Source of the DNA: an uncultured Pseudomonadota bacterium
GTDB taxonomy: Bacteria > Oederibacteriota > Muellerivitia > Muellerivitales > Muellerivitaceae
Direction: 5' to 3'
DNA: 64,000 bases
Assembly (NCBI GenBank): GCA_963836235.1
Contig: CAWIIP010000002.1
Location: 864,001-928,000 of the forward strand
Positions 1 through 64,000 of the stretch are shown piece after piece. Numbering within the stretch: position 1 is the stretch's first letter; each line of letters begins with the position of its first letter. The notes under the pieces were generated by a model, which saw nothing but the letters and a program-made list of their open reading frames with translations, was not told the DNA's origin and did not search any database. Position numbers and translations under genes: made by a program.

Positions 1-159
1 GCCGTTACCCGAGATTCCATTGTTGAAACCAAAAGTGATGGCGCCGCTCCAGGGATTCTCGATCAGGGCCGAGTTCGGCGCGGTAGGGGGCTTAGGACAA
101 CCCATCATGAAAAGAACCGGTAAGAAAAGCACCGGCAAAAGCCACTTGAACTTTTTCAT
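1..159 (-). CDS. Lipoprotein, N-terminal part (runs off window start)
   Basis: Own translation, not in ORF track: AGGAGG RBS then MKKFKWLLPVLFLPVLFMMGCPKPPTAP...; lipobox-like MMGC; frame open to position 1. Confidence 0.75.
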   Translation of the reverse strand, partial: MKKFKWLLPVLFLPVLFMMGCPKPPTAPNSALIENPWSGAITFGFNNGISGNG

Positions 160-263
160 TCCGCCTCCTAATTCCTTGTATTTTAGACGCCCATCATTTA
201 TTTTTCAGGTTGTTCTTACCTATACTGAATAAGTCAAATAAAACCGAACCACGGAGGAAACTC

Positions 264-857
264 ATGAAAAAGGGATTATGGCTGGCTTTACTGCTGATTT
301 TACCCGGGATGGCCCTTGCGGACGAGGGTGACATTCCCGCCGACCAAAGATGGACCGAGACCGCCGATGGCAGCCTCGCCCTGCCCCTCAGCACCAGTGT
401 GGCCCAAGCCTTCAGCACGGGATTCGGGGGAGACCTTTCCGTGGGATATCGGCTTGATCGCACCTTCACCTTGGCCGTAGCCTCAGGTTATTACCAATAC
501 GATATTTCCAAGCCCACTGCGGGCGAGAGTGGAAATTTTTCTTACGTTCCCCTCATGGGAGTAGCCCGGTTTAACCTGACCCACGAAGCCATCCGGCCTT
601 ATCTCTTCCTGGGCTTGGGCGTGGCCCTTAATTCTTATTCCCAGACTTTCAGTTCGGAAAGTTCCAAGAGCACCCAAACCGATTTCTTGATGGCTCCCGG
701 AGCGGGGGTTTTATTCAAGGTCGCGGACTCCGCCGCCCTATTCCTCCAGGCGAGGGTCGATATGGACTTTACCGGCGCCAACGGGTTTGGTGGGACCAGC
801 AACAGCCCCACCATTTTTATTCCCATCCAGGCGGGTATCGGCTTTTTCGTCAATTAA
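264..857 (+). CDS. Outer-membrane beta-barrel protein (OmpA-like/porin family)
   Basis: GGAGG RBS before ATG 264; signal peptide (ALA|D); alternating beta-strand pattern (RPYLFLGLG); C-terminal strand IPIQAGIGFF. Confidence 0.75.
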   Translation: MKKGLWLALLLILPGMALADEGDIPADQRWTETADGSLALPLSTSVAQAFSTGFGGDLSVGYRLDRTFTLAVASGYYQYDISKPTAGESGNFSYVPLMGVARFNLTHEAIRPYLFLGLGVALNSYSQTFSSESSKSTQTDFLMAPGAGVLFKVADSAALFLQARVDMDFTGANGFGGTSNSPTIFIPIQAGIGFFVN

Positions 858-884
858 TCCAATTTTAGAACAGGAAAACCACGA

Positions 885-2249
885 ATGGCCGCGCTAGTCG
901 ACCCACCCATCATCCGGGCCCGTTATCCCTTTGAGTTCTTTTTTCAGTTTTCCAATGACGCGCTGGGCTTTCTCGCCCGCGCCGCCCGGACCCACGGGGA
1001 TATCTGCTGTTTCAAAGTGGGCCCCTGGCGGGCTTACCTTTTGAATCATCCTGACCTGATACAGGAAGTCCTCAGCGTTCAGCCCCAGAATTTCCAAAAG
1101 GAACCGGCCCTTCAAATCACCCGGACCATCCTGGGGGAAGGCCTCTTGACCAGCGAGGGAAATCTCCATAAACGCCAGCGTCGCCTCATCCAGCCCGCCT
1201 TCCACCGCCAAAGGGTGGCTTCCTACGCCGAAATCATGGTGGAAAAGGCGCAGGGCCTAACCCGGGAATGGAAGGACGGCCAAACCCTGGATATCAACGA
1301 GGAAATGATGCATATCGCCCTAGCCATCGTGGGCAAGGCGCTTTGCGGCGTGAACCTGGAGGAAGAGGCGGCGGAAATCGACCAGGCCCTGGGCACCGCC
1401 ATGAGGGCCTTTAAGGATTGGATGTACCGCCCCTTCCCCACCTTTTGGCCGAAACTCCCCCTGCCCAAAACCTTAAAAGTGCGAAAGGCCCGCCGCCAGC
1501 TGGACCAAACCGTGTTCCGGATTATTGAACAGCACCGCCAAAGGGGCACGGACAACGGGGACCTGCTTTCCATGATGCTCTTCTCCGAAGAAAGTTCGGA
1601 AGGGGGAACCCGGATGACCGATGCCCAGGTCAGGGACGAAGCCATGACCCTGCTTTTGGCCGGCCATGAAACCGTAGGCAACGCCCTGACCTGGACCTGG
1701 TACCTGCTTTCCCAAAACCCCCAAGCCGAGGCCAAGCTTCACGAAGAATTGGGCAGGGTTCTAGGCGGCAGGGCGTCCCGCATGGAGGACATTCCCCAAC
1801 TGCGTTATACCGAAATGGTTTTTTCCGAATCCATGCGCCTGCTTCCCCCGGCCTGGGCCCTGGGATACCAGGCCATCCGCGCCACGAAGATAGGGGGTTA
1901 CGACATCCCGAAAGGTTCGGTGGTCAACATGGTCCAATATTTGATGCACCGGGACCCACGTTATTGGGAGGACCCGGAAAAATTCAACCCAGAGCGTTTC
2001 ACCCCTGAGGCCAAGGCCGCCCGCCCCCGTTTCACCTACTTTCCCTTTGGAGGGGGGCCGCGCCAATGCATCGGGGAACCCTTCGCCTGGATGGAAGGGG
2101 TCTTGGTCTTGGCCACGCTGGCCCAACGCTGGGTGCCCCGCCCGGTTCCGGGCTACAAGCTGGAACTTTTCCCTTCCATCACCTTGAGGCCCAGGAACGG
2201 AATGCCGATGGTATTGAAGGAACGCAAGCCTTCCCTGGTGGCGGTTTAA
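885..2249 (+). CDS. Cytochrome P450
   Basis: I-helix LLAGHET, ExxR (ESMR), PERF and heme motif [10 protein letters not shown]. Confidence 0.97.
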
Positions 2250-2255
2250 GAATAT

Positions 2256-2340
2256 CACCCTCATCCCTTCCTTCTCCCGTCAAGGGAGAAGGGGTCACGT
2301 CTCCCTCGCCCCTTGCGGGAGAGGGCCGGGGTGAGGGGTG
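2256..2340. repeat. GC-rich intergenic palindromic (REP-like) element between convergent genes
   Basis: CCCTCATCCCTTCCTTCTCCC..GGGAGAAGGGG and CTCCCTCGCCCC..GGGAGAGGGCCGGGGTGAGGGG form nested hairpins. Confidence 0.7.
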
Positions 2341-2341
2341 C

Positions 2342-2902
2342 TTAAGTCGTTAAAATAAACTCCACCAAACCCAACCATTCGATTTCCTGGATTTTTGCGA
2401 GCGTCCGGTAGGCAGGTGAGTCTGAATCCTCTTGGCGGAAACGGTCGCACAAATCCACGAAAGCTTCCGGCTCCCAGGTCTTGGACTTCTCCATCTTTTT
2501 AACCAGGGATTCGAGTTCTGAAGCCGGATTTTCCTTTAGGTCGGCCAATGCCTTATTTCCAATGCCCTCATATACCTTCGCCGGAGCATGCACCCGGGCA
2601 TACCAGTATTTGGAATTGCCCGCGTCCGGCTCCCGCCTATGCAGAATGGCGTGTAGCCAGTTGCCAATAGGGCCTTCATGGTCTTGGGCGATATTATGGG
2701 CTTCTTCAAAACAATCGAAGCAGAGATAGAGGGCGCTTTGGATGAGCGGGGTCTTGGCGCTTTTCTTGTCCTGTTCGACCAGATCGGCCACCGCTTCCCG
2801 GCCCTTCACCACGGGTTTCCCCCGTTCCAACCGTGTGAAAGGATGGGGCTCCTGTTTCCTCGCCAATTCCATGAGGGTTAATATTTTTGGGGAGTTGTTC
2901 AT
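2342..2902 (-). CDS. Conserved hypothetical protein
   Basis: 186-aa ORF with AHNIAQD..HAILHRREPDAGNSKYW motif; co-oriented with upstream genes. Confidence 0.7.
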   Translation of the reverse strand: MNNSPKILTLMELARKQEPHPFTRLERGKPVVKGREAVADLVEQDKKSAKTPLIQSALYLCFDCFEEAHNIAQDHEGPIGNWLHAILHRREPDAGNSKYWYARVHAPAKVYEGIGNKALADLKENPASELESLVKKMEKSKTWEPEAFVDLCDRFRQEDSDSPAYRTLAKIQEIEWLGLVEFILTT

Positions 2903-2952
2903 CCAAGCCTTCCCATTTCAAATGAATCTCAGACAATTCCAAGCCTAAGACG

Positions 2953-3468
2953 CTATAAAGCCTTTTTCTCAATTTTTCTTATGAAATCGGTCTTGGCCGC
3001 CGCATATTCATTACCGTCGTTAAATTGAGGGGCTAGAAGTCTTTTGAGCTTTTCGTACTCAAAGGCGGCTTCCCTATTGGCGCGAAGATAATCGCGGAAG
3101 GCAAGGTGGCGTTTCCAAAACTCCGTTCCCTGTTCGACAAGATGAATATGATGTTCAAAAACATTCCCCGTTTTGGCTCTTCGAAAATAGCGGCGAAAGG
3201 GAAAGTCGGTTTCATATTTTTGGATGTACTCATAACCCAAGCTGACGATGGGAGCCAGACAATAGTAGTCGGCATCCTGGAGTATTCGGACACCCACCAT
3301 GATGTCAATGACCGGTTTTGCGCCAAGCCCGGGAACAGCGGTGCTTCCGATATGCTCTATACCCAATGCCCATTTGCCCACACAGCTAAGCAAGCGGTCT
3401 TTTTCTTCCTCGAATAGTCCAGGCCAAAGAGGATCGTAATCCACGATAACAATGCTAGGCGCCCCCAA
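2953..3468 (-). CDS. GrpB/UPF0157 family nucleotidyltransferase-like protein
   Basis: IEHIGSTAVPGLGAKPVIDI, FRDYLR, Y..AKT motifs; likely TTG start 3468 after AAGGAG. Confidence 0.9.
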   Translation of the reverse strand: MGAPSIVIVDYDPLWPGLFEEEKDRLLSCVGKWALGIEHIGSTAVPGLGAKPVIDIMVGVRILQDADYYCLAPIVSLGYEYIQKYETDFPFRRYFRRAKTGNVFEHHIHLVEQGTEFWKRHLAFRDYLRANREAAFEYEKLKRLLAPQFNDGNEYAAAKTDFIRKIEKKAL

Positions 3469-3922
3469 TGGACGACTCCTTACTCCATTCCAAGGCCTCT
3501 TCCAACACTTCCTCGGGTAATCCCCATTCTTTGTAACCTTGCTTGACCTGCATCTGATATCCCAGATTAGGCTGGCCGAAGGGCGGGTTTTCCTGGGCCA
3601 ATTGGTAACAGGCCGCCGCCACCTTTTCCCCATCGTCCTTCTCCACCGTCACTTCCAACTTCTGGTAAATCCCTTTCTCGCAGGCCTCGGCCCGGTCTAA
3701 ATATTGGATCATGACCTCGTTCAGTTCATAAAGGGTTCCCGGAACGAAGCGGGTGGGGTCGGGGATCAGGTTAACGACCGGGCCCTTTCGCTCGGTGGAG
3801 TGGCCCATGAAAGCCAGGCGGTAACCCTTGAGAACGGCACGGGTGACAGGAATGTTGCCCATGAGACGCCGTTCCATCTGGGAACGCAGAAGGCTTGAAC
3901 CGTAAGCGAAATAAAGTGACAT
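3455..3922 (-). CDS. Gamma-glutamylcyclotransferase (AIG2-like) family protein
   Basis: N-terminal YFAYGS motif, V.G.LYEL, LD..E. Confidence 0.85.
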   Translation of the reverse strand: MSLYFAYGSSLLRSQMERRLMGNIPVTRAVLKGYRLAFMGHSTERKGPVVNLIPDPTRFVPGTLYELNEVMIQYLDRAEACEKGIYQKLEVTVEKDDGEKVAAACYQLAQENPPFGQPNLGYQMQVKQGYKEWGLPEEVLEEALEWSKESSIGGA

Positions 3923-3943
3923 AAAAACCTCAAAGACAGATTG

Positions 3944-4052
3944 AACCACCAAGACACCAAGGGCACCAAGAAAGGCAAAAAAATAATCTCTTCTAACAAA
4001 TTTTAAAATTTCGTCTTTCGCTGTTCTTGGTGCCCTTGGTGTCTTGGTGGTT
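3944..4052. repeat. Long inverted repeat of CCAAG-periodic family (copy A)
   Basis: AACCACCAAGACACCAAGGGCACCAAGAA (3944-3972) is the exact reverse complement of 4024-4052. Confidence 0.9.
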
Positions 4053-4062
4053 AATCGGGTTA

Positions 4063-4599
4063 TCAGTCGCCGAAAGGCACCGGGGTTTGAACATCACCGG
4101 GGCCCATCAAGGCCCGGGTCGCGGAGATCTGACTGGTAATCGTGATGTGAACGGGAGCGCCATCTTGGCATAGCCGGAAAAGGGCTACCCGGTCTTCTCC
4201 CGGATTTCCAACACCGAGGATCGCCTGTAATCCTTCCCGCGCCAAGTCAAAGTCCTTGGCGAGGCCGATATTGGGAAGCTGTCCCCAAGGAGGGTTTGTT
4301 TGTTGAATAGCCGCGGTCAATTCCCCCCGTCGCGTGTCGTCCCGGGTGGCGACGGTTAGGTAAACCTTCCAATACCATTTGGACGGAACCACCATGGTGA
4401 AAAACCGGCATTCATTGGCCGCCATGACCAAGTCGTAAGTTTTAAAAGGGTCCAGGGGCGTGGGATTGGCGATCGTGCCGGTAATTCCAGCCCTTTGCTG
4501 GAGGTCGGGGGGATGATCGATGCCCATGTCCCGGGCCAACCCCGCGCAGGACGAAAGGGACAAAAGCATAAAAGCCGCCATGAGATATCTTAGTTTCAC
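4063..4599 (-). CDS. Hypothetical lipoprotein
   Basis: GTG start, hydrophobic signal with LSSC lipobox. Confidence 0.7.
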   Translation of the reverse strand: MKLRYLMAAFMLLSLSSCAGLARDMGIDHPPDLQQRAGITGTIANPTPLDPFKTYDLVMAANECRFFTMVVPSKWYWKVYLTVATRDDTRRGELTAAIQQTNPPWGQLPNIGLAKDFDLAREGLQAILGVGNPGEDRVALFRLCQDGAPVHITITSQISATRALMGPGDVQTPVPFGD

Positions 4600-4612
4600 A
4601 AAAAAACCTTTT

Positions 4613-4694
4613 GGCCGCGAATTGACGCGAGTCAACGCGGATGAATTTATTTTTTCTCATCTTCAACAGCGACCATTTACACTAATTCGCGGCT
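4613..4694. repeat. Degenerate inverted repeat (CCGCGAAT type) overlapping the 3' end of the SpoIID gene
   Basis: GGCCGCGAATTGACGCGAGTCAACGCGGAT ... ATTTACACTAATTCGCGGCT. Confidence 0.55.
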
Positions 4695-6826
4695 AGTTTT
4701 TCGACGCTTCCCTTGGGGAAATAGTGGCGTAAAATTTCAGCGCAATCCTTGCCCGCCTCGGCTAAACCATAGCATCCCACCTGGCACATTCCAACCCCGT
4801 GGCCCCAGCCGCCGCCATAAATAATAAAATCCTCGGGCCATCCCTTGGGGTCAAATTGGGGCTCGATCCAGATCAGGTTGCTTCGGATGCCCCCTAAACA
4901 ACGGCGGATGCTGTCCGCCTTGAAAACCTTGTTCCCCGCTTCACCCTCCACTAAAAGGCTGTCGGCCCATCCGGCCGTGGAACGGTGCGTCACGATCATC
5001 CGGCGGATGCGGCCGATCCCCGGGGTTTTCTTTTCGATTTCCGTGGCGGGAATGATCCAAACCCAGCGGTAATTTTGGTAGCCACGCAAAGTATAGACCC
5101 TGCACCAGGCTTCCCGGTCTTCCTTGATCCAGGTTTCCATGCGGGCGGGCGAAAGGGGAAATTCCATGTCCTGGTTATAGCGGGAGTCATAATCTTCCAC
5201 GCCCACCACCGGTGACTTGTAACCCCAGGCTTCCTCGTAATCCTGGGTGTGGCCCCCGCATTCGGCGGAAAAAACCACCGGCATTATTTTCCCGTGGTAC
5301 TTCACCACCAGCCCGGCGGTCTGTCGCACCGCCTCGTTGGATTTCGCCTCCTCGGCCTCCACACCCCGATAGACCTGGTCCTGGACGTTATCGGAAACAT
5401 CGTATCCGTCCTCGTTATGGCGCCCCAGTTTGGAAAGGACGTAAGTCCTCACCACGATCGCCTGGGCCTTCAGGGCTTCCATGGGCCAAGTAGACAGCAT
5501 CTCGGAGGGCAAGACGCCCGCGGTGTAATCCTCCAAGGTCACCCGGTTGATGACGTTGAATCCATTCCCTTGGCGCGGGGATATCTCCAAGAACCCCCGA
5601 TAAGCCCGGTCTTCTTCCCGGGCGAAGAAATAACCCTTGTTGAAAGGCACCGCGTGAAGCAGAAGGGGTTTTGAGGGATCAACGGGAACGATCCAGACGC
5701 GTTGGTCAAAAGTAACGAGGGTTCTTTTCTTTTTATCCTGAATGAGCCATTGGTCCTTGGGCGCTTGGGAGGACTTGCCTCTTTCATAATAAACATCGTA
5801 GTCTTCACCCCCCTTAAGGATGGTTAGGGGTGTTTGAGCAGGAGCCTGCCCTGAGCCAGGTAAACCGGTCGAAGGGGTCATGACCCGCATGTCCGATTGG
5901 CCCCGGAATAGGAGATGCCCCATTCCGGTGAAAATCCCCACACGAATGGTCACCGCGGAAGCCTCGATGGGCTTGGCATTTGAGGGAATCCAATCCTCCC
6001 ATTGTTTTTGGCGTTCCTTCTTGCGCTCTTTGGCCTCTTGGGGTGCGAGCAGGGCCACCCCTTGCGCCTCTTTTTTCAGTTTTAAATCGTCCGGTTCGAT
6101 GGCCATGGCCTGCTCGTATTTTGCCAGGGATTCTCGGTATTTTCCCTTTTGGGCGAGCAACAAGGCCATATAGCGGTGCGCGTACTTGTAACTTCCGTCC
6201 TGCTTCACCACCGCTGTGTAATCCTTTAAAGCCTCCTCCGCATCCCCCAGTGCCCGGGAAACTTCGGCCAACTGCCAAATGGCCATGGCGAAATGGGGTT
6301 GGAGAGCCGTTAAGGTCAAAAGGTATTTTTGGGCTTCCTTGAGGGCTTCCCTGGCCGAAGCCTGGGTTCGAATATTTTTCCATTGGGACTGGTAAAGGCG
6401 CAATCGCGCCAATCCCCAAAGAAGTTCCGGGTCCTTGGGATGTTCCCGGTCCAGTTCCCCCAAGCTTTGGCCCGCGTTGGAAAAATCTCCCATTTGTTCC
6501 TGAGCCAGGGCCAGGGAAACCCGTACCTTCCAATCCTCTTTCTTCACCAGGTAACTTTGGTAGGCGGCAACGGTGCCGGAATAATCGCCTTGGCTCTTGT
6601 CCAGGTCCGCCAATTCCAGCCAAAGATAAAGCTGGCCGGGATTTTCCTCCAGCTCTTGGTGGATGGCTTGGTCGATCTCGGCCGTCTTTCCTTGGGCGAA
6701 AAGCTTGCCGATTTTTAATTGGAACGACTCGGGAAAAACGGGAGAAGTAACCTGCAAAAAAATAAAGTTAACCGCCAAGGCGCCAAGGCGCCAAGAAAAT
6801 CTTTTCCGGCCAGAAGAAAAAAACAT
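4682..6826 (-). CDS. TPR-repeat SpoIID/LytB domain protein (peptidoglycan lytic transglycosylase-like)
   Basis: N-terminal TPR helices; INRVTLEDY..GVLPSEM..WPMEALKAQAIV.RTY, QVY.G, GWGHGVGMCQ.G motifs. Confidence 0.92.
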   Translation of the reverse strand: MFFSSGRKRFSWRLGALAVNFIFLQVTSPVFPESFQLKIGKLFAQGKTAEIDQAIHQELEENPGQLYLWLELADLDKSQGDYSGTVAAYQSYLVKKEDWKVRVSLALAQEQMGDFSNAGQSLGELDREHPKDPELLWGLARLRLYQSQWKNIRTQASAREALKEAQKYLLTLTALQPHFAMAIWQLAEVSRALGDAEEALKDYTAVVKQDGSYKYAHRYMALLLAQKGKYRESLAKYEQAMAIEPDDLKLKKEAQGVALLAPQEAKERKKERQKQWEDWIPSNAKPIEASAVTIRVGIFTGMGHLLFRGQSDMRVMTPSTGLPGSGQAPAQTPLTILKGGEDYDVYYERGKSSQAPKDQWLIQDKKKRTLVTFDQRVWIVPVDPSKPLLLHAVPFNKGYFFAREEDRAYRGFLEISPRQGNGFNVINRVTLEDYTAGVLPSEMLSTWPMEALKAQAIVVRTYVLSKLGRHNEDGYDVSDNVQDQVYRGVEAEEAKSNEAVRQTAGLVVKYHGKIMPVVFSAECGGHTQDYEEAWGYKSPVVGVEDYDSRYNQDMEFPLSPARMETWIKEDREAWCRVYTLRGYQNYRWVWIIPATEIEKKTPGIGRIRRMIVTHRSTAGWADSLLVEGEAGNKVFKADSIRRCLGGIRSNLIWIEPQFDPKGWPEDFIIYGGGWGHGVGMCQVGCYGLAEAGKDCAEILRHYFPKGSVEKLAAN

Positions 6827-6870
6827 TTCTTAATTTTACGTCTTTCTTGGCGTTTTGGAGTCTTGGCGGT
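6770..6870. repeat. Long inverted repeat of CCAAG-periodic family (copy B)
   Basis: AACCGCCAAGGCGCCAAGGCGCCAAGAAA ... TTTCTTGGCGTTTTGGAGTCTTGGCGGT. Confidence 0.85.
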
Positions 6871-6891
6871 AAAAACTTGCCGGATATTTTA

Positions 6892-6932
6892 AAATAAAAA
6901 AGCCCCCTGTAGCGCTTCGCTCCAGGGGGCTT
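6892..6932 (-). terminator. Rho-independent terminator
   Basis: AAGCCCCCTG/CAGGGGGCTT stem followed by a T-tract on the minus strand, just after the 6946 stop. Confidence 0.8.
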
Positions 6933-6945
6933 ACGTTCGAAAGGA

Positions 6946-7446
6946 TTATTTCTTGGCCAGTTCCAGTTTTTTGGCGCTCAAAACCGATTCGTCCCGGGAA
7001 TACCAGTAGCCCGTGTTGTCGATGACTTCCAGGTTGGGCACATAACGCTTTTTCACGTAATCCAAAAGCTTGACCACGGAAACGTGGGTGGCCGAGTCAC
7101 CGGTACGGATGCTGGTGCTGGTATGGACTTGGTGCAGAAGCTGGCGGGTCGCTCCGGTCGGACGCTGGCCCGGCATTTCAGCGGGAGCCTTCTCGTAATA
7201 AATGTGGGACAGGTAACCGTCCTTGTCGAAACTCAATTGAAGGGGGGAGGTACTTTTGTTCAAGGTAACCCGGATGCCGCGTAAGGAAAGGCGGGTCCCT
7301 GGTATCTCACCTTCTTGGGTAAAAACATGGTCCACCATTTCATGCGACCAACCAATGACCTGGGCGATCTCACGGAATTCATCCTGGATTTCTCGGATGG
7401 CTTCCTGGCTTTTAATTTTTCCGAAGTAATGAACCGTGGTGGACAT
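6946..7446 (-). CDS. Hypothetical protein
   Basis: 166-aa ORF with GGAGGGG RBS, followed by terminator. Confidence 0.7.
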   Translation of the reverse strand: MSTTVHYFGKIKSQEAIREIQDEFREIAQVIGWSHEMVDHVFTQEGEIPGTRLSLRGIRVTLNKSTSPLQLSFDKDGYLSHIYYEKAPAEMPGQRPTGATRQLLHQVHTSTSIRTGDSATHVSVVKLLDYVKKRYVPNLEVIDNTGYWYSRDESVLSAKKLELAKK

Positions 7447-7476
7447 CCATCCCCTCCGTGGGACCAGAGCTTCCTC

Positions 7477-7836
7477 TTACCGGTTGACAACCTCAAGTAA
7501 AATCGACATTTCCAACTGTCCGTTTTTCGCCACGACCGGTGGTTTTTCTTCCGGAATGGAACGAAAAAACTTGCGTAAATTCTTTCCGGCTTTGAATGAA
7601 ACTTTTTTATAAGCGGGGAGAGGTATGGTTAAGTTTCGGGCCATATCACGACCCTTTTTACCGGAAACGATTTTTGTTTGAAAGACCCCAAAATCACGAA
7701 TTTCAATTCTGTGCCCGCTTAAAAGCCCTTCCTCCATGGTGGAAAGAAGCCTTTTGACCACCACTTTGGCGTCAGGCAGGGCAAGTTTTGTGGTCTTTGC
7801 GACTTCGCGCACAATATCTTGTAGAACCACCTTCAT
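7477..7836 (-). CDS. HU/IHF family DNA-binding protein
   Basis: IEIRDFGVF, GR...., P..K.VSFKAGK.LR signature. Confidence 0.88.
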   Translation of the reverse strand: MKVVLQDIVREVAKTTKLALPDAKVVVKRLLSTMEEGLLSGHRIEIRDFGVFQTKIVSGKKGRDMARNLTIPLPAYKKVSFKAGKNLRKFFRSIPEEKPPVVAKNGQLEMSILLEVVNR

Positions 7837-7897
7837 ACAATGAATTATAGGCCCGATTTTAGGATAAAGTCAATCTTGCGCCCTGAAATTGTCCTCT

Positions 7898-10261
7898 TCA
7901 CTTTCCACTGGTGAATGGCTTCCATTGTTCCTCAAGAAAAGTCCGGTACCTTCCCACACCTTTCGGACTTATTTCAACTTCGATGGCTCCCTCTTCGGCC
8001 GTGGATAAAACGACGGCTTCCGGCACCATGGATTGGAAGACTAAATGATCGTCCGGATAGTCACGCCAATCGCTTAAAACCACGAATCGGGGCTTGAAGC
8101 CTCTGGCGCAAAGAGCGGGTTCCCCACTTTTACGGCCGTGATGGGGAGCCATGAGCCAATCCACTTTGGGAAAAGGCTGGTTGTCTTTCAATAACTTCAC
8201 CAGCCCGTCTTTTTCCAAGTCACCTGGAAGGATCAGGTTGAATCCCGCGAAAGAAACCTTCGAAACAACCGACCGATTGTTGTCCGCGTGCAGATGAGGA
8301 ACGTACCTATCCGACGGGTGCAGAACGGTGAGTTGGGCCGGATTTAATTCGTTAAGCTGGTCCCCTTCTTTTAAAGCGATTAATCTCACGCCCCGTTTCC
8401 AGATCATCTCCTTGAACTCATGATAAATCCAACTATCCGATTGGGCTTGGGTTCCCTCATAGGCCTGGGAGACAGGATAGGCCGAGAGCACATTCACCAA
8501 CCCGCCTACATGATCCTCGTCGGGATGCGTATCCAGAACCCCCTCCACTTTTTGAATCCCCTTATGCCGAAGGAAGGAAACGACCACGCTGTACCGGTCC
8601 GGACCCCGGGCTTCCTTTCCACCGTCCACAATTAAGGTTTTACCTTGGGGTGACTCCAACACCACCGCGTTACCATGGCCTACAGCGAGGAAAGTGATTC
8701 GAAAAGGTTGGGGTTGAAAGTTTGAAAATCCCCAAGCTGTTCCCGCTGTTAGTAGGAAAAAAAGCCAAGCCCGGATCACCCAACGACGGCCCTTAAGGAA
8801 AAGCCGATGGCGTTGGATCCATTTTTCAGAGGGTTTTTCCGGCCGGGGAGAAGGCCAAAACCAGAAAAAGGTGGCCAAAAGAAGGCCATGAAAAATCAAA
8901 ACCCATCCGAGGGGAGGGGAAGCCACAATCCATTCGGCTTTGGGCAGTTGGGACAACCTATTGGCCAACCATATCAAAAGCTCCAAGGGAGCTTCGCAGG
9001 CTGCCCCAAATAAGTTTCCCAAAATTGGATGGACTAAAGCCCCGGCCAGCAAGGTGAGTCCCCCGGCCGCCGCGAACAAGGCAAGGGGAACAATCAACAG
9101 GTTGGATAAAACGGAATAGAAAGAGAATTGGTTGAAGTCATAAACAATGAGACACCAGACCGCCAGTTGGGCGGCGGTTGTCGCGGTGATCAAGAAAGCG
9201 GCAGGCCGCCATAGAAAAGAAAGTTTTTCCATTATCCAGGGCGCCATCACCATCAAACCCGCGGTAGCCAAAAAAGAAATTTGAAAGGAAAGGTCTTCCA
9301 ACACGAAAGGATTGAAGGCGATGATGAGGGCCGCGGTCGTCATGAGCAACATTCCGCCGTGAACACGCCTCTCAAATAGGATGGCGAACAGCGCCAAAGT
9401 TGAAAAAAGTCCCGCCCGACACACCGGCGGATGGGCACCCGTCATAAAAACAAAGAAAAGAAGGACTACCAGGGTCAATCCGGCCGCCCATTTGCGCTTG
9501 ATCTGAAAGGTTCGAAAGACCAAGAAAAACAGCCCTGCGATAAAAGCCGTAATCATGCCTGAAACAGCGAGGATATGGATCGTCCCTGTTAGAAAAAAGG
9601 ACTCCACCAAGTCATCGGGCAGCGGCGACCTCTCCCCTAGGAGAATTCCATCCAAAAGCGCGTTCTCAGGAAACGGCAGGTAGCGGTAGAGCGCGTTTTC
9701 CGCCGCGCGCTTGAGTCCATAGGACCAGCGTAAGATCGTCCAGCCCTGGAAACCAGGATGGCCGTTTCCGCCTGAAACCTGGCGAACTTTCTCCCATTTC
9801 CCCGGCGCGGCGTATATCAAGTAAGCCACGCCTTTGGTCTTAAGATAATGGGCATAATCAAATTGCCCGGGATTGAGGACCGGCAAGGGTTTTTCGACCT
9901 TCCCTTGAATCCGTAGCACGTCTCCATAAGACAAAATCGGTTGGGTTGTTCGGGGATCAAGGCGGAAAGTACAGCGGGCCTTAACCGGTGGAACCGGACG
10001 GCCGTCGTGGGAAAAAAGGGTGCAAACCGCCCGGACTTCCTTAACAAAAGGCTGGTAAGAATTATTCAGTCGGCCCGTGTCATGGCTTCCGGGATTGTGT
10101 TCGAAGAGAACCTCCGGTTCTTCCGAAACCCATGCGGTGAAAATCCCGGTTTGGGGCCCGGGGAAAACCGCCCGCTGCTTTTCAAAGGCCCATTGTCCCT
10201 GGAAAACGCGGAAAAGAAGGGCGACCGAAAGGACAAAGGCAAACCAATAGCGGTAGGCCAT
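7898..10261 (-). CDS. comEC: DNA internalization competence protein ComEC/Rec2
   Basis: NPGQFDY..YL, G..HILAVSG, SFQISFLAT Competence domain; C-terminal metallo-beta-lactamase fold THPDEDHVGG, APHHG. Confidence 0.95.
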   Translation of the reverse strand: MAYRYWFAFVLSVALLFRVFQGQWAFEKQRAVFPGPQTGIFTAWVSEEPEVLFEHNPGSHDTGRLNNSYQPFVKEVRAVCTLFSHDGRPVPPVKARCTFRLDPRTTQPILSYGDVLRIQGKVEKPLPVLNPGQFDYAHYLKTKGVAYLIYAAPGKWEKVRQVSGGNGHPGFQGWTILRWSYGLKRAAENALYRYLPFPENALLDGILLGERSPLPDDLVESFFLTGTIHILAVSGMITAFIAGLFFLVFRTFQIKRKWAAGLTLVVLLFFVFMTGAHPPVCRAGLFSTLALFAILFERRVHGGMLLMTTAALIIAFNPFVLEDLSFQISFLATAGLMVMAPWIMEKLSFLWRPAAFLITATTAAQLAVWCLIVYDFNQFSFYSVLSNLLIVPLALFAAAGGLTLLAGALVHPILGNLFGAACEAPLELLIWLANRLSQLPKAEWIVASPPLGWVLIFHGLLLATFFWFWPSPRPEKPSEKWIQRHRLFLKGRRWVIRAWLFFLLTAGTAWGFSNFQPQPFRITFLAVGHGNAVVLESPQGKTLIVDGGKEARGPDRYSVVVSFLRHKGIQKVEGVLDTHPDEDHVGGLVNVLSAYPVSQAYEGTQAQSDSWIYHEFKEMIWKRGVRLIALKEGDQLNELNPAQLTVLHPSDRYVPHLHADNNRSVVSKVSFAGFNLILPGDLEKDGLVKLLKDNQPFPKVDWLMAPHHGRKSGEPALCARGFKPRFVVLSDWRDYPDDHLVFQSMVPEAVVLSTAEEGAIEVEISPKGVGRYRTFLEEQWKPFTSGK

Positions 10262-10266
10262 GGAAA

Positions 10267-10761
10267 TTACCGCAGATAATCCGGAATGTTACCATCCTTA
10301 AAGTCAAAAAAACCGAAACCTGAAACATCGATCGAGCTGGCCTGGGCATTGGCCACCACCTCGATTTTTAAAAAATATTTGCCCTTGGGATACTTCGTGG
10401 TCTTCGCTGCGTAAAAAAAGTCCCTTTTAGACCTTTTCCAGGTGCCGTCGACACGCGTACCGGATTTGGAAATCTTATAGTCGCATTCCAGTGGCCGCCC
10501 ATAAAATCCATATATCTTTTGGATGACTTTCTCCACGTCCTTTTCATCCCGCACCATGGCGGAAAACCCAGCGTCCAACCGGTTAAACAGATCCTTTGAA
10601 TTATCTCCAATGAGGTCGTTGGCCGCGGCGTCACTGACCGCTCGGGCTTGTTGAAGGTCGAGTTCCGGAAGCCCTGGTTCGGGAGAGGAACCACAGGAGG
10701 ACAATCCGGCCCATAAAATCACAAAACCTAATAGTAAATGAAAAATCGAGGGTCGAAACAA
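10267..10761 (-). CDS. Hypothetical lipoprotein
   Basis: Signal peptide with LSSC lipobox. Confidence 0.7.
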   Translation of the reverse strand: MFRPSIFHLLLGFVILWAGLSSCGSSPEPGLPELDLQQARAVSDAAANDLIGDNSKDLFNRLDAGFSAMVRDEKDVEKVIQKIYGFYGRPLECDYKISKSGTRVDGTWKRSKRDFFYAAKTTKYPKGKYFLKIEVVANAQASSIDVSGFGFFDFKDGNIPDYLR

Positions 10762-10832
10762 ATGCCGCTCCCAAAATTTAATTTTGAATATCTTTCGGGT
10801 GAGGAAGTAAAACCCAAGAGAGTTATCAGATT

Positions 10833-11435
10833 TTAAAGACTGAAATTGATTCCGGTTTGGATCGGAAGATAAAGGGTCGTTTTATCCGCAGAAAACCGGG
10901 AGGAAGTTAAATCCAGGGATTCCTTTGCTTGGATAAAGACATTGGCTTGATCGGCCAGGGTGAATTCCAACCCCAGCCCGCCCTCGAATAAGGCGTCGGT
11001 CTCATGCGGATTATCCGTGGAAGCCTTGCTGGTGGGCATGTTGATCACGGCCCCTTCCCCTATAAAGAAGAAAGGATGGATGGTGGAAATGGAGCTAAAC
11101 CGGTACTTTTCCAGAACCGCCAATTCCACGGTGTCAAAAGCGAAGGCCGGAAGGTTTCCCGATGGATTTTGACCGTCCATATCCTGAATCTCTCCGTCCA
11201 GGAGAATGGAAAAGTGGGAATTGAATTTATAACCCACTTCTGCTCCAAAACTGTAGCCCGAGGTGTAATTTTCGTAAAGGGTCTTGCTGACAGGAGAAAC
11301 CATTCCACCCTCGGCTTGAAACTCAATTCCTGAATCCGTTCCGGCCCAAAGACGGGAAGCGATCGATAGGATAAGCGCCGCAAAGAATAATTTATTTTTC
11401 AAAAGAAAGCTCCTGCCTTTCGAGTAGTTGAGCAA
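10833..11435 (-). CDS. Outer-membrane beta-barrel protein, probable paralog of 264..857
   Basis: Signal peptide; HPFFFIGEG strand; C-terminus YLPIQTGINFSL resembles FIPIQAGIGFFVN; start uncertain. Confidence 0.7.
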   Translation of the reverse strand: MLNYSKGRSFLLKNKLFFAALILSIASRLWAGTDSGIEFQAEGGMVSPVSKTLYENYTSGYSFGAEVGYKFNSHFSILLDGEIQDMDGQNPSGNLPAFAFDTVELAVLEKYRFSSISTIHPFFFIGEGAVINMPTSKASTDNPHETDALFEGGLGLEFTLADQANVFIQAKESLDLTSSRFSADKTTLYLPIQTGINFSL

Positions 11436-11492
11436 TTATAAAAGGTCCTTCGTAAAAGGGAAATCTATTGTCGGAAAGCCGGGTAATTCACT

Positions 11493-12914
11493 TCATTTTT
11501 CATAGGAAATAGGCACTCGAACTTCCTTCGCGATCCGGTCGCGGGAGGAATAGGTGGCCATCACCTGCATTTTCAAATAATAGGTTCCCTTGGAGAGGGA
11601 CGAACCGGGCGTCCAGTCGATCTCCTGGGAACCTTGTCCCAAATCCTGCTTCTGCGACAAAGTGGTAACCGAATTGCCCGCGTCATCCTGAATCTCGGCG
11701 CTAATCAGGGCCCTTTCCGTCAAAAAACAGGAGATTCGGAAGCCTTTGTCGGACGGCTCCACCTTGATATTGACCGCATCCGCTCCGTTCCAAAAATATT
11801 GAACGCTGTTTTTTTCGGCTACGAGGATCTGGCCGAACTGGTGGTTGATGGCGATTCCCCGGGGTTCGGTAAATTGGAAATCGTCCGTTCCCAAGCTTCC
11901 AAAGGTCACCACATAGTGGAGGTCCTTATCGAACTTCCGCAAGCAGGATTTCTCAAAATCCGTGGTCACGACGTTTCCGTAATAATCGAAAGCGCAGCCA
12001 TACAATTTGACGGGTGAATCAGGAATTTGGTCAGTAGTGATTTGGGCGAGCGCCCCTCCCTCCAAATCCATCGTTTGAAGCCTTTGCCCCTGGCGGTCGA
12101 TGATCGCCAATCGGTTGGCGTAGGGGCCTTGCTGATAAAAGGTCCAGGCTTCGTGGGCGTCGATTACCGCGATTGCCGAAGGGCCTTCTAAGGGTGGCGT
12201 ATTTAAAACCCGGAACCGTCCGTTGGCATCCCGCACCTGAATCCGGTTATTTCCGGTGTCCGCGACGTAAAGGCGGCCCTGGGAGTCATAGGCCACGCCC
12301 ATCGGCCCGTTGAACTGTCCGGTGCTGGCCCCGAGTTTACCTATGGTGTTAATCCAAGTCAGCCTCAGTCCGTCATGTTGCAAAAAAGCGATCCGGTTGT
12401 TTCCTGTATCGGCAATGGCGACTTCCCCGCCCGTACTGATGGCGGCGCCGGTAGGATGGTAAAACTGTTTATCATCGTGACCAACGGACCCGAAGCGGCG
12501 AATATCCTTAAGACCCACGTTATAAATAATTTCTCCCGCCCCCGAATTCACTCCGATGCAAGTCACCACAATGTCATTTTGAGGGGATTTGGGGTCGTGG
12601 TCATTTTTTAAGAGGGCGCAAGCGACTCCTCGGGGATCGTCAAAACTGCAGCCCGGAACCATGAGCGACAACATGGTTTGGGTGCCACGGTGAATATTGA
12701 ATGGCAGGAACCCGTCGGAAGGATAAAGAAAAGTGGAGGGGACTTCCTTAATGATCTGTACTCCATCCGCAAAAACCCAGCCGGCAAGAGCCAAAAAAAG
12801 AAGAGTTAACCGCCAAGACGCTAAGATGCCAAGAAAACCCGGAAACAGGGATTCATCTCCTTTTTTATTTTTGTTATCGGCTTTTCTTAGTGCCTTGGCT
12901 TCTTGGCGGTTCAA
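11493..12914 (-). CDS. NHL-repeat beta-propeller protein with C-terminal FlgD-Ig-like domain
   Basis: Repeats F..P.G.A....G..YVADTGNNRIQ; C-terminal EIDWT..LSKGTYYLK; TTG start 12914 after AGGAAA inferred. Confidence 0.85.
   Translation of the reverse strand: MNRQEAKALRKADNKNKKGDESLFPGFLGILASWRLTLLFLALAGWVFADGVQIIKEVPSTFLYPSDGFLPFNIHRGTQTMLSLMVPGCSFDDPRGVACALLKNDHDPKSPQNDIVVTCIGVNSGAGEIIYNVGLKDIRRFGSVGHDDKQFYHPTGAAISTGGEVAIADTGNNRIAFLQHDGLRLTWINTIGKLGASTGQFNGPMGVAYDSQGRLYVADTGNNRIQVRDANGRFRVLNTPPLEGPSAIAVIDAHEAWTFYQQGPYANRLAIIDRQGQRLQTMDLEGGALAQITTDQIPDSPVKLYGCAFDYYGNVVTTDFEKSCLRKFDKDLHYVVTFGSLGTDDFQFTEPRGIAINHQFGQILVAEKNSVQYFWNGADAVNIKVEPSDKGFRISCFLTERALISAEIQDDAGNSVTTLSQKQDLGQGSQEIDWTPGSSLSKGTYYLKMQVMATYSSRDRIAKEVRVPISYEK
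12808..12911. repeat. Long inverted repeat of CCAAG-periodic family (copy C), inside the 5' end of the NHL gene
   Basis: AACCGCCAAGACGCTAAGATGCCAAGAAAA ... TTTTCTTAGTGCCTTGGCTTCTTGGCGGTT. Confidence 0.85.
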
Positions 12915-12925
12915 ATTCTTTTCCT

Positions 12926-15064
12926 TTAAACTTTTTTGGGAACCACTTTGAAATCCTGTTCGTTGTGCGCGACCGGCTTGCCTTTTCGATCCCAAACCCT
13001 AATTTGCACCTGATAATCACCATACCGGGCGGTCTCGGGAACGGTGAAGCCTTTCATATGGGCGAACCTTTCTTTTGTATCGAAGGGTGTGGAAACCGAA
13101 TCCGCTGCGATATCGCAGGTCTTCGCTTCCCGAAAAAGGACTTTGCCTTTCGGATCCAAAACCCGGGCCTCCACTTTAAGGCCTTTCCACGAGTAGGGAA
13201 AGTCGTTGACCATATGAAGGCCCTTCAAAAAAGATTGCCCCCAATTCAGGATATCCTTGCGGTTGTATTGGGTAACATGGGTGCGCCAGACGGGCAAAAG
13301 CGGCTGGGATGCCGTCTGAAGGGCCTCATAACCCTCCTTCGGTTTGCGGAAATAATCCACCACGCTCCAGGTAATGGAGGGCCAACAGTCCACGAACATG
13401 AATTGAAAATAACCGGTCATGGGTTTGTACTTTTTGATGCGGAAGCTTTGGATATATTCTTTCAACACAAGGGCTTGGTACTTCTGGCTATTGGCCACGA
13501 ATTCCCCTATTGATTTTCCCATTTCAATCCTGGCCACGTTGAAAGTTTGAAAATATTGAAAGTCGTGGACGGCCCACTTTTTCCAATCGGGCGGCCATAA
13601 CTCCTTGGGACCAAACATTTTCTTTAAAGTCGAAAGTTCCGGCAGGGCCTGGGCGCCGAACTCGGAATAAAAGGGATTTTCCGGGCCAAGTATTCCGGGA
13701 GCATCCTTGAGCACCGAATCCTCCCAATACCATCCCGGGTAAGGGTGAAAGCGGAAGTCGCTGGCTTCATCCACAAAGCGGCTCTGATCCTCTTCCTTCA
13801 CGGCCCTGGCCAAAATCGGATCCAGTTTGTCACGGTTATGGGACGGCTCATTGTGGCAGCACCAGACCAGAATGGAGGGATGGTTGTAAAGCAAATGGAC
13901 CATTTCCTTGATCTGCCGACAGGCGTTGCGGGTAAAGGCGGGCGTATCCTCATAACTCCATTGCAAGGCGAAGTCCTGCCACACGAAAAGGCCCGCCTCA
14001 TCGCAGGCGGCATAAAACTCTTCCCGATTCACGTGCGCGTGAACCCGGACCCCATTCAAGTTGGCGTCCTGCATCAATTGCACATCCCGCCTGGCCCGTG
14101 AAGCCTTGTATTCCGAAAGCCATTGGGTAGGAATAATATTAGTGGCCCGGGGGAAAAAAGTCCGGCCGTTGAGGATAAACTTCCATTCGGGCGTCACTTT
14201 AACTTCACGGATACCGAAACGCGCCTCGCCTTTTTCCACCACATGACCCGTCCCCGAGTGATGAACGGCGATGGAAGCCTTATAAAGATTCGGCTTGCCC
14301 TGGTCCCATGTCCACCAGAGACGGGGCTTTTTAAAAACTTGTTGAATTTGGACTTCGGTCTGTCCCCTTTGCAGGTGGATATTCTTTTGGGTCAACAGCT
14401 TCGTGGGAAAACCAATGCCTTCAAACTGAGTCCGGATGTCATAGGTTCCAGATTCCGCCACATTGACTAAAACCAGCTTCAGGGTCACTACCGCTTGACC
14501 GTTGGGCCGCAGGGCCGTATCCACCTGGGTGCGCTTTAAGAATACCTGGTCCACAATCAGCAGTTCCACGTCGTTCCAGAGGCCTCCCGTATTATGATCC
14601 TGTCCATGTTCCAGGTCCCAACTTCCTGGACGGGCATCATGGTGGTTGAAGATGCCTTTGATCAGGTGTTTGTGGTGAGGCCAGGCCTTTGGACTTTCCT
14701 TCGGGGACTCCACCCAGACTTTTAGATGGTTCTCCCTACCCAAAATCTTTGAGGCGTCGAACTCAAAGGTTTGGAAATAACCTTCGTGCTTCCCCAGAAG
14801 ATGTCCATTGAACTCAGCCTTCAGGAAATAATCAGCCCCTTTAAACCGCAGAAAGGCCGCTTGGCCTTTTTTGAGTGGTGATGCCTTGAACTCCCTCTCA
14901 TAAAGAGCTTCGCCAGCGAAATCCTCGCCTTGCAGATACCAATTGGAGGGAACAGCAATGTTTCGTGCCTTGGGATTCTCAAGCGGAATGGACCTTTTAT
15001 AGAGGGACGACTCGGCCAGTTTTGTGAATTTCCACCGGCCATTCAGGGTGAGAGCTTGAGTCAC
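12926..15064 (-). CDS. Glycoside hydrolase family 2 (beta-mannosidase/beta-galactosidase-like)
   Basis: LNGRWKF, LRFKGADY, P.LWWTWD.GKPNLY, FGIRE, WCCHNEP (acid/base), SEFG (nucleophile); GTG start after AAGGAAA. Confidence 0.92.
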   Translation of the reverse strand: MTQALTLNGRWKFTKLAESSLYKRSIPLENPKARNIAVPSNWYLQGEDFAGEALYEREFKASPLKKGQAAFLRFKGADYFLKAEFNGHLLGKHEGYFQTFEFDASKILGRENHLKVWVESPKESPKAWPHHKHLIKGIFNHHDARPGSWDLEHGQDHNTGGLWNDVELLIVDQVFLKRTQVDTALRPNGQAVVTLKLVLVNVAESGTYDIRTQFEGIGFPTKLLTQKNIHLQRGQTEVQIQQVFKKPRLWWTWDQGKPNLYKASIAVHHSGTGHVVEKGEARFGIREVKVTPEWKFILNGRTFFPRATNIIPTQWLSEYKASRARRDVQLMQDANLNGVRVHAHVNREEFYAACDEAGLFVWQDFALQWSYEDTPAFTRNACRQIKEMVHLLYNHPSILVWCCHNEPSHNRDKLDPILARAVKEEDQSRFVDEASDFRFHPYPGWYWEDSVLKDAPGILGPENPFYSEFGAQALPELSTLKKMFGPKELWPPDWKKWAVHDFQYFQTFNVARIEMGKSIGEFVANSQKYQALVLKEYIQSFRIKKYKPMTGYFQFMFVDCWPSITWSVVDYFRKPKEGYEALQTASQPLLPVWRTHVTQYNRKDILNWGQSFLKGLHMVNDFPYSWKGLKVEARVLDPKGKVLFREAKTCDIAADSVSTPFDTKERFAHMKGFTVPETARYGDYQVQIRVWDRKGKPVAHNEQDFKVVPKKV

Positions 15065-15077
15065 GGTGTTTCCTTTT

Positions 15078-15182
15078 CTATCGGGCAAGCCATTTAAATC
15101 CAAGCATGACTAAACCCAAAACCACCATCAAGGCGATAAACCCCAGGACTTTCTTTTCCTGGGAAGTCAGGGCTATCCGCAT
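15078..15182 (-). CDS. Small single-TM protein (34 aa)
   Basis: Own translation: MRIALTSQEKKVLGFIALMVVLGLVMLGFKWLAR*; stop abuts the RBS of the GH2 gene. Confidence 0.55.
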   Translation of the reverse strand: MRIALTSQEKKVLGFIALMVVLGLVMLGFKWLAR

Positions 15183-15431
15183 AAATATCACCAATGATTC
15201 CAAATCTTATCCCAATAGAAAAAAACAGGGAGAACAAAGGCGTTCATTATATCCAGGTTGGAGGTTTCCATAAGTACTTGAACTATCTGTCTTTGGTTTT
15301 TTTCGGGTGACTCAGGCGTTAAAAACCCCTTTTCCTCCGTTAATTTCGGCCAATGGGTTCGTCCCGAACACTTTTATCCCTTTAAACCGTCTAAAATAAG
15401 GAGTCGGTATCAATATTAGGTAGGCAATGCC

Positions 15432-16019
15432 ATTAACGACCATGAACTGATTGAAAAAATCCGCTCCGGCCAAAAAGAGCTTTACGCCGAACTTGTGCGC
15501 CAATACCACAAGAAAGTGATGGGCTATTGCCTTTCCATGCTCCAAAACCATACCGAGGCGGAGGAAGCGGCCCAGGACGTTTTTGTGAAAGCCTATAAAT
15601 CCTTGGGCAAATTTAAGGGTAATTCTTCCTTTTCCACCTGGCTGTACCGCATCACAGCCAACCATTGCCTGGATGTATTAAGGAAGAGAAACCGGCGAAG
15701 AACCGTCTCACTCGATACCCTGGTGGAGGAGGAAGGCGACCAGGTCCACCAGCTCTTTTCCACCCCTCCCGTGGCAGCTTCCCAGATGGAAAACCGTGAT
15801 TTGGCGGGTAAAATCCTCTCCACATTGCCCCAGGACTACCGTACCATCCTGACGCTCCGGGAAGCGGAAGGCCTGGAATACCAGGAAATCGCTGAAGTCA
15901 TGGAATGTTCCCTGGATGCCGTGAAGGGCCGCCTTTCACGCGCCCGTAAGCAATTGCAGGAGAATTTACGACACTTTATCCAGGAAAAAGACGTCTATAC
16001 CGATGAGCGGGAGAAATAA
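15432..16019 (+). CDS. ECF RNA polymerase sigma-70 factor (start ambiguous)
   Basis: AEEAAQDVFVKAY..L..F.G.SSFSTWLYRIT.N.C.D; region 4 L.YQEIAEVM..S...VK.RL.RAR; conserved N-terminus continues upstream of GTG 15495. Confidence 0.93.
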   Translation: MNDHELIEKIRSGQKELYAELVRQYHKKVMGYCLSMLQNHTEAEEAAQDVFVKAYKSLGKFKGNSSFSTWLYRITANHCLDVLRKRNRRRTVSLDTLVEEEGDQVHQLFSTPPVAASQMENRDLAGKILSTLPQDYRTILTLREAEGLEYQEIAEVMECSLDAVKGRLSRARKQLQENLRHFIQEKDVYTDEREK

Positions 16020-16478
16020 ATGAATCACGAAGCAATCCAACAAAAACTACTGGCCTTGTTTGACGGACCCCTGACCGAAAAGGAAAGGAAGCTGGTAGAA
16101 AGCCATTTGCCTCATTGCGCCGAATGCCGTCGGGCCATCGCCGAATGGAAAGTCGTGTCTCGTAAGCTATTCTCAGCTCAGACCTTCTCGGAGGCGTCTG
16201 AGGATTTCTTCGTCTTGAAAGTCATGAACCGTTTGGAATCCGCTTCCCCAAAGAGCGGCTTCTTCTCTCGCGGTTTTGCCCTGCGGTGGCTGGTCCCCCT
16301 CCTGGGGTCAGCCGCCGTGGCGGCTTGGGTCTTTTTCACGATTCTTCCCGATTCGACTGAGCTGGTTTCACCCACCAATGTTGAAACGGCTTTTTCCTCA
16401 AACTTTTCTTACGGTACTTCCACGAACACCGGGATTACCTTGGCTTCCTATACACCCGCCGACGATTACACACCTTAA
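16020..16478 (+). CDS. Zinc-finger (ZAS, zf-HC2) anti-sigma factor
   Basis: HLPHCAEC = HxxxCxxC, one TM helix, directly after sigma factor. Confidence 0.9.
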   Translation: MNHEAIQQKLLALFDGPLTEKERKLVESHLPHCAECRRAIAEWKVVSRKLFSAQTFSEASEDFFVLKVMNRLESASPKSGFFSRGFALRWLVPLLGSAAVAAWVFFTILPDSTELVSPTNVETAFSSNFSYGTSTNTGITLASYTPADDYTP

Positions 16479-16490
16479 AAGGACTCAATT

Positions 16491-16913
16491 ATGAAATCAT
16501 GGATTAAAACTTCGTTAACCCTCCTCATTGGGTTCCTTTTGGGAGTCACGGCCACTGGTATAGTGATCCACCATTTTTTTGGTCCACACCATCCACCTGG
16601 AATCGTCGATGCGGACCGCATTCTGAAGCGCTTGGTTTCCCGATACGACTTAACCGAGGACCAAAAAGGGAAAGTATCTGTTCTTTTAAAACAAGAGCTT
16701 CCTAAAACCGACGCCTTACGCAAAGAAGGAGACGAAAAATTCAAGGCTCTCAGGGACTCCTTCAATAGCCAGCTCAGGGCACTCTTAACCCCCGATCAGC
16801 AGAAAAAGTTAGATGACATGGTGGCAAAATGGGAACAAAAGCAAAAGGAAAGGTCCCACTTTTTTGGTTGTGATAATGGCCCTGTTTCCGCCTCGGCCGT
16901 TACGGGCAATTAA
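16491..16913 (+). CDS. Periplasmic Spy/CpxP-like (LTxxQ) protein
   Basis: N-terminal TM; two LTxxQ motifs (LTEDQ, LTPDQ). Confidence 0.75.
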   Translation: MKSWIKTSLTLLIGFLLGVTATGIVIHHFFGPHHPPGIVDADRILKRLVSRYDLTEDQKGKVSVLLKQELPKTDALRKEGDEKFKALRDSFNSQLRALLTPDQQKKLDDMVAKWEQKQKERSHFFGCDNGPVSASAVTGN

Positions 16914-17059
16914 TTCGCTTGAAATTTGATATTTTAAGCTCATCTGGTTTTACCCGACTTTTTTAATCAGTCAGGATTGAATCCAGGCTCCCAATGGGCA
17001 TAATGTCCCCCACTTGAATATCCGTTCGAATCTAGTTCCTATGATGAGGAGACTTTAAC

Positions 17060-18433
17060 TTGATCCGCAATCCTTTCCTCCAAGCGCTGGCTACCGGCGC
17101 TTTTTTGTTATTCCTTTCGGGCTGCGCTGAGGCCCCGATCAATGTGACGAATAACAACGTTGAAAAACCCTTAGAACAAATCACCGGAGTAACTAGCGAC
17201 GTCGTGGAAAAAGCCGCCCAAAAGGCCCAAATGAACCTTTGGGATGTTTACGCCCTTGCGGTAAAACATACGGAGGACTTGGCCGGCAAATACGAGAATA
17301 TCCTCCAAGCCAATGCCCAAAGCGATCAGGCAGTCGCCTCGGTTCTACCCCAAATCTTTTTGAATGATAGAGCGAACTGGCAATCGGGTAATTACGTTTT
17401 CGGCTCGGAAAATGCCCTTTTTCAACCTTTAGGCAATACACTCTATCTCTCGGGAACCGAAACCCTCTTAACAGGTTTAAACCAGGTGGCTGCGATCCAG
17501 GGGGCCCAAGCCCAGATCGATCAAAATCATCACTTTTATAAACAAGAAGCCCGCACGCTGCTTTTAAATGTGGCCCGTTCCTTTTACGGCATTCTACAGT
17601 TGCAAGATACCCTTCAATCAAAGCAAGAAATTGAGGGCCTGACCCTGGAAATCCTGAAGCAGGAACAACAGTGGAAAAATATCGGACGGTCCCGGGACAG
17701 CGACGTCCTGACCACGGAGGCCCAATTGGCCCAACTGAAGGGGGACGAGGAGGCCGCCCAGGGACAGTTGAACATCGCCCGCGACAGTTTGGTGGTCCTG
17801 ACCGGCTTGAAAACCGAACAGCCCTTGGTATCGGAGGAACAACCGATTCCCGCCACGATAACCTTTGAACAAGCCGAAGCCCTCGTCGATAACCGGTCGG
17901 ATGTCATTGCCGCGAAAGCGGGAGTCGATTTGGCGGATGCCACAGTCCTGCAAGCGCACGGGGAACATCTACCCTCCCTTGCCGTCCAAGGCCAATATTA
18001 CCTTCAACAAGACGGCGGAAGCCCTACAGCCGATTGGAACGTCCAATTGGTGGCTTCCCTCCCCATCTTTGAGGGCGGAGCCATCGTGGCCCAAGAAAAC
18101 GCCGCCGATTCCAAAAAACGCCAAGCCGATATGCAATATTCGCTCACCCGTCGCCAGGCTCTGCAGGATATCCGCGGCGCCTACCGCGCCCTGGCCAATT
18201 CCATGAACCAAGTAGACGCATATAGTAAAGCCTTGGACGCCGCCCAAAAGGATTACACTGCGGTGGAAAGAGACCGAAGGCTGGCCCTGAACACCAATCT
18301 GGATGTTTTGAACGCCCTGACCCAGCTCGAAACCGCCAAAACCAACTACGACCAGGCGAAATACCAGGTGCTGATTAATTCCATATGGCTGGGCGAAGCC
18401 ACGGGTGATTTGCCGAAGACAGATAACAACTAG
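17060..18433 (+). CDS. TolC family outer-membrane efflux protein
   Basis: Lipobox LSGC; two OEP repeats (A..LP..., SLPIFEGG, LDVLNA). Confidence 0.92.
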   Translation: MIRNPFLQALATGAFLLFLSGCAEAPINVTNNNVEKPLEQITGVTSDVVEKAAQKAQMNLWDVYALAVKHTEDLAGKYENILQANAQSDQAVASVLPQIFLNDRANWQSGNYVFGSENALFQPLGNTLYLSGTETLLTGLNQVAAIQGAQAQIDQNHHFYKQEARTLLLNVARSFYGILQLQDTLQSKQEIEGLTLEILKQEQQWKNIGRSRDSDVLTTEAQLAQLKGDEEAAQGQLNIARDSLVVLTGLKTEQPLVSEEQPIPATITFEQAEALVDNRSDVIAAKAGVDLADATVLQAHGEHLPSLAVQGQYYLQQDGGSPTADWNVQLVASLPIFEGGAIVAQENAADSKKRQADMQYSLTRRQALQDIRGAYRALANSMNQVDAYSKALDAAQKDYTAVERDRRLALNTNLDVLNALTQLETAKTNYDQAKYQVLINSIWLGEATGDLPKTDNN

Positions 18434-18523
18434 TTTTTAGTTCTAAATGTTGAGTTTTGAGTTAATGATATTTTCCATCTGCCCGGCGGATTGAAAATTT
18501 TCCGCAACTCAAAACTTAAAACT
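18431..18523. repeat. Inverted heptamer tandem repeats between TolC and RND genes
   Basis: TAGTTTT-TAGTTCT-AAATGTT-GAGTTTT-GAGTT ... AACTC-AAAACTT-AAAACT. Confidence 0.6.
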
Positions 18524-18534
18524 TGGAGTTTAAA

Positions 18535-21500
18535 ATGACTTTATCCGACGTCTCCATTAAGAACCCCGTCTTCGCCTGGATGCTCATGTTCGGGCTCATC
18601 CTCTTTGGAATCGTCTGCTTTACCCGTATGGGTGTCTCCCAACTGCCCGACGTGGATTTTCCGGTGGTGAACGTCTCCATCACCCTGCCCAACGCCTCTC
18701 CCCAAATCATGGAGTCCGACGTGGCTGATCCCGTGGAGGATTCGGTTTTGGGCGTGGAAGGGGTCCAGGACGTCCAGACCACCTGCACCGAGGGAAACGT
18801 CAGTATCTCGGTGTTTCTCGACATCAGCCGAAACGTCGATGTGGCCGTTCAGGACGTGCAGACCGCCGTCTTCCAGGTGCAAAAATCCCTCCCGACGAAC
18901 ATCTATCCCCCCATCATCAAGAAGCAGAATCCCAACGCCTCCCCCATCATTTGGTTCGCCGTGACGGCGGACCCGCCCCTGACCCTGAGAGACCTCATGC
19001 TTTACACCCGCGACTACCTAAAGGACCGCTTCACCAGCCTTAACGGCGTGGCCAGCGTCAATTTGGGTGGCTTCATCAACCGCCAGGTCAATATCTGGGT
19101 GGATAACAATAAATTGACCGCCCGTCAGTTGACCGCAGACGATATCGTCAACACCATCAATACCCAGCACGCCGAAGTGCCGGCGGGCTTCATGGAAACC
19201 CCCTTGACCCAATATGACGTCCGCTCCATGGGGGAGGCCTATACGGTTAAGGCTTTCGAGGATCTTCCTATTCTTTCCCGTGGCGGCACGCCCAACTATA
19301 TCCTCACTAAAATAAAGGACGTGGCCACCGTCGAGGACGGTTTGGCGACCGTTACCCGTATTTCGCGCTTCAATGGCATTCCCTCCTGCGGGATGGGGCT
19401 GGTGATGCAGGACGGTTATAACGCCGTCGATGTGGCCAACGCCGCCAAAGCCCGTTTGGCGGAAGTCATCAAGGAAATGCCCAAGGGCTACCACATGTCG
19501 GTCAATTTCGACACCACCACTTCCATTAAAGATAACGTCCATGAATTGGAACTGACCATCCTCCTGGCTGCTATCCTTACCGCCTTGGTTTGTTACCTGT
19601 TCCTGGGCAGCTGGTCCTCCACTTTCAACGTCTTTTTGGCTATCCCCACTTCATTGTTCGGGACCTTCATCGTTATGTACTTCTTCAACTTTACCCTTAA
19701 TACCTTCACTCTCCTGGCCCTGTCCCTTTCCATTGGCGTGGTGGTGGATGACGCCATCATGGTCTTGGAAAACATAGTACGGCACCAGGAGCATGGAGAA
19801 AACATGGTAGAGGCGGCCTTGAAGGGCGCCCGGGAAATCACCTTCGCCGCCGTGGCCACCTCCACGGCCATCGTGGCTATCTTCCTTCCCCTCGCCTTCA
19901 TGCAGGGAATCATCGGCAAGTTCATGTTTCAATTCGGCGTCACCATCACGGGGGCCGTGCTGATTTCCCTGTTGGAAGCCGTCACCCTGACCCCCATGCG
20001 CTGTTCCCAGTTCGTGCATATGGCCGACGAAACCAAGGGCTTCAGCCATGTGGTGAAAGTCCAGTTTGACCGTTTGTCCGCCTTTTATTCCAAGGTCCTG
20101 GATTGGTGCCTCTGGTACCGCACCGACCTGCTGGCGGCCCAGGCGAAATCGGGTCACCTGCCCTTTTTTAAATCCATGGTTTCTCTCTTTTTCTTCACCA
20201 GTCCCAAACAGCTTCAAGTGGAGGTCCAGGAGGAAACCAAGAATCCCCAATATTCCCTGGTTCCCCTCTTTTGGTTCGTTTCCGGCCTTATCGTTTTGTT
20301 CGGCCTGAAAAGCTGGAACCTTCGGGCCTTCGAAATCGGGGGAGGCTTGTTTCTTTTGGTTGTCTTGGCCCACTTGTGGAAAGAGCGCCATTTCCTCTTC
20401 GCCCACTTGCTTTACGACCACCGTTGGTGGGTGGTTTTCGGAGCCGTTGCTGTCTTCGCGGGTTCCATGAGCCTCTCAAAAATTATCAAGAAAGAAATGG
20501 TTCCCTCCACGGACCAAAGCGTCTTTCTATTGAATTTACAGCTTCCCGTGGATTATTCCATTTTCCGGACCGACGATATTGTTAAACAATGCGAGACCCT
20601 CCTGAGTAAACGAGGGGAAATCAAGAACCTTTATGTAGCCGTCGGGGGATTCGGGGGCAACGCTTCTAACACCGCCATCATGTTCATCACGATGAAAAAC
20701 GAGAAGGACAGGCCGGTGGCTTCCTGGGACGAAAAATTCAAGCCTTCGGGGCCCTTGGGCTTTATCACCAACATCTACCGGAAATTCGCGACCCCCCGCC
20801 TCACCCAAGCTGAATTTATGCAGGTCTGCCGGAAGACCCTAAAGACCGTGTCACCCGATCTTCAGGTTTTCCTTCTCGATCTCTCCCAACGCGGCCTTTC
20901 GACCGGAAAAGGCTATGCCGCCGAATTCATTGTGACGGGTCCCGATTGGGACAAACTGGCCGGTTATGCCACGGAAATCATGAAGCGCATGAGGGCCAGT
21001 TCCAAACTGGCCGACGTGAACAACAATTACCTGTCCGGCGAGCCCGAAATACAAGTCATCCCCGATCGTGCCAAGGCCGCCGCGCGTGGAGTGGACATTG
21101 CCGATTTGGGAAACGTCCTTGGCACCCTTGTCGGGGGCTTCACCTCCCAAACGGCCTATTACCACGAAAACGGGCATGAGAACAGCATCTTCATCCGGAT
21201 GCCCAAGGACCAGCGCTTGAAGCCGGATGACATCAAAAAAATCTACACGCGCAACAACCGGGGGGAAATCGTGCCGATCACCGACGTGACCACGATCCAA
21301 CAGTTTCCTTCCCTCCAGCAAATCACCCGGGATAACCGTCAGCGCGCCATTTTTTTCCAGGCTAACGCCGCCCCCGGCTCGTCCGCCCAGCAGGCCCTGG
21401 ATGAAGCCATCAAAATTTCGGGCGATGTCCTGCCGGACGGTTACCAGGCCATTTTGACGGGTACGTCCCAAAACAACTCCCAGACGGGAAGCCAGCTCAT

Positions 21501-22065
21501 CATTACGATGGTCTTGGGGGTCGTCGTGGCCTATATGATCCTGGCCAGCCAGTTCAATAGCTTCCTTCATCCCTTTGTCGTACTGCTAGCCCTGCCCTTT
21601 TCCATCACCGGGGCTTTCGGAGGCTTATGGCTCTTCAACCAATCCTTGAACATGTACAGCCTGATCGGGCTCATCCTTCTTTTAGGGCTGGTTAAAAAAA
21701 ATTCCATTATGATCGTGGACTTCACCAACCAAGCCCGGGCCCGGGGATCCTCCCTTCATGACGCGCTGATGTACGCCTGCCCGGTGCGTTTGCGGCCCAT
21801 CCTGATGACCTCCTTCGCCACCGTGGCCGGCGCCATACCGGCGGCCGTGGCCCTAGGTCCGGGCGCCGAGCTGCGGCAGCCCATGGCGGTGGCCATTATC
21901 GGCGGCATTCTGGTATCCACCCTGCTGACCCTGATCGTGGTGCCCTGCGCCTATAGCATCATGGAGGGATGGGAAAGACCCGACGCTTACGAATTCGATA
22001 TCGATGCCAAGGGGCAGGTGATGGTCAGGAACAAAAAATCGGTCGGTAAAACAAAACGCGCCTAA
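18535..22065 (+). CDS. RND efflux transporter permease (AcrB/AcrD/AcrF family)
   Basis: PDVDFPVV, GVVVDDAIMVLENI, GLVKKNSIMIVDF, RLRPILMTS motifs. Confidence 0.97.
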   Translation: MTLSDVSIKNPVFAWMLMFGLILFGIVCFTRMGVSQLPDVDFPVVNVSITLPNASPQIMESDVADPVEDSVLGVEGVQDVQTTCTEGNVSISVFLDISRNVDVAVQDVQTAVFQVQKSLPTNIYPPIIKKQNPNASPIIWFAVTADPPLTLRDLMLYTRDYLKDRFTSLNGVASVNLGGFINRQVNIWVDNNKLTARQLTADDIVNTINTQHAEVPAGFMETPLTQYDVRSMGEAYTVKAFEDLPILSRGGTPNYILTKIKDVATVEDGLATVTRISRFNGIPSCGMGLVMQDGYNAVDVANAAKARLAEVIKEMPKGYHMSVNFDTTTSIKDNVHELELTILLAAILTALVCYLFLGSWSSTFNVFLAIPTSLFGTFIVMYFFNFTLNTFTLLALSLSIGVVVDDAIMVLENIVRHQEHGENMVEAALKGAREITFAAVATSTAIVAIFLPLAFMQGIIGKFMFQFGVTITGAVLISLLEAVTLTPMRCSQFVHMADETKGFSHVVKVQFDRLSAFYSKVLDWCLWYRTDLLAAQAKSGHLPFFKSMVSLFFFTSPKQLQVEVQEETKNPQYSLVPLFWFVSGLIVLFGLKSWNLRAFEIGGGLFLLVVLAHLWKERHFLFAHLLYDHRWWVVFGAVAVFAGSMSLSKIIKKEMVPSTDQSVFLLNLQLPVDYSIFRTDDIVKQCETLLSKRGEIKNLYVAVGGFGGNASNTAIMFITMKNEKDRPVASWDEKFKPSGPLGFITNIYRKFATPRLTQAEFMQVCRKTLKTVSPDLQVFLLDLSQRGLSTGKGYAAEFIVTGPDWDKLAGYATEIMKRMRASSKLADVNNNYLSGEPEIQVIPDRAKAAARGVDIADLGNVLGTLVGGFTSQTAYYHENGHENSIFIRMPKDQRLKPDDIKKIYTRNNRGEIVPITDVTTIQQFPSLQQITRDNRQRAIFFQANAAPGSSAQQALDEAIKISGDVLPDGYQAILTGTSQNNSQTGSQLIITMVLGVVVAYMILASQFNSFLHPFVVLLALPFSITGAFGGLWLFNQSLNMYSLIGLILLLGLVKKNSIMIVDFTNQARARGSSLHDALMYACPVRLRPILMTSFATVAGAIPAAVALGPGAELRQPMAVAIIGGILVSTLLTLIVVPCAYSIMEGWERPDAYEFDIDAKGQVMVRNKKSVGKTKRA

Positions 22066-22108
22066 AATTCCATTCTTTTCCCTGGCCGAACCCGGAGGAA
22101 TTGATCCT

Positions 22109-23128
22109 ATGAAAAAAGAAAAAATAATACAGAAAATCCTGGTCCTCGTCCTTTTTCTGGGCAGTTGGGGAGAATTGTTCTTCAAACCTTCTCCAGCCCA
22201 GGGAGGTATTCTGTCCTTTTCCAAACCTGAGCACCTGGCGACAATTCCCTGGGGAGATGGTTCCAACCACGGCGTGCCCTCAACCGGGCCCGAATGGCTG
22301 GTGGTGGATGGTCACGGCCGCTTTTATTTGGAATCCGGCCTGGATTTCGACCTCTACGCCCCCAACGGCAAATACCTGACGACCCTCAACCCCATCGACA
22401 AGTCGAAAAACTTTTACGGTTTCACCGCGATGGAAACCCTACCTGATAGTTCGGTTGCCCTTTTGGTGCGTTTGGAGAGCCCCCAGGAACAGTGGGGCAA
22501 GGACGACTATGAGGAACACACCAAGCCCGGTTCGCGGTTGGTCGTCTTGAAGGACGATGGGCAAGTTCCAGTGGACAAGGAAGTGGTGGACCCGGGCCAG
22601 CCCCATTCCAACTATTACCTGGAAAACGGGGTTGTTTACAGCGTACGGGATGACGGCACTTACCAAATCCTCGACTCACTTGGCCCAGACTCGCCCAAGG
22701 ACCGCGATTTCGCAAGCTTCGCCGCTATCGGCTACAACCTGGACCGCTGGTTGGACCACCTGAAAAAACTGCCAGTTTTTGAGTCCGGGAACAAGAGCTA
22801 CCATGACGCCAAGGGCGCCGTTCACGAGATCAAGGGGGCGGCTTCTTCCCTCATGGGCCGGCCCTTCGTGGAAGGATTGGGGACCCTGGCGGAGCGCAAC
22901 GGCACCCTCTATTACCAGATCGTTTGCGACAAAAACCAGGACTTCATCAACTCGGTCTTCGTGGAGGATTTCAAGAGGAAGGCCTACGGCCTAGTGGAAC
23001 TCTTCCATTCGGACGAAGACCTGGACATGGCCCACGGGCACACGGTTTTCGTGGACTCAAAAGGGGATATCTTCGAAGGGGTGGGCAAAAAGGAAGGCTA
23101 CCGGATTTACGAATGGAAACGTCAATAA
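22109..23128 (+). CDS. Secreted hypothetical protein (beta-rich)
   Basis: GGAGG RBS; signal peptide; VDGHGRFYL / VDSKGDIF propeller-like blades. Confidence 0.7.
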   Translation: MKKEKIIQKILVLVLFLGSWGELFFKPSPAQGGILSFSKPEHLATIPWGDGSNHGVPSTGPEWLVVDGHGRFYLESGLDFDLYAPNGKYLTTLNPIDKSKNFYGFTAMETLPDSSVALLVRLESPQEQWGKDDYEEHTKPGSRLVVLKDDGQVPVDKEVVDPGQPHSNYYLENGVVYSVRDDGTYQILDSLGPDSPKDRDFASFAAIGYNLDRWLDHLKKLPVFESGNKSYHDAKGAVHEIKGAASSLMGRPFVEGLGTLAERNGTLYYQIVCDKNQDFINSVFVEDFKRKAYGLVELFHSDEDLDMAHGHTVFVDSKGDIFEGVGKKEGYRIYEWKRQ

Positions 23129-23149
23129 ACCCTAGGTTTGACGGAAATT

Positions 23150-23512
23150 TTAATGGTCTTGCTTCTCTTGATCCATTTTATCCGTTTCCGTGTCATCGTC
23201 CGCGTCCTGATCATCCTTAAACTTGGAATTGGATTGGCCGTCTAAGTCGGTCGCAGTATCTTCATAGGTATCGTCTGAGTCGTCCTTGAACTTGCTTTTT
23301 TCGGTGCCATCATCGCTTTTATCGTCATCTAGACCCAAGTCCCAATCCAAGTCATTGTTGGAATCCCGATCCTGCGCTTTTTCCTCATTCTGATTTGAAT
23401 CAGTGGAGTCTGTTGCCTCGGCCCAAAGTCTGGGAGCACCCCACCTTGATCCGCAAAGAAAAATGATAAGAAATAAAACCAATAGCTTTCGCGCGAAAGA
23501 AATTCTAAGCAT
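23150..23512 (-). CDS. Small secreted Asp-rich hypothetical protein
   Basis: Signal peptide; acidic low-complexity body with repeated SKFKDD; start overlaps pth stop. Confidence 0.65.
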   Translation of the reverse strand: MLRISFARKLLVLFLIIFLCGSRWGAPRLWAEATDSTDSNQNEEKAQDRDSNNDLDWDLGLDDDKSDDGTEKSKFKDDSDDTYEDTATDLDGQSNSKFKDDQDADDDTETDKMDQEKQDH

Positions 23513-24080
23513 CTTTATTTAACTCCCGCATGGCGGCTACCGAGCCCTTGAGAATGAAAGTTTCAATCCCATCTCTGGATCGCTCAATAGCTTGTTCAAT
23601 CTTGGGCTTTTCGTCCGGCGTAAAAGAGGATAACACATGATGTGCTCCCTCCTCGGCGGAAGACGGCTTGCTGACGCCGATTCGAAGCCTGGAAAAGTCG
23701 GAGCTTTGCAAATGGGCGATCAGGGAATCCAACCCGTGGTGCCCCCCGGACCCGCCGGAGGTCCTCAAACGGATTTTCCCCACGGGTAAATCCAGGTCAT
23801 CGGAGACCACCAGCATTTTTTCCAAGGGTATATTTCGGTACCTGAGGAAGGGGGCGACCGCCCGGCCCGACTCGTTCATGAAAGTCTGGGTAAAAAAGAG
23901 ATGGACTTCCCGCTCTTCGAGCGTAAAGCTCCCCCAAATCGCCTCGTCCTTTTCCCTTAGCTTGACGTTATGTTTAAGGACAAGTGCTTCCACCACCCGG
24001 AAGCCCACATTGTGGCGGGTAAACCGGTAGTTTTCCCCCGGATTGCCCAGGCCGACAATCATCCAGGTTTCAACAGCCAT
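23505..24080 (-). CDS. pth: Peptidyl-tRNA hydrolase
   Basis: IVGLGNPG..Y..TRHNVGF, TFMNESG, DDLDL, GGSGGHHG. Confidence 0.97.
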   Translation of the reverse strand: MAVETWMIVGLGNPGENYRFTRHNVGFRVVEALVLKHNVKLREKDEAIWGSFTLEEREVHLFFTQTFMNESGRAVAPFLRYRNIPLEKMLVVSDDLDLPVGKIRLRTSGGSGGHHGLDSLIAHLQSSDFSRLRIGVSKPSSAEEGAHHVLSSFTPDEKPKIEQAIERSRDGIETFILKGSVAAMRELNKDA

Positions 24081-24135
24081 GTCGCTCTCGTTTAAGGCGG
24101 GATAATAAAAACGGTGTTGCCATAAAAAGGCCTCG

Positions 24136-24172
24136 AAAAAAAAGAAGCCACCCAGGGTAACCCCTGGATGGC
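24136..24172 (-). terminator. Probable Rho-independent terminator after rplY
   Basis: GCCACCCAGGG/CCCTGGATGGC stem plus T-tract on the minus strand. Confidence 0.65.
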
Positions 24173-24196
24173 CCCAAAACGTTTTGAAGTTCCGGC

Positions 24197-24949
24197 TTAC
24201 TTCTTGTCGGCCTTGGCCGCGGGGGCGGCCTTTGCGTCGGCCTTGCCGGCAGGCGCCTTGGCATCGGCGGCGGCGCCCTCTTCCTTCTTTTTGGCTGTAA
24301 GGACTTCGGGCTCTCCAGCGGCAGCGGCACCCTCAACAGGAACGGTACCTTCAGCGACAGCGGCCTTAACTTCTTCCGCCATTTGCTGGGCCACGGAGAC
24401 GACGACGTTCTTGGCGGCCTGAACGGCTTTAACGCCTTCCGGCAGCTTCAGGTCGGAAACGTGCACCGAATGGCCGACGGCTAAGTGAAGGGCGTCAACT
24501 TGGATGGCATCCGGAATCTGTCCCGGCAAGCATTGGACTTCCAGTGTACGCATAAAGAGCTGCAAAACCCCGCCCAACTTGACGCCTTCGCAAGTATCGG
24601 CGTTGAGCACACGGATGGGGATCTTGATACGAATCTTTTCCTTCATGTTCACCTTATGGAAATCGGCGTGAAGGATCGAGTTGTTTATTTTATGGACCTG
24701 GACTTCCTTAATGACGGCCAAAAGAGGCTCGCCGCTCTTGGCTCCCTCGATATTCAGCGCGAAGAAAATATTATCTCCCTTGGCGGAGGAAAGGATTTTC
24801 GTCAGTTCCTTCTCAGGGACCTCAATGGATTGGTTAGGTTCTTTATGCCCGTAGACTTCCGCGGGAACGAACCCGCTTGAGCGCAGGCGGCGGGTGCGGC
24901 TGCTGCCCCGGACGGTCCTGATTTTAGCGGCTAAGGGTACTTGTTTCAT
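24197..24949 (-). CDS. rplY: 50S ribosomal protein L25/general stress protein Ctc
   Basis: RRLR..G.VPAEVYG, HADF, GVK.GG, IP..I.VD; synteny prs-rplY-pth. Confidence 0.96.
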   Translation of the reverse strand: MKQVPLAAKIRTVRGSSRTRRLRSSGFVPAEVYGHKEPNQSIEVPEKELTKILSSAKGDNIFFALNIEGAKSGEPLLAVIKEVQVHKINNSILHADFHKVNMKEKIRIKIPIRVLNADTCEGVKLGGVLQLFMRTLEVQCLPGQIPDAIQVDALHLAVGHSVHVSDLKLPEGVKAVQAAKNVVVSVAQQMAEEVKAAVAEGTVPVEGAAAAGEPEVLTAKKKEEGAAADAKAPAGKADAKAAPAAKADKK

Positions 24950-25025
24950 GTCTTCCCAGCTCCTTCTTGGGGCGTAACCACGGACGGCAGGCAGTCACGG
25001 AATCCAAGTTCTTGTTTTAATTTGG

Positions 25026-25991
25026 TTAGATCACATCGTTGAACAACGAACTGATCGACTCTTCGTTGTGGATTCGTATGATCGCTTCCCCGAAAAGGGG
25101 AGCCACTGGGAGGACGGTTATCTTGCTGATCCGCTTCTCCCGGGGGATAGGAATAGTATCCGTTACCACCACTTCTTTCAAGACCGATTTTTCCAGTTTT
25201 TCCATGGCATTTCCCGATAAAACCGCGTGGGTGCAGGAAGCGTAAATATCCTTAGCGCCAAACCTCACGAGAGCGTTGACGGCCTCCACCAGCGACCCTC
25301 CGGTGGCGATCATATCGTCGGGTACCAGGACGGTCCGTCCCTTTACCTCTCCAATGAGGTTCATGGCTTCCACCTCGTTGGGGCCGCTGCGGCGCTTGTC
25401 CACGATGGCGAGGTCAGCGTTCAGGCCCTTGGCATAGGCGCGGGCCATCTTGATGCCGCCCACGTCGGGCGAAACCACCGTCAGGTTCTTCAGTTTCTTC
25501 TGGCGGAAATAGTTTGCGATAACCGGAAAAGCGTAAAGATGGTCTACGGGGATATCGAAGAAACCCTGGATCTGCTGGGCATGCAAATCCATGGTCAAGG
25601 CCCGATCGGCTCCGGCCTGGGTGATGATATTGGCGACCAGTTTAGCCGTAATCGGAACGCGGGGCTGGTCCTTACGGTCCTGCCGGGCGTATCCGTAATA
25701 AGGAAGAACGGCCGTCACGCGGCGCGCGCTTGCCCGCCAGAAAGCGTCCAGCATGATCAGAAGTTCCATGACATTGTCATTCACCGGGGGGCAGGTAGGC
25801 TGGATGATGAAGATATCCCTGCCGCGAACGTCCTCGTTGATCTTGACGCGAATTTCACCTTCGGAAAAACGGCTGACCATGATATCGCCCAGCGGCACCT
25901 TGAGGGACTTGGCGATATTCTTCGCCAAGTCGGGATTTGCCGTTCCACTGAAAATTTTCAACCCGTTTGGACCCGCGACTCTGGGACTCAT
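25026..25991 (-). CDS. prs: Ribose-phosphate pyrophosphokinase
   Basis: YYGYARQDRK, DLHAQQIQGFFDIPVD, VSPDVGG, DDMIATGGS. Confidence 0.98.
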   Translation of the reverse strand: MSPRVAGPNGLKIFSGTANPDLAKNIAKSLKVPLGDIMVSRFSEGEIRVKINEDVRGRDIFIIQPTCPPVNDNVMELLIMLDAFWRASARRVTAVLPYYGYARQDRKDQPRVPITAKLVANIITQAGADRALTMDLHAQQIQGFFDIPVDHLYAFPVIANYFRQKKLKNLTVVSPDVGGIKMARAYAKGLNADLAIVDKRRSGPNEVEAMNLIGEVKGRTVLVPDDMIATGGSLVEAVNALVRFGAKDIYASCTHAVLSGNAMEKLEKSVLKEVVVTDTIPIPREKRISKITVLPVAPLFGEAIIRIHNEESISSLFNDVI

Positions 25992-26098
25992 GGAAGCTCC
26001 TTAAAAATGTCTCCGAGGCGAAGAAAAGCGTCGTGGGAAGGCCCAATCATAAAAGACGGAGCGTGAAAGACAAAGCTTAAAAAAAGGGGAATGTTTTA

Positions 26099-27442
26099 TT
26101 ATTTCCGCTTCATGGGACGAGCGGGCACACCCACAACCGTCATTCCTGCGGGGACATCCTGGGTGACAACCGATCCGGCTCCAACGACCGCTCTCGGGCC
26201 GATTTTGATGGGCGCGACCAGGGTGGAATTGCTCCCGAGGAAAACTTGGTCTCCCACCTGGCATTCATGCTTATGCTTGCCATCGTAATTTGCGAAAACA
26301 CAACCCGCGCCGACATTGACATCCTTTCCCAGTTTGGCGTCCCCTACGTAGGCAAAGTGGCCCACTTTGCCTCCGCTGCCGATACGGACGTTTTTGATCT
26401 CGGTATTGGTTCCCACATGGACGTCCTTGTCCAGGACACAGCCTCCCCGGACATGGGCAAAGGGCCCCGCGTCGCACCCATCCCCCAAATGGCTGTCTAA
26501 AATACGGGAAGCCCGGACGATAACTTTCGAACCCAGCCGGGCAGATTGAAGGACGCTTCCCGACTCCACCTTGCAGTCCTCTCCTAATACCGTGGAACCC
26601 AGCAGTTGGACATTTCCTTCAATCACGGTGTCTCGACCAATCACTACTTTTGGACCCACTTCCACCGTCTTAGGATTCGAAAAAGTGACGCCGTCGCGTT
26701 GGTGTTCCACGACCCTGCGGAGGTTCCAAAGGCGGTGCGCTTGGGCCAGTTGGCTCCGGTTATTGACTCCGAGGACTTCGGAACGGTCCGGAACCATGAG
26801 AGCGTGGACCTTTCCACCCTGGGTCAAAATCCGTTGGATAGTATCGGGCAGATAAATTTCCTTGTTCTCGCTTTTGGGCTTCAGGTTTTTCAAGGCCGGT
26901 CCCAAAGACTGGGATTTAAAGAAGTAAACGCCCCCGTTGATTTCGTTCAACCGTCTTTCCTCTTCGGTCGCGTCTTTCTCCTCCACGATTTTTTCCACTT
27001 CCCCTCCCCGTCCCCGCACAATACGGCCATAACCGAAGGGCTCGTCCACTCGGGCGGTTAAGAGGGTGGCTTCGGCCTTTTGAAGAAGATGAAATTGCCT
27101 AAGGGCAAGAACAGTTTGGGGCCGCACCAGACAGGCATCAGCATAAAGAATGAGGACATGGCCCCTGAAGGATTTTAAGAAGGGTAATACCTGTTCGACC
27201 GCGTGGCCGGTGCCGAGCCTCTTCTTTTGAAAAATGGGAATGGCTCTTTTGTCCAGATATTCGGCGACTTCCCGGGACCCCACCACCCCATAAATTTTGG
27301 AAGGAGAAAGGGCTTCGGCATTTTGGAGGGCGTAATCGATCATCGGCTGGCCCGCCACCGGATGGAGAACCTTGGGGGTTTTGGAGTTCATGCGGGTGCT
27401 GTCTCCCGCCGCTAAAATGATCGCTACCAAAGGAATAGCCAC
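26099..27442 (-). CDS. glmU: Bifunctional UDP-GlcNAc pyrophosphorylase/glucosamine-1-P acetyltransferase
   Basis: ILAAG..TRMNS..PKVLH, LGTGHAV, YGRIVR, hexapeptide repeats, NYDG. Confidence 0.97.
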   Translation of the reverse strand: MAIPLVAIILAAGDSTRMNSKTPKVLHPVAGQPMIDYALQNAEALSPSKIYGVVGSREVAEYLDKRAIPIFQKKRLGTGHAVEQVLPFLKSFRGHVLILYADACLVRPQTVLALRQFHLLQKAEATLLTARVDEPFGYGRIVRGRGGEVEKIVEEKDATEEERRLNEINGGVYFFKSQSLGPALKNLKPKSENKEIYLPDTIQRILTQGGKVHALMVPDRSEVLGVNNRSQLAQAHRLWNLRRVVEHQRDGVTFSNPKTVEVGPKVVIGRDTVIEGNVQLLGSTVLGEDCKVESGSVLQSARLGSKVIVRASRILDSHLGDGCDAGPFAHVRGGCVLDKDVHVGTNTEIKNVRIGSGGKVGHFAYVGDAKLGKDVNVGAGCVFANYDGKHKHECQVGDQVFLGSNSTLVAPIKIGPRAVVGAGSVVTQDVPAGMTVVGVPARPMKRK

Positions 27443-27520
27443 CCAATCCCTCCCGGTGATCGCTTCAAGAATCGGTCCTTATGATAATCGAGAAAACCTT
27501 ATCCAAGGACGATAAAAGAA

Positions 27521-29612
27521 TCAGGTTCCGGCTTGGAAAAACCCCAGAAGATTGGAGACTGGCGCCCTTCTAACAGCGGGTTGGAAACGCAAAAGATAGA
27601 TTCCACTCCCACCCTTGAGGACCAGGGGATCGGTCCAACGCTGGATAAAGTGGTCAAGTTTTTCCACCTCTTGGGCGTGAAGATTAGAAAAAGCCCCTTG
27701 CCCATAAATGCGTTTTCCTTCCTCGCCGGATACCACCAGGGCGTCTATCCCCATTTCATGCAGTCTTTTCCCAATACCATCCCCATCCATTTCCTGCCTC
27801 GCCAGCTTCGGCAAAACCTGTTCGTCAAAAACGCTGTTGGTATAAAAGGGAAGGGGATAATAAAGGCCCCGGGCATCCCCCACCACCAACACTTGATCCC
27901 CCGGCGGCAAAAGCTTCCCGGCCAATTGAGCGAGGCCGAAATAAGAGGATGTCTGCGGGGCCTGGCTAAGATATTCCGAACGCGTCTGTTCCCCGAACCA
28001 AACCTTGTCGCTATGGTAATAATTAACGCTTAATCGGCAGAGGGAAAGAAAGCTAGCGAGGCCAAAGACTAGCGCCGCCCAGGCCCCTATCGAAACCAGC
28101 TTTTCCTTTTTGAGTTCCCCTAAAACCAACCCGAAGGCGCTCAAGACTGTCACAAAGACGGGAATCATCAGCCTTAATTGATGGGAGACGAGGAACCCCA
28201 GCACCAGCCACAAACCGCTGAGAACCAACATGAACTGGGTGACAGGTTTTCGGTCGCCCTTCAAAAAAAGAAAAGGAATAAATCCAAAGATCAAAGGAGC
28301 TATCGTTTTGTCCAAATCTTTGGATAGCACTTGGAACAGCCAGGTTCCTAGTGAGAAATTCCCGTTCAAAACCGCTTCGTGATCTCCCATCAGCGCACCC
28401 ATGTTTTCAGTGGGAAAGGGACGAGCCGCCAAACAACGAGGAAAGATAGGGATAAAAGGGGTTCACCGTATAAGCGACATTTCTTAAAAGCCAAGGAACA
28501 AGGGAAAGTATTCCAAGGGATAACATCCATAACCATCCCCCGATTCTTTTGCCCTTCCAAAGGCCATCGAAGAAAAATAAGGAGATCAGTCCCCCTAAAA
28601 GAACACCAAGGATCGCGGTGTACTTAACCGTCAACGCGGCCCCTCCCAAAAGCCCCGCCGCCGCCGCCCAAGCCAGGGAGGGTTTTTCCCGGGCCCAACG
28701 GACTAAGGCGTAAAAGAAGAGAATTAAAAAAAAGGCCAGCAATAGGTCGTTCTGCGTGGTCCAAACGGTGGCCGAAACCAAAGGAAGGGTCAAAACCATG
28801 GCCCCCGTAAGCCATCCGCATTCCAGATTTGTTTCCTCCGCTACCCAGCCCGCGGCGGCCAAGCCGCAGAGATCCGCGGCAAAAGTGTTTAACAGCTTGG
28901 CGGCTTCGCTTCCCCCGAAAATAAAGCCGTTGAAAAAGTAAAGTTCCCCGCCGAAAGGATAATAGGAATAAAGATTGGTGTAAAAATCGGCGATGCCATG
29001 GTGGTACCGCCAAAACTCGAGAGTAGAAAGATGGTAAACCAAAGCGTCAAAGTAAACGTCGGGAACCGCCCCTTGAAGAAGAGCCAAAAGGAAGCAAGCC
29101 ATTCCCAATCCACCCAAGGCCAAAGTAAGCCTGCCGGGGGGGCGAAGCCGGGGAAGTCTTTGGATCTTCATAAAGCCTTGGAAAAAATCCAAGAGAGCCC
29201 ATCCCAAAAGGGCTAAAGCCAGGAAACCTAAAAGAAGGGGCCACCAAAGGCCGTTGAGCCCCAAACCTAACCACAAGCCATTGAGAAGAAGTATCCCGAA
29301 AGCCATCTCCACGCAAAAACGGATAGGGTTATGGGTGATAGCCAATCCCAACCACCCCACCAACTTCCGTCCCGCGCGCCAAAGAATGAAGGCCGCCCCC
29401 AGGGCCATCCCGATCGTCTTGAGGAAGTGGAACCCATTAGCCGCCATCTTGGCTAGGCTCGCCTGGTTAAAACCCGCCAGAACCTTGGAAACAAATGAAA
29501 AGTCAGAGATCGAAGCCCAAGAAAAATAATGGGCGAATACCAAAAAGAACCAAACCATAAACGCGCCACAAAGGAGCCTTTGGGACATCGTTATTTTGGT
29601 AGGGATTGTCAT
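27521..29612 (-). pseudogene. Polytopic GT-C/ArnT-like membrane glycosyltransferase split by a 1-nt frameshift near 28415
   Basis: ORFs 28407..29612 (DALVYHL, KYTA, PWLLRN...NPFYP) and 27521..28432 overlap and read as one protein if one base is removed in CCCTTTCCC. Confidence 0.7.
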
Positions 29613-29646
29613 AAAGTAATTATGCCTTATTTCACCAGATGTCGAA

Positions 29647-31128
29647 TTACTTTTGAGAACCGGGTTTAAAGGCGTCCATCACTTCTTTAAATATCTCGAA
29701 AGAATGATTGGCCGCTATTCCATCCTTATAGTTTCCTCCGGTTAAAACACAAACCAAATCCAACCCTGGAACGATAAAGATATGTTGTCCCCCCACGCCC
29801 CAAGCGTCCAAAACCCGTAGTTTTCTTCCATTCCAATCGGCGTCCCTTTCCCACCATAAGTAACCATAGTCGGATTTCTTGTCTGTCCTTGGACTTAGGA
29901 CATGCGGCGCCGTGGATTCACGAATCCACTGTTCCGGAACTACCTGCCGCCCTTTCCAATTTCCATTTTCTAAAACCAGCCAACCGATCTTCGCCATGTC
30001 GCGGGGCCTCAAAGCCAGCCCAAAGGCAGGACAATGGATGCCTTGGGGGCCTTCCCACCAAGGAGGACGCTTTATCCCCAACGGGTCAAAAAGGAACTTT
30101 TGGGCATAATCCGCCAATGTTAATCCGCTTTGTTTTTCGAGAATAGCTTCTAAGGGAGTGAGGCAGGCACCGCAATAGGCGAAATGGGAACCCGGCTTTT
30201 CATTCAATGGAAGGGAAAGGGAAAAATCCAGCCAATCCGGCGAGGCAACCATGGGCCAGGAACAGTCCTTCGCGTCTTTGGAATCATCGCAGCCCAAACC
30301 GGATGTCATCGTGAGAAGGTTTTCCAAACTGATCCCGTCTTTGCGGGGGTCCCAATTGGACTGGGAGCGATAGGAGGGGAAAAAATCGTAAAGCTTTTGG
30401 GAAGCACAGCAAAGACCTTGGGTTTCGGCAACTCCAAAGAGAAGGGAGAAAACCGGTTTCGTGATGGACTGGACCGGATGGGCATCATCCGGCCCATAAC
30501 CGTAGAAATACTCCTCCAATACCAGCTTCCCATCCTTGACGGCTAAAAGGCTGTGGACGTAAGGAAAATCCGGTCTTAGAAGTTTCTGAACTGTCTTCTC
30601 GATTTTTTTAACATCCGCATTTGTTTTCCTTAAGTCCCCCGATTCCCACCCGTCTGAAAGGTCTTTCGGCGGTTCATAGGTATATTCGTTTTGCCCCTCA
30701 GAAGGCCCGAGCCGGGGGTGGAGGAAATCTTCGCACCTCTTCAGTGTAACCGGATAGGTCTTTCCTTCCCCGACAAGGCTCTGTTGGGAATCCTTTCCGG
30801 GCCCCTGATAAAAAGACCCGGTGAGAAAGTCCCCCGATTCATCCGGTTTCAATTCCAGGGTTCCGCCACCCGCCGTTTGAGCCTTAAGGGAATTCCCTTC
30901 CCTTGAAACAATCGTCAAGGGTTCGGCATGGATTCCATCATCGATATTGTGATATTCCCCTTCACTTGGCCCCAGGACAAAGGCAACCCGGAAGCGGTTG
31001 GAACCCACTCCCATGGACCCTTCCCAGGTCCCCCTCAGGTCGGCGGTGGAAGGAGGTCCGGCGAAAAACAGCCAAGGCATTAGAAAGGCGGGAACAAAAA
31101 AAGAAATAACTTTCCAGTGCGTTGCCAT
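29647..31128 (-). CDS. Serine hydrolase, beta-lactamase/class C-like family
   Basis: SxxK (QSITK), LLTMTSGL, PG..FAY, YGYLWW, GVGGQ; signal peptide. Confidence 0.92.
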   Translation of the reverse strand: MATHWKVISFFVPAFLMPWLFFAGPPSTADLRGTWEGSMGVGSNRFRVAFVLGPSEGEYHNIDDGIHAEPLTIVSREGNSLKAQTAGGGTLELKPDESGDFLTGSFYQGPGKDSQQSLVGEGKTYPVTLKRCEDFLHPRLGPSEGQNEYTYEPPKDLSDGWESGDLRKTNADVKKIEKTVQKLLRPDFPYVHSLLAVKDGKLVLEEYFYGYGPDDAHPVQSITKPVFSLLFGVAETQGLCCASQKLYDFFPSYRSQSNWDPRKDGISLENLLTMTSGLGCDDSKDAKDCSWPMVASPDWLDFSLSLPLNEKPGSHFAYCGACLTPLEAILEKQSGLTLADYAQKFLFDPLGIKRPPWWEGPQGIHCPAFGLALRPRDMAKIGWLVLENGNWKGRQVVPEQWIRESTAPHVLSPRTDKKSDYGYLWWERDADWNGRKLRVLDAWGVGGQHIFIVPGLDLVCVLTGGNYKDGIAANHSFEIFKEVMDAFKPGSQK

Positions 31129-31220
31129 AGCCCTATTAAAATCGAAAAAACACTGAAGCGCCAGGATCCATACCCGCGCCAACTGAAGAAAAACCGCAAA
31201 CGCAGGCGTTCTGATCCGGA

Positions 31221-32534
31221 TTAGTTCTGTTGAACCGGGGCGTTATCGTCGCTGTAATTCAAAGGGTTGCCCTGGTCGTCGAAAACGTCGTAGGTTCCGT
31301 CGCTCAAAGTCAGCAAGATTTGAAGCGGGCTCCCGTCGCTGTTATCGGAAAATTGAACATTCGTAACCTGCGACGCCAGATAAATAGGATTGAAAGAGGG
31401 CGGGATAGCGTTATCAAACAAGAAACTGTCCCCTCCCCCCAATACTTTGACCGTACGGGTCCCGTCCGGACTGCGGTAAACCGTCGCCGTTCCCGGCTGA
31501 ACCGTAGTCACCACCGCGTCTTTGGACGAATCGCAGGGAATATACTGGTCCCCGTTGTAATCGTAGAGATAAAGGTCACCCACGTGGTCGGGATCCTGCC
31601 ACCACCAATAGCCACTGTCCCAGAAACACCAACGGTCCAGGTTGTCGTCATAGAACCACCAACGTTCGGCGTAAAAGCGGGTCCAAAAGCAGTCGTCCCC
31701 CGCGTACCAGCCGTACCAGTGGTAACCCCAGCTGTCCACGTAATGGCAGTAATTAAAACTCTCACCGGTGTGCCAATAATAATGGCCGGCACGAGTTTCG
31801 GATGTGGTCGTTCGAGCCAATTCGTCATTAAGCGTTCCACTGCTGATGTAGGCCATTTGGGCCGTCACCACCTGGTTGCCCAGGTCTTTGCGGCCTAGCA
31901 GGGTAGTGTTGAGTGGCTGGTGGTCGGGGCCTTTTTGAGGGAAACGAATGGTGGAATGCAGGTTGTCCGCGTCCAACATGTTCCGGCGGTCGGTAATGTA
32001 ATTGGGAAGCGCGCTCACGCCAAGATTCTGGAGTTTCTTGCGCACATAACCCTGCGTAAAGGGATGATGATGGTGGGCCACGTTGCTCCCGGTGGGTTGG
32101 ACGGAAACAAAACGGGAGGGATTTAACCTTTGGACCGGACGGGAGGAAACGGGCCTATCACCGGTAGGGGCCGGATTGGTGGCCTGAAAGTCGGTAGGGG
32201 AAGTGCGCAAGATCGGCTGGCTTTGGAAACCTGACGAGGGGGCGTTCCAACGGGTCGTCCGGTTGGGATCCGGGTTCCCAACGTTATTGTGAAAAGTCTG
32301 GTGGCTCAAGTCGATTTGGGCCGGAGCGGGGACGCTTGCCGGATTGCTTCGAGGGGCGGGCTCAGGCCGGGCTTGGGGCGCCGGCGCGGAACGGACCGGT
32401 TCCGGTCTTTCCACGGGCTTGGCCGCATCATCGTGGCGGTCTTGGGCAAAAGAAGTGAGTTGGGGGAGAAATGCCATCGCGAAAACTAAAATCCATATCG
32501 GCTTCATGGGACGCCTTTCAAATGAGGTTTCCAC
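31221..32534 (-). CDS. Secreted hypothetical protein with Pro-rich N-terminus and Trp/Tyr-rich segment
   Basis: Signal peptide from MKPIW; aromatic block YYWH..HWYGWY..RWWFY..RWCFW..YWWW. Confidence 0.75.
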   Translation of the reverse strand: METSFERRPMKPIWILVFAMAFLPQLTSFAQDRHDDAAKPVERPEPVRSAPAPQARPEPAPRSNPASVPAPAQIDLSHQTFHNNVGNPDPNRTTRWNAPSSGFQSQPILRTSPTDFQATNPAPTGDRPVSSRPVQRLNPSRFVSVQPTGSNVAHHHHPFTQGYVRKKLQNLGVSALPNYITDRRNMLDADNLHSTIRFPQKGPDHQPLNTTLLGRKDLGNQVVTAQMAYISSGTLNDELARTTTSETRAGHYYWHTGESFNYCHYVDSWGYHWYGWYAGDDCFWTRFYAERWWFYDDNLDRWCFWDSGYWWWQDPDHVGDLYLYDYNGDQYIPCDSSKDAVVTTVQPGTATVYRSPDGTRTVKVLGGGDSFLFDNAIPPSFNPIYLASQVTNVQFSDNSDGSPLQILLTLSDGTYDVFDDQGNPLNYSDDNAPVQQN

Positions 32535-32599
32535 CGTTTGAGGTCTCGTTACTTTAGACGATAAATCCGGTTTATTCGACTTGGTTTTTGACGGATAAA

Positions 32600-32616
32600 T
32601 TCACATTTAATTAACA
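32600..32616 (+). promoter_or_regulatory. Putative Pho-box-like direct repeat
   Basis: TTCACA-N5-TTAACA (11-bp period) upstream of the phosphoesterase gene. Confidence 0.45.
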
Positions 32617-32687
32617 TGGTTCCTATCGCTACCCTGGCTCATAAAAAAGAAAATACATTTTATTTTCTCCCTAAAAGGTGGTCCGAA

Positions 32688-35369
32688 ATGATTTCCTCTC
32701 GCTTCTTTCTCGCTTTTTTACTGGTCTTCCTGGGGGCCTGCCTTCCCGCCCTGGCCCTGGATGACGACGACACCCCCGGCCTGGATGTCCCCGGCCAAGA
32801 GCAAAGGCTGAATTCAGAAATCTGGCGTTTCGCCAAGAACACCTCTTTTGAGGTCGTCCAAAAAGACTTGGAGGCCAAACACAATGAATCCCGTAAAACT
32901 GTCCCGACTGAAGTCACGCTCCCTAACGGTTGGCGGATGGCTCCCGCCGGGAAACAATTGGAATTAGGCCGCTACCCCATGGTCATCACCCCCTTCGCGG
33001 GGAACTTGGTAGTATTGAACAATGGCTATTACGTGGAAACCAACCCGGAAATCTCGGTGGTAAGCGGGGACGGCACCCATGTGTTGAAAACCTTCACCTC
33101 TCCCTCTCTCTTTCCCTGCGCCAGAGTCAGCCAGGACAGCTATCTTTACGTGAGCGGTGGCTACGACCAGACCATTCGGGGCTATAACGAAAATTTCGAG
33201 GAGAAAAAGGATTTCACCGTCAATGGTTTCACGGCGGGCCTCGTCCCCCTGGATAAGAAAACCCTCGCCGCGGCCTATCTGCTTCTGGATGACAGCAAGG
33301 GAGGCTACAAGACCCGTGGCCGCCTGGCTTTGATCGATACGGAAACAGGCGAGATAAAAGATGAACTGGACTGCGGCCGCATGCCCTATGCCTTGGAGTT
33401 TCAGGATGGGAAGCTATGGGTCAGCCTGCTTCAAGATAACCAGGTGGCGGCCTATGCGGTAAGGGGCAACCGGTTAAAACTCCTGACCACTCTCCAGGTG
33501 GGAACCAACCCCACTGCCTTCGCGGCCGACCCTGCCCAACACCGGCTTTACGTCATGAACCAGAATTCGGACGAAATCTCCGTCCTCAATACGCTCACCC
33601 TTAAAAAAACCGATTCCTGGAACCTTCGCCAAGGTGGGTTTAAGTTCGGGGCCGCTCCTACTTCCGGCTACGTGAAGGGTGATCGCCTTTACGTTACCCT
33701 CTCACGGTATAACGCGGTAGCCGTCATCGATACGAAGGACGGTCAAGTAGCGGGTTATATTCCCACCGGCTGGTATCCCACCTATGTTACCGGCAACGAG
33801 AATAATCTTTATACCCTTAGCGCTAAAGGCATCCACGAACGCCGCCCCAACCCCAACGGCCCCCAGCCCACGAAAAAGCGGGAGGAACCGGGTTATGTCC
33901 TTACGCTACTTAAGGGAACCTTGGGTACCATTCCATTCAGTGATTTGGACTCGAACCTGTCAGATTGGAATAAGCAAGTTACTGACGCCTCACCTTTTTA
34001 TGACCCGGCGCAAGGATTAAAACTGCCCATCAAATATGTCTTTTACATCGTCAAGGAAAACCGAACTTATGATCAGGTACTGGGGGATATGCCAAGCGGC
34101 AACACCGATAAGGACCTCTGCCTCTTCGGCAGGGACGTCACCCCCAACCATCATCGTTTGGCCGAGGATTTTGTGAACCTGGATAATTTTTACGTGGATG
34201 GAGAAATCAGCGTCCTGGGCCACAGTTACACCACCAGCGGTTACGCCAGCCCCTTCCTGGAATGGCTGGGCATGAATGATTATTCGGGAAGGCTGGGCAC
34301 CAAGGATGCCAAGAACCCCCGTAAGAACGAGGATTTCTGGCCCTTCGGCACGGTTCCCTTCACCTTTTCCCCCAGCTACCTTTGGGACGCCATGGATGCC
34401 AAGTCCCTGGACTACCGTATTTACGGCGAGGATTTTTACTTTTACTGCAAGCCCTACCGCCTCTTAACCGACAAATTCGGCGAGGACAGCCCCCTCGCCC
34501 GCAAGTGCTACGACCGTTTCATGGAATATTCCAAGGACAAGAAAAGGGACACGGTCTTCCAGGAAATGATGAAGGGATTCGAGGGAAGGAATCTCACGAA
34601 GAACGGATGCCAAAAACTTTTGGCGGACCCGGATTTCCTGAAGAAGTTCTCGGAGTTTTACAGCGGGGATGACAGCCTCAGCCAGGCCATCAAAGCGGAC
34701 CCGGCATTCAAATCCCAATGGGCGGATTTCCTCTACCACTGCTCCTTTAATTTCGCGGGCTGGGACCTGGCCTATTCGGATTTGAAACGGGTGGCCGTCT
34801 GGCAGGATGATTTCAATCAACAGGTCGAGAAGAACCAGGTTTTGCCTCTCCAATACATCTGGCTTCCCAACGACCATACGGCGGGGATGGACCCCAAATC
34901 CTTGAATCCCAACCAGCTAGTGGCCCAGAACGACGCGGCGGTGGGCTCGATTCTGGATACCTTGTCGAAGAGCCCTATCTGGAAGGAAAGCCTGGTAGTG
35001 GTCATCGAGGATGATTCGCAAAACGGGCCCGACCATGTGGACGCCATGCGCAGTTTCGCTCTTTGCGCGGGCCCTTATGTGAAGCGCCGGGTGGTGGTCA
35101 GCGACCTCTATGATCAGTTGGGTCTCTTGAGGACGATGGAGTTGATCTTGGGATTGGACCCCCTGAACATGAATGACGGCATGGCCGCGCCCCTGTTTTC
35201 TATTTTCACGGACAAGCCCGACGATCGCCCCTACCGGACCCCCGATCCCTCCCGCTACCTGACCGCGGAGGATAAGGATCTGTACCGCTATCTTTTAGAG
35301 TCCAAAAAAGACAAGCCTCTGTCGGAAATCCTGGGTCAAAAGGGAATCACCCCGGCGGACATTCGTTAA
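32688..35369 (+). CDS. YncE-type beta-propeller + alkaline-phosphatase/phosphoesterase family protein
   Basis: IPTGWYP propeller motif; KENRTYDQVLGD, DNFY, LPNDHT, EDDSQNGPDHVD motifs; signal peptide. Confidence 0.9.
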   Translation: MISSRFFLAFLLVFLGACLPALALDDDDTPGLDVPGQEQRLNSEIWRFAKNTSFEVVQKDLEAKHNESRKTVPTEVTLPNGWRMAPAGKQLELGRYPMVITPFAGNLVVLNNGYYVETNPEISVVSGDGTHVLKTFTSPSLFPCARVSQDSYLYVSGGYDQTIRGYNENFEEKKDFTVNGFTAGLVPLDKKTLAAAYLLLDDSKGGYKTRGRLALIDTETGEIKDELDCGRMPYALEFQDGKLWVSLLQDNQVAAYAVRGNRLKLLTTLQVGTNPTAFAADPAQHRLYVMNQNSDEISVLNTLTLKKTDSWNLRQGGFKFGAAPTSGYVKGDRLYVTLSRYNAVAVIDTKDGQVAGYIPTGWYPTYVTGNENNLYTLSAKGIHERRPNPNGPQPTKKREEPGYVLTLLKGTLGTIPFSDLDSNLSDWNKQVTDASPFYDPAQGLKLPIKYVFYIVKENRTYDQVLGDMPSGNTDKDLCLFGRDVTPNHHRLAEDFVNLDNFYVDGEISVLGHSYTTSGYASPFLEWLGMNDYSGRLGTKDAKNPRKNEDFWPFGTVPFTFSPSYLWDAMDAKSLDYRIYGEDFYFYCKPYRLLTDKFGEDSPLARKCYDRFMEYSKDKKRDTVFQEMMKGFEGRNLTKNGCQKLLADPDFLKKFSEFYSGDDSLSQAIKADPAFKSQWADFLYHCSFNFAGWDLAYSDLKRVAVWQDDFNQQVEKNQVLPLQYIWLPNDHTAGMDPKSLNPNQLVAQNDAAVGSILDTLSKSPIWKESLVVVIEDDSQNGPDHVDAMRSFALCAGPYVKRRVVVSDLYDQLGLLRTMELILGLDPLNMNDGMAAPLFSIFTDKPDDRPYRTPDPSRYLTAEDKDLYRYLLESKKDKPLSEILGQKGITPADIR

Positions 35370-35400
35370 TAAAGAACCCGGACCCATCTATTAAGTAGGC

Positions 35401-36915
35401 TTAGTGGATGACCGCCAATTGATGGGTGACCGATTGGGCGCCGACGGTCACGCGGTAAATATAGAGCCCGCTGGCTAATTTCTGGCCCTCTGGGTTGGCC
35501 AAGTTCCAATCCACGTTGTTGGTTCCCGCCTGGGTTTGGGAGGGCTGTAAGGTTTCACCCCAAACAGCGGCGCCGGTAATGTCAAAAACCTGGATTTCCA
35601 CCTGCGAAGCGGACGGCAGTTGAAAGGTGAATTTGACGTCCCCTCCACGGGCTGGGTTCGGGTAGCAATAGGTCGTGTCCGCTGAAAAGGTGCCCCCTTT
35701 GGATTGGGAACCGCCCGGTGTCGGGGTGGGCTGGGCCGCGACGTTCAAGGCCAGAACCTTGAGACTGTTGGAACTCATGTGGCTGGTGGCCAGCGCCATG
35801 TTTCCCTGTCCGGTCACGTCCAGGGCGGCCACTTCCACGGGCCCGAAAGTGACGGCGGCATCCGACGAGACTTTCAAGGTTTGGTCGAGCGCGAATTGGA
35901 GGCCCGACCACTGGAAGATATCCAAGGAATCCGAGTCCCGGTTGGCCACGATGATTTCCGGGTTCCCTGTTCCCCCGAGGTCGGCCACGGTCAATCCGTT
36001 GGGATGGCTCCCGCTGGTGGCCACGGGGGCCTGGGCCAGGAGGCCGCCACCCGCCTGTTGCAGGAAAACCATGATCGAGTTCGTGGAGAAATCCGAGACC
36101 ACCATGTCGGTTTTCCCGTCGTGGTTCAGGTCGGCCAATTTTAAATCCGACGGCGAACTTCCCTGCGGGAGGCTGATGGCCAGGAGCATGGCGTAAGTTG
36201 AAGGATCGTCGCTTTTCACGGCCAACAGGTCGACCTTATCCGCCGAAAGGCAGACCACCGCAATCTCGTTGAACCCCGAACCGCTCAAGTCGCCCACGGC
36301 TACTTGGGTGGGACCCCCATCCACGGGAATATCGGTTCTCGTTCCCAGCTTTCCGTTTTTCACCGGGTAGATGGAGATGCTGTTCGCCCCGTAATCGGCG
36401 ACCACGACGAAAGGCGTTCCTCCGGTGCGGGTCAGGCCGGCCGCGACACCCACGGGCATATTCAAGGTCGGCGCTTGGTCGATTGCGATGAACTTCCCGC
36501 CCTGCCATCCGAAGATTTGGAGCAGGTTGGCGTCGTAAGCGGTCGCCAGGATATTGTCCGGCCCACCAGGCGTTAATTTGAAAGAGGAAAGGCCCCGGGG
36601 GCTGGCGGCCGTCGGTAGGGTGGCGCTCAGAACCAGGCCGTTGGAAGAAGGCGCAAAAACCTGGAGGGATGAGTTTCCGAGGGACAAGACCGAAGCGGGG
36701 GTCGATTGCCCGATAAAAGTTGGCGATCCGAAGTTGGCCACGATCAGGTCCTTGGTTCCATTGCCGAAGACGTCGCCGGTGGCCACGCCCCGGGGGCTGA
36801 CGCCGGTATTAAGGGAAATGAAGGGTTGAAAGGGATGAGGCACGGCGAAGAGGGCGTTCGGAATGAAACCAGCTAAAAATAACAACCCCAATAGGAAATG
36901 GCTTTTTTTCATCAT
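35401..36915 (-). CDS. FG-GAP/VCBS-repeat secreted protein with C-terminal T9SS-A/FlgD-Ig-like domain
   Basis: P..VA.GD..G.G..DLIVAN repeats; YPNP....IQVFDITG..V..W...G..LASGLYIY. Confidence 0.88.
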   Translation of the reverse strand: MMKKSHFLLGLLFLAGFIPNALFAVPHPFQPFISLNTGVSPRGVATGDVFGNGTKDLIVANFGSPTFIGQSTPASVLSLGNSSLQVFAPSSNGLVLSATLPTAASPRGLSSFKLTPGGPDNILATAYDANLLQIFGWQGGKFIAIDQAPTLNMPVGVAAGLTRTGGTPFVVVADYGANSISIYPVKNGKLGTRTDIPVDGGPTQVAVGDLSGSGFNEIAVVCLSADKVDLLAVKSDDPSTYAMLLAISLPQGSSPSDLKLADLNHDGKTDMVVSDFSTNSIMVFLQQAGGGLLAQAPVATSGSHPNGLTVADLGGTGNPEIIVANRDSDSLDIFQWSGLQFALDQTLKVSSDAAVTFGPVEVAALDVTGQGNMALATSHMSSNSLKVLALNVAAQPTPTPGGSQSKGGTFSADTTYCYPNPARGGDVKFTFQLPSASQVEIQVFDITGAAVWGETLQPSQTQAGTNNVDWNLANPEGQKLASGLYIYRVTVGAQSVTHQLAVIH

Positions 36916-37156
36916 ACCCTCCCCGTCAAAAGGTAAGGCTGTTAGCCTCCAAAAATAGATCAAATCTGATTGTACCAAAAAATCGAAAAATCGGCTGAAC
37001 GGGCACGTTAAATTGAACTTTTGGAGAAAGTTTGACGATAGAAAAACAGGAATATTTCGATCGTTTTCCAGGAATTCTTCGGCTTACCTGTCCAAATAGA
37101 AGGACGGCTTCTAAGATGGGATGACGGGAAGAAGTTTCATTCCAAGTTTATCCGCC

Positions 37157-38545
37157 TTATTGGTAGCACTGCTTGTAGGAGTCGGGGTCCAGGTTCAAAT
37201 GCGCGCAGCCGAAAAACCTCCAGTTCGTCATGGTGACAGGGGGGTCGTTCGTGCAGGAAACCGGCATGTATTGGATGAACTTGGCCCTTACCACCGGATC
37301 GTTTTCAATGGCATTGGCCAGGGAAATCAAGCTGTCCGCGTTGTAACCGGGCAGGGAATAGGCTTGCTTGAAATCATATTCCAGCTTCCATTGGGGGCTG
37401 GGCGCGTCGAGAGGCAGGTAGTAGGTGGCCATGTCTTCCAATTCCCCGCTTTGGGTGTCATAGAGCATGACTTGAAAACCGGGATTGTTGCGGCGAACCG
37501 GGCTCACCGCCAGGGCGATATGGGTGAAAAAGGCCGCCTTCCCCTGATGATCCACCAGCACCCGGAAATCGTCCATGTGGGTATGGCCCGTGAATTCGGC
37601 GTCGATCAAGTCCCGGTAGGGGGACAAGGCATTTAGGAAGGACCAAAGGTAGTTCAAGTCGTAAAAAGTTTTCTGTGGGTTGACGCGGTCCTCGTGCTGG
37701 GACGCGTTGCGGCTGTGGACGCCCGGGGGCATGTGGGTAATCAGGGTGATCCTTTCCTGTTTTCGCCGGGCTTCTTTAAGGACGCCTTCCATCCAATTCA
37801 TTTCATCCTGCCCGATCGTTTCGGATTCGTGGCAAGCGGGCTCGTACTTCTTCGACCAGGAAACGTCGTTGAAGACCAAGAAACGCCTTCCCTTGAGGGT
37901 GGGATGGGCCACGGTGTAATAGCCGCCCTGAAGGAAAGTTTTCACCGCCTCCGGATCGCCCGCGACGGTCGCCCATTCCTTCGCCAATGTCGGAAGGAAG
38001 GGTGAGTCCGGGGTGAGGCCCCCATAATCGTCGCAGTCCGAATCGTTGTTGCCCAGGCAGAAATAGACCGGGATATGGGGGAAAGCCTGCTGAATCTGGC
38101 GGCTGACGAAGACGACCGTCTTCAGGACGAAATCCTGGTAGGCCTTGTCGCCGGTGTGGAGGTTTTTGGTGAAATCCGCCCGGAACCCGTGGGAAATGTA
38201 ATCGCCGTTCACCAGGACGTAGTCACATTGGCCGTCCAGCTTGGCCGCCGCGTCCAAACTGGACCGCAAGAGCGGATAGTTGCTGTCCTTGCCATAGGCC
38301 GAAAATTGGCTGATCTTGGAGGTTTCAAAGATGGATTGCCATTGATCCACCGGCGAGGCCGCCAGCTGGGAAACCAGCGAGGGATCGGCGTAAGGGTCGA
38401 AATGAATATCCGACAGGATAAGGAAGGTGCCCTCATGGGGTGATGGTGTCCAGGGCAAACCTTCCGCCCAACCGGCTTGGACAGTTGAAATCAACAAGGC
38501 CCAAAAAACAAAAAAAACAAACAACCGGCTCCTTCTTGAACGCAT
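37157..38545 (-). CDS. Calcineurin-like metallophosphoesterase (acid-sphingomyelinase/SMPDL3-like)
   Basis: LSDIHFD, NGD, LGNND, HMPP, GHTH motifs; signal peptide; AGGAGG RBS. Confidence 0.9.
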   Translation of the reverse strand: MRSRRSRLFVFFVFWALLISTVQAGWAEGLPWTPSPHEGTFLILSDIHFDPYADPSLVSQLAASPVDQWQSIFETSKISQFSAYGKDSNYPLLRSSLDAAAKLDGQCDYVLVNGDYISHGFRADFTKNLHTGDKAYQDFVLKTVVFVSRQIQQAFPHIPVYFCLGNNDSDCDDYGGLTPDSPFLPTLAKEWATVAGDPEAVKTFLQGGYYTVAHPTLKGRRFLVFNDVSWSKKYEPACHESETIGQDEMNWMEGVLKEARRKQERITLITHMPPGVHSRNASQHEDRVNPQKTFYDLNYLWSFLNALSPYRDLIDAEFTGHTHMDDFRVLVDHQGKAAFFTHIALAVSPVRRNNPGFQVMLYDTQSGELEDMATYYLPLDAPSPQWKLEYDFKQAYSLPGYNADSLISLANAIENDPVVRAKFIQYMPVSCTNDPPVTMTNWRFFGCAHLNLDPDSYKQCYQ

Positions 38546-38570
38546 CACAACCTCCTGAAACTTTGGATAC

Positions 38571-38605
38571 AAAAAGAAAAGCCCGGGGTTATTTAATCCC
38601 CAGGC
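38571..38605 (-). terminator. Probable terminator hairpin
   Basis: GCCCGGGG/CCCCAGGC stem with T-tract on the minus strand after the 38629 stop. Confidence 0.6.
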
Positions 38606-38628
38606 TCTTCCTCGCGCATGTCTTTTAC

Positions 38629-40923
38629 TTAAGGAGTTGCTGTCGGAGTAGCGGTAGCCGTATCCGTCGGCGTATCCGTTGGCGTACTGGTGGGTGTTGA
38701 GGTGTAGTTATAGTTGGTCGGCGGAACGGTACCCGTCCAACCCGCGCTTCCATTCGCGCAAACCACCAGCGGACCGGAATCCAAGCCCAAACTGGCCGTG
38801 GGTTTTGAGGCGCTATAGGTCGGTATATTCCCATCCACCACCCAATCGGCTGGGTTCACGACCGCCGACAAGCTCGATTCGCAGGTGTTCAAGACCGCGT
38901 TATCGTTGCCTTGGGCCGCTAGGCTTTCAAGGCTGTTGCTGTTCCAGGCGCTGGAAAGGTCCGTCGTTGTCGTGGAGTCCAAACCCGTCGGAAGATTTGA
39001 ATCGTAGAAGGTAACCGGCACGGTTCCGTTAGGAAGCCAGCTATCGGGCCCGAAGATCAAGCCCGCCACATATTGGGTAACGCCGGCGCTGACCGTGAAG
39101 GCCAGGATCTTATGGCCTAACCCATTATGGTTAAGCGTCAGGTTGCCGGACGCGGTCCCACCCTGCAACAGGTTGGGGTCATTGGCGACTTTGGAGATGA
39201 CGACCGGGACGTAACTGCCCAGGCCCGTCGCCGAGGCCGTGTAGGAAACGACGCTCTCGACGATCGTGACCGAGTCGGCGCCGACGGTGACATTATTGCT
39301 GAACAAAGCCCCGCTGGTGGCGTTATAGCCCTCATTGGTGAAATAAACCACTTGGCTCGCGGGCAAGCCGTTGGGCGCGACGAAACTGAACTCACTGCTC
39401 CCATTCTGGACAAAGCCCGTGAAGGCGATGGAACCCGGGGTCAAATTGGGTAAGGGAGTACTGGTAACGGTCACCGTAGGACTGTTGGTAAGCGTGGCGG
39501 TGATGGTAGAAGTGGCTGTTTGGGTGGGCGTACCGGTCGGAGTGCTGGTGATGGCGGGAGTATTCGTGATGGTATCCGTGATGGTATCCGTCGCCGTGTC
39601 CGTTGGCGTGTTGGTGGGTGTGGCTGTGGAAGCCCCCCAGATATTGCTGGCGACGACCGTGACTCCGTGGGACAGCAAGGCGCCCGCTTTATTACTCGTC
39701 ACGTCGGCGGTTTGGGGAGCCGTCGGCCCGATGACCACATAAGGGTCACCCGCCTGGATGGCCTGGAACGGCTCGTTCGATAACCCCGTCGCCGGGTTGG
39801 GGTCCAGGTAGAGCAAAACATAAACCGATGAGCTTGAATTCAAGTCCTTCAGGCACGAAACGTTCATATTGCCCGTCGTGAAAGACCCCCAATCGTTCGC
39901 CGGGGTCTGGTTGGAGGGCCCGGTCCCATAAACCTGCGGGTCGTTCATGAAAACCTGCGCCCAGAAGTAATAAGATGTCCCACTGATGGTGACGGCGTCA
40001 CTCCCGGACAAAGTTAAAAGGGCTCCCCCTGATGTCAAGGAGGCTTGGGGTTTACCCGAGAACCCCACGTCGCTATAAGTGTCGCTTAAGGTGACCGCGA
40101 CACTGGCCCCGCCGGAGGGAACAATAACCGCCGTCGCGAGGTTGCCGCCGGCGTCCGTCCATGCGTAGTTGACCGCGCCGTTGTAGTTGTTGTTGACGAC
40201 GCCGTTGTACATGCCGGAGGGCGCCCCTACGACGGGGTTATTTTTCGGAATGGGGAAGGCTTGCCCGGCCCCGGTGATGTTCGCGTCCGCGCCGACGTAA
40301 TAAGTCCCGGTGGGCAGGGAGAGGGTGACCGAAGCGGGGGCGGGGGGAAGGGTCGACCAAGCGGTGCCCGGCTGGACAACCGTCAGCGGGGCGGATACGA
40401 AGGTTTGATCGGTGGAGACCTCAACGCCATAGACGCTGGTTCCGGTCACCCCCTGGGCGCCGGTGTAGCTCACCGTAATGACGAGGCCTGTATTGCCGGT
40501 CGGGGTAGGCGTCGCGGTGGAAGTGCTGGTCCTGGTATTGGTGGGTGAATAGGTCGGCGAGCTGGTGGGCGTTTGCGTCGGGGAACTCGTTGGGGTGTTC
40601 GTGGTGGCGGAAGTGGATGTTCCTGTCACCGTATTCGAAACGGTGAAAGTGGGGGAAAGAGAAGGCGTGGAACTAGGCGTTTGGGTTGGGGAAGAAGTAG
40701 AGGTGGCGATTCCCGTGCGGGTCGCGGTCGCGGAAGCGGTAGAGGTCGGCGTGGAAGTGGGGGTGCCCGTGGTACCGGAAGCGGGAGTAGGGGTATCCGT
40801 TGAGGATGGCGAGGTGGGGTTGTTCTTCCCCGGACAGCCAAAGCTCAAGAAGGCGAAAACCAAAAGAATACCTAAGAAAGAAACATAGCGGGTCATACTG
40901 AGCTGCTTTTGATTCAAATTCAT
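38629..40923 (-). CDS. Thr/Pro-rich surface lipoprotein with two beta domains
   Basis: Lipobox SFGC; TPT/TST linkers; C-terminal PGSIAFTG..FSFV..LP.SQVVYFTN domain. Confidence 0.85.
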   Translation of the reverse strand: MNLNQKQLSMTRYVSFLGILLVFAFLSFGCPGKNNPTSPSSTDTPTPASGTTGTPTSTPTSTASATATRTGIATSTSSPTQTPSSTPSLSPTFTVSNTVTGTSTSATTNTPTSSPTQTPTSSPTYSPTNTRTSTSTATPTPTGNTGLVITVSYTGAQGVTGTSVYGVEVSTDQTFVSAPLTVVQPGTAWSTLPPAPASVTLSLPTGTYYVGADANITGAGQAFPIPKNNPVVGAPSGMYNGVVNNNYNGAVNYAWTDAGGNLATAVIVPSGGASVAVTLSDTYSDVGFSGKPQASLTSGGALLTLSGSDAVTISGTSYYFWAQVFMNDPQVYGTGPSNQTPANDWGSFTTGNMNVSCLKDLNSSSSVYVLLYLDPNPATGLSNEPFQAIQAGDPYVVIGPTAPQTADVTSNKAGALLSHGVTVVASNIWGASTATPTNTPTDTATDTITDTITNTPAITSTPTGTPTQTATSTITATLTNSPTVTVTSTPLPNLTPGSIAFTGFVQNGSSEFSFVAPNGLPASQVVYFTNEGYNATSGALFSNNVTVGADSVTIVESVVSYTASATGLGSYVPVVISKVANDPNLLQGGTASGNLTLNHNGLGHKILAFTVSAGVTQYVAGLIFGPDSWLPNGTVPVTFYDSNLPTGLDSTTTTDLSSAWNSNSLESLAAQGNDNAVLNTCESSLSAVVNPADWVVDGNIPTYSASKPTASLGLDSGPLVVCANGSAGWTGTVPPTNYNYTSTPTSTPTDTPTDTATATPTATP

Positions 40924-40966
40924 CTCGAACTCCTTCGTCTTGAACTTTTTAATTGCCGTATGGGAA

Positions 40967-40986
40967 TCCCCGGCTAATGCCGGGGA
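40967..40986. terminator. Intergenic hairpin (terminator or mRNA-stabilising stem)
   Basis: TCCCCGGC-TAAT-GCCGGGGA. Confidence 0.45.
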
Positions 40987-41068
40987 CCCCCACTACGGTT
41001 CATACTCAACCAAGGTCATTCACATCCAATATGGGAACTCCAAACCCGCGACAAACCAAAGACGAATT

Positions 41069-42142
41069 TCAAGGTAAAGCACCCGTATAACCCCCGCTCC
41101 CCGAGGAGCAGGCGCCAGTGGGGGCCGGGCCCACCGGGTTCAAGTCAACGGCGGTCTTCGATTGGTCCCCATCCGCCACCCAATTCAATGGGTTTACGAT
41201 TCCTGCCAGGGTGTTTTGGCAACTGTCTAAAATGGCGTTGTCATTTTGCAGGCCAACGTCCTCATCCGCGTTCAAACTGTCGTTGGCCCAGAGGCCTGAG
41301 AGGTCGATGGAAGTCGTGGCGTCCAACCCGGGAGGCAGGTAGGAATCCCACCATTCCGTCACGGACCCGCTGCTGGTCCAGCTGTCGGGCCCGAAGATGA
41401 TTCCGGCCAGGAAGGTCGTGACGGGACCCGAAACCGCGAAGGCGATCACCTTATGGCCGTTTCCATTGTGGTTGAACACCAGGTAAGTGTTGCCCGAGGC
41501 GCCTGCCACGTTGGCGGCCGTTCCCTGGGCGACCGTACCGGTCTTTCCAAAGACAATTTGGCTATAGGCAGGGAGCCCTCCAGCGGGTGCCGTGTAGGAA
41601 ACGGTGCCTTCGATGATCGTCAATCCATTCCCGGTCTCAGTGGCGCAGCAACTGTAGCTTTCGTCCACCCAGGGCGCGATCGGGCTGCTGCTGTTGGTTG
41701 GGTCGTAGGAATAATTGGTGAAATAAACCACCTGGCTGCCAGGCAGGGCAACCGTATTGACGAAACTGACCTGGCTGTTTCCGTTATAAAGAAGCCCAGT
41801 AAAGGCGATGGAGCCGGGCCCCAAACCCGAGGGCGGCGTGGCCGTGACTGTCGCGGTGGGCGTGTTGGTGGGCGTGGAGGTCGCCGTCGACGTCGGGATC
41901 ATCGACTCGGTCGCGGCCACCGTCTGGGTCGCGTTCGGCGTGTTCGTGATCGTTGGGGTCGAGGTGGGGGTTTGCGTGATCGTGGATGTCTTAGTGACGG
42001 TCGGGGTATTGGTGGAAAGCGGCGGCGCGGTCGGGATTCTTTGCGGGCTGCAGGAAACCAACAGGACTCCCGTCGTCAGGGCGGCTGAAACCATCCCTAA
42101 TAGGCTCCATCCCATCGGCGTGAGTGATTTGATCAGTTTCAT
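41069..42142 (-). CDS. Thr-rich lipoprotein, paralog of the C-terminal domain of 38629..40923
   Basis: Lipobox LVSC; shared PGSIAFTG, SQVVYFTN, NHNG.GHK, AG.IFGPDSW, DS.LP.GLD, NDNA motifs. Confidence 0.85.
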   Translation of the reverse strand: MKLIKSLTPMGWSLLGMVSAALTTGVLLVSCSPQRIPTAPPLSTNTPTVTKTSTITQTPTSTPTITNTPNATQTVAATESMIPTSTATSTPTNTPTATVTATPPSGLGPGSIAFTGLLYNGNSQVSFVNTVALPGSQVVYFTNYSYDPTNSSSPIAPWVDESYSCCATETGNGLTIIEGTVSYTAPAGGLPAYSQIVFGKTGTVAQGTAANVAGASGNTYLVFNHNGNGHKVIAFAVSGPVTTFLAGIIFGPDSWTSSGSVTEWWDSYLPPGLDATTSIDLSGLWANDSLNADEDVGLQNDNAILDSCQNTLAGIVNPLNWVADGDQSKTAVDLNPVGPAPTGACSSGSGGYTGALP

Positions 42143-42225
42143 TCCGGCCTCCTTAAATTCGGTTAACTTCTTCCCTGATTTTGTCCCTTTATCCCAGCCT
42201 TAGGCTTTCTCAACAGGACTGGTTT

Positions 42226-43851
42226 TTAAAGCGTAAGCGCCGCGCGGGCGACGACGATGTTTTCCGGAAGCACCGTTTCATTGCCGCCTGAAAAATTCGT
42301 TGTCTCGAAATCGCACATCCACTTGAAATTGCCGTCAAACCACCAGTTCACGCCCACCCCGAAGGCCGTCGCCACTTGGGCTCCCGTCCCCAGGGATACC
42401 TTGGGCGCGTAGGGGAACCCCACCGTGAAGGATTGGATGTCCATGAAATTCGTGTCCGTGCGGGCGACTAACTCCAGGGCGCCCCAGTGGCCCTTGGAAG
42501 GATCGAAGGGATTGTCCACCTCGGCGCCTTCAAACCCCGCCTTGCCTCCGATAACCCATTGGACTTCAGTCAGCCAGCCGGTATTAGCCAATTGGACCGG
42601 CACCCCCTTCGCCCCCTGGGCCACCGTCTGGATGGATTGGATCCACTCCCCTAAAAATCCCAAAGACCCGTTGTAGTAGTACCCTTGACCGTCCAAGTGG
42701 TAAAAAGACCCCTCGGGAACGACACCGTTGTAGGTCATAAAAGCATTTCCGCCGACCGAGGTTTCAAGTTTCGCCCAGATCGTTGTGTCCTCGCTGGTTT
42801 CGTTGTCCACTGCGCCTCCACCCCCGAAGCCCAGGCCCTCAAGCCCTTCGTCCCCCGACTTTTCCCAAGGCGTGAAGAAGACCCGTCCCGTGAGGGACTT
42901 CATGTCCCCCGTGGGTTTGCCGGGACCCGTGGCGGAAGATTCGTTATCCTGCTGGCCATTTGCGATTTCCAACACGTAATCGAAGAAGTGGTTCACTTCT
43001 CCATGGAACTCGGCCCCGATGTCTTTGTTGACGGCCAAGTTGGCGACCATGGAGGGTTCAACGAAGGGAAGGTCGGCGCTGGGCTGGAGCCCTTCCAGGC
43101 TTAAGGGGTTCGACATTTTTCCAGCTTGGAACACAAGGGCTTTGTCGAACTTGACGTAGGCATAGGCGTGGTAAACCCCGATACTGACCTCGGTGGATTT
43201 GTCGCTCTCGATGCCGATGGCCGCCCCAACCAATTTGCCGAAGGTTCCCCGGAAATCCAAATGGGCTTTGCGGGCGATAAAGCCGTTGGGAGTACTACCA
43301 TTGATATATTGGTACTGGGTCACTCCCTGGTTCACGGTAGCGTTTTGGAAATTCAGGTCCAGATCCGTCCAGTCATAGCCGCCGATCCGGAACTCCGTGT
43401 CCCCCCCGGGATTTGTGAAGGACAAGTAACGGCTTTCCGAGTACATGTATTCGTTGCCTTCCACGAAGGGAATGGACAAATCATGGACTCCCCGGGTGCC
43501 GGTAACGCCGGCGGCATTCGCATCGGTCTCCCCCATGGGCCCGAAAGCCGGACCCTGGGAAGTCGCCACCGGGGTAGCGGTTGTGGGTGTGGGAGAAGCC
43601 TGCGCTTTTATCTCCAAGGCGTTCAAGCGTTCTTCCAATTTCTGGTTCTCGGCTTCCAGGGAATCCAGTTTTTCCTTCACGCTTAATTTCTTCGGGGCCG
43701 CCGGCGCGGCCTGATCCTCCATGGTTTGCGGTCTGGCCGGTGACGGCGTGGGAACGGGCGTCGCGGCGTCTTGGGCGTAGGAAAGGTTCAATCCCGACAA
43801 AGCCAAAAGCAGTAGGGCCGGCAACAGTCCGAAAGTTTTTTGGAGTTTCAC
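42226..43851 (-). CDS. Phosphate-selective porin OprO/OprP-like
   Basis: Signal peptide, coiled coil, then barrel with G...P.SLE.L.....LPFVE and F.P..GHWGALELVAR motifs; GTG start. Confidence 0.82.
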   Translation of the reverse strand: MKLQKTFGLLPALLLLALSGLNLSYAQDAATPVPTPSPARPQTMEDQAAPAAPKKLSVKEKLDSLEAENQKLEERLNALEIKAQASPTPTTATPVATSQGPAFGPMGETDANAAGVTGTRGVHDLSIPFVEGNEYMYSESRYLSFTNPGGDTEFRIGGYDWTDLDLNFQNATVNQGVTQYQYINGSTPNGFIARKAHLDFRGTFGKLVGAAIGIESDKSTEVSIGVYHAYAYVKFDKALVFQAGKMSNPLSLEGLQPSADLPFVEPSMVANLAVNKDIGAEFHGEVNHFFDYVLEIANGQQDNESSATGPGKPTGDMKSLTGRVFFTPWEKSGDEGLEGLGFGGGGAVDNETSEDTTIWAKLETSVGGNAFMTYNGVVPEGSFYHLDGQGYYYNGSLGFLGEWIQSIQTVAQGAKGVPVQLANTGWLTEVQWVIGGKAGFEGAEVDNPFDPSKGHWGALELVARTDTNFMDIQSFTVGFPYAPKVSLGTGAQVATAFGVGVNWWFDGNFKWMCDFETTNFSGGNETVLPENIVVARAALTL

Positions 43852-43967
43852 TTTTTCCCCTTTGGTCGAAAAGAATTTCACAGAAGGCGTTGTTAAGGAG
43901 GTCTGCGATTAACATCTTAAAAGTTGCGGGATTATTGTCGGAGTTGGTTTCGGCAAAAAAAATAATT

Positions 43968-43984
43968 TGTTAAATAACGGTAAA
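43968..43984 (-). promoter_or_regulatory. Putative Pho-box-like direct repeat upstream of porin operon
   Basis: Minus strand TTTACC-N5-TTAACA (11-bp period). Confidence 0.4.
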
Positions 43985-44317
43985 AGGAAAAAACGGAAAG
44001 TGGTTTCTACGGTTTTGAAAAATCATTCGAATTCGAAATGATGAAATGAAAATTTCAATTTAAGGATTTGTTTCGAAACGGTTAAAAGGAATGATTTTTA
44101 CTGCTGAAATAAAAATAAAAATTTTATCTTCGGGGAATCAAATTTCATCTCGATACACGGGAAAAGGCGGAAGAGCGGATCTTAACTAAAAAAATAAAAC
44201 CAGCTCCCTTTCGGCGGAGGCAGGGTTTTATTGGCAACCCTCCACGAAGACATTTAGGACCTATTGTTTGAAAGAAGGGCAAGTCATTTTATCTATTGAA
44301 TTCTAAATAAGGAAAAA

Positions 44318-44342
44318 TGGCTGGGGCGGTGAATGTCGAACC
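44318..44342 (-). other. Degenerate tRNA 3'-end fragment (older att scar)
   Basis: Minus strand GGTTCGACATTCACCGCCCCAGCCA; shares ACCGCCCCAGCCA with 44481-44503. Confidence 0.65.
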
Positions 44343-44441
44343 GCTTCGCTTACAGGGAAGAACCCCTGTATACCCTTTTGAACACCATGGGGACCAACTG
44401 TTCCCCATACCCCTCAGGTTCGAATCCCTTCCATCTCAAAT

Positions 44442-44481
44442 AATAAAACCCAGCCCCCCAAAAGGGAGGCTGGGTTTTATT
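44442..44481 (-). terminator. Terminator hairpin directly after the tRNA 3' fragment
   Basis: AATAAAACCCAGCC/GGCTGGGTTTTATT perfect 14-bp stem. Confidence 0.8.
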
Positions 44482-44503
44482 GGCTGGGGCGGTAGGATTC
44501 GAA
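44481..44503 (-). other. tRNA-Gln-like 3'-end duplication, probable att site at the island boundary
   Basis: Minus strand TTCGAATCCTACCGCCCCAGCCA = T-loop, acceptor strand and CCA; 5' half of the tRNA absent. Confidence 0.8.
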
Positions 44504-44676
44504 GAGACCAACTGTGTTACCCGCCTGCTACGTGAAAGGCTTGAATTCATGCGGTTATTAGAACGAATCCAACATCGAATCTTGTTAAGCAACCCAAAGA
44601 AATTATAACGGGATTCCACTCGTTGTCACTGGTTGAGATGCCGAGAAGGTAGTTAAAAGGTAGACAGGAGGAAATA

Positions 44677-45360
44677 GTGAAAGATCAAAATACCATCGAT
44701 AAATTTATCGCCTTAAGAGCCGATGGGTGGAGTTACGACAAGATCAGCCAGGAACTAAAGGTAAGCAAGCAAACGTTGATAAATTGGGGCCGAAAATATC
44801 GCCACGACATATTCAATCTTATTCAGATCAAGAAAGAGGCAATGAAAGATGAATACGGTGTACTCGAACACAGGCGAATCGAGATTCTGGGGAAACCCCT
44901 CAAAAAGATTCAAACCGAGATCGAGAAAAGGGACTTTAGTGAATTGCCACTCGATAAGGCAGTTGGCTTATTGATACAACTAACTGAAAAACTTAAGGAA
45001 GAGGAAGGCAAAGAGATCGCTTTTTATTACCCACCTGATCCTCCTGCCCCAAAACCAGAAGGCAGTCGAATAACCGAGAACTCAATTCCCGATTGGGCCC
45101 AGTCATTACCAATTTTGCAACCGGGTTTAATATTCCCTCAATGCTGTATGACCGACGAGGAATTGGTCGCTTTTCACCAAAAAGTCTTAGCAAAAAGGCC
45201 CTGGGAAATTGAACAAGAACAAGAGGAGCGCAAAGCCTGGAGTGAAGAAGTGCTTCGAGATCACCAAAATCAGACCGATTCCATACCAAATCTTGACCAA
45301 ACTCTTATTCCTGCCACATCAGAATCGAAACCGTTAAAACGACTTGAAGGGCCCCTGTGA
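44677..45360 (+). CDS. Helix-turn-helix domain protein
   Basis: FIALRADGWSYDKISQELKVSKQTLINW HTH; AGGAGG RBS, GTG start. Confidence 0.75.
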   Translation: MKDQNTIDKFIALRADGWSYDKISQELKVSKQTLINWGRKYRHDIFNLIQIKKEAMKDEYGVLEHRRIEILGKPLKKIQTEIEKRDFSELPLDKAVGLLIQLTEKLKEEEGKEIAFYYPPDPPAPKPEGSRITENSIPDWAQSLPILQPGLIFPQCCMTDEELVAFHQKVLAKRPWEIEQEQEERKAWSEEVLRDHQNQTDSIPNLDQTLIPATSESKPLKRLEGPL

Positions 45361-45530
45361 ATCCAAGGCATTCTTTCAATTACCCTAGCCCCTTCTCAGC
45401 TTCAGGCCCCAACACCGCCAATATTCGTGATTTGTAAGCGCCGTTCCAATAGTGTGACGGTGGGCGGTCCAAAAGTGTGACACCCCCCTCCTTCCATACG
45501 CCTTACGGTGTATGGTTTTGGTTCACCCTA

Positions 45531-46304
45531 TTAATCCTTCTTGTCTTTATGCTTTAGCCGTTTTTTTGCTTCCCCCAATCTGAAGCTTTGGCCGTTGGCC
45601 TCTAGAATATGCACCCGATGGGTCAAACGGTCAATAAGAGCCCCGGTCATCCTTTCCGATCCCATGATTTCCACCCAATTTTCAAAGGGAAGATTAGTCG
45701 TTACCATCAGGCTGGTACGTTCATAGGCTTTGCTGACCACTTCAAATAGCAGTTCGGCTCCCGCCTTGGTGAAGGGGACATAACCGAGTTCGTCTAGGAC
45801 GATCAGGTTGTACTTCGCCAATTGCCGGTTGAACCTTGCCAATTGTTTTTCCTCGCGGCGCTCCAAAAGTTCTGTCACAAGGCCGGTGACGGAGAAGAAT
45901 CGCACCGCCCGGCCTTGGGTACAGGCTTGGAAGGCCAAAGCCGTGGCTAAATGGGTTTTACCTGTCCCTGAATTGCCGATTAACAGGACGTTTTCTTTTT
46001 TGTCGATGTACTCGCCCCGCATGAGTTCCCGCGTCAATTCCTGATTGATCGAAGGCTGGGCCTTGAAATCGAACGTGTCCAAGGTTTTGAGCACGGGAAA
46101 CCCGGCATCACGAATGCGCCTTTCCTTGGCCCGGCGCTCACGGTCCAGAAGCTCCAACTCGACAAGCTTGAGAAGGTACTGCGGGTAGTCACTGCGCTCG
46201 GTGCGGCAGAGTTGGGCCATCTTGTCGTACTCGCGATACATCGTCGGCAGTTTGAGTTTCTTGAGGTGATGCTCTAGCAAGAGGGTCTTTTTGGATTCGC
46301 TCAT
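45531..46304 (-). CDS. istB: IS21 helper ATPase IstB
   Basis: GNSGTGKTHLA, LIVLDELGY, TTNLPF..W, DRLTH. Confidence 0.97.
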   Translation of the reverse strand: MSESKKTLLLEHHLKKLKLPTMYREYDKMAQLCRTERSDYPQYLLKLVELELLDRERRAKERRIRDAGFPVLKTLDTFDFKAQPSINQELTRELMRGEYIDKKENVLLIGNSGTGKTHLATALAFQACTQGRAVRFFSVTGLVTELLERREEKQLARFNRQLAKYNLIVLDELGYVPFTKAGAELLFEVVSKAYERTSLMVTTNLPFENWVEIMGSERMTGALIDRLTHRVHILEANGQSFRLGEAKKRLKHKDKKD

Positions 46305-47812
46305 GCTTCACCTCCGACCGCTAACAGTTCGCGATAGGCCGAAATGTCCTGTCGGGCCACATGGACCCGCCTTAAGTGATCACGACCATCCAAGCTGAAA
46401 GTAGTCAGTCTGAAATCCTCCCTGGGGAAGAGGAGTTGAGCGACGGCGTCGCGGGTGTAAATTTCCATCCCTGCGGCTTTCTTCACCGCACGGGCGAGCC
46501 GCGAGAACGAATACTTCTCCAACAGCCGAAGTGTCTTGATGAATTCCCGCGTCCCCTCGCCGTGAAACTTTTCTTTGCCTTTCATGCGACGGTGCAGGAG
46601 GGTAAAACTCTCCGGCAGATTCCAGTCTTCCAGAGGTCGGGCATGATCGAATGCGCCAGGTTTTCCCTCCAAAATCGCCAAATAATGCACCGGATTGAAG
46701 GTCGCGCCTTCCTTGCCCCAAAGGCGGACGTGGGTCGCGATGAGTTTTTCTTTGTAGAAAATATCTACCCGATCAATGTATCCCTTGACCACCACCGGAT
46801 GATGTGCCCATTGTGATGGCACGGAATAATCGTTGGTGTCGAAGCGCACCAGAGACTGCGATGATGCCGTGGTGGACTGTTTAATACAGGCGTCAAAATC
46901 GGCGGCTGGTAACGGCCTGAAATGGGCCTTATCCTCGTCTAGGAGCTGCGCCTTGGTGAATCCTTTACCGCGCAATTTGCGTTCTAACTCCTCGCTACAG
47001 TTCACCTCCAACTTTTTGTTCAGTTCCTCCAAGATTCTCACCTGTGGAACCGGCACCATGAAATTCGATCGGGAGTATTTCACGATTCCTTCCACCACAC
47101 CCTTTTCATTACCCCTGCGTACGGTGCAGAAGTGGTAGTCAAAGAGATAGTGGCTTACCAACTGCTGGAAACCTCGTGTCAACTCTCGTCGGTGTACCCC
47201 AATAAACTTTTTCACGAGGGTTTTAGCGTTGTCGTAGCTGATCCGTGAAGGCACTCCACCAAAGTATTTAAAAGCTCTGATGTGGCCTTCCCACACGAAC
47301 TCGGTGCTCTCTCGCTCAAACATCTGCACGTAGAAAGCATCTGAATAGGGCAGGGCCATCACGAAATACGGGCGTTTCACCAACACGCCGTTGAGCTTGA
47401 CCAAGGCGTGTCCAAAGTCTACCTGTGCCTCACCAGGCCGATGTATCAGCGGAATGAATACCTCGCTGTTCCTCTGCTTGAGTCCCCGGACAGCTTTTTT
47501 TACCTGGGTATAGCCGCCGGTGTAGCCATCCTCGGCGCACAGGCGCTCGAAGATACGCTTGGCGGTATGGTGCTGTTTCTTGTGGATGTGCTTGTCGTCT
47601 TCTAGGATTTGCTTGATGCGGTCCAGAAACGGCCCAATCTTCGGCTGTTTCCGATCACCGTTTGTCCGGTAGCCCGGAGGCTCACTATGGGCGAGTATTT
47701 TCTTGAGGGTTTCCCAGTGAATACCCTCTTCTTCCATCACCTGGCGTTTGGAAACCCCTTCTACCAGGATTTTCTTGCGAATTTCGATCCATTGGTCCAT
47801 ATCGTTGTACAC
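46301..47812 (-). CDS. istA: IS21 transposase IstA
   Basis: AQVDFG, FGGVP..I.YDN, EKGVVE, VRFDTNDYSVP. Confidence 0.97.
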   Translation of the reverse strand: MYNDMDQWIEIRKKILVEGVSKRQVMEEEGIHWETLKKILAHSEPPGYRTNGDRKQPKIGPFLDRIKQILEDDKHIHKKQHHTAKRIFERLCAEDGYTGGYTQVKKAVRGLKQRNSEVFIPLIHRPGEAQVDFGHALVKLNGVLVKRPYFVMALPYSDAFYVQMFERESTEFVWEGHIRAFKYFGGVPSRISYDNAKTLVKKFIGVHRRELTRGFQQLVSHYLFDYHFCTVRRGNEKGVVEGIVKYSRSNFMVPVPQVRILEELNKKLEVNCSEELERKLRGKGFTKAQLLDEDKAHFRPLPAADFDACIKQSTTASSQSLVRFDTNDYSVPSQWAHHPVVVKGYIDRVDIFYKEKLIATHVRLWGKEGATFNPVHYLAILEGKPGAFDHARPLEDWNLPESFTLLHRRMKGKEKFHGEGTREFIKTLRLLEKYSFSRLARAVKKAAGMEIYTRDAVAQLLFPREDFRLTTFSLDGRDHLRRVHVARQDISAYRELLAVGGEA

Positions 47813-49860
47813 TCCTTTTCCTTCCGGTGCCTGTAGTTCCATTGCTGAAAACCACATCATCCGGTAAATTCGGGGAGTGTCACACTTTTCGACCGCCCTT
47901 TGAGGGCCTCAGACCGTCACAGTATTGGAGCGCCGTTTACACCGATCGGGGTTTTTGGTCCATAAGTTGTTAAAGTGCATAACAATGCTAGGTCTAATCA
48001 TTAAGGAAAGACCTGGATCAGCGACAAGTGTTTGAACTACTCGGTCCACATCTCCCCTTAAAATCAACCGCTCAACTGCATAATCGAATAAAACATGATG
48101 TGAATAAGTCAAAAAATCCGAATCTGGGGTCGCCGCAGGGGAAGACTGAAATTCAATAATTACCCCTGTGCTTAAAAGATCACCTAAAAATGTGCTCTCT
48201 GCCGGATTCGAAAAAAGTGACCTCTCAACTATAAGTTTCTTGTCCCCGATCATTCTTTCGCAGGCTTTTCGAAGGACTGCGGAACGAGCATCCCTTTGGT
48301 GGTCGTTTCTTTCGACCCGGTAATACCAGTATTTATCTAAAAGGTCGATTTGTGAGCTGACAGAAGAGATTTCTGAAATATCCGCCGAACCCTCTAACAG
48401 TTCGGCAACCAAATGCAAATTGAAAGGGTTTCTTAACAAGACTTTTAATTCACCAGTTGCATTCCTTACCACTTGATAAAGGTCGGTGGATTGGGCGTCT
48501 ATTTGAAGAAGTTCCGGATCGTCAAAACCAGAGATGGAAACATGACGATAACCGGAGAACTCTTGATCTTGAAATTCCGAGTTATTATCCGATTGCCTGC
48601 CGGTATCCCTAAAAAGTGCCTGTAGCGCCCGGCTGTGACGCAAATCATATTTCCGAATAGAAACGACAACACGCCAACGGGAATTTAAACCCATGAGAAG
48701 ACGAATTAAATCTCTGAAATTGCTAAAGGCGACATCATCTCGTATTGCATCGAGTGAGTCCAAAACGAAATAGGCTGGTTCTCCTCCAATCCAATTTTGG
48801 AACACGTCTAAAATTTCATGCTCTAGTTGCAGTTTTCCTTTTAATTCCGTTAAATCTTTTACGCTCAAAAAACCAGCGTTCAAAAAGACAACATCTTTTT
48901 GTCTTGCCAACAAATTACCGACAAAATCATGAAGAACACCACTTTTACCCGCCCCAGGCTCTCCAACCACAAGACAATCTCCGCCACCAGCAAAAGAATC
49001 CATAAAAGTTACAACAGACCTATTTATTTTGATTTGGGTTGATCCAACCTTCATCAATGAGTTAATGCCCAAACGTTGGATCGTCATTTGTGTTTGGTTC
49101 TTTAATTTTTGAATATCCGCATCAAAACTCGGAACCCATTTAAGATCGAACCCCAACTGTATTAAACGGGTTTGAATAAATCCTCGATTCCCCCCGGTTC
49201 GGGTAGAACCAAAGGTCAAACATAAATCGAGTAAAGCACTCCAAACCGCACCTGCCGCAGAAGAGGTTTTTAAAACAGCGGATGACAAAAGGTCTTTGGC
49301 AGAGGTTTCATCATTCCCCCCGCTCTCAACATTCAATGATTGGACATAAGCCAATTTTAAAATCCCTTTTAAATCCTCATTTGAGGGAGAAGAACCAATT
49401 AACTTTTGCCACGCCTCGTTTAAATGTTTTTTTAATTTTGTCAGCACTCCTTGTTCGTCAGCATTGACCGCCGTTGAATCTATTGTTTGTTCGGGAGTCA
49501 GCGTGCGAGCACGATTTAGAATATTGGATAACTCGTTTCTTATTTTCCCTGATGCTGTGGGCCCAACTGTCAAAATGAGTCTATCCTTTTCACCGAGCGG
49601 TCTCGGGTTTAAGACCTGGGCGCTGGCCTGTAATCGATGAGCATTAAATTGTTTAACAAATTGATGGATAACGGAGGCGAACTCGGATTCAGAACCTTCC
49701 TCCGCATCTAAAGACCTCTTAACTTGAATATAGATGCGGCCACCGGTAGCCTGGCCGACAAGAATATCATCGACAGATTGACCTGTTTCACACCCTAGGT
49801 AATTTAAAATTGTTGAATGGGGAAGATCGAAAAGAGGTGAGGCACTACTATCTGCCAGAA

Positions 49861-51218
49861 GGTCGCGTCAAGTTTCAGGGTGTAAAAGTTACGGGCGCCT
49901 AAATCAAGCAGCCTGACTTTTGACCTCCTTGCGACTGGTGTGGACTTTGATTCTGTTCCATCGTTCTTGTTGAGCCGTTGCCACTCCCCACAAAAGTTTC
50001 ACCAAAGTTCTTTCGTTCGTCATTCCGCCTACCGGTTTGAACCTCCGTCTCAATTCTCGGTTAAACCGCTCGATCAAGTTTGTACTCCTGAGTAGCATCC
50101 AATCTTTGTGGTCCTGTTGAAAGAAGACAGTGTACTTCTCAAAGTCTTTTTCAGTCATTGCCACCGCCTTAGGGTAGGCTTTTCCCCATTTGGCTTTGAG
50201 TTCACCCAAAGCTATTAGCGCCCGGTTCTTGCCGTCGGCCCAATAAACTTTCGTGAAGTCTTGTAGAAATTCTTTTTGGTCCTTGGCCGCTACCCTCACG
50301 CGGACGTTTCTCATCTTGTGAATGACACATAATTGGTGGGGAATCGACAGTTTTTCTTCCACCGCCGCCAGAATGCCTGCGTGGGCGTCCGATACCACCA
50401 GCTTCAAAACCTTTCGATCCAAGCCTCGTGAAAGCAGATCCTCCAACAAGGCACTCCAACTCTCTTTGCTCTCTGAGTCTCCCACCACAAAACCCAAGAA
50501 ATGGCGGTGCATTGTTCCATCCACCCCAATGGCCACCAAAAGGGCTTGGTTTTCATAGCTTCCCATGCATTTCAAGGAAACATACAAAGCGTCCAGGTAC
50601 AGGTATTGAATTCCTTCCGCCAAGGGCCGTTTTTCCCACGCAACCACCATTGGCTCCAGGTCTTGTGTCCATTGGCTGACCTGATTGGCCGTATGTTTGG
50701 TCCCGAACACCCCATTTAATTCCTCGGCCACCGATCGGGTTGAGGCACCTTTGATCCAAAACCTTCTTCCCAAATGAGCCATCAAATTCCCGGTCCCTTC
50801 CCGCAAAGCCTCAAGGGTACGGGGAATAAATCCACCCTCCCTCAAGACGGGCTTGTTCAACTTCAAGCGCCCAAAAGGCCCCGGCAAAACCATTTTCCGA
50901 AACCCATTGCGGTAAACCCCTTCGGATGGACAAGCCGCGGAAGACCTGCGGCCCAAAAACTCGTCCCGTTCTTCCTTCAAACGGGTATTTAAAGCATCTT
51001 CCAGCAAACCATTAATCTCTTGTTCAACCCAAACCCGAAGATCCCCAGCGTCCAATACAGCCTGAACTTGGGCTTTCACCTTTTCCTTTACCAGCACCTT
51101 CAACGACTGTTGTATATTCTTCATGGGCGTAACGACCTTTCACAAAAAGGGATATGGCGTCTTCAATCAACACCATGTTACGCCCGCTTCTGTTTACACC
51201 CTGGAATCATACGGAACC
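49861..51218 (-). mobile_element. IS256 family insertion sequence
   Basis: Imperfect TIRs GGT..CGT....TT.CAGGGTGTAAA; 8-bp TSD TGCCAGAA at 49853-49860 and 51219-51226. Confidence 0.95.
49904..51124 (-). CDS. IS256 family transposase
   Basis: YRNG, YLYLDA, VSDAHAG, QLCVIHKMRN, STNLIERFNRELRRR. Confidence 0.97.
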   Translation of the reverse strand: MKNIQQSLKVLVKEKVKAQVQAVLDAGDLRVWVEQEINGLLEDALNTRLKEERDEFLGRRSSAACPSEGVYRNGFRKMVLPGPFGRLKLNKPVLREGGFIPRTLEALREGTGNLMAHLGRRFWIKGASTRSVAEELNGVFGTKHTANQVSQWTQDLEPMVVAWEKRPLAEGIQYLYLDALYVSLKCMGSYENQALLVAIGVDGTMHRHFLGFVVGDSESKESWSALLEDLLSRGLDRKVLKLVVSDAHAGILAAVEEKLSIPHQLCVIHKMRNVRVRVAAKDQKEFLQDFTKVYWADGKNRALIALGELKAKWGKAYPKAVAMTEKDFEKYTVFFQQDHKDWMLLRSTNLIERFNRELRRRFKPVGGMTNERTLVKLLWGVATAQQERWNRIKVHTSRKEVKSQAA

Positions 51219-51334
51219 TGCCAGAATACGAGTTCCGTACCAAGCCGCTACACGAGCTTGGAAAGTAACTCCACCAGTAGCCGCTGATCCTCCACTTGAA
51301 GTCGCACTAGACAAGTCATTTCCTTTAACAATCC

Positions 51335-52738
51335 CTATTCAAAAGCCGCAAGAATACCTGACAGTTCAGAAGGATTGTTCTTGGCCGCAGATTGGTTAAT
51401 CATTGTTTTAATTTCTTCCGTCGTCGCCCGTTTATTGTTAGAGCCACGTCTTACAAAAAACATAAGTTTTTCTCTACTTTGATAAGGTTTGTCCTTCCCA
51501 ACCGAAATGTTTGCCATCACAATCCAATGCCCATCATATTGATGTAAAGTCACGGAGAATTCGGCCTGTTTGTCTGTGGCACTTCCAATAGCTTGTCTTA
51601 CAAAACCGCAATACTCTTCTAATTCCTTTTGTGCCGTCAATTTACCAGAAACAACACCTTTTTCGATTCCATCAACGGAACAGTTGTTGTTTACACCTAT
51701 TAAAATACGACCACCGCCCGTATTCAAAAAAGCCACCGTTGTTTCTACCAATTCCTCCAATTTGCTCTTGTCAGAATTTTTTATAAAAGGTTTGTATTCA
51801 ATTTGGAGCCCTTCACCAGACTCTAAAGCCTCCTTGATAATCTTTTTGTCTTCCAATTCAATATCTTTTTTTCCAAGAAACGGGAGGATATTTTTCTGTC
51901 CGACCTGCCAGTGAGAAATTTCTTGATGTAAATCATAAAGATTCTCTTCATCATCAACCAAATAGAAGTTAAATCCCGTAGCTTTTTCAGGAGCTTTAAT
52001 TTTTACTTTTTCCGAAGAGACTGTTTCCGAAAATTGAATTAAGTTCGTGTCTTGTTCCCAAACGCCTTTTAATCTCAATCCTTGGATTTCTTCTTTGAGA
52101 GATTGGATACCGATCGATATTCCATCCTCTAGATACTCCATTTCGTTAACCCAGGCTCTGCATTCCTGGAAAAAAAGGAGAACCGAACCAAACAAGCTGG
52201 AATTAGCATCAATATTTTGCAGGCCGGACCAATGACGTATTGCACTATGAACGCTGGGATAGACCGGAAGAGAAGAAGAAATAACTGGTTCATGCGATGC
52301 AAAATTCGGCCTGCTATTACAATCTCCCTGAAAATAATAAATGGGATTTTTTGAATGTCCATCCGTCTTGAACTCAAAATGCCCAATGCGATCACAACCA
52401 GTCGTTAGAATATCTTGATCCCCGATGCTGATTTTTCCGGTTTTCAATTGCTGTAAATAACTTTCAACTTGGTCAACTTCAATCCAATATTCTAAAAATT
52501 GAATTTTCTCATACTTTTGATTTTCTACCGGTTTCGGTTGTTTGGTTTTCAAAAATGTTTGGAACACACAAAGGCCGTTACGCCACAATTCCTCAGTTCC
52601 AACAGTGGTTTTTACTAAAACAACACGAACTCGAATTTTTGAATAAAATTTTTTATTGTCATCAATAACTTGATTTATTAGCGACCAAACTTCTTCGCCC
52701 GTCGAAAAGTGTTTGTAAGTGGAATCACTGGTTTTCAT
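51335..52738 (-). CDS. Schlafen/AlbA_2 domain protein with unknown N-terminal region
   Basis: C-terminal GEGLQIEYK, VAFLNTGGGRILIGVNN, KPY...FVRRGS. Confidence 0.85.
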   Translation of the reverse strand: MKTSDSTYKHFSTGEEVWSLINQVIDDNKKFYSKIRVRVVLVKTTVGTEELWRNGLCVFQTFLKTKQPKPVENQKYEKIQFLEYWIEVDQVESYLQQLKTGKISIGDQDILTTGCDRIGHFEFKTDGHSKNPIYYFQGDCNSRPNFASHEPVISSSLPVYPSVHSAIRHWSGLQNIDANSSLFGSVLLFFQECRAWVNEMEYLEDGISIGIQSLKEEIQGLRLKGVWEQDTNLIQFSETVSSEKVKIKAPEKATGFNFYLVDDEENLYDLHQEISHWQVGQKNILPFLGKKDIELEDKKIIKEALESGEGLQIEYKPFIKNSDKSKLEELVETTVAFLNTGGGRILIGVNNNCSVDGIEKGVVSGKLTAQKELEEYCGFVRQAIGSATDKQAEFSVTLHQYDGHWIVMANISVGKDKPYQSREKLMFFVRRGSNNKRATTEEIKTMINQSAAKNNPSELSGILAAFE

Positions 52739-52953
52739 GGAAAATAAAATTCCTTCAAAGACATTTAAATAACCATTCGCACTTGGTTCTTTAACATAAC
52801 TTGAATTTTTAATTAGATTATTTTATCACTTAAAAACTTTTAAACAAACTGAAGGCGAGTTTTCACTGAAAGAGCGTCTATTTTTTGTCTAAATTCTAAA
52901 TAAGGCCTTTAGGAATGGGGTTACCGCTTTTATATGTTACTGCACCTTACATA

Positions 52954-53795
52954 TTATTCTGTATAAACCACGTAACTGGAACATATAGAACACGGGCATT
53001 GAATTGGGCAAGGCTGCATTGGCGGTTGCGGAACTGGTGTAGGTGGTGGTGGTGACGGAGGCGACCACGGAGGGATTAACAAACCCAACGGATCAGTAAA
53101 TTCAATGGGATTATTATTCGCATACCAGTATAAATTTGAATCGCTTGAAGTTGTTGCTCCAAAGCCATGATTTTTAAATTGGTCAATCGGGTCTCTACTC
53201 AACCACCTGCCCTTTTCCGTGTCATAGGCTCGATAGTGGGTCAAATCCAGGCCGGTGGTCTTGTTGACGTAATAACCGGCATAGCCAAAATCCGCCGTCA
53301 CCGCTTGGCTTAAAACCGCCTGCCTGCCCCACGAGTCGTAATCGTAGCTAGCCTGCACATTCCCGCTGGAATCCGTCATCTCCCTTACGCTTCCAAGATT
53401 GTCTTTTGCGAAGTAATAATTTGTCCCGCTAATCTGTTCCCCTTGGTCGAAGAACTGATTCACTACCGTATGCCCCGTCACGTCCCTTTGTTGGCATAAC
53501 TTTTCCCCACACCACACGAACGTCTTAGCAGTCAGTACGGTAGAGCCGTGGCTTTCGGTAATTCCTACGCAACGGCTTTTCCCGTCATAGGTGAAAGTGA
53601 TGGTGTCCGTCATGGTGGGAGGTTGTGGGTTAAGAACGTTTATCTGTACGAGCCGGTTGGCCGCGTCCCACTGATAGGTATACTTGTTGTCTGACAATAA
53701 CGATCCATTCGCGTCGTATTGAAAAGGCGTCGTGTTCAAGACATGATTCTTTTGAGAAGCCACCGTCCCGTCGGGGGCCACTGCCAGAATGGTCA
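52954..53795 (-). pseudogene. Rhs/YD-repeat-associated core fragment (5'-truncated, degenerate C-terminal tip)
   Basis: YDANG, YQWDAANRL, DNLGSVR, YDYDSWG, RAYD...GRWLSRDP, NLY.Y..NNP....DPLG; begins at the 38-bp repeat. Confidence 0.88.
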
Positions 53796-53833
53796 AGTTG
53801 CACACTATCCTTTTTGCGACAGGCATGTGCAGG
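53796..53833. repeat. 38-bp junction repeat, copy 1
   Basis: AGTTGCACACTATCCTTTTTGCGACAGGCATGTGCAGG. Confidence 0.95.
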
Positions 53834-53900
53834 AGAAGGCCTCGCTGGTCAATGGATCAAGCCTGTTACGGTTAGTGGCATTCCAACGGGTTTTCACTTT

Positions 53901-53938
53901 AGTTGCACACTATCCTTTTTGCGACAGGCATGTGCAGG
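53901..53938. repeat. 38-bp junction repeat, copy 2
   Basis: Identical to copy 1. Confidence 0.95.
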
Positions 53939-54306
53939 ACAAAAATAAAAATAAAATACAGAATCAGGAATGAGACTAAAACACAAAATATAAGCCCTAA
54001 AACGAATCCAATTATCCAAACGAGAACATCTCAACCACTATGAATGGGCCAATTTGAATGTCGGAAAGAATAAATCATCATAGGCAATGTCAAAGAACCG
54101 ACAGCTAAGGGAAAAAACAAATTCATAACCTTGTTGAACCTAATTGTTTTTCGAACCTCATTAGGGTCTTGAACTACTTGGTTTGGTTGAAAAAAATTTT
54201 CATATTTGATGAGACCGTCTTTAAACCAGCCCAACATTTTTTCAAGACGAGGTGCCCAGCCGGCGAAATCGACAATAGCTAGAAAAAGTCCCAAAACTTC
54301 AAGCAT
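53939..54306 (-). pseudogene. Membrane protein remnant with in-frame TGA, cut by repeat copy 2
   Basis: MLEVLGLFLAIVDFAG...HSG*DVLVWIIGFVLGLIFCVLVSFLILYLFLF; hydrophobic frame continues past the stop into the repeat. Confidence 0.55.
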
Positions 54307-54534
54307 GACCCGTCCCCATTCTTTGTACCACTTGTCCGCGCCAGCCGAAAAGGATTTGAGCCGTCCAGCATCCGAAATAAAGAACCCATGAACAAACGAA
54401 CCGACATCCCCCGGAATAGAACGGGTCCCCGGATCAGACAAAGCAAAGCAAATAATGGAGACCCCCGACTTTTGTCACAATGCAAAAGTCTTATTTTTTG
54501 CTAGGTTTTAAAAGTTCCTAACAACAAAAAAGTT

Positions 54535-55191
54535 TTACTTACCGGGAGTTATCGAATCCACTTCGATCCCAATAAATAAAAGTTGGTTTTCCGTTTGGTC
54601 AGCCACTGGAACTTGATAAATTTTTTGTTCTTCCAATGCTTTTCGAATATCTTGGAAGTTAATTACGGCCACGCCAATTGGAGTCGGCTTCGGATTCATT
54701 AGGTTTTTCGAGTAGAGTGTTATTTTGAATCGAGTTCCGCCATCAAAAGGAACGTTTTGATAAGAAGGCAAATGAAAAATCGGAGTGTAAGTACGTTCCA
54801 ATTCTTTTTTTGTACTAACTAGTCTAGCTTGCAATTTTGAATCGTACTGGCCATTGATAGCAACTTCAACCATGCCATATGGGGCTGGTTTCCCAGAACC
54901 CGAAATTAAAGAACCACTCAACAACCCTACAATCCCCGTGTATGGGTTTGCCCCTAAAAGTAATTGTGCTAATTGGTTTGTTACTGAAGGATTAACCTTT
55001 CCTGTGCCACTCCAGTGGGAACCATCAACCTTGGATGGGCCAATGGTCGCATTCACAATTTGAACTGTTACAAATTTTGGCGGAATCTCCGCGGTTTGTT
55101 GGGCTGGAGTAGATATAGTTGTTATTGTTTGTGCCCTCAATATTCCGGAAGAAATCAGCGCAAATAACATAATTAAACTTAATTTTTTCAT
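54535..55191 (-). CDS. Secreted hypothetical protein
   Basis: AAAGGA RBS; signal peptide MKKLSLIMLFALISSGILRA; 218 aa. Confidence 0.75.
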   Translation of the reverse strand: MKKLSLIMLFALISSGILRAQTITTISTPAQQTAEIPPKFVTVQIVNATIGPSKVDGSHWSGTGKVNPSVTNQLAQLLLGANPYTGIVGLLSGSLISGSGKPAPYGMVEVAINGQYDSKLQARLVSTKKELERTYTPIFHLPSYQNVPFDGGTRFKITLYSKNLMNPKPTPIGVAVINFQDIRKALEEQKIYQVPVADQTENQLLFIGIEVDSITPGK

Positions 55192-55264
55192 TTTCTCAAT
55201 CCTTTCAAAATTCGACTATTACTATTAAAAGAAGGCTCATTGTAATCCATAACTGACAGCCGTC

Positions 55265-55302
55265 AGTTGCACACTATCCTTTTTGCGACAGGCATGTGCA
55301 GG
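55265..55302. repeat. 38-bp junction repeat, copy 3
   Basis: Identical to copies 1 and 2. Confidence 0.95.
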
Positions 55303-55840
55303 CAAATAATTGTCTCCAAACAAGTTCTCCAGTACCAGGAAGAAGATTATCCTGAGCACTAAAAGCTTTAGCCGCTACCCCCTCTGCGGAAATTGCCATC
55401 TGCGCTCCATCATCTTTCGATTTTAAAATTTGTATCGCTGCATCACCAACAATAGTTGTAGTCTCATTTATTCGTGAGGTTAAATCCCGAAAACGTTGGG
55501 CAGCTTGTTTTAATCCTCTTGCTTTAGATTTCGGGTCTATTTCCGATAAGATTAACTTTAATTGAGCATATTTCTTTTCCTCCATTTCAGAAATACGTCC
55601 AAGGGTTTCCACCGTCTTTGGGTCTGTATTAAATCCAAGAGTGCTAATTAAACTCCCAACTTGAGTATTTCCGATCAAATCACGATAAGGGGTGGCATCG
55701 GTATTAATACTATGAATTTCTTCGTCAAGTTTTTTAGTAAGGATTGGAATAACCTTTTGTCCTAAATCTTGAACTGTATCCAAACCATATGGTCTAAAAG
55801 TAGGTTCTCCTTCATCCAAATATGCTCGAGCACATCTACC
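55303..55840 (-). pseudogene. Internal fragment of a large coiled-coil AAA/ABC ATPase (AAA_13/RloC-like, tentative)
   Basis: RCARAYLD..FRPYGLD and LPGTG..W..LF segments recalled from island-borne AAA ATPases; no Walker A in the fragment; both ends truncated. Confidence 0.5.
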
Positions 55841-55891
55841 TTTTTTTAATCAGTTCAAATTAGATTCATCACACTTACTTAAAAGGTGCCT

Positions 55892-56953
55892 CTAACTACT
55901 GCTGCCGCTAACAGAAAGATTACACTGATTTGGCTCAGTAACAGTCCCACTAAAAGATTGATTGTTGTTACCAAAAGTTAAATTAACAGTGGCTGTCTCG
56001 CCGGTTGAATAAACATAACCAGTTAGTACTGCTGTAGTTCCTGATATGGTTCCAGTTAAAGTAATTGGAGATTCACCTGCGACAGACAAGTCAAAAGTAA
56101 GATTCGATCCGTTTTGACTTAGCGTGCCATTCCAAGCATAAGAAAGTCCAACCCCACAAACACAGGAAACCCCGCAAGTACCACCCGTAACAGTTACGTT
56201 CCCCGACCAAGTGCATCCCGGAACAGTAAAATCAGCCCCAAACTCTGCCCCACCAACCCCGCCAAAAATATAGGTTCCGCATCCTGTCAGTGACGAACTT
56301 GTATATGAACCCGAATAAAGTGTGCCCAAATAATTAAAGCTCACTTGGAAGCCATCACCGGGGCTGACGACCGGCAAGGTTTGGTTAAAGACACAGCTGG
56401 TTGACCCGCCATCCGCTATAAAACTTCCCAAAATAGTGGATGGATTACCCAGGTGGTTGAACACGATCGTAATCGGAACACCGATTAGGCAAGAGTTTGT
56501 TTCCCCGACCCCATAACTGATGGCCGCGTAAACTTGAAAATTCCAGTTTTTAAGACTGACATTTTGAAATACCGTAGTTAAATCACAGGTGGCCGTAGGT
56601 GTTACTGAAGAGACAACAGTATTCGTAAAGGTAGGTGTGTTTGTCGGGGTGGAAGAAAACGTATAAGTCGTCGATAAGGTATTAGTTGGCGAATAGGTTG
56701 GGGTCGGGGAAAAAGTATTAGTCGGTGTGTTAGTGATCGTAAACGTGTTCGTGAAAGTAAAAGTGAAGGTCGGCGTACAGGTAGGGGAAGTTCCCACGAA
56801 ACAAGCCTGGGTGGGGGTAAAAGACGGGGTGGCCGACCAGTAAATAGTTACTGGAGCGGGGGCGGTAGGAGTGGTGGTTTTGCCAGGGCAACCGACGATG
56901 AAAACTGATCCCAAAACCAAGAAACCCGCAAGGCAAAATAAACGTAGTTTCAA
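55892..56953 (-). CDS. Thr-rich lipoprotein with Cys-containing beta domains
   Basis: GGAG RBS, TTG start, lipobox IVGC-PGK..PTAP, TPT linker. Confidence 0.8.
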   Translation of the reverse strand: MKLRLFCLAGFLVLGSVFIVGCPGKTTTPTAPAPVTIYWSATPSFTPTQACFVGTSPTCTPTFTFTFTNTFTITNTPTNTFSPTPTYSPTNTLSTTYTFSSTPTNTPTFTNTVVSSVTPTATCDLTTVFQNVSLKNWNFQVYAAISYGVGETNSCLIGVPITIVFNHLGNPSTILGSFIADGGSTSCVFNQTLPVVSPGDGFQVSFNYLGTLYSGSYTSSSLTGCGTYIFGGVGGAEFGADFTVPGCTWSGNVTVTGGTCGVSCVCGVGLSYAWNGTLSQNGSNLTFDLSVAGESPITLTGTISGTTAVLTGYVYSTGETATVNLTFGNNNQSFSGTVTEPNQCNLSVSGSSS

Positions 56954-56991
56954 AAAGGCACTCCAATAAAAGATTCATTCAACATTTCGGA

Positions 56992-58674
56992 TCAATAAAG
57001 CTCCACGTTAGAAACATAAACATTGGCGGTATTGAAGGAAGCGGTCGCGCTGGCTCCCGTATAGAACGAGAGCCCGATTTGCTGGACGTTCGTGGCATCC
57101 GTTCCGGTAAAGGCCGGCGCGAAATTGACTTGGGTCCATGTACCGGCGCTCGATAAATTGACATAACCCCCATTGTAGTTGTCCGCATAACTGTTGGTAT
57201 TAACGAATAAACCCGCCCCTGGATAGCCGTTGGAAAAAACCGCGTCCGTTTTGATCCAGCCACGGAAACCCGTGACCCCCAAGGTCGTGAAATTGGCAGC
57301 GTTAGAACCCGTCCCCCAGGTGTACTGAATATTGTCCTGCTGGCCCGCGGCGGTGAATTGGATATTGTCGGTTACGCAATTGGCGCTGTTGTACCCCGGT
57401 GAGGATGAAGAGAGACCCGAAACCACCGGAGTCGGTCCGGTGGTAACCCCACTCAGGTAGTAATTGGAATAATCCGACCAGCCGGTCAAGGCCGTTGAGG
57501 AGCCAGAATCAAACCAGGTTCCGCCCGCAACAGGCGTCGGCGTCGCCGGTGTGTTACTGATCGTGACATCGTCGACATAAATGTGTCCGGTTGTAGCCGA
57601 GGTACCGGATTGCACCTGAACTCCAAGGCGTTCGACTTGCGCGGCATTTTCCCCCGAAGTGGCCCAATTAGGGGTGAAGGTTAATTGAGTCCAACTGCCC
57701 GCCGTCAAGTTGGTTCCGGCATTGTTCTCCCAGGTATATCCCGTTCCGCTCTCTGTAAAGAGTTGGGCGAAGCTTCCCGCACCCGCGATCACAGGGGCGT
57801 CCACATAGACCCAAAGGCTGATGGTTTGGCCGGAAAGATTCGCTGGGGAAGCGAAAAGAATATCGATATTGACCGTCCCGGTGCCAGAGAAGGGCGCGGT
57901 AGCTTCAAAAGCCCCTATTCCCGAGTGAACGGTGGTTGAGGAATAAGAATCCGTGACCCCTGAAAGGGAGCTATCGGCGGTTGACCAGCACTGCAAGCCA
58001 TAGTCAAAAGTGTAGCTCGACAGGAAAACCGCGCTTGAGCATGGCGCGGGTGTGTTAGTAGAGGTCAAAGTTGAGGTAACGGTGAAGGTGGGAGTGAATG
58101 TAGAAGTATTCCCGCTCCCATTGGTTGCGGTAGGAGTATTAGTGGCGGTTGACGTTAGTCCACCCGTATTGGTCGGCGTCGAAGTGGGGGTGGTCGTCGG
58201 GGTAAAACTGGGTGTCCCCGTGACCGAGTTTGTGGGCGTAAAGGTTTTTGAGACGGTATTGCTAGAGGTTGCGGAAGGGCTGTTGCTGGGAGTTAAAGTG
58301 GGTGTCGCCGTGGTCGTACTCGTGGCGTTATTGGTCGCGGTCGGGGTATTGCTGGCCGTGAACGTTGGACTGTTTGTGCTGGTGAAAGAAGGGGTGCTAG
58401 TCGTCGTTCTTGTATTGGTCGCGATTCCCGTTGAGGTCGGTGTGCTTGTGGCCGTAAGGGTAGGGCTGTTGGTAGGAGTAAAGGTAGCGGTAAATGTGAA
58501 GGTCGGAGTGAAGGGTGTTAGGGTTCCTGTCGGAGTCGAAGTCGCTGTGCTGGTCGTGACAATGATTACTGTTACGGGAGCAGGACTGGTGGGGTTATCT
58601 TTCCCAGGACATCCAATGTTTGAAAAAGCTATTCCAGCCAGAACCGAAAAAAGCCCAATAATGCGATATTTCAT
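56992..58674 (-). CDS. Thr-rich lipoprotein with two carbohydrate-binding-module-like domains
   Basis: Lipobox NIGC; two repeats with ANL.G.TISLWVYV..AG.WTQL.F..V..LG.....YVDDV jelly-roll pattern. Confidence 0.8.
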   Translation of the reverse strand: MKYRIIGLFSVLAGIAFSNIGCPGKDNPTSPAPVTVIIVTTSTATSTPTGTLTPFTPTFTFTATFTPTNSPTLTATSTPTSTGIATNTRTTTSTPSFTSTNSPTFTASNTPTATNNATSTTTATPTLTPSNSPSATSSNTVSKTFTPTNSVTGTPSFTPTTTPTSTPTNTGGLTSTATNTPTATNGSGNTSTFTPTFTVTSTLTSTNTPAPCSSAVFLSSYTFDYGLQCWSTADSSLSGVTDSYSSTTVHSGIGAFEATAPFSGTGTVNIDILFASPANLSGQTISLWVYVDAPVIAGAGSFAQLFTESGTGYTWENNAGTNLTAGSWTQLTFTPNWATSGENAAQVERLGVQVQSGTSATTGHIYVDDVTISNTPATPTPVAGGTWFDSGSSTALTGWSDYSNYYLSGVTTGPTPVVSGLSSSSPGYNSANCVTDNIQFTAAGQQDNIQYTWGTGSNAANFTTLGVTGFRGWIKTDAVFSNGYPGAGLFVNTNSYADNYNGGYVNLSSAGTWTQVNFAPAFTGTDATNVQQIGLSFYTGASATASFNTANVYVSNVELY

Positions 58675-59672
58675 AGAGTTCCCAAGTTAACGCCGAATTC
58701 CTCGATGATAACAGCGTGGGCCGGGCTGGTGGCCGTGGCATCCGTGATATAGGTGTCCCATTGGGATCCGCCCGCCGGGTATCCCTTGCTGGAATAAACA
58801 TGGGAGGAATAGAGGACGCCATTGCCCGAACCCGTATCGGTCAGGTCATTGGCGGGTAGCCCCGTCAAGTCGAAAGCCCAGTTAAGTCCGCCCGCCACCA
58901 CGATGTTATTGGCGCCCGCGTTGCGGACAGCGGTCAAGAGGGCCTGGAGGCCCGGAGTTGTGAAACCATTGGCCGCGCCACCGTCCCGCCAGATGGACCA
59001 GCTGACGTCGTGGGGCTCGTTATAGATGTCGAACATGACGGCGGGATTGTTGGCATAAGTGGAGGCCACCGAGGACCAGAAAGTGACGGCGTTCATGTCC
59101 GGCATATCTTGTTGGGCGGTAGCGCCACCCCATCCCGTTCCGCAAGGTGCTGTCGCGGTGCTTGAGGTTCCCGACCAATGGAGGTCCAAATCCAAATAGA
59201 CATTGTTCGCGGAGCAATAGTTGATGACCGCCTGGATTTCCGCCCGATAGGCGGTTTGATTGGGCGTCCCTCCTGAATTGGTACAGCCGAACCAAAAATC
59301 CTGGTTGATGGGGAACCGGACGCAGTTGGCGTGCCAAACGCTGACCGCCTCAGTGATGATCGAAACGTAATCCGTCATGGTGACGCCGCTAATAGTGGTC
59401 GTGGGACGGCCTGTGCCACCGTCACCCGTGGGGCTATATTCCATTCCGGAAACGTCCACACCCTTTAAGCGGACAGTACAACCGCCGCTGGCTGTAACAA
59501 TCTGGTTACCCGAGATTTTAAGTTGAGCGGAAGTCGCGTGAACTTCGGAAGGAACCACCACAAAAAAGAGGAAAACCGCAAGGGACAAAAAGGACACAAA
59601 AACAAATCGAGCGAAAAACGTTTTTAAGTTTTCGCATAAAGTGAATTTCTGGATTTTAAAGGACCCGTTCAT
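58671..59672 (-). pseudogene. GH5 cellulase-family glycoside hydrolase, C-terminally truncated
   Basis: LKGVD.SG.EY, VRFP, LDLHW, FDIYNEP (acid/base), SSHVY, IIEEFG (nucleophile); ends 6 codons later, lacking the last barrel strand. Confidence 0.8.
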
Positions 59673-59725
59673 GGTGTCCCCTTTTTGAGATGACTACTTT
59701 TCCAACCGGGTAAATTATTTGTAAA

Positions 59726-61429
59726 CCGGAATTTCCCAGATGACCTTCTCTGAAAACATTGCCGGGTAATTTGTTTCTCATTATATCGCCCCCCCCCCGC
59801 TTCTTCCATCCGAATCCGGAATTTTCCGTCCTGGGCCACTGAAATAAGCCCCAGGAAAAGGTTTCTGTGCCCAAAAAAGCTGAAATTGACCTTCTGGAAA
59901 GCCAATTCTCGTTGTGAGCGCACACCTATCCTGCGGTAGTCGCTCGGGTTGAAGCCTTGATGCCTTCCTGCGGTTATCGCAGTACTGGCGCTCGCGGCCT
60001 TACCATTGCCAGTAGCCGTATCCGATTGAGGATTTCAGCAAACAGGCGTCGGGAAACCATCACCTCCGCCATCTGGAAAATAACGTACCGCGAATGACGG
60101 ATGACATTAGCCCCGATCTTGATGAGTTTTTCCCTCAAGGTCGTTAGCGACCAATGTTTCACCAGTTCTGGCAGTGCCAGTCGGCGCAGGAAGTTGCCCA
60201 GATTGTAGGCCAGGGCGAATAGTTGTAAGCGCACTTGGTTGTCCGCGAAGTCGTGGCAGCTTAGTCTTGTCCACTTCATCGCATACTTTCCCTCTTTGAT
60301 CCACTGCTCAGCCGTGCCTCTTCCGTTGTAGAATTTCACCACCTGGGGTGCCGGTCGTCGCATGTTCGTTACGATGAAACCCACCTTTGGGAACAATTCC
60401 CCGTTGTGATGTTCGATCTTCGCCACCACGCGGCGGGGTTTGTCCCAGCTGACGGCTTGGTATTGGAAGCTGTGAAACCGGACAACCGGCTTGTGGGAGG
60501 GGCGGCCCACGGGACGGGTTAAAAATGGCTCGATTTCCCGTTGGAGTATGGCATTGGCAGGTTGGCGGATCGCGTAAAGATATCCTTCGTCTTCTAGGTA
60601 TTCGTATAGTTCCTGACGGGCGAAAGCCGCGTCACCCCGGAAAAACCGGCTGATGGAAAGACCCCGGTAGCGGGCAACTACCGGTTCAAGAACCGAACGC
60701 CATTCGTGGGCACTGGCCACATTGCCGTTGCGCAACATAGCCCGTTCCAAATCGCCGAACTGGTTGAAGCAAAACAGGGGATGGTAACAGGTACAGCCAA
60801 AGTAACCGTTGTACAAGGAACCTTCCTGATCCCCGTAGGTCTCGCTCACTGAGCTATCCATGTCGAGGATGATCTGTTGTATGGGCTTTTTCTCATGGAC
60901 TCCATCGATCCATTGGCCCGATAAGTCAATTAAGCCGGTCAAATTCTTCGACTGGGTGAGGACCTCCGTCTCGAAACGACCCATCTGGCTGGTGGAGGCG
61001 GCCTGTTTTTCCCTGGCCCGTCCTCCGATCACATGCCGCATCGCAGGATCGACACTCAGGCGTTCTGCGTCGTTGGTATCCTCATAACCGGCCAAGCGGC
61101 TGAATACCGACTGGCGAAGAAGCGCCGTCATCGTGTGTTGCGTATTCTTACCGGTCCGCCGATCCCAAAGGATGTTTTCTGTTCTGTCAGTCAAACCAAA
61201 AGCTTCGTCGAGTTCGCGATAGGGAATCAACCCGCCATCGGAAGTGACCTTCGCACCATGGAACTCCAACTTGAGGCCAGGATCAAAAACCACCCGAAGA
61301 GCGTCTTTTCCGCCTTCACCCATTGCATTTCCCCCTCTCATGTTCCCCAACACGAAGAAAAACCTTTGTTTATATGGCCAAACGTTGTCTTATTATACTC
61401 GAAAGGAAATTCCATCTGGGAAATCCGGG
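59726..61429 (-). mobile_element. IS1380 family insertion sequence
   Basis: TIRs CCGGAATTTCCCAGATG (59726) and CCCGGATTTCCCAGATG (reverse complement ending 61429); no matching TSD. Confidence 0.92.
59974..61353 (-). CDS. IS1380 family transposase
   Basis: TSDGGL, GYED.NDA, LDMDSS, YHPL, RGDAAF, YN.RG.AE.WIKEGK, N.VRLQL..LAYNL. Confidence 0.96.
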   Translation of the reverse strand: MLGNMRGGNAMGEGGKDALRVVFDPGLKLEFHGAKVTSDGGLIPYRELDEAFGLTDRTENILWDRRTGKNTQHTMTALLRQSVFSRLAGYEDTNDAERLSVDPAMRHVIGGRAREKQAASTSQMGRFETEVLTQSKNLTGLIDLSGQWIDGVHEKKPIQQIILDMDSSVSETYGDQEGSLYNGYFGCTCYHPLFCFNQFGDLERAMLRNGNVASAHEWRSVLEPVVARYRGLSISRFFRGDAAFARQELYEYLEDEGYLYAIRQPANAILQREIEPFLTRPVGRPSHKPVVRFHSFQYQAVSWDKPRRVVAKIEHHNGELFPKVGFIVTNMRRPAPQVVKFYNGRGTAEQWIKEGKYAMKWTRLSCHDFADNQVRLQLFALAYNLGNFLRRLALPELVKHWSLTTLREKLIKIGANVIRHSRYVIFQMAEVMVSRRLFAEILNRIRLLAMVRPRAPVLR

Positions 61430-61513
61430 ATTATGTCTTTGATCCAACGACTCTGATTTTCTCACTGTTGGATTGCTGGCCGGTTTCGGGCGGATCAAAA
61501 AATGCACTAGGCA

Positions 61514-62353
61514 TCATTCAACTTTATTCAAATCAGAATCTATCTCTTTTTTTCTTTCCCGTGACCGACCTTTATTTCTTTCCATTTTTAATTCTTTAAC
61601 TTCGTTGGTAAATATTTTTTTAAAATTGGAGGAGACATAAAGCAAATCATCCCCAAAAGGCGTTTCCTCCGAGCCCGTTGAATAACTTCTCAACAAGTAA
61701 ACTTCCGTTTTGCTCTTGAAAAATTTATAGGCTTTTTCGACATCCGTTCTATTGATCCCATTCTCCCAACTCAATTCTTTACAAAGCACAGGAGAACCGT
61801 ATTTTCGGGAAAGTGTTTGTTTGATGTTAAGAAAATCTGTAGATTCAATTTGGCTTTCAGCCATAACTAGTTTCGATTCATAGAAGATATAGTGAACTTC
61901 CTTATCAGAAATACTCTGAAATTTATTGGGGCAAAGCTCGCTATCAGGACTATGGGCCACTACGTTCGGATCAGTATCTTCCGGCACGCCCAATATTAAA
62001 TAAGTTAATCTGGAATCCCAATCACTACCAAGAATGTCCGGACTCTTAATTTCTATTTCTCCTGCGTTTGGATATTCCCCTTTTTCATCCCAGACCTTAA
62101 TTTTTCTCAACTCGACAAAATCATTAATTGATGTTCCCCAAGGAACTCCTTTGTAACCTTCGCCGGTTAATGCTTTACGTCCCATAGCTTGTTTACTAGG
62201 CGTATCCATTGGAATTGATGAAGCAATTGTGGGTGTATGAGTTTGAACAAAATCCGGGGATAAAACCTTTGTTGACGAGTCTTGGCCCATAACAACACCT
62301 TCAACCAAGAAGCCTACAAATACCAAGCTGATAAAAGCCTGAAGTCTATTCAT
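61514..62353 (-). CDS. Secreted hypothetical protein
   Basis: GAGGTG RBS; N-terminal hydrophobic signal; GYKGVPWGTS motif. Confidence 0.7.
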   Translation of the reverse strand: MNRLQAFISLVFVGFLVEGVVMGQDSSTKVLSPDFVQTHTPTIASSIPMDTPSKQAMGRKALTGEGYKGVPWGTSINDFVELRKIKVWDEKGEYPNAGEIEIKSPDILGSDWDSRLTYLILGVPEDTDPNVVAHSPDSELCPNKFQSISDKEVHYIFYESKLVMAESQIESTDFLNIKQTLSRKYGSPVLCKELSWENGINRTDVEKAYKFFKSKTEVYLLRSYSTGSEETPFGDDLLYVSSNFKKIFTNEVKELKMERNKGRSRERKKEIDSDLNKVE

Positions 62354-62402
62354 TTGGCACCTCTTTTAAGGCTTATAAAAGGGAAAAGCCTATTTCTATA
62401 TT

Positions 62403-62416
62403 CACACTATGGTGTG
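62403..62416. promoter_or_regulatory. Operator-like palindrome upstream of XRE gene
   Basis: CACAC-TATG-GTGTG about 40 bp before the ATG. Confidence 0.4.
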
Positions 62417-62452
62417 TGGTTAATAGCCTACCATCGGAATTTAATCGGGGGT

Positions 62453-62671
62453 ATGAAAAATGACATCGCTAAGAAATTTGGCTAAAATCTAAGGCGGTTG
62501 CGGAAGAAAAAGGGGCTCTCTCAAGAAGAGCTTGCTTTTAAATCTAATTCTCACCACAACTACATCAGTTTTTTAGAACGTGGTGAGCGAAATGCCACCG
62601 TTCCCAAGATCGTTCAGATCGCCAATGCCCTCGGTTGCAAGGCTTCCGATCTTTTTAAAGGGCTTCAATAG
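62453..62671 (+). pseudogene. XRE/C-protein-like HTH regulator with premature stop
   Basis: Own translation: [55 protein letters not shown]; TAA at 62483-62485. Confidence 0.85.
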
Positions 62672-62719
62672 TTCGATAGAATTAGACCTCTAACTTTCAT
62701 CTCGAAATCTGGGTATCTA

Positions 62720-63319
62720 ATGGAATCTGAAATTCGAAAGTATTCACCCGAAGCGTTTCAGGAGGAGCGAAAACTCTGGAGGGATTTTTTTAATAGCCCA
62801 AGAAAGCCAAAACAAGGAGTATGGCCAGAAACAGGCCCCAAAAAAGTAACCTTCCTTATTGAACCCGACCAAATCGAGCCAGATTCATCTTCATGGCCCC
62901 CACATGTCGATTTTAAAAAAGTCGATTTCAATCAACCTTTGACTGTTCAAAAAATATATCGGCCAATAAGCTCTGATGAAACAACCGATACAACCAAAAA
63001 GAAATTAGCACCATCAGATGATTTTCGCCGTTTCAAATATAAGGACGTTGAATTCCAATTCACTTACCAGCAATCCTTGATCGTCAAAGAATTGTGGGAG
63101 AATTTTGAAAAGGGAAATGAAGTAGGACTTTACTTTCGAACTGTCATCAAAACAGCCAATAAAAAGATTGCTGAACGGAATAAACTTCTGCCTTCCAACG
63201 AGCAACAGGAATCATCGATACCAGTCAAAAAGAAAATGCTCCAAATATTTGAAAATCACCCAAACTGGAAAAAACTGATTGAACAAGTAGGTCGTGGTTA
63301 TTACAAGTGGATCAAATAA
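62720..63319 (+). CDS. Hypothetical protein (possible C-terminal winged helix)
   Basis: 199-aa ORF; FQFTYQQSLIVKELWE...IF..HP.WK.LI...GRGYY. Confidence 0.6.
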   Translation: MESEIRKYSPEAFQEERKLWRDFFNSPRKPKQGVWPETGPKKVTFLIEPDQIEPDSSSWPPHVDFKKVDFNQPLTVQKIYRPISSDETTDTTKKKLAPSDDFRRFKYKDVEFQFTYQQSLIVKELWENFEKGNEVGLYFRTVIKTANKKIAERNKLLPSNEQQESSIPVKKKMLQIFENHPNWKKLIEQVGRGYYKWIK

Positions 63320-63476
63320 TGACTTTTTGATGTTCCTTCTACTTCTGGTCCCGACCCAAAATCGACCCTCTTTGACCTGATACATACCCCAACAGCTTCT
63401 AATATCGCCCTCAAACACTACCAACAAGGACTACATCCCTTTTAAGGGACGATCCTGTTGTTTAAGAGGTTTGAGA

Positions 63477-64000
63477 ATGGACACAAATCCCAGTATTCGA
63501 CGAAATTCTTTACCACGAGAAAACAATAATATTATGTCAGTTGGTAGAGAGCTGTATCAGCTCCCTGAGGATGGGGAGCGAAAAAATGGACTTATCCAGT
63601 GTGACCGACTGAGGATTGAACTACCGCTTGGAGCTGGAGTGGAGCTAAGGACGGAACTGGCAGAGGAACAATTTGGAATGCGGGGAGACGAGCAGGTTTG
63701 GCAACAAGGCATACTTGCTATTCCGCCCCATCTACATAAACAGGGTCTTATAACTGCAAAGACAAAGAAACAGACGATTGTTTTAGATATAAGCCCGAAA
63801 CTACTTCCTTCTTACCCCGATCTTTTTAACCGAACCAATATCCTCAGCATTCTTCAACCACTTTCAGAAGTTGTCGCTATTGAAGCTGAGGCTTTTCAAA
63901 ATACCGCTAGGCTACATTATCTGGAGCTTACGGAAGACATTGGACCCCTAAACAGGCCAAAGAAACACTACCTGGCCTCGTTTCAGACCCTTTGTAATCC
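63477..64000 (+). CDS. Probable phage/plasmid rolling-circle replication protein (gene II/X-like), runs off window end
   Basis: Own translation, open to 64000: ..CDRLRI..IVLDISPKLL..ARLHYLELTEDI..PKKHYLASF; AAGAGGT RBS; family assignment from motif recall. Confidence 0.5.
   Translation, partial: MDTNPSIRRNSLPRENNNIMSVGRELYQLPEDGERKNGLIQCDRLRIELPLGAGVELRTELAEEQFGMRGDEQVWQQGILAIPPHLHKQGLITAKTKKQTIVLDISPKLLPSYPDLFNRTNILSILQPLSEVVAIEAEAFQNTARLHYLELTEDIGPLNRPKKHYLASFQTLCN

Follow-up and report, generated by a model that had tools for sequence, protein, structure and literature searches.

The 64,000-nucleotide stretch of bacterial DNA analysed here (hereafter the window) contains, to judge from its sequence, a leaderless orphan mini-array in which an Rhs gene fragment, a 37-bp repeat (R1), 68 bp of DNA, a second repeat (R2), 1327 bp of DNA, a third repeat (R3) and a 537-bp fragment follow one another. 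Elsewhere in the same genome a copy of the 37-mer sits 22 bp from a cas2-cas1 pair, which marks the unit as CRISPR-type; presumably it is the cognate repeat of a compact adaptation module that stands alone and spreads horizontally. We put the chances somewhat above even (a probability of roughly 0.55) that the mini-array was built in trans by a stand-alone Cas1-Cas2 integrase that exerts no control over spacer length.

A preliminary description of this DNA had reported three same-strand copies of a 38-mer, and a + strand search recovered all three exactly (53796-53833, 53901-53938 and 55265-55302), along with the 67- and 1326-bp gaps between them and the internal dyad TGCACA-N21-TGTGCA; no further match appeared with up to three mismatches allowed, and 100 shuffles gave 0 matches (0 expected by chance). 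The unit itself is 37 bp long (GTTGCAC...GTGCAGG), its supposed leading A being flank. The base preceding the 37-mer varies among the 10 genomic copies (A 5, G 2, C 2, T 1), so the idea of AGTT as a target tetranucleotide finds no support, and the flank palindrome AACTGAC-AGCC-GTCAGTT, although present at copy 3, is confined to it. A PAM-like or AGTT flank motif was rejected, as flank logos hold no strong motif, positions -7 to -3 showing no more than a slight preference for A/T. Target duplications are absent from the copies, as described. Like the direct repeats of CRISPR arrays, which are identical or near-identical and ~23-50 bp long, the 37-bp units are homogeneous, with 8 sequence variants among 91 copies.

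R1 (53797..53833), R2 (53902..53938) and R3 (55266..55302) are exact copies, all assigned to the - strand: the + strand of R1 reads GTTGCAC...GTGCAGG, and the direction running from cas1 through cas2 into the repeat corresponds there to the - strand (CCTGCAC...GTGCAAC). On the distal side of R1 lies a 5'-truncated Rhs C-terminal fragment (52954..53796, - strand; RHS_repeat E=6e-10), which agrees with the earlier placement of copy 1 at an Rhs breakpoint; the Rhs frame (ORF 52954-53826, 290 aa) extends into R1 and starts at an ATG within the repeat. Rhs fragments adjoin the same side of the repeat in other genomes, at different breakpoints. An ATG supplied by the repeat as start codon or N-terminal tag was considered and rejected: open frames of at least 80 codons leave the repeat in 9, 7 and 13 of 77 cases in the three frames, giving no frame preference, and the Rhs fragments found at repeats lie in frames 0, 1, 0 and 1.

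Repeats aside, spacer S1 (68 bp, 53834..53901) has no match in its own genome or in 30 family genomes. Spacer S2 (1327 bp, 53939..55265, - strand) has a GC content of 39.4%, against 51% for the window, and carries two ORFs, one complete, 218 aa long and of secreted type (54535-55191), the other of 136 aa (54031-54441); neither belongs to a Pfam family, and S2 has no DNA relatives in the family genomes. The suggestion that copy 2 cuts a membrane-protein frame holds in part, since a hydrophobic continuation of the 136-aa ORF does enter R2, but it does so past an in-frame TGA 30 codons upstream. Beyond R3 follows a foreign fragment of 537 bp (55303..55839, - strand, 38.5% GC) whose ORF is cut at both ends; the fragment is bordered by R3 at one end and by a junction without a repeat at the other. 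An ORF without a stop of its own is thus cut at copy 3, as claimed, but it falls into no Pfam family and its naming as an AAA-ATPase is unconfirmed. In X3, an independent permafrost run, longer contigs (records 21 and 22) agree with window 55303-55840 with 0 differences and diverge from it past both ends.

The DNA further along is mosaic as well. A 2851-bp segment with two lipoprotein genes (55840..58690), 99.9% identical to G000:C2:1723848-1726698 (G000 being the genome of the window), directly abuts, with no repeat between them, a 1035-bp segment with a 3'-truncated GH5 cellulase gene (58691..59725), 100% identical to G000:C2:826943-827977. There follows an IS1380-type insertion sequence (DDE_Tnp_1_4; 59721..61433, - strand) with 5 copies in G000, one of the IS elements that crowd the surroundings of the array (window 45431-47942, 49860-51220 and 59721-61433). 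Two junctions in this locus (55839/55840 and 58690/58691) therefore lack a repeat, and no partial or degenerate repeats were found at the repeat-less junctions in the genome. Given these junctions and the composite spacers of a related genome, G025, a second joining process also operates.

Spacers of 68 and 1327 bp depart from the regular ~25-50 bp spacing of CRISPR arrays, and an adjacent leader with cas genes is absent from the window, where no leader or module remnant was found beside the copies, and present once in the genome (C1:431426-432930). Among four runs with the sequence, all represented by short low-depth Logan contigs, no contig bridges R1-S1-R2 or S2-R3, and none of the runs listed is an RNA run. 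The same-genus genome G001 shares only IS matches and one 71% match with the locus, and therefore yielded no empty site. In searches for a viral origin, the repeat pattern had 0 matches in IMG/VR, the 218-aa ORF of S2 had two weak 39% local matches only, and the ORF flanking R3 had none.

The 37-mer occurs 10 times in G000, one of these copies lying beside the module (G000:C1:431426-432930), which has the order cas1, cas2, ~22 bp, repeat, is encoded once and contains the sole cas1 of the genome, on a different contig from the window array. The preliminary description, which saw no cas gene or recombinase in the window, was thus right in placing the enzyme outside it, but the system does have cas genes. 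It had also named identity with a known CRISPR repeat as a result that would overturn it; the position beside cas2-cas1 bears on this point, yet window 50000-60000 has 0 matches in Rfam 15 at E<=1, and hence none to a curated CRISPR repeat family there, and the arrays are far from canonical.

The 346-aa ORF of the module is Cas1 (PF01867, E=3e-68, 230 bits, cut-off 22.3; TIGR00287, E=2e-74, 251 bits, cut-off 71.7). It aligns over its full length to the solved structures 4n06 and 7cr6 and retains LLGxEG, GLDPYxGxxH and DLxExFR, which we take to be the acidic, His and Asp/Glu catalytic motifs. The 111-aa ORF that directly follows, overlapping the cas1 stop, scores below the cut-off for Cas2 (PF09827, 15.5 bits against 23.8, E=0.021). 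Two of its best five matches in a PDB profile search are chains titled Cas2, and the other three are Cas2-family chains too. Its AF2 model has a beta-alpha-beta-beta-alpha-beta topology (pLDDT 74 overall, ~90 or more at residues 11-70, low in a C-terminal extension at residues 78-111), and the top Foldseek matches in the PDB are nearly all Cas2 (2ivy, 4es1, 8d3l_E; probability 1.0), so that by predicted fold it is Cas2. At one end the module is bounded by the repeat and at the other by a REP-like hairpin; a second repeat is absent. Both the FCPU426 module and 10 listed relative loci have a conserved GCT immediately ahead of the repeat; a leader promoter was discounted, consensus matches being no commoner than in shuffles. 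The 1.5-kb module recurs in other genera at 98.7-100% identity and is therefore mobile.

Among 185,579 species genomes searched, the repeat is limited to MAGs of candidate division FCPU426, and its sequence variants follow lineages. Nanopore MAGs are among the carriers, as is a bog MAG from Illumina data in which a 3692-bp contig has the repeat at both ends; confinement to FCPU426 in assemblies of both kinds shows that the repeat is not an adapter. Within 31 family genomes, this Cas1 (at least 94% identity) was found in 5, all 5 of which have the repeat, and in 0 of the 24 genomes without the repeat, while 2 genomes have the repeat without the gene. Contigs from other runs link the repeat to the module (loose ends at 53835). 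In metagenomes, Cas1 relatives of 56-72% identity (10 loci listed) are followed by cas2, then ~3-45 bp, then a homologous 36-37-bp repeat; in two of these loci a second repeat lies 183 and 549 bp away. Further Cas1 homologs of 57-82% identity were listed as well. The relatives are surrounded by housekeeping genes with no effector nearby, and in one (L120) a tyrosine recombinase adjoins cas1, whereas the FCPU426 modules have none. Canonical arrays could be hidden in the relatives, because several of their short-read contigs stop at the repeat.

How the array was assembled is best read from its borders, which are base-exact at identical repeats, with unrelated pieces of other sequences between and beside them. 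Acting in trans, Cas1-Cas2 would link whatever DNA fragments are available, by their 3' ends, to both borders of a repeat, and gap repair would then duplicate the repeat, as in ordinary spacer acquisition; a Cas1 clade that does not measure fragment length would leave inserts of 30 bp to several kb. We infer catalysis of such long-insert joining by Cas1-Cas2 from sequence. Among the points against it, to our knowledge all characterised Cas1-Cas2 complexes measure prespacers, and donors have been identified for a single complete spacer and for parts of a few others.

Spacer lengths run through 30, 38, 68, 73, 94 and 104 bp and on up to 4227 bp. Only 2 of ~53 spacers of up to 5 kb in six genomes have canonical length, both of them (30 and 38 bp) in G021, and in a set of 65 gaps that omits these two none measures 20-60 bp. 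The clearest donor belongs to G026, in which a whole 559-bp spacer corresponds at 100% identity to nt 1024-1583 of an IS 1713 bp long, the same IS1380-type element that stands at 59721..61433; the donor flanks of this piece resemble neither the repeat nor the array flanks. In a G025 spacer the first 540 bp, counted from the base after the repeat, are 100% identical to another multi-copy IS. The earlier view of a fixed site at which arbitrary DNA becomes joined, with 'spacers' of variable length, fits this evidence: the flanks are unrelated gene fragments, and one spacer and one flank have longer donors, 100% identical, that do not continue across the repeat.

These observations also bear on the alternative that survives best, although we consider it unlikely: once-canonical arrays were orphaned and then scrambled by IS insertion, deletion and recombination between the 37-bp repeats, so that long inserts arose without Cas1-Cas2. 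The dense IS elements around arrays, the composite spacers, the junctions without a repeat, repeat variants interleaved inside arrays and the canonical spacers remaining in G021 would all fit such a history. It sits poorly with repeats that have not decayed and with the near-absence of canonical lengths; moreover, the 559-bp internal IS piece is bounded by repeats exactly on both sides with no leftover short spacer, and joints between a repeat and arbitrary DNA arise neither by IS transposition nor by repeat-by-repeat recombination.

A repeat cuts cas1 itself in G025 and in three metagenome loci, two other G000 copies cut ORFs read as PolX-like and glycosyltransferase-like (names without Pfam backing), and five G000 copies are flanked by unrelated genes. 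Intact genes directly follow the repeat in some cases (for example AAA_21 with DUF4276, and dnaX), and a 1305-bp segment adjoins the repeat in two arrays. Of 154 borders, 25 (16%) have an ORF entering the repeat, while nearby control positions give 179 of 562 (32%), and left flanks are co-oriented with the cas direction by 53 to 16 (~2:1 overall), a bias for which replichore-scale gene bias accounts in part. The low ORF entry and the co-orientation are unexpected under purely random capture. Together with the gene-sized spacing, the intact genes and the shared 1305-bp segment, the co-orientation would suit integron-like cassettes, excised and reinserted at the repeats through RecA or a site-specific recombinase and expressed from a promoter in the cas2-proximal leader. 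We doubt this strongly: many segments consist of gene fragments, the site is a sequence-identical 37 bp unlike attC, cas2-cas1 is the only gene pair conserved beside the repeat, and the origin of new repeat-to-fragment joints would go unexplained.

We hold it just as improbable that the arrays serve as a functional memory for immunity or silencing that has an unrecognised effector, and that they are transcribed from the cas2 side into long guide or antisense RNAs against IS and mobile DNA. In G000 and G025 no match exceeded the cut-off for RAMPs (PF03787), Cas3_HD (PF18019) or Cas9 (TIGR01865), one Cas9 match in G000 falling below it at 36.9 bits; Cas12a (TIGR04330) likewise gave no match in either genome, with the positive control equally silent. 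The search covered these four families. As no interference module of these kinds was found, the arrays in G000 are probably not classical immunity. The homogeneous repeats, the IS fragments among the spacers and the shape of the repeat would favour a memory: its 6-bp terminal stem is conserved in 18 variants, with one compensatory change and 8 U-G wobble cells whose pairing is possible only on the strand of the cas direction. This covariation is weak, however, both sides having changed in 1 pair, and the G026 IS fragment is in sense orientation relative to the cas direction. IMG/VR contains 0 exact matches to the two short spacers of G021, and the relatives lie among housekeeping genes without a nearby effector. 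An adapter, assembly chimera or tiny self-inserting MITE-like element, to which identical copies with unrelated flanks and the window junctions R1-S1-R2 and S2-R3, bridged by no contig, might point, is largely refuted by the FCPU426-only occurrence on Nanopore and Illumina alike, lineage-tracking variants, homologous repeats behind cas2 in independent JGI contigs and contigs of other runs that connect repeat and module, and, for a MITE, by the lack of target duplication and by flanks of the 559-bp spacer that do not continue the IS, in keeping with the earlier exclusion of simple MITE insertions.

On balance, the arrays act like a scrapyard of captured DNA in which IS and foreign gene fragments abound. 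Several known systems come close to them. With CRISPR adaptation modules they share tandem cas1 and cas2, a partly palindromic 37-bp repeat directly downstream with the conserved GCT before it, identical repeats and inserts that include pieces of mobile DNA; they differ in irregular spacers of 30 bp to >4 kb that include whole genes and fragments, in having no effector found, in dispersed and often leaderless arrays, and in a multi-copy module that is near-identical across genera. Casposons combine Cas1 with a family B polymerase, terminal inverted repeats and a target duplication on both sides. Here, too, a Cas1-family integrase would insert long DNA between duplicated target flanks, but the inserted DNA has no terminal inverted repeats and is arbitrary rather than the element itself, Cas2 is present, and the repeat stands on one side of the module only. 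Integrons hold complete promoterless ORFs between structured attC sites of 57-141 bp and use the tyrosine recombinase IntI. Common to them, their orphan arrays without integrase (CALINs) and our arrays are co-oriented gene-sized units separated by a short recombination site and an integrase at the platform end, whereas the 37-bp site is sequence-identical rather than structured, the contents are mostly fragments and the linked enzyme is Cas1-Cas2. IS26 translocatable-unit arrays likewise have identical direct repeats between unrelated segments and no target duplications, but the analogy originally drawn with them is unsupported, the 37-bp unit having no transposase gene and its joints lying not at IS ends but at an external site that is fixed; nor did we find support for empty ends of an excising element. 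In the literature, covered mostly through abstracts, we found no description of cas1-cas2 repeats with kilobase spacers, nor in passages of PMC12669027 and PMC5294841.

More tentatively, and at somewhat less than even odds, the module may represent a widespread stand-alone Cas1-Cas2 clade, found on Patescibacteria-type metagenome contigs and expanded in FCPU426, that lost length control and effector coupling and natively inserts 0.03 to >4 kb at a 37-bp site, duplicating the site. Nature would in that case have an integrase for capturing long DNA fragments, one that builds dispersed scrapyards of IS and foreign gene fragments and is functionally between casposons, CRISPR adaptation and integrons. 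Should the inserts instead be secondary, the locus would be an unusually scrambled orphan array and still a useful warning for annotation. Arrays of this kind would escape standard CRISPR finders, which depend on regular spacing. If kilobase insertion at a defined 37-bp site is real, it would break the substrate-measuring rule of characterised Cas1-Cas2 integrases, provide a living intermediate for the casposon-to-CRISPR scenario and a candidate tool for long-DNA recording or insertion, and imply that mosaic accessory regions of an uncultured phylum can be driven by 'CRISPR-like' repeats that are orphaned.

The repeat is present in the window as three mismatch-free + strand copies of a 38-mer (53796, 53901 and 55265), as first described, with no further near-copy at three or fewer mismatches in the window and none in 100 shuffles. 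Ten copies, spread over three contigs, occur in the genome as a whole (G000, of which the window is C2:864001-928000), and when these were aligned with their flanks, conservation began one base past the start of the 38-mer, giving a true unit of 37 bp (GTTGCAC...GTGCAGG): the repeat was correctly recognized but not its length, as the preceding base varies (A in 5, G in 2, C in 2, T in 1). The ten aligned copies share no similarity past 37 bp and, in line with the preliminary description, carry no target duplication; no partial copies were found elsewhere in G000. Two head-to-head inverted pairs, 109 and 144 bp apart, occur in family members G025 (C3:400723-400905) and G030 (C170:52252-52469); neighboring copies are otherwise all direct.

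At three or fewer mismatches, 5 of 30 further family genomes have the unit, compared with 0 of 30 genomes from other families; a sixth of these relatives, G021, has a more divergent variant. A species-level scan (185,579 species, one genome each) confined the repeat to MAGs titled candidate division FCPU426 and one 'uncultured proteobacterium' of the same set. Nanopore-era MFD MAGs are among them, as is an older bog MAG from Illumina data, which has a 3692-bp contig with the repeat at both ends. An adapter or an assembly chimera had been raised as a possible source of the junctions; since the 91 copies fall into only 8 sequence variants, are restricted to this lineage and occur in both Nanopore and Illumina assemblies, an adapter is ruled out and chimeras are unlikely as a general cause. 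The repeat is thus natural and lineage-restricted.

The DNA held between copies consists of fragments of irregular length. Among 65 gaps between adjacent copies, none lies within 20-60 bp, 44 measure 68-4227 bp and the others are larger, with additional spacers of 30 and 38 bp in G021. The copies lie, as had been claimed, at breakpoints with unrelated flanks: the first copy in the window (53797-53833) adjoins an Rhs C-terminal fragment that has lost its 5' part, and the third (55266-55302) is entered by an ORF that lacks a stop codon. A membrane-protein frame said to be cut by the second copy (53902-53938) does enter it as a hydrophobic frame, but is itself broken by a lone in-frame TGA (54028-54033) between a 136-aa ORF and the 30-codon hydrophobic continuation, which may reflect a pseudogene or a base-calling error. 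Elsewhere in G000, what we take to be a PolX-like ORF lacks its 3' part at C1:405292 and a presumed glycosyltransferase-like ORF its 5' part at C1:380527; in the G026 array, one stretch is presumably part of a transposase gene and a 104-bp piece presumably phosphoesterase-like.

The suggested search for intact donors of such fragments yielded three with base-exact borders. The entire 559-bp spacer of G026 corresponds to nt 1024-1583 of a 1713-bp IS1380-type element, itself also present in the window, and the donor and array flanks do not continue one another; a G025 spacer is, from the first base past the repeat, 100% identical over 540 bp to another IS; and window 55303-55840 matches two permafrost-run contigs from another study with 0 differences, both of which extend past it with unlike sequence at either end. 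Judged by sequence identity, these donors fix the repeat/insert borders to the base. The GC content of this 537-bp piece and of the DNA between the second and third copies is 39%, compared with 51% for the window. In G026, the essential-type gene dnaX appears to begin right where a repeat copy ends (C1, locus L111 4747-4793): its homology with five other genomes sets in no more than 2 bases from the repeat end, exactly there in 4 of 5, and the frame includes the ATG within the repeat.

The preliminary description had proposed looking for copies that flank a transposase, recombinase or Rep gene; the copy at G000:C1:431426 is flanked by cas genes. Its right flank is a 1.5-kb stretch with four further copies in G025, a different genus (98.7-99.8% identity), which encodes 111-aa and 346-aa proteins on the opposite strand. 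The larger is Cas1 (PF01867, E=3e-68; TIGR00287, E=2e-74) and can be aligned end to end with Cas1 proteins of solved structure. The smaller falls under the Pfam Cas2 cut-off (E=0.021), yet the five best PDB matches to its 10-homolog profile are Cas2-family chains, two by title and three by our own assignment; its AF2 model has the order beta-alpha-beta-beta-alpha-beta, and nearly all Foldseek matches are Cas2 structures. On this predicted fold, the protein is Cas2 despite its sub-cut-off sequence score. The module runs cas1, cas2, ~22 bp, repeat, with a REP-like hairpin at its far end, and cas1 is single-copy in G000. Because Cas1 is 100% identical between three genera (G000, G025, G012) and the neighboring gene differs (mgtA in G000, gltB in G026 and G030), the module is, on these sequence comparisons, horizontally mobile. 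Among 31 family genomes, which are kin rather than independent samples, all five with this Cas1 carry the repeat, and this Cas1 is missing from each of the 24 that lack the repeat.

Several features adjoin the module. At the repeat-leader junction in G000:C1 (L001, 1533-1546), repeat end and leader start form a palindrome, TGCAGG-AG-CCTGCA, centered near the junction; weaker ones (CAGGCT|CCTG) are found in several relatives from metagenomes. Immediately downstream of the module repeat, 255 bp past it (L115, 17412-19171, G000:C1), come an intact gene for an AAA_21 ATPase and then a DUF4276 gene, both co-oriented with the repeat; they may form a defence-type pair. Six loci (L050, L064, L066, L068, L074, L108) have 89-272-bp module remnants at the repeat followed by similar sequences (e.g. 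GAACAAAGGGGCCAGG..., GAATAACGGGGTCAG...), which may mark where another mobile element ends, one that inserts in the cas2-proximal region.

Cas1 has 1117 homologs at E<=1e-20; those closest to the cluster from outside it are 57-82% identical, several of them labelled Patescibacteria or Parcubacteria MAGs. In at least 10 loci from metagenome contigs with Cas1 at 56-72% identity, a repeat homolog lies ~3-45 bp after cas2, just behind a conserved GCT. A second repeat follows in two loci, at distances of 183 and 549 bp, and in three a cas1 5' fragment is fused directly to the repeat. The two longest show housekeeping neighbors (SecDF, L10, CCA-adding enzyme, MgsA) and no effector near the module; several short-read contigs end at the repeat, where canonical arrays could be hidden. 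The 6-bp terminal stem is conserved in 18 variants, its U-G wobbles pair solely on the cas-direction strand and one pair is compensatory, which hints at a possible RNA-level role.

In CRISPR adaptation, Cas1-Cas2 integration followed by gap repair yields fixed-border joints to arbitrary DNA with a repeat on both sides. As the joints here are of this kind and no gene set other than cas1-cas2 is linked to the repeat, we infer integration in trans by Cas1-Cas2 without a length ruler. Several observations fit a simple version of this mechanism poorly: composite spacers in G025, window joints without a repeat, ~2:1 gene co-orientation with the cas direction (in part mirroring a replichore-scale bias), and ORF interruption about half as frequent at repeats as at control positions. 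Speculatively, fragments could be stacked without duplication of the repeat if one-sided integration recurred at the leader border. On the families searched, classical interference in this genome is unsupported: RAMP, Cas3_HD and Cas9 were not found in G000 or G025, nor was Cas12a, in a search run without a positive control.

The repeat-less joints, at 55839/55840 and 58690/58691, lie between 99.9-100% self-duplicates. Window 55840-59725 comprises duplicates of 2851 bp (99.9%) and 1035 bp (100%) from distant sites on the same contig, joined head-to-tail with 0-1 bp microhomology, interrupting a GH5 gene and directly followed by an IS. Three IS are packed within 16 kb: a 2.5-kb element (45431-47942; several 81-83% copies in a same-genus genome), an IS256-type (49860-51220; Transposase_mut, two copies) and an IS1380-type (59721-61433; DDE_Tnp_1_4, five copies, 100% identical in G025 and G026). 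The window's last 20 kb has no synteny with a same-genus genome. A second family in G000, a ~30-bp perfect palindrome (TTGTCCACGACGGGGACCCGTCGTGGACAA and its loop-flipped form), has 52 copies, none in the window, clustered at 0.4-3 kb spacing (e.g. C2:1192094-1205567, C4:135628-145860, C4:854529-860205). It marks the end of the cas1-cas2 module opposite the 37-bp repeat and lies on either side of a 1276-bp unit with an NHL-repeat lipoprotein gene, duplicated at 100% (C4:57528-58803 and C2:1195350-1196625); the palindrome may be REP-like or a cassette-boundary marker.

These arrays resemble CRISPR adaptation in their way of working, but lack the regular spacing that defines CRISPR arrays, and no effector was found; their layout is like that of integron arrays and their insert size like that of casposons, without the defining features of either. 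We found no description of cas1-cas2-linked repeat arrays like these in the literature searched. The trans-acting DNA-capture system originally proposed is partly supported: arbitrary DNA at a fixed border and genes outside the window (cas1-cas2) fit the evidence, but, being Cas1-Cas2-linked, the system does not stand outside known families; the behavior of its arrays is nevertheless unusual enough to merit bench study.
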